Positions 1 through 10,182 of a stretch of 10,182 nucleotides of DNA are shown piece by piece. The notes under the pieces are model-generated. The model was given only the letters and a program-made list of their open reading frames with translations. It was not told the DNA's origin and ran no database searches. The stretch covers positions 1 through 10,182 of the forward strand of contig JBDRIL010000053.1 in the NCBI GenBank assembly GCA_043815885.1, read 5' to 3'. Both the position numbers and the translations under genes were made by a program. This stretch comes from an archaeon (lineage in GTDB: Archaea > Iainarchaeota > Iainarchaeia > Iainarchaeales > 1-14-0-10-31-34). The stretch's first letter is position 1, and each line of letters starts with the position of its first letter.

Positions 1-495
1 GAACAGGTTTCTTATCGGAGCCTGTACATTGAAAAGATATTCAAACCTGAACCTGAACTTAAATAAAATTAAAAGATATGCTATAAATAAAACAAAAAGA
101 ATTAATGCCTCTGTTCTTGCAATGACTCCATCCAAACAAAAAACAAAAAAAAGGAATGTAACCAAAAACATTGCCTGTACCTCTCTCTCAAAAACCTTTT
201 TTCCTACAGCCACTCCAACAAGCAATGCACTCAATCCAAGAATCAATCCAAGATTGGCGATATTTGAACCAACCACAGTCCCTAAAGCAATGCCTTCGCT
301 TCCTGAAAAAACTGCAAACAAAGAAGACGCTAACTCAGGCAGAGAGGTTCCTATCGCTACAATCGTTAAACCAATGACTAAATCACTCACTCCAATAATT
401 TTTGCAATCCTTGAAGCAGAAGAAACAAGGAAGTCACTTCCCTTCAGTAAGAGGAAGAGCCCGACTCCAAACAAAAACAAATCAAATAACAGCAT
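1..495 (-). CDS. Calcium/sodium (cation:Ca2+, CaCA/YrbG-like) antiporter, N-terminal half; 3' end runs off the window
   Basis: Not in ORF track. Hand translation from ATG at 495 is open to base 1 (165 codons): MLLFDLFLFGVGLFLLLKGSDFLVSSASRIAKIIGVSDLVIGLTIVAIGTSLPELASSLFAVFSGSEGIALGTVVGSNIANLGLILGLSALL... It contains the alpha-1 repeat signatures GTSLPE and GSNIAN of Na_Ca_ex transporters. An in-frame GTG at 504 is an alternative start. Confidence 0.93.
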   Translation of the reverse strand, partial: MLLFDLFLFGVGLFLLLKGSDFLVSSASRIAKIIGVSDLVIGLTIVAIGTSLPELASSLFAVFSGSEGIALGTVVGSNIANLGLILGLSALLVGVAVGKKVFEREVQAMFLVTFLFFVFCLDGVIARTEALILFVLFIAYLLILFKFRFRFEYLFNVQAPIRNLF

Positions 496-511
496 AAAAT
501 GCACGATTCAT

Positions 512-1408
512 TTAGTTCCTGCTTCCCATAAACAAGGATACAGCAATTCCGGTAACAAATGCCACCAGACTTGGACTCTTAAAGTAATCAATAGAGAGAA
601 GCATCTCCAAAGGCACCTGAATCCAAAAGTGCCCTAAAAGAATTGAAAGAATTAATCCAAAAATCGAGGCTATAATTAAGTGAGTCATTCCCTTAACATA
701 ACTGTGATAGCTTGTCTTAATGAAAACAAATGCCCCTACAAAAAATATGCCTGCAAAAATCATTCCAATGAAAGGCGCGGGAGCAGCAATTGTAACGCTT
801 GAAAATACACCGAATTCAGTGATAATTACATAACTCAGCACAGCCAGAACACTCCTGTCATCCTTTAATGAAGAAGTAAAAGCACTTGTAGTGAAGGAAT
901 CCCTTGAAAAAATGCTTGAACGGGCTAAGGCAGGAGACTGTTCTTTTGCCATTCTCTCCAGAGTGGATTCCTTTGCAGGAGGGATTATTTCTGTTTCCTC
1001 TTCCGGGAGTTCCTCTGTCTTCTTTGTTCTTTCTGCCTTGGACTTCCTTAAGTAATCAGCAATAGAGTAAAAAGCCACTATTAATGCAAGCACTCCCATC
1101 AATAATCCAATTGCCCCAACTATGAGGATTGAAGTAGTGGTTCCTTCCTCCAGCATTCTCTGCCCGAAATTATACATAAATAAAATAAAAGAAAGAATGA
1201 TTACAAGCAATAAAAACATTCTCTTCAGAACAGAATAAACCCAGGAAGTCACCTTGAAAAAAACAACCAATAAAACAAACAGTATTATTCCAATCACTAC
1301 TATTGCAAGAGGGTCTCCCTTTGAAATCAAGTGACTGATTGTATCAAAGTACAGTTTCCCCAAACCAATTGTCGGGTCAATCAAATCAAGCAAACTCGGC
1401 TCAACCAT
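512..1408 (-). CDS. Hypothetical multi-pass membrane protein (about 3 TM + charged linker + about 4 TM)
   Basis: ORF 512..1417 starts at TTG. The ATG at 1408 (MVEPSLL...) is preferred because a TATA box lies 30-37 nt upstream of it. Hydrophobic segments flank an E/K-rich linker (KSKAERTKKTEELPEEETE). No family recognised. Confidence 0.8.
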   Translation of the reverse strand: MVEPSLLDLIDPTIGLGKLYFDTISHLISKGDPLAIVVIGIILFVLLVVFFKVTSWVYSVLKRMFLLLVIILSFILFMYNFGQRMLEEGTTTSILIVGAIGLLMGVLALIVAFYSIADYLRKSKAERTKKTEELPEEETEIIPPAKESTLERMAKEQSPALARSSIFSRDSFTTSAFTSSLKDDRSVLAVLSYVIITEFGVFSSVTIAAPAPFIGMIFAGIFFVGAFVFIKTSYHSYVKGMTHLIIASIFGLILSILLGHFWIQVPLEMLLSIDYFKSPSLVAFVTGIAVSLFMGSRN

Positions 1409-1437
1409 TGGAATCAATAATATAAACGAATAGCTAA

Positions 1438-1450
1438 ATATAAAACTTTT
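1438..1450 (-). promoter_or_regulatory. Putative archaeal BRE-TATA promoter for the membrane protein/antiporter pair
   Basis: Minus strand reads AAAAG-TTTTATAT (TATA at 1445..1438), 30-37 nt upstream of ATG 1408. This spacing implies a very short leader. Confidence 0.55.
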
Positions 1451-1463
1451 GGTTTAAATTAAA

Positions 1464-1588
1464 CGCTGAGGGAGGGACTCGAACCCCCAAGTCCAAAAAG
1501 GACACAAGCTATCCCGGTTTTTCCGTAAACGCTTTTTTTTAAAAAGGGTTTCTCGAGGCTTGCGGATTAACCATTCTCCCACCTCAGC
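1464..1588 (-). tRNA. trnS: tRNA-Ser(CGA) with a 41-nt intron at canonical position 37/38 (intron 1511..1551); CCA not encoded
   Basis: Folded by hand. Acceptor GCTGAGG/CCTCAGC with discriminator G (1464). D-stem GGA/TCC with loop containing TGG. Anticodon stem CAAGC/GCTTG, loop CT-CGA-G^A (anticodon 1555..1553). Long variable arm GTCC-TTTTT-GGAC. T-arm GGGGG-TTCGAGT-CCCTC. The long variable arm and G73 agree with Ser identity. Spliced length is 84 nt. Confidence 0.95.
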
Positions 1589-2681
1589 GTGAAGCTTCTT
1601 TCTCTAACTTTAATAGCTTGAAGGTTTTAACTAATTTTTCTTCCTCGATTACTCCGATTACTTCCCCTCTTTCTGTTACCGGAATAATGGAGAAGTTTTT
1701 AGTCATGAATTTAGTCATTACTTCTGCTGCATCTGAATCAACCGAAACAAATGGAACTCTTGTTGTAAGAGAACTTATTTTCTCTGTTTTCCATTTGTTT
1801 TTTGGAATGTCCTTAAAGGATTCAACTGAAATAAACCCATACCTTCTCTTGCTTAATTCTACAAGAAAAGAAGTTCTGCCTTCTTTCTCCATTTCCTCTA
1901 ATGTTTCCCCTACAGTTAAGTCTGCTTCAAGGATTAATGGCTTTCTGTTAATTAAATTCCTGATGCTTTTTCCTCCAAGGACTTCCCTCACTGCTGATAC
2001 CTGTCCTTCACTGCTTGCACCAAAGTAAATGAATACAGCAATTATTGCAAGAACAATGTTATAGAATAATCCAAGCACGAAAAGAATTACTGCAATAATC
2101 ATGCTGGTCTTTGAAACAAAGGAAGTTGCTTTGGATGGAGGAATTATCATTGAAAGAAGTGATCTTAAGACTCTTCCTCCGTCTAAAGGCAATGCGGGAA
2201 GGAATAAATTGAATGCTCCAAGGATCAGGTTAACGTACATTAAAGCAAACAATGGATAGGAAAGAACTGCTTGTTCCAATGCTTCTTGAGTGAAAGGAAA
2301 GGAGGGAGGAAAGAAGAATGGAACAAAAAAGACAACCAATATAATTGCCAGGACTACAAGAAAATTAAATAATGGTCCTGCAACTGAAATAAGGAATTCA
2401 TCCCTTGGATTTTTAGGCATTTCTTCAGTGAAAGCAATTCCTCCAATAGGAAGAAGGACTATCTTTCTAACCTTTATTCCTTTTGATACAGCAACAAGTG
2501 AATGGGTTAATTCATGAAGGAATACAGAGAGAAACAAAAAGAATAACAGAATCATTATAGGAAAGAAGTTATTGGAGTCAAAGAAAGCCAAGGCCAAAGC
2601 AATCAATAGAATCAATATAATGAAGGTAATGTGCAGTTCTACCCCTATCCCGAAAACCTTTCCAACCCTTAAAGAAGCCAT
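1584..2681 (-). CDS. Site-2 protease (peptidase M50 family intramembrane zinc metalloprotease) with C-terminal CBS domains
   Basis: HExxH (HELTH) in a TM helix, LLPIGGIA, EFLISVAGPLFN, and NLFLPALPLDGGR (NxxPxxxxDG zinc ligand). The N-terminal GKVFGIGVELH motif is typical of this subfamily. CBS-like C-terminus (IIPVTERGEVIGVI). Confidence 0.95.
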   Translation of the reverse strand: MASLRVGKVFGIGVELHITFIILILLIALALAFFDSNNFFPIMILLFFLFLSVFLHELTHSLVAVSKGIKVRKIVLLPIGGIAFTEEMPKNPRDEFLISVAGPLFNFLVVLAIILVVFFVPFFFPPSFPFTQEALEQAVLSYPLFALMYVNLILGAFNLFLPALPLDGGRVLRSLLSMIIPPSKATSFVSKTSMIIAVILFVLGLFYNIVLAIIAVFIYFGASSEGQVSAVREVLGGKSIRNLINRKPLILEADLTVGETLEEMEKEGRTSFLVELSKRRYGFISVESFKDIPKNKWKTEKISSLTTRVPFVSVDSDAAEVMTKFMTKNFSIIPVTERGEVIGVIEEEKLVKTFKLLKLEKEASR

Positions 2682-2725
2682 AACAAATCAGTCAAAAAAT
2701 CAATACGTAATTAAGGAAAGAAGGA

Positions 2726-2733
2726 ATTTATAA
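2726..2733 (-). promoter_or_regulatory. Putative TATA box for the M50 protease
   Basis: TTATAAAT on the minus strand, 45-52 nt upstream of ATG 2681, within a 99-nt intergenic gap. Confidence 0.45.
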
Positions 2734-2758
2734 GCATATTATTCAATAGCTTTTTCTT

Positions 2759-2772
2759 AAAAAAAAGAAAAA
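2759..2772 (-). terminator. Oligo-U archaeal-type terminator candidate after the Yip1 gene
   Basis: Minus strand reads TTTTTCTTTTTTTT starting 8 nt after the TAA stop at 2781. Confidence 0.55.
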
Positions 2773-2780
2773 GGTTTTTT

Positions 2781-3470
2781 TTAGATGATGAATAGAATGG
2801 AGGAAAATGCTTTTCCTATTACTTCGAATGGAATGAAAAGCAGAAGTATCTTGGAAGTCAGGGACAATAAGAGAAAAGTAAGAGCAAAGCCAGTAATGGT
2901 TGAAACAACTGAAATAAATAATCCATTGAATAAACCTATTTCATTCATTTTGGAGATGCCTGTTCCGTGGACATACAGCCACCACAAGACACCAATAATT
3001 AAAATGAATAAAAACAATACTCCCGCCAGACCTGAAGCAGAAAATAAGCTAGTAATTGTTTTAGGGAAAGGCTTTAAAGTAAGAATACTTAAAATGGATT
3101 GAATTGCTAACACCAATATAGTGATTGAAAGAAAAACTGCTTGGGAGTAACCGCTGACGCTTATGTTTTTAGAGGACTGGCTTTTTCCATTAAAAAATTT
3201 AATTGCAATCTTTGCTGCAATAACTCCAACCAATACAGTAAAAATCATTACAAAGACTATGTCTATTGTTAGTTCCTTTATTATTTCCACTGCCTTAAAG
3301 CTTTTTGGATTAAATAAAGAAGAAACCGCTACAATCAATATCATGCTTACAATAAACAGGATTACTGCCATAGTCATTCCATCCAGTGCCTCGGTTTTTT
3401 CTTTTAGTTCATGGAATGCCTGGCCTGGAAACAATAGTATTTCCAGAAGAGAAGAAAAATGCAAAGCCAT
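2781..3470 (-). CDS. Yip1-domain membrane protein
   Basis: N-terminal ILLFPGQAFHELK (the PxxxF motif seen in Yip1-family proteins), about 5 TM helices, 'KFFNGK...SVSGYSQ' loop and late 'WWLYVHGTGISKM' helix, all matching prokaryotic Yip1 layout. Confidence 0.75.
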   Translation of the reverse strand: MALHFSSLLEILLFPGQAFHELKEKTEALDGMTMAVILFIVSMILIVAVSSLFNPKSFKAVEIIKELTIDIVFVMIFTVLVGVIAAKIAIKFFNGKSQSSKNISVSGYSQAVFLSITILVLAIQSILSILTLKPFPKTITSLFSASGLAGVLFLFILIIGVLWWLYVHGTGISKMNEIGLFNGLFISVVSTITGFALTFLLLSLTSKILLLFIPFEVIGKAFSSILFII

Positions 3471-3471
3471 T

Positions 3472-3753
3472 TTATGTTTCCTCCAGTTTACTCATTAATT
3501 CTTCAGCTATTTTTTTCGCGTCTTCTTCTATTGGGGTTTCCTTTACAAGAATTTTTCCGCTCTTAAAGAAGGAAAGAGTCTTTCCCCCCATCCTTAAAAT
3601 CAATAGAAAAGGGGTTTCTATTTCAATGAATACCTCTTTTTCCTTTAATTTTTCTGCTATCTCACTTAAATCCAGTTTATTCTTTTTTTTTGGAATGAAT
3701 TCAAAAGCTGTACGGCTGTTGCATGCCTTTCCAGTGAAATCCTTTAACTTCAT
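3472..3753 (-). CDS. Small hypothetical protein resembling the C-terminal extension domain of some bacterial MoeB/ThiF proteins
   Basis: 93 aa. Start overlaps the thiI-like stop (ATGA, 3750-3753) and the stop lies 1 nt before the Yip1 start. The pattern C-x-x-R-x-A...P....LDL..IA..L...TPFLL.......L.FFKSGKILVK.T...E.AK recalls the MoeB C-terminal extension. The CDS is secure; the family assignment is from memory. Confidence 0.75.
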   Translation of the reverse strand: MKLKDFTGKACNSRTAFEFIPKKKNKLDLSEIAEKLKEKEVFIEIETPFLLILRMGGKTLSFFKSGKILVKETPIEEDAKKIAEELMSKLEET

Positions 3754-4388
3754 TTTTCTTTCACTAAAAACTCTGTTTTATTATCTACTGCATAATTAAT
3801 TAATTCAGTTGCATTAATTTTAGCTTCTTCCTCTTTAATTAACTTTTCCCTTGCCCTGGTGGAAGGCTTATCCGGAACCAAATGACAGCAGGAAGGAGGA
3901 AGAAGTGAAAGTTCATAGGTTCCAATCTCTCTGGCAATCTTCTCTATTTCAATTTTATCCATTCCAAGCAATGGCCTGAGAACAGGAATTCCTGCAATAA
4001 ATTCTGCTCTGAGATTGCTCAGGGTTTGAGAGGCCACTTGCCCTAAACTCTCTCCGGTAAGCAATGCCATTGCATTCTCTTTTACTGCAATCCTTTCAGC
4101 AGTCCTTAACATCATTCTCCTGCAGAGAACACAGGAATACTTTCTCTCTGCATTCCTGCCTATTTCGGTTAGAGTCTTTCCAAAAGGAACAATAATCAAT
4201 TTTATTTTTTTATTATGCTTTTTGCTCAAGAGTTCAACTATTTTTTTTATTTTTTCCTCTGAACTCTTTTCAGTGAAAGGATAATTCAGGAAATGCACTG
4301 CAATTACTTCAATTCCTTTCTCCCTTAAAGCCATAGAAGTAGAGACAGCTGAATCAATTCCCCCACTCAAAAGCGAAACAAGCTTCAT
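3750..4388 (-). CDS. thiI: ThiI-like tRNA 4-thiouridine synthase, PP-loop catalytic domain only (no NFLD/THUMP)
   Basis: LLSGGIDS PP-loop, AVHF, CVLCRRMM (C86/C89), TGESLGQVASQTLSNL, VLRPLLGMDKxEI..IAREIGTYE, and C167/C168 before P..PST. These are all ThiI signatures. The protein is 212 aa and starts directly at the PP-loop strand. GAGGA lies 7 nt upstream of the ATG. Confidence 0.88.
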   Translation of the reverse strand: MKLVSLLSGGIDSAVSTSMALREKGIEVIAVHFLNYPFTEKSSEEKIKKIVELLSKKHNKKIKLIIVPFGKTLTEIGRNAERKYSCVLCRRMMLRTAERIAVKENAMALLTGESLGQVASQTLSNLRAEFIAGIPVLRPLLGMDKIEIEKIAREIGTYELSLLPPSCCHLVPDKPSTRAREKLIKEEEAKINATELINYAVDNKTEFLVKEK

Positions 4389-4417
4389 TCGTCTTTCCTC
4401 AAAAAAAATGATTGTAA

Positions 4418-4777
4418 CTAATCCACTGAACCATCAGTGTCAATTACCCTCTTCAAGTCAGCCCTGTGAGACTGAATTTTCTTTGACTCGTAATTATAGT
4501 GCGCGTATCTCTTCAAGGCAAAAAGCACTAAAACCAATGCAATGGTCAGGCATAGGTATCCAAACAACTGGTAAATGAATTCATCAGCAAAAACCTTTAT
4601 TGCTCCCAATCCCAGTGCACTCAATGCAATCGCTGTCTGAATCAATCCATTAGAGGTCCTTAACTTTGATTCAATCGTTCTTTCCTTCGAAAGAATGACC
4701 TGAAGCAATTCAGGATTATTATGCATTATTGTTTTTTCCTCCTGAATCCTCATCTCGTACTCTTCTTTTGAAACCAT
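4418..4777 (-). CDS. DUF202 (YidH-like) small membrane protein
   Basis: LSKERT...LRT...IQTAIALSALGLG motif followed by two TM helices, matching the DUF202 'LAxERT..R/T' pattern. Confidence 0.75.
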   Translation of the reverse strand: MVSKEEYEMRIQEEKTIMHNNPELLQVILSKERTIESKLRTSNGLIQTAIALSALGLGAIKVFADEFIYQLFGYLCLTIALVLVLFALKRYAHYNYESKKIQSHRADLKRVIDTDGSVD

Positions 4778-4800
4778 AAACTAAATAATTGTTTTTACTT

Positions 4801-4815
4801 TATTTAAATCCTTCT
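4801..4815 (-). promoter_or_regulatory. Putative BRE-TATA promoter of the leftward operon (probably leaderless mRNA)
   Basis: Minus strand AGAAGGA-TTTAAATA, with TATA at 4808..4801, 24-31 nt upstream of ATG 4777. No SD is visible before this ATG. Confidence 0.6.
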
Positions 4816-4835
4816 GCTTTTTTCAGTGAATTCAA

Positions 4836-4853
4836 ACAAAAACTTTTATATAA
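4836..4853 (+). promoter_or_regulatory. Putative BRE-TATA promoter of the surface-protein operon
   Basis: A-rich BRE (ACAAAAAC) followed by TTTTATATAA at 4844-4853. This predicts a start near 4872-4875 and a leader containing the SD. Confidence 0.6.
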
Positions 4854-4895
4854 CCTCATACTATATTATATCAAAAATAAATAAATTGTTTTTTT

Positions 4896-4903
4896 GAGGT
4901 GAT
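4896..4903 (+). promoter_or_regulatory. Shine-Dalgarno GAGGTGAT
   Basis: Strong archaeal-type SD ending 3 nt before ATG 4907. Confidence 0.8.
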
Positions 4904-4906
4904 TGA

Positions 4907-5854
4907 ATGAAGAAAATATTATTAATATTCTTTTTATTGCTGTGCTGCAGTCTGGTGAGCGCAGCACACGCAACCCTGCTTAGCGTCCACGGATACTTAA
5001 TGGATTCAGCTACAGGGGAAGGAATGGGAGGAACAAGTATTACGCTACAAATCTGCACTACCTCCGCATGCAGTACAGTGCTGAATACAACCAATATTAC
5101 AACCGATAACTCAACACATGCAAAGGGAAACTTTGATGCATTGCTTGACCCAGTACAAATGAATTACAATCAAGAGTACTGGTTGAGGGAAAAAGTTGGA
5201 GCAACAACGATTGGAACCTATCAATTCAAAGGCGGACAGGGACAGATTGGACCGGAAGACGTTAACCCAACCTCTGCCTATACTTTTGGAAATGTTACTG
5301 CAGGAAGCGTTTTTGTTGGTTCAAGCAACGAAATAAGGTCCAGCGGAGGAGCACTCTGGATTAACCGTTCAGTTGGAAACGGATTAATTGTATCTGATGG
5401 AAGTGCAGGAATGGGTTCATTATCTGCTGGAAACGCCAGCTTATTAGCTACCACAGTTACTAGCCTGAATTCAAGCGGAAACGTTACAGTTAATGGAAAA
5501 GTTAGCATTGGAGCAGGAAGCCCAACCGAAAAACTTGAGGTCAGTGGTAACATTAGAGCATCTGGAGCTGATCCCACCCTGATTCTACAGGACTCAGGAA
5601 ACGATGGAAGCAGGCCATCCATAAAATTTATTAACAATCAACTTGCAACCATTCAAGGAAATGACACTGTAGGAAACCCACAAATATTTGGCTTTTACAG
5701 TAAATTCGGTAGCACTAGAACAAATGATGCAGAAATCCAAGTATTCGGAAGTGCCGCTGGAAGTTGGGGTAAATACATTAGTATGGGTCATGACGGCACA
5801 GACGGAACCATAAAAACAGACACTGGAAACATAATAATCCAATTGGGTTCATGA
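4907..5854 (+). CDS. Secreted tail-fibre-like surface protein
   Basis: Signal peptide MKKILLIFFLLLCCSLVSA. N-domain SVHGYLMD..G....ITLQI...GNFDALL...YWL resembles the 'QGxLxDxxG' N-domains of cellular tail-fibre-like proteins. One GKVSIGAGSPTEKLEVSGNIRA unit matches the 'VGIGTxxPxxKLxVxG' fibre shaft motif. G/S/T/N-rich, with about 9 N-x-S/T sequons and no C-terminal TM anchor. Confidence 0.75.
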   Translation: MKKILLIFFLLLCCSLVSAAHATLLSVHGYLMDSATGEGMGGTSITLQICTTSACSTVLNTTNITTDNSTHAKGNFDALLDPVQMNYNQEYWLREKVGATTIGTYQFKGGQGQIGPEDVNPTSAYTFGNVTAGSVFVGSSNEIRSSGGALWINRSVGNGLIVSDGSAGMGSLSAGNASLLATTVTSLNSSGNVTVNGKVSIGAGSPTEKLEVSGNIRASGADPTLILQDSGNDGSRPSIKFINNQLATIQGNDTVGNPQIFGFYSKFGSTRTNDAEIQVFGSAAGSWGKYISMGHDGTDGTIKTDTGNIIIQLGS

Positions 5855-5889
5855 AATTAATTTTTTAAACAGAAAGAAGGAGAAAAAAA

Positions 5890-7803
5890 ATGAAATTAAA
5901 CAGAAAAATATTGATTGGATTTATTTTAATTCTGTCAATTATTTTTTCCCAGTCAGTTTCAGCTCAAGGAGTGTGTCTTGCATATTGTGGTTATGGAGAT
6001 CCATTATGTACCAACCCCTCTGAGTGCGTTGGCCCTGATCCATGGAATGCATGTGATCCTTGTTATACCCCAAGTGTCACGGTTCTTCCTTCGGGTGATT
6101 GTGATTGTACTTGCGTAGCAGAAACAAATTGCCCCCCAGCAGGAGGTTGTGCTACTGACCGATGCCCAATAACTCCTGATTGGGCTCGTTACCTTGGAAG
6201 TCCTGGATATGATGAAGCAGAAGGTGCCTGCAGTATCATGGAGAGATGTGATGAATACACTGAATGTAGGTCTAGTTATTATAAGTGTATTAGTGGAGGA
6301 ATTCCTGGACCATTATTCTGTGTATACCAGCCAGGAAAAATGCCTTACGGAGCATATGTATGGGTAGATCCTGCAACAGATGTAGTTCCAGAAAATGACC
6401 CCAGCCTTAACAATGGATGTGGCGATGGACATGATAATGATTGTGATGGAAGGATTGATGAAGAAGATACTGATTGTGATTCAACTGCCCCAACTATTAC
6501 TGATAGTTGTGGGGGGGCATGCAGTACTTCAGAGAGTTCAATTACTGTTACACTCACGCCAACTGATCCAAATCTAAAAGAAGTAAGGTATTGCTACAGT
6601 GATGGCACTGCTTCAGGGGATTCAACTGAAATAGCAATGTATGACAATGCTGTTAATGCTCCAAAATGCTTGACTGGTGGGTCGCCCTGCACTACTGTTT
6701 ATGACCCAGGGCCCCCAGCAAAGTCATTGATTACTGGAAGGAATGGAGAATTCGCAAGATCCCAAGAAGAGAATTTCTGGTATAATCTTTATAATCAGGA
6801 TCCCAGTGCTTCCAGTGTTCCACGAAGTCTCTCTCCAAGAGAACCAAACGAGCCAAACACTATTGATGACTGTAGGGATTGGGGTAACAGTGCACTTGGG
6901 CAGGTGCCAGAAAATCTAACCAATGCATTTATTGAACACATTAAGGTTTGGGTTGGAGATTATGATATTAATCCAGGTGAAACATTTAATTATGAAGTAA
7001 AGGCTGACTGCAACAGTACCTCAGATAAAGTTTATGTTTTTTATACGAGTAATGCTTCCTCTCCTTCCTGGAGTGAGAAAAAAGGGGTTAATTGTCCTGG
7101 CACTGGATTTCAATATATTACTGGTTCTTTTGCTTTGTCAGGAAATGCAGGATATCATGCAGTAAGGGCAGTAATTGCCAAGGAGGCACAGGGAACCTGG
7201 GATACTGCTTCCTGCCCTGGATTAACAAATGGAAATGCTGTTGATTCAGATGTGGATGATTTAGTGTTTAATGTTATTTCTACTGTTTCTGGTTGTGTTC
7301 CGACAATAAAGCTTTCTCCTTATCAGTTAACGCACTGGTATTATGATGGAGATAAAACAGTAAGATACAGGGCATGGGATAAGGCAAGAAATGAATCAGC
7401 GATTGGGTCTTATACTGTTACTTTTCTTACTCCCTCTACAGCTGAATGCCCTTGCGTAATAATAAGGAGAGGGGCAAGCGATGTAAAGGCAAAGATTGGA
7501 AGTAATGGAGTAATGGAAATAGAAGGGCAAATAAAATCAGTTAATGGGGTTGGCTGGGTTAATCCTTCAGGAAATGATGACTTTGTTATAAAGAATTCCA
7601 GTGGAACCATTAATGCATGGATTGATGGAAGCACTGGAGGATTGTACTTAAAAGGAAGCCTGAACAGGAATCAAGGTGCATTAAGTCCTCCTGGTTCAGG
7701 TAATTTAATTATAAAGAATTCTGCTGGAACAGTTGTAGCTTACTTTACAAGCAGTGGAGCCCTTTATTTAATGGATGAATTAGTGGAGAATTCTTCAATC
7801 TAA
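5890..7803 (+). CDS. Secreted Cys-rich multidomain surface protein
   Basis: Signal peptide ending SVSA. 20 Cys in aa 29-196, including CGDGHDNDCDGRIDEEDTDC. Followed by an interrupted Ig-like domain, an inserted ~215-aa domain and three C-terminal beta repeats. AGGAGA SD at 5878-5883. Confidence 0.88.
   Translation: MKLNRKILIGFILILSIIFSQSVSAQGVCLAYCGYGDPLCTNPSECVGPDPWNACDPCYTPSVTVLPSGDCDCTCVAETNCPPAGGCATDRCPITPDWARYLGSPGYDEAEGACSIMERCDEYTECRSSYYKCISGGIPGPLFCVYQPGKMPYGAYVWVDPATDVVPENDPSLNNGCGDGHDNDCDGRIDEEDTDCDSTAPTITDSCGGACSTSESSITVTLTPTDPNLKEVRYCYSDGTASGDSTEIAMYDNAVNAPKCLTGGSPCTTVYDPGPPAKSLITGRNGEFARSQEENFWYNLYNQDPSASSVPRSLSPREPNEPNTIDDCRDWGNSALGQVPENLTNAFIEHIKVWVGDYDINPGETFNYEVKADCNSTSDKVYVFYTSNASSPSWSEKKGVNCPGTGFQYITGSFALSGNAGYHAVRAVIAKEAQGTWDTASCPGLTNGNAVDSDVDDLVFNVISTVSGCVPTIKLSPYQLTHWYYDGDKTVRYRAWDKARNESAIGSYTVTFLTPSTAECPCVIIRRGASDVKAKIGSNGVMEIEGQIKSVNGVGWVNPSGNDDFVIKNSSGTINAWIDGSTGGLYLKGSLNRNQGALSPPGSGNLIIKNSAGTVVAYFTSSGALYLMDELVENSSI
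6418..6477 (+). other. CxDGxDNDCDGxxD acidic putative metal (Ca/Cu)-binding motif (MopE-related motif type)
   Basis: Translates to CGDGHDNDCDGRIDEEDTDC, single copy. Confidence 0.75.
7456..7800 (+). repeat. Three ~40-aa protein repeats at the C-terminus of the 637-aa protein
   Basis: VIIRRGASDVKAKIGSNGVMEIEGQI / FVIKNSSGTINAWIDGSTGGLYLKGSL / LIIKNSAGTVVAYFTSSGALYLMDEL. Units 2 and 3 share DNA ATAAAGAATTC..(G/C)TGGAAC. Confidence 0.8.
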
Positions 7804-7818
7804 AAAGTGATAAAAAAA

Positions 7819-10182
7819 ATGAAAAAAGTTTTTCTTGCATTGATTTTGCTTTCCTTTTTTCCTTTAATTAATGCTTATCATGGAAGTGGCGGCGGATACG
7901 AGACTTGGGGTTCAATTAATTACGGTGCAAGTGATGACAGTAGTGGAAGCTACAGGGTAATGACTTTTCTGATAGACCAGCCTTGTGTTCATACAATTCA
8001 AGGAAGCTATGAATCATTTTTGTGTTATTATTTTTTCACTCAAAATGAAACAGAGGAATTAAGTGTTAACCTTTCAGCTGATACTGTTTCAGGATGCGCT
8101 CCATTAACAGTCAACTTTACTGCCACAATTTCTAATGGAACTGGCCCTTATCGTTATCAATGGTATTGGAATTGGTCTGCAGGACCAGACATTGACGAAG
8201 TAATTGCTTCTGCCATTTCTTTAAAATCCCACAACTATGCTATTGGACCATATACGGCAAAAGTAATTATCACAGATAATTCAACTGGAAAAACAGCAGA
8301 AGATTCACTTACAATTGATTCACTGAATTGCGGTGGCCCATTCGGTGTCACTCTTACAGCTGACCCTACTTCTGCTTGTTGTCGGTCGGATATTGACTTT
8401 ATTGCTACTACATCTGACGGAACAGGGCCCTACACTTATGACTGGTATTTTCAATGGCCTTCCGGACTTAACGGAAGCTATAACAGTGCCAGTCCTTCTT
8501 ATTCACTTATTTGGAATTACTTTGAAGAGGGATTATGGACTGCAAAAGTAATAGTAACCGATAACAGCAATAATGACACTGCAGAAGCTTCCGTAATAAT
8601 TGACGTGAATGACACTACAATAAGTGTTTCTCCTACTGCCCAAACAGTTGGATTAAACGAGTTATCTGATTTTTATACTGCTGACGCTAACTGTAAAGCA
8701 TGGGCAGACATTGTTTGGGCTGTTAACGAATTAGGAGGAGACCCTGATTGTAATTGCTACTCATATAACGGAGCCACACCTAACGGAACATATATTGGTT
8801 GTGCTCCTGGAGCCGCCCCAACAGGAGATCGATTAAAGATGGAATGTAATACCCCAGGGCAAAGAGACATCAAGTTTTCAATTGCTACTGCATGCAATAA
8901 TGGGCCAGTTCTTGTACACGCTTATGCTACACTTGATGTTGTGGCTGGTTTAAGTGTTGACCTTTCAGCAAATCCTTCCTCTGGATGCGATCCACTGGAC
9001 ATAAATTTAACTGCAGTGATTTCTAATGGAACAGGGCCATATGATTATAATTGGTTCTGGAAGGCGCCTTACACTACTCCAGACAAAATAATGACTGGCT
9101 TTGCTTCTGACACCAATACACAGTCACCTCCTGCCTACACTCCTGACGGAACATACAATGCAAAGGTAGTGGTGAAAGATTCAACCGGAGAAACCGCAGA
9201 AGCTATAGAAAACATTATTGTAGTGGACTGCACTGAATTCAGTGTAATTCTTACAGCAGACCCAACTTCTGGAGATTGCGCTCCATTGCTTGTTGATTTT
9301 AATGCAATAGCTTATGGATACTTGCCAATTGATCCAAGCGCTCCTGAATATGGTGATATTGGTGTCCCTTGGGGTTTTACTTGGGCGTGGGATGCTGATT
9401 GTTTGCCTGCAGCACCTTCTTCTTGGTGGTGCAGTCTTGTAGACGTTTATGGACAAGCAGTTCTTGACAATAATATTAGCTTTAGTCATATTTATGACAC
9501 CAAAGGACTTCATCACGCTAAAGTCTCGCTTGCTGAAGAGGATGCCTACTTTAACAATTTATTAGGAGATGCCAACGATTCAGTCGAAATTACTCTGACT
9601 AAAGACCTTACAGTTGTTTTAACTCCATCAGAGGGTTATATTACAGTTTATGTTGATGAGCAAGAGACTTTTACTGGAGGAGGAGATTGTGTGGGAGAGT
9701 ATTCTTGGAAAGTAACTGCAAATCCAGCGGACCCTGCTGAATGTGTTTGTAATGGAAATTCTGGGTCTGATTGTGTTACGGATGCAGCTGCTGGTTTACT
9801 AGAAGGAGCCGATCTTGATACTTTGGATGTTTACTGTACGACTGAAGGAGACAGGTTAATTACTCTTACAACGAGTTGGAGTGTTCCTGGAGCTTCTGAT
9901 TCAAAGACAGATAACGCTCCTTTTAATGTTGTTGACAATCTGCCTCCAACTGTTGATGCGAAAGGACCTTATTTTGGGGTAATTAATGAGGACTTTAATG
10001 TTTCGGGTTATGCTGTGGATCCGGAAGGGGATGCAGTTAATGAAATTGAGTGGATTAATATTCCTGTGGAATGCACTTTGGTTGGTGAGGTCGTGAGCGG
10101 GATTGGAACTGATTATGCGGACAATAATGCAGTGATTAATTGTTCTATCAGGGGAGCAAAACAAATAAAGTTAAGGGCGAGT
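7819..10182 (+). CDS. Large secreted PKD/Ig-like repeat surface protein (adhesin-like), 3' end beyond window
   Basis: Not in ORF track. Hand translation from ATG 7819 is open for 788 codons. Signal peptide MKKVFLALILLSFFPLINA. PKD-type units (LSADTVSGCAPLTVNFTA...GTGPYRYQWYW...AKVIITD...TAE). A seventh unit begins NLPPTVDAKGPY...DPEGD. About 15 N-x-S/T sequons. Weak SD AGTGA upstream. Confidence 0.92.
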   Translation, partial: MKKVFLALILLSFFPLINAYHGSGGGYETWGSINYGASDDSSGSYRVMTFLIDQPCVHTIQGSYESFLCYYFFTQNETEELSVNLSADTVSGCAPLTVNFTATISNGTGPYRYQWYWNWSAGPDIDEVIASAISLKSHNYAIGPYTAKVIITDNSTGKTAEDSLTIDSLNCGGPFGVTLTADPTSACCRSDIDFIATTSDGTGPYTYDWYFQWPSGLNGSYNSASPSYSLIWNYFEEGLWTAKVIVTDNSNNDTAEASVIIDVNDTTISVSPTAQTVGLNELSDFYTADANCKAWADIVWAVNELGGDPDCNCYSYNGATPNGTYIGCAPGAAPTGDRLKMECNTPGQRDIKFSIATACNNGPVLVHAYATLDVVAGLSVDLSANPSSGCDPLDINLTAVISNGTGPYDYNWFWKAPYTTPDKIMTGFASDTNTQSPPAYTPDGTYNAKVVVKDSTGETAEAIENIIVVDCTEFSVILTADPTSGDCAPLLVDFNAIAYGYLPIDPSAPEYGDIGVPWGFTWAWDADCLPAAPSSWWCSLVDVYGQAVLDNNISFSHIYDTKGLHHAKVSLAEEDAYFNNLLGDANDSVEITLTKDLTVVLTPSEGYITVYVDEQETFTGGGDCVGEYSWKVTANPADPAECVCNGNSGSDCVTDAAAGLLEGADLDTLDVYCTTEGDRLITLTTSWSVPGASDSKTDNAPFNVVDNLPPTVDAKGPYFGVINEDFNVSGYAVDPEGDAVNEIEWINIPVECTLVGEVVSGIGTDYADNNAVINCSIRGAKQIKLRAS
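8059..9936 (+). repeat. Degenerate tandem duplication of a three-domain block (A1-B1-C1 / A2-B2-C2)
   Basis: A1 8059 vs A2 8950 (TTAAGTGTT[A/G]ACCTTTCAGC...GGATGCG.TCCA...ATTTCTAATGGAAC.GG.CC.TAT). B1 8341 vs B2 9238 (TTC.GTGT.A.TCTTACAGC.GACCC.ACTTCTG). C1 ~8617 vs C2 ~9607 share the C..W.V..CxC..C..C.T.G.R.I pattern. Offsets are 891 nt (A) and 897 nt (B). Confidence 0.85.

Follow-up and report, generated by a model that had tools for sequence, protein, structure and literature searches.

A widespread secreted-protein module probably nested within a discontinuous Ig-like domain of an archaeal surface protein

Can a complete protein domain be housed in a loop of an Ig-like domain in an archaeal surface protein, and, if so, where did it come from? 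The question is raised by one gene in a window of 10,182 nucleotides, which is the whole stretch of DNA analysed here. An initial annotation had described its product as an Ig-like domain split by a module of myxobacterial and diatom type, grafted into a loop after transfer across domains. The reading put forward here, which is considered likely, is that of a discontinuous Ig-like domain with an inserted binding module that was acquired horizontally and is not specifically myxobacterial.

The features of the gene and its protein, P0001, are collected in Table 1. The strings quoted in the initial annotation all occur in the translation of 5890-7803 where it had placed them, and they are included as landmarks. 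P0001 is Cys-rich, and its N-terminus, MKLNRKILIGFILILSIIFSQSVSAQG, reads by eye as a signal peptide. P0001 is assigned, as a secreted and disulfide-rich protein, to the surface or the extracellular space of a small-genome (DPANN-type) archaeon. The Cys-rich N-terminal region belongs to no Pfam family. The acidic repeat that follows resembles NF033662 (E 3.3e-4, 20.3 bits, below the 41-bit cut-off), and its motif is unchanged in P0001, P0004, P0005 and P0006. A metagenome scan for the DGHDNDC motif returned mostly unrelated Cys-rich proteins and one true relative, P0005 at locus L003. The C-terminal repeat region, for which searches of Pfam and NCBIfam gave no family, is kept in P0004, P0006 and P0005 and shared with P0151, where a LamG lectin domain lies upstream of it. 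Word-indexed searches found nothing but P0004 with the insert as query, and nothing but P0151, with P0004 missed, when the C-terminal part was used.

Table 1. Features and landmark strings of the P0001 gene and protein (positions of the window; residues of P0001)
Feature	Nucleotides	Strand	Residues	Remarks
P0001 gene, encoding a secreted, modular 637-aa protein	5890..7803	+		Sole long ORF there
Cys-rich N-terminal region	5965..6417	+	26-176	Also in insert-less P0005 and at the N-terminal ends of ORFs in L007 and L013
Acidic double-disulfide repeat CGDGHDNDCDGRIDEEDTDC	6412..6483	+	175-198	NCBIfam NF033662
Predicted N-terminal half of OmpL47-type Ig-like domain	6478..6609	+	197-240	Ends EVRYC(235)YSDGT
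Landmark DSTAPTIT	6478-6501		197-204	
Landmark EVRYCYSDGT	6580-6609		231-240	
Landmark AMYDNAV	from 6634		from 249	
Inserted beta-sandwich module	6637..7287	+	250-466	About 190 positions; unnamed family
Extra loop within module, EFARSQEENFWYNLYNQDPSASSVPRSLSPR	6748..6840	+	287-317	31 aa; lineage-specific; EFARSQ...SLSPR
Family signature EPNEPNTIDDC	6841..6873	+	318-328	
Divergent stretch WGNSALGQVPENLTNAF	6880..6930	+		In place of the family's 'DG.SGTY..DES'; alignments A3 and A5
Landmark DDLVFNV	to 7275		to 462	
Predicted C-terminal half of Ig-like domain	7288..7425	+	467-512	Starts SGC(469)VPT; DGDKTVRYRAWDKARNES
Landmark GCVPT	from 7291		from 468	
Landmark SYTVTF	to 7425		to 512	
C-terminal repeat region	7450..7800	+	521-637	Units like FVIKNSSGTINAWIDGSTGGLYLKG

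The insert comprises about 217 aa, and some 226 residues separate the two Ig-like halves. With the insert as query, phmmer retrieved 145 cluster representatives (50% identity) at E<=1e-3, 29 of them at E<=1e-10, and the resulting module family holds 203 copies in 142 proteins. Positions 1-199 of the family profile span the whole insert with E 4e-53, a value to which the query, itself part of the profile, contributes. The module has no Pfam, NCBIfam or PDB-sequence match. By sequence, the PDB contains nothing relevant for the whole protein and nothing for the module profile at E<=1; Pfam at E<=1 gives only a 12.5-bit CHB_HEX_C_1 hint over the module, and PF14524, PF07705 and the CBM families are absent from it and from the 78 relatives scanned.

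Membership of the family is evident from conserved residues. The pattern given in the initial annotation, YD..APxC...GR...EPNxPNT...C.DG...AVRA...D.DDLVF.V, proved to be the true family consensus, and P0001 carries the signature elements E-x-N-x-P-N-T, C-x-D, W, HA-x-R, C and D-x-DD. N320 and R426 are invariant in alignment A3 and present in P0001, which also keeps all of the positions conserved there to at least 90% (E318, P322, N323, T324, C328, D330, G363, Y385, W394, G406, A424, C442, D454, D456 and D457). The reading EPNQPNT[ILV] occurs in 70 of 190 module copies. The conserved 'DG.SGTY..DES[IV]' that follows the signature cysteine is replaced in P0001 by DWGNSALGQVPENLTNAF, and the SGTY..DES motif is missing from all of P0001, P0004 and P0006. 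Owing to this loss in the lineage, the activity of the module could be gone or changed. The extra loop of the insert, another feature that had been pointed out earlier, is borne out as an insertion of about 27-30 residues when aligned to relatives: other members in A3 have about 6-9 residues at this site, and P0004 and P0006 have a shorter expansion. In the AlphaFold2 model, the loop contains helices at aa 289-309 (model residues 99-119) in a block with pLDDT 61-72.

The module itself is modelled by AlphaFold2 as a confident beta-sandwich, with a pLDDT of about 90 (85-96 over most of it). Its best fold matches are CARDB and the carbohydrate-binding domain of Wzt, the latter with Foldseek E 7e-5 and TM by target 0.50. 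Beta-sandwiches of similar size include the C-terminal O-antigen-cap binding domain of Wzt (PDB 5HNO, 2R5O and 6O14), CARDB (3IDU) and the CBM 8WAE, with Foldseek E 7e-5 to 1e-3 and TM by target 0.45-0.60 over these matches. VIA gave Z 7.7 for both Wzt (rmsd 6.7 over 134 residues) and CARDB (rmsd 3.5 over 106 residues), a value within the tool's common range; rank 50 still reached Z 6.6. The likeness to carbohydrate-binding and CARDB folds appears to be only generic. Unlike Wzt_C and CARDB, to which it has no sequence relation and whose Pfam families it does not match, the module has a Cys-containing N-terminal lead, A.YD..GAP.C...SPC, and the E.N.PNT...C.D / D.DD signature, features found in no library searched. 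A widespread module of secreted proteins without a Pfam, NCBIfam or PDB-sequence match is thereby defined, and it merits a family entry.

The Myxococcota link of the insert is confirmed by sequence, and the family includes a Myxococcaceae M28 peptidase. Its distribution is far wider than had been claimed, however, as it is common in Acidobacteriota and present in at least 19 archaeal genomes; the taxa comprise Acidobacteriota, Myxococcota, Gammaproteobacteria, several archaeal phyla and probably diatoms. A genome scan with a degenerate DNA pattern for EPNQPNT[ILV][DN] verified at least 118 loci; among the loci listed, 83 are from Acidobacteriota and 19 are archaeal (6 phylum labels and one unlabelled), counts that represent a biased sample because the pattern covers about one third of copies (70/190). 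The best phmmer matches that could be named include proteins of Altiarchaeales, Nanoarchaeota and Nanobdellota.

Outside the P0001 lineage, the module occurs either by itself after a signal peptide or in an accessory context. In the latter it adjoins, in tandem, peptidase, Ig-like, PKD and similar domains of secreted proteins from bacteria, archaea and probably diatoms. Peptidase catalytic domains were found in 7 of the 78 scanned relatives (M28, M6 twice, reprolysin twice, S8 and trypsin-like) and Big_7 in 12 of them. Of the 203 copies, 26 are immediately followed and 23 immediately preceded by a full Ig-like domain. In P0040 (Myxococcaceae), Big_7 sits between two module copies, and there is a weak OmpL47 match at the Big_7 stretch. 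At the other extreme, P0014 (Nanoarchaeota, 205 aa) consists of a signal peptide and the module, with nothing else. Given this context, the module is most likely an accessory binding module, comparable to CBMs as accessory domains of secreted enzymes. For this function, which is read from the domain context and a generic fold match, a glycan or surface polymer is the best guess as ligand.

The origin of the module was approached through two trees. In both the FastTree and the IQ-TREE reconstructions, a single change separates labelled archaeal from labelled bacterial copies, and P0001, P0004 and P0006, hereafter the trio, lie at the boundary. A direct cross-domain transfer, with a bacterial (or diatom) module taken up into the Ig-like domain of an archaeon, would agree with the IQ-TREE LG+C20 quick tree, where the trio is sister to a 38-row bacterial crown clan (SH-aLRT 88). 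The 49-row set that holds the trio there (97) contains the 19 title-labelled Bacteria and 0 of the 20 title-labelled Archaea, and P0028, named as a Halobacteria-archaeon MAG, also falls inside it. Such a transfer would also agree with the presence of the module in a single genome, the window's own, among 215 from the phylum of the organism, and with the nearest ESM Atlas clusters, which are dominated by diatoms and Myxococcota (0.90 and 0.89), scores that serve as leads only. The trio nevertheless lies outside the crown: an IQ-TREE branch with support 91 sets the crown apart from the trio and Archaea, so the trio is nested in no bacterial phylum. FastTree places it within a clan that takes in every one of the 20 labelled Archaea but no labelled Bacteria (support 94). 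Furthermore, the GC3 of the module is host-like (0.281 versus 0.255 for the rest of the gene), and archaeal proteins are among the best nameable phmmer matches.

A clade of the trio with 5 Myxococcota rows was rejected at a cost of 108 log-likelihood units (p-AU 0.0039), for a group that was chosen with the tree already in view and whose 5 rows are perhaps not one clade. Taken together, direct transfer is unlikely. The wide distribution, the trees, the AU test and GC3 give no support to the specific transfer from Myxococcota or diatoms proposed in the initial annotation; the loop-grafting that it described is supported. Horizontal arrival of some kind in the P0001 lineage is likely; either the module or the entire gene probably came horizontally, from a source that was not specifically a myxobacterium. 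The nested domain of P0001 provides no evidence of a striking inter-domain gene transfer and bears no mark of a direct origin in myxobacteria or diatoms.

A bolder reading of the same proteins, which must be rated as quite unlikely, is that they form a small family of DPANN-type archaeal surface proteins with constant ends and exchangeable heads, in which the Ig loop would act as a scaled-up antibody-like loop and the module would represent a new glycan-binding class. The constant ends would be the Cys-rich N-terminus with its DGHDNDCDG repeat and the C-terminal beta-repeat tail. The head would be the Ig-clamped module in P0001, P0004 and P0006 and would consist of Cys-rich and Ig-like parts in P0005; P0151 would present a LamG lectin head and share the tail alone. 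If this were true, the module would possibly be Ca-dependent and common to archaea, bacteria and diatoms, and episymbionts would recognise host cell surfaces with it.

Whether the module is nested at all depends on the two flanking halves. OmpL47-type and Big_7-type domains (NF047446; PF17957) show a strand pattern of '..ITVTL..D...v.Y..dg' followed by '...G...v.Y.a.D.AGN.E', which is also seen in P0001, and are frequent in the surface proteins of relatives of the organism. An OmpL47-type domain was found in 29 of 41 genomes of these relatives (E<=1e-6), to which it is native. In P0001, residues 197-240 and 467-512 each correspond to a different part of contiguous OmpL47-type profiles, and the two parts are complementary and do not overlap. 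Positions 42-67 of NF047446 (68 positions) match aa 486-511 with E 2.4e-3 for the protein, 1.2e-4 for the fragment and 6.1e-4 genome-wide. At 18.3-22.4 bits over these positions only, the match stays below the curated 40-bit whole-domain cut-off, which is expected of a discontinuous domain. In P0004, the equivalent of the N-half matches positions 7-26 of the same model (E 0.077). P0001 differs from the OmpL47 type in its discontinuity, in its score (20.6 bits versus the 40-bit cut-off) and in reading 'ARN' for 'AGN'.

A local Ig-like profile built from 38 contiguous copies, with the test proteins all excluded, gave the same picture; an Ig profile from 3 copies was too weak for any test, and a word-indexed protein search with a contiguous Ig copy against longer proteins found 4 proteins. 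In P0001, positions 12-40 of the local profile correspond to aa 216-241 (6.3 bits) and positions 47-69 to aa 481-503 (8.8 bits). The complementary N/C pattern recurs in P0004 and P0006, with only 0.7 bits for the N-half of P0006, and the insert-less relative P0005 matches contiguously over positions 11-66. Among shuffled sequences, the N-half score was reached by 1/1000 and the C-half score by 0/1000. A scan of 5152 six-frame ORFs of the genome matched only two training ORFs and the P0001 gene (E 0.0031). When 30 contiguous copies were aligned to the family by hhalign, aa 216-240 of the N-half were chosen (E 1e-4, probability 57.6%). Both halves thus match the N- and C-parts of one contiguous-domain profile in order. 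The half-matches are weak individually, yet they are consistent over three methods and three proteins.

The insertion site is the loop that contiguous relatives close by YYC-x5-6-C[TSA]P. A 4-sequence family alignment shows no change at C235 or C469, and both line up with the paired cysteines of the YYC...C[TSA]P copies, of which 4 belong to genomes of the same order. The motif given in the initial annotation, YC-x(5-8)-CxP, was found in 6 of the 30 contiguous copies. The host domain of P0001 can be described as an OmpL47-type subtype with a Cys-closed hairpin, interrupted at its Cys-flanked loop by an autonomous middle module.

The opposing reading, a linear string of domains in which the flanks are a Cys-rich linker and a short beta-hairpin unit, draws on the low individual profile scores, with NF047446 far under its cut-off, and on the structural models. 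Given aa 191-520 and 43 aligned rows, AlphaFold2 folded nothing but the module, with pLDDT <50 for aa 191-242 and 468-520, so that neither flank was confidently folded. MAFFT placed the Ig-like pieces on the module's own C-terminal strands in A6, to which the 30 contiguous copies had been added, and again aligned N- or C-terminal parts from 24 different loci onto the module in A7. As both kinds of sequence are beta-sandwiches, a short profile match from one to the other is not wholly specific. Against a linear string, each half is about 45 aa long and by itself too short for an Ig-like domain; the matched model ranges are complementary and correctly ordered in three proteins; the shuffles and the genome-wide E-value favour a genuine match; and the break coincides exactly with the Cys-Cys hairpin seen in the contiguous copies. 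Absence of nesting is therefore markedly improbable.

When the halves were co-folded as two individual chains (aa 194-244 and 464-516, 3-row alignments), support was weak, with a score of 0.38; the runs scored 0.46, 0.34 and 0.38, and the best control 0.02. The partner pLDDT was no lower than 64, and the contact agreement among runs was at least 83%. The mark applied is one that 116 of 157 solved complexes attain, as do 2 of 215 mismatched pairs, counts that are rough, as our own alignment was used, and scores of 0.60 or under comprise 18 of the 157 solved complexes and both mismatched pairs. Since solved structures are rich in Ig-like domains, the pass of the halves may reflect likeness alone, and it is given no weight here.

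The nested arrangement agrees with what is expected of a domain insertion: the insert is autonomous elsewhere (P0014), and the parent is uninterrupted in relatives (30 contiguous copies and P0005). Among the 203 module copies, the nested signature is confined to P0001 and P0004. The nested form occurs in P0001 and in one second lineage only, at 36-47% identity, with an identical break point and both cysteines kept; the 214 other genomes of the organism's phylum have none. The nesting is apparently old and maintained, and comparison of the sequences confirms the nested domain as real but a fairly ordinary domain-into-domain insertion.

The same architecture could in principle have arisen by deletion, if a tandem Ig-module-Ig array lost the back half of the first Ig-like domain and the front half of the second. 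Tandem Ig neighbours are indeed common, as the 23 upstream and 26 downstream cases and P0040 indicate. Two precise deletions would, however, have to restore a full fold and bring the hairpin cysteines into register, for which one insertion is the simpler route, and no intermediate occurs among the 203 copies; this origin is very improbable.

In the favoured reading of an insertion into the hairpin, the chain would form the Ig-like strands up to EVRYC235 first, then one complete copy of the module, attached by short linkers, and C469VPT...YRAWDKARNES would then complete the Ig-like fold. C235 and C469 probably staple the base of the insert by a putative disulfide. The Ig-like domain would serve as a rigid stalk and the module as the presented head, whose binding face may be reshaped by the 31-aa loop and by the replaced 'DG.SGTY..DES' stretch.

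That the gene instead encodes a viral or mobile-element receptor-binding (tail-fibre-like) protein is barely credible: two genes upstream of the P0005 gene, L003 does carry a Peptidase_S74 chaperone-of-endosialidase gene (E 2.3e-13) that matches many PHROG tail-fibre families, and P0002 has weak Hoc-like PHROG matches, but the latter are explained by PKD and Ig-like domains, P0001, P0003 and P0005 have no PHROG match at E<=1e-3, and ThiI, an M50 protease and a Na/Ca exchanger, which the window's other genes encode, serve cellular housekeeping.

Small-genome archaea are likely to contact their hosts through their surface proteins, and the variable 'head' of P0001 points to the part worth expressing. 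The protein also offers a clean natural case of a whole domain in the Cys-clamped hairpin of an Ig-like domain of about 90 aa, with insert-free relatives for comparison, which is useful to domain-insertion engineering. Insertions are reported for 20% of multidomain proteins in PMC13114784, the text of which has 0 occurrences of Ig-like or immunoglobulin hosts. P0001 resembles nested-domain architectures generally, with a parent interrupted by an autonomous insert with short linkers, and its pair of Ig host and insert occurs in no library searched. In Gram-positive bacteria, pilus adhesins such as RrgA have binding domains nested in Ig-like (Cna-type) ones, and an Ig-like host therefore has a precedent.

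The initial annotation held that P0001, the 637-aa product of the middle one of three secreted-protein genes, carries a module nested inside an Ig-like domain. Sequence evidence bears this out, and every string quoted for it is found where it had been placed. The module qualifies as a genuine domain. When 1.84 billion cluster representatives were searched exhaustively by phmmer with aa 241-470 as query, 145 proteins matched at E<=1e-3, 29 at E<=1e-10 and the query alone at E<=1e-30. Two rounds of local profile building gave one model of about 200 positions, corresponding to aa 250-466. Matched proteins hold one to five copies of the module; 203 strong copies are spread across 142 proteins. Their consensus, A.Y[DN]...GAP.C...SPC...L...R......EPNQPNTID.C.DG.SGTY..DES[IV]..I...........Y......SP.W.....C...G......F.L....G.HA[IV]R...........C..G.Y.D.DD..F.V, is essentially the motif that the initial annotation gave for the insert.

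This family has no name in the libraries searched (Pfam, NCBIfam and PDB sequences). The Pfam scan covered the best-ranked 78 of 144 non-self matches, only those of <=1250 aa; 47 of the 78 lack any Pfam family at E<=1e-5, and in the others the matches fall outside the module. NCBIfam has nothing over the module in six members, and no PDB sequence matches the profile at E<=1. Partner domains among the same 78 relatives include the peptidases Peptidase_M28 (1), M6 (2), reprolysin-type M12B (2), S8 (1) and Trypsin_2 (1), along with Big_7 (12), MopE motifs (4), FG-GAP, PKD, CarboxypepD_reg, Kelch and beta-helix. A 205-aa Nanoarchaeota protein consists of a signal peptide and the module, nothing else. 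Giant proteins of 1969-4024 aa among the phmmer matches P0008-P0012, P0017 and P0024 have two to five copies each; P0010, the giant looked up, carries a Nanobdellota label, as does P0009 (1239 aa). From these multi-copy giants and their labels, the module emerges as a component used repeatedly in very large surface proteins of DPANN archaea.

The flanks of the module (aa 197-240 and 467-512) appear, with moderate strength, to be the two halves of one OmpL47-type Ig-like domain. Positions 42-67 of the 68-position NCBIfam model NF047446 correspond to aa 486-511, and positions 7-26 correspond weakly (E 0.077) to the upstream flank of P0004, a relative with the same nesting. A profile was also built from 38 contiguous Ig-like copies, drawn from four proteins in the databases, a metagenome ORF and two of the organism's own ORFs, with the test proteins excluded. 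On P0001, it aligns positions 12-40 with aa 216-241 and positions 47-69 with aa 481-503. The halves correspond to positions 12-43 and 37-68 in P0004 and to 16-43 (just 0.7 bits) and 32-68 in P0006, the third nested protein; the insert-less relative P0005 matches contiguously over positions 11-66. The N-half score of 11.6 bits was equalled by one of 1000 shuffles and the C-half score of 14.5 bits by none of 1000. Among 5152 six-frame ORFs of the genome, the profile matches only its two training ORFs and the P0001 gene (E 0.0031), and hhalign of 30 contiguous copies of relatives against the four-member family selects aa 216-240 (E 1e-4, probability 57.6%).

What stands of the claimed split is thus its sequence-level part, carried by complementary profile halves and their controls; we infer a single-sandwich fold of the two flanks, both of which lie below 50 pLDDT in the AlphaFold2 model. 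In two MAFFT alignments of aa 191-520 with contiguous Ig-like pieces, the C-terminal pieces ('G.h.v.Y.s.D.AGN.E...i.i') were set on the last strands of the module ('G.HAVRA......D.DDLVF.V'). This misplacement means that short beta-sandwich sequence matches are not fully specific; it may reflect chance between beta-sandwiches or a very distant kinship of the module and the Ig-like domain.

The signature YC-x(5-8)-CxP, proposed for such domains, is real: it occurs as YYC/YC-x5-6-C[TSA]P in six of the 30 contiguous copies, four of the six belonging to genomes within the organism's order. Across the break, the sequence of P0001 is ...EVRYC235YSDGT-(insert)-SGC469VPT, and neither cysteine varies within the four-member family. 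Since they match the YC...C[TSA]P pair, the break falls exactly within the Cys-Cys hairpin of the contiguous copies, and it is reasonable to expect that a disulfide closes the insert's base. The identical break point recurs in a second lineage, and the proposed loop-grafting is supported. A 1405-aa ORF of the metagenome locus L007 has a first OmpL47-type copy (aa 183-302) in which another loop is expanded by about 21 residues, between '...RSGCP' and 'FAALDETYYC'; the loops of this domain seem insertion-tolerant.

Nesting is the exception and tandem arrangement the rule, as counts over the 203 copies indicate. Of these copies, 26 are followed and 23 preceded directly by a complete Ig-like domain, and a partial N-half just upstream combined with a partial C-half just downstream is found in P0001 and P0004 only; P0006, of the same family, falls under the score threshold of this count. 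The nested family comprises P0001, P0004/P0150 (575 aa; on 220-kb and 339-kb metagenome contigs) and the 720-aa P0006, the latter two being 36-47% identical to P0001 with an identical break point. P0005, encoded on the metagenome contig L003, resembles P0001 in its Cys-rich N-terminal part, its DGHDNDCDG repeat and its C-terminal repeats, and its middle differs and lacks the module. A search of 40 related genomes gave no full-length P0001; its sole other hit was a 31-residue match with the acidic repeat. The C-terminal repeats, for which no family match was obtained, are kept in P0004, P0005 and P0006. They are all that P0151 has in common with P0001, closing that protein downstream of a LamG lectin domain, and may serve as a tail for anchoring or oligomerisation.

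For aa 191-520, AlphaFold2 (43-row alignment) gave a pTM of 0.67 and an all-beta sandwich for the module, with ten-residue pLDDT blocks mostly of 85-96. In Foldseek against the PDB, the top rank went to Wzt C-terminal carbohydrate-binding domains (5hno: TM by target 0.50, E 7.3e-5), followed by the porphyran CBM 8wae (TM by target 0.60) and CARDB. In an independent structure search, Z peaked at 7.7, for 5hno (rmsd 6.7 over 134 residues) and CARDB 3idu (rmsd 3.5 over 106 residues), in a range that the tool rates as common, Z still being 6.6 at rank 50. The module is thus predicted to be a beta-sandwich of generic CBM-like or Ig-like type. P0001 keeps every invariant and near-invariant family residue and has DWGNSALGQVPENLTNAF where the family otherwise keeps 'DG.SGTY..DES'. 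The extra loop flagged within the insert is also genuine: 31 aa separate '...LITGRNG' from 'REPNEPNT', versus about 6-9 residues in other members. AlphaFold2 predicts it, with moderate confidence, to be helical, and the expansion at this site is shorter in P0004 and P0006.

With the module profile, a single copy was detected in the organism's own genome and none in 214 other genomes of its phylum, many of them incomplete. Of 41 related genomes, 29 have the OmpL47-type host domain at E<=1e-6, so the Ig-like scaffold is native and the module a newcomer. A scan of one genome per prokaryotic species for EPNQPNT[ILV][DN], a biased sample as this motif covers 70 of 190 module copies, gave at least 128 loci, 118 of those listed being profile-verified. 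Among the matches listed, the verified bacterial loci are Acidobacteriota (at least 83), Pseudomonadota (at least 6), Myxococcota (at least 3), Fischeribacteriota (at least 1) and others without a phylum name (at least 6). At least 19 are archaeal: Woesearchaeota (at least 6), Nanobdellota (at least 5), Methanosarcinales (at least 3), Micrarchaeota-labelled (at least 2) and Hydrothermarchaeota, Aenigmatarchaeota and unlabelled (at least 1 each). Seven of 20 looked-up matched proteins bear organism names: Altiarchaeales, Nanoarchaeota, Nanobdellota (2), a Halobacteria-labelled MAG, a Myxococcaceae bacterium and one 'bacterium'.

The initial annotation had derived the module from Myxococcota or diatoms by cross-domain transfer. 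In the ESM Atlas, the insert and the eukaryote-looking match P0007 are nearest to diatom- and Myxococcota-dominated clusters (0.89-0.93), which are leads, not tests. A FastTree phylogeny of 314 copies (20 labelled Archaea, 104 labelled Bacteria) separates the labels by one change and places P0001, P0004 and P0006 inside a 91-row clan (support 94) with all 20 labelled Archaea and no labelled Bacteria. In a quick IQ-TREE LG+C20 tree of 125 rows (88 of the 91 clan rows, three long-branch rows being dropped, plus 37 hand-picked outgroup rows), one change again separates the labels (97). Here, the three are sister to a 38-row bacterial crown (SH-aLRT 88), yet outside it, with support of 91 on the branch dividing the crown from them and the Archaea. 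The trees thus disagree on which side of the boundary this long-branched trio belongs, and neither nests it inside a bacterial phylum. Forcing it together with five Myxococcota rows, a group named after viewing the tree and perhaps not one clade, costs 108 log-likelihood units (p-AU 0.0039). The module (GC 0.413, GC3 0.281) resembles the whole gene (GC 0.411, GC3 0.255; genome GC 0.368) and bears no mark of recent arrival from a GC-rich donor. On these grounds, the transfer is not supported.

P0001 would be exported and disulfide-rich, with the Ig-like domain as a stalk that projects the base-clamped module as a head. Given its generic predicted fold and its accessory position in secreted enzymes, the head may bind a surface polymer, most likely a glycan, and the lineage-specific loop and replaced motif could tune its specificity. 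In Gram-positive pilus adhesins such as RrgA, binding domains are nested inside Ig-like domains. The architecture of P0001 is of an already-known kind; its insert belongs to a family without a name in the libraries searched. Domain insertions, put at 20% of multidomain proteins, are generally common, and a term search in the text of that source gives no mention of Ig-like hosts (PMC13114784).

The genome comprises 1.16 Mb in 62 contigs (completeness 91.7%), of which the window is one entire contig (10,182 bases). Cellular genes in its left half (Na/Ca exchanger, M50 protease with CBS domain, Yip1, ThiI and a short TBP-type-domain ORF) and the genomes of about 1 Mb across the order indicate a DPANN-type archaeon with a small genome. 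The three surface-protein genes have a GC of 0.41-0.43, versus 0.36-0.37 in housekeeping genes and 0.368 in the genome. Their GC3 is low (0.345 for P0003, 0.255-0.27 for P0001 and P0002), so the difference stems from amino-acid make-up, not foreign codon usage.

Coordinates of the features discussed, in the window unless a metagenome locus is named
Feature	Position	Strand	Remarks
TBP-type ORF	3472-3753	-	93 aa; single domain (PF00352, E 3.6e-6); overlaps end of ThiI-domain gene by a few bases
ThiI-domain gene	3750-4388		
P0003 gene	4907-5854	+	First of three consecutive secreted-protein genes; 315 aa, signal peptide, Gly/Ser/Thr-rich, without family
P0001 gene	5890-7803	+	Second of three
Extra loop	P0001 aa 287-317		Within module
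C-terminal repeat units	7450-7800	+	P0001 aa 521-637; F[VI]IKNS.G...A.IDG.TG.LYLKG
P0002 gene	7807-10182 (contig end)	+	Third of three; PKD domains; at least 792 aa, open at contig end
S74-domain protein gene	L003:1422-3149	+	575 aa, secreted; two genes 5' of P0005 gene
Gene upstream of P0005	L003:3268-3951	+	
OmpL47-type ORF	L007:9872-14086	+	

Each PKD-type repeat of P0002 bears a 'GTGPY.Y.W[YF]W' motif, and its weak Hoc-like PHROG matches are probably explained by Ig/PKD folds. P0003 and the product of the gene upstream of P0005 have a common C-terminal ending, '...GN[IV]IIQLG' (BLASTP E 6e-4, 50 residues), which suggests a conserved gene pair with the P0001/P0005-type gene. On the metagenome contig of P0005, fibre-type proteins adjoin this protein family: the secreted protein two genes upstream ends in a Peptidase_S74 'chaperone of endosialidase' domain (E 2.3e-13) and has many PHROG tail-fibre matches. 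It could be a cellular fibre or of viral origin.
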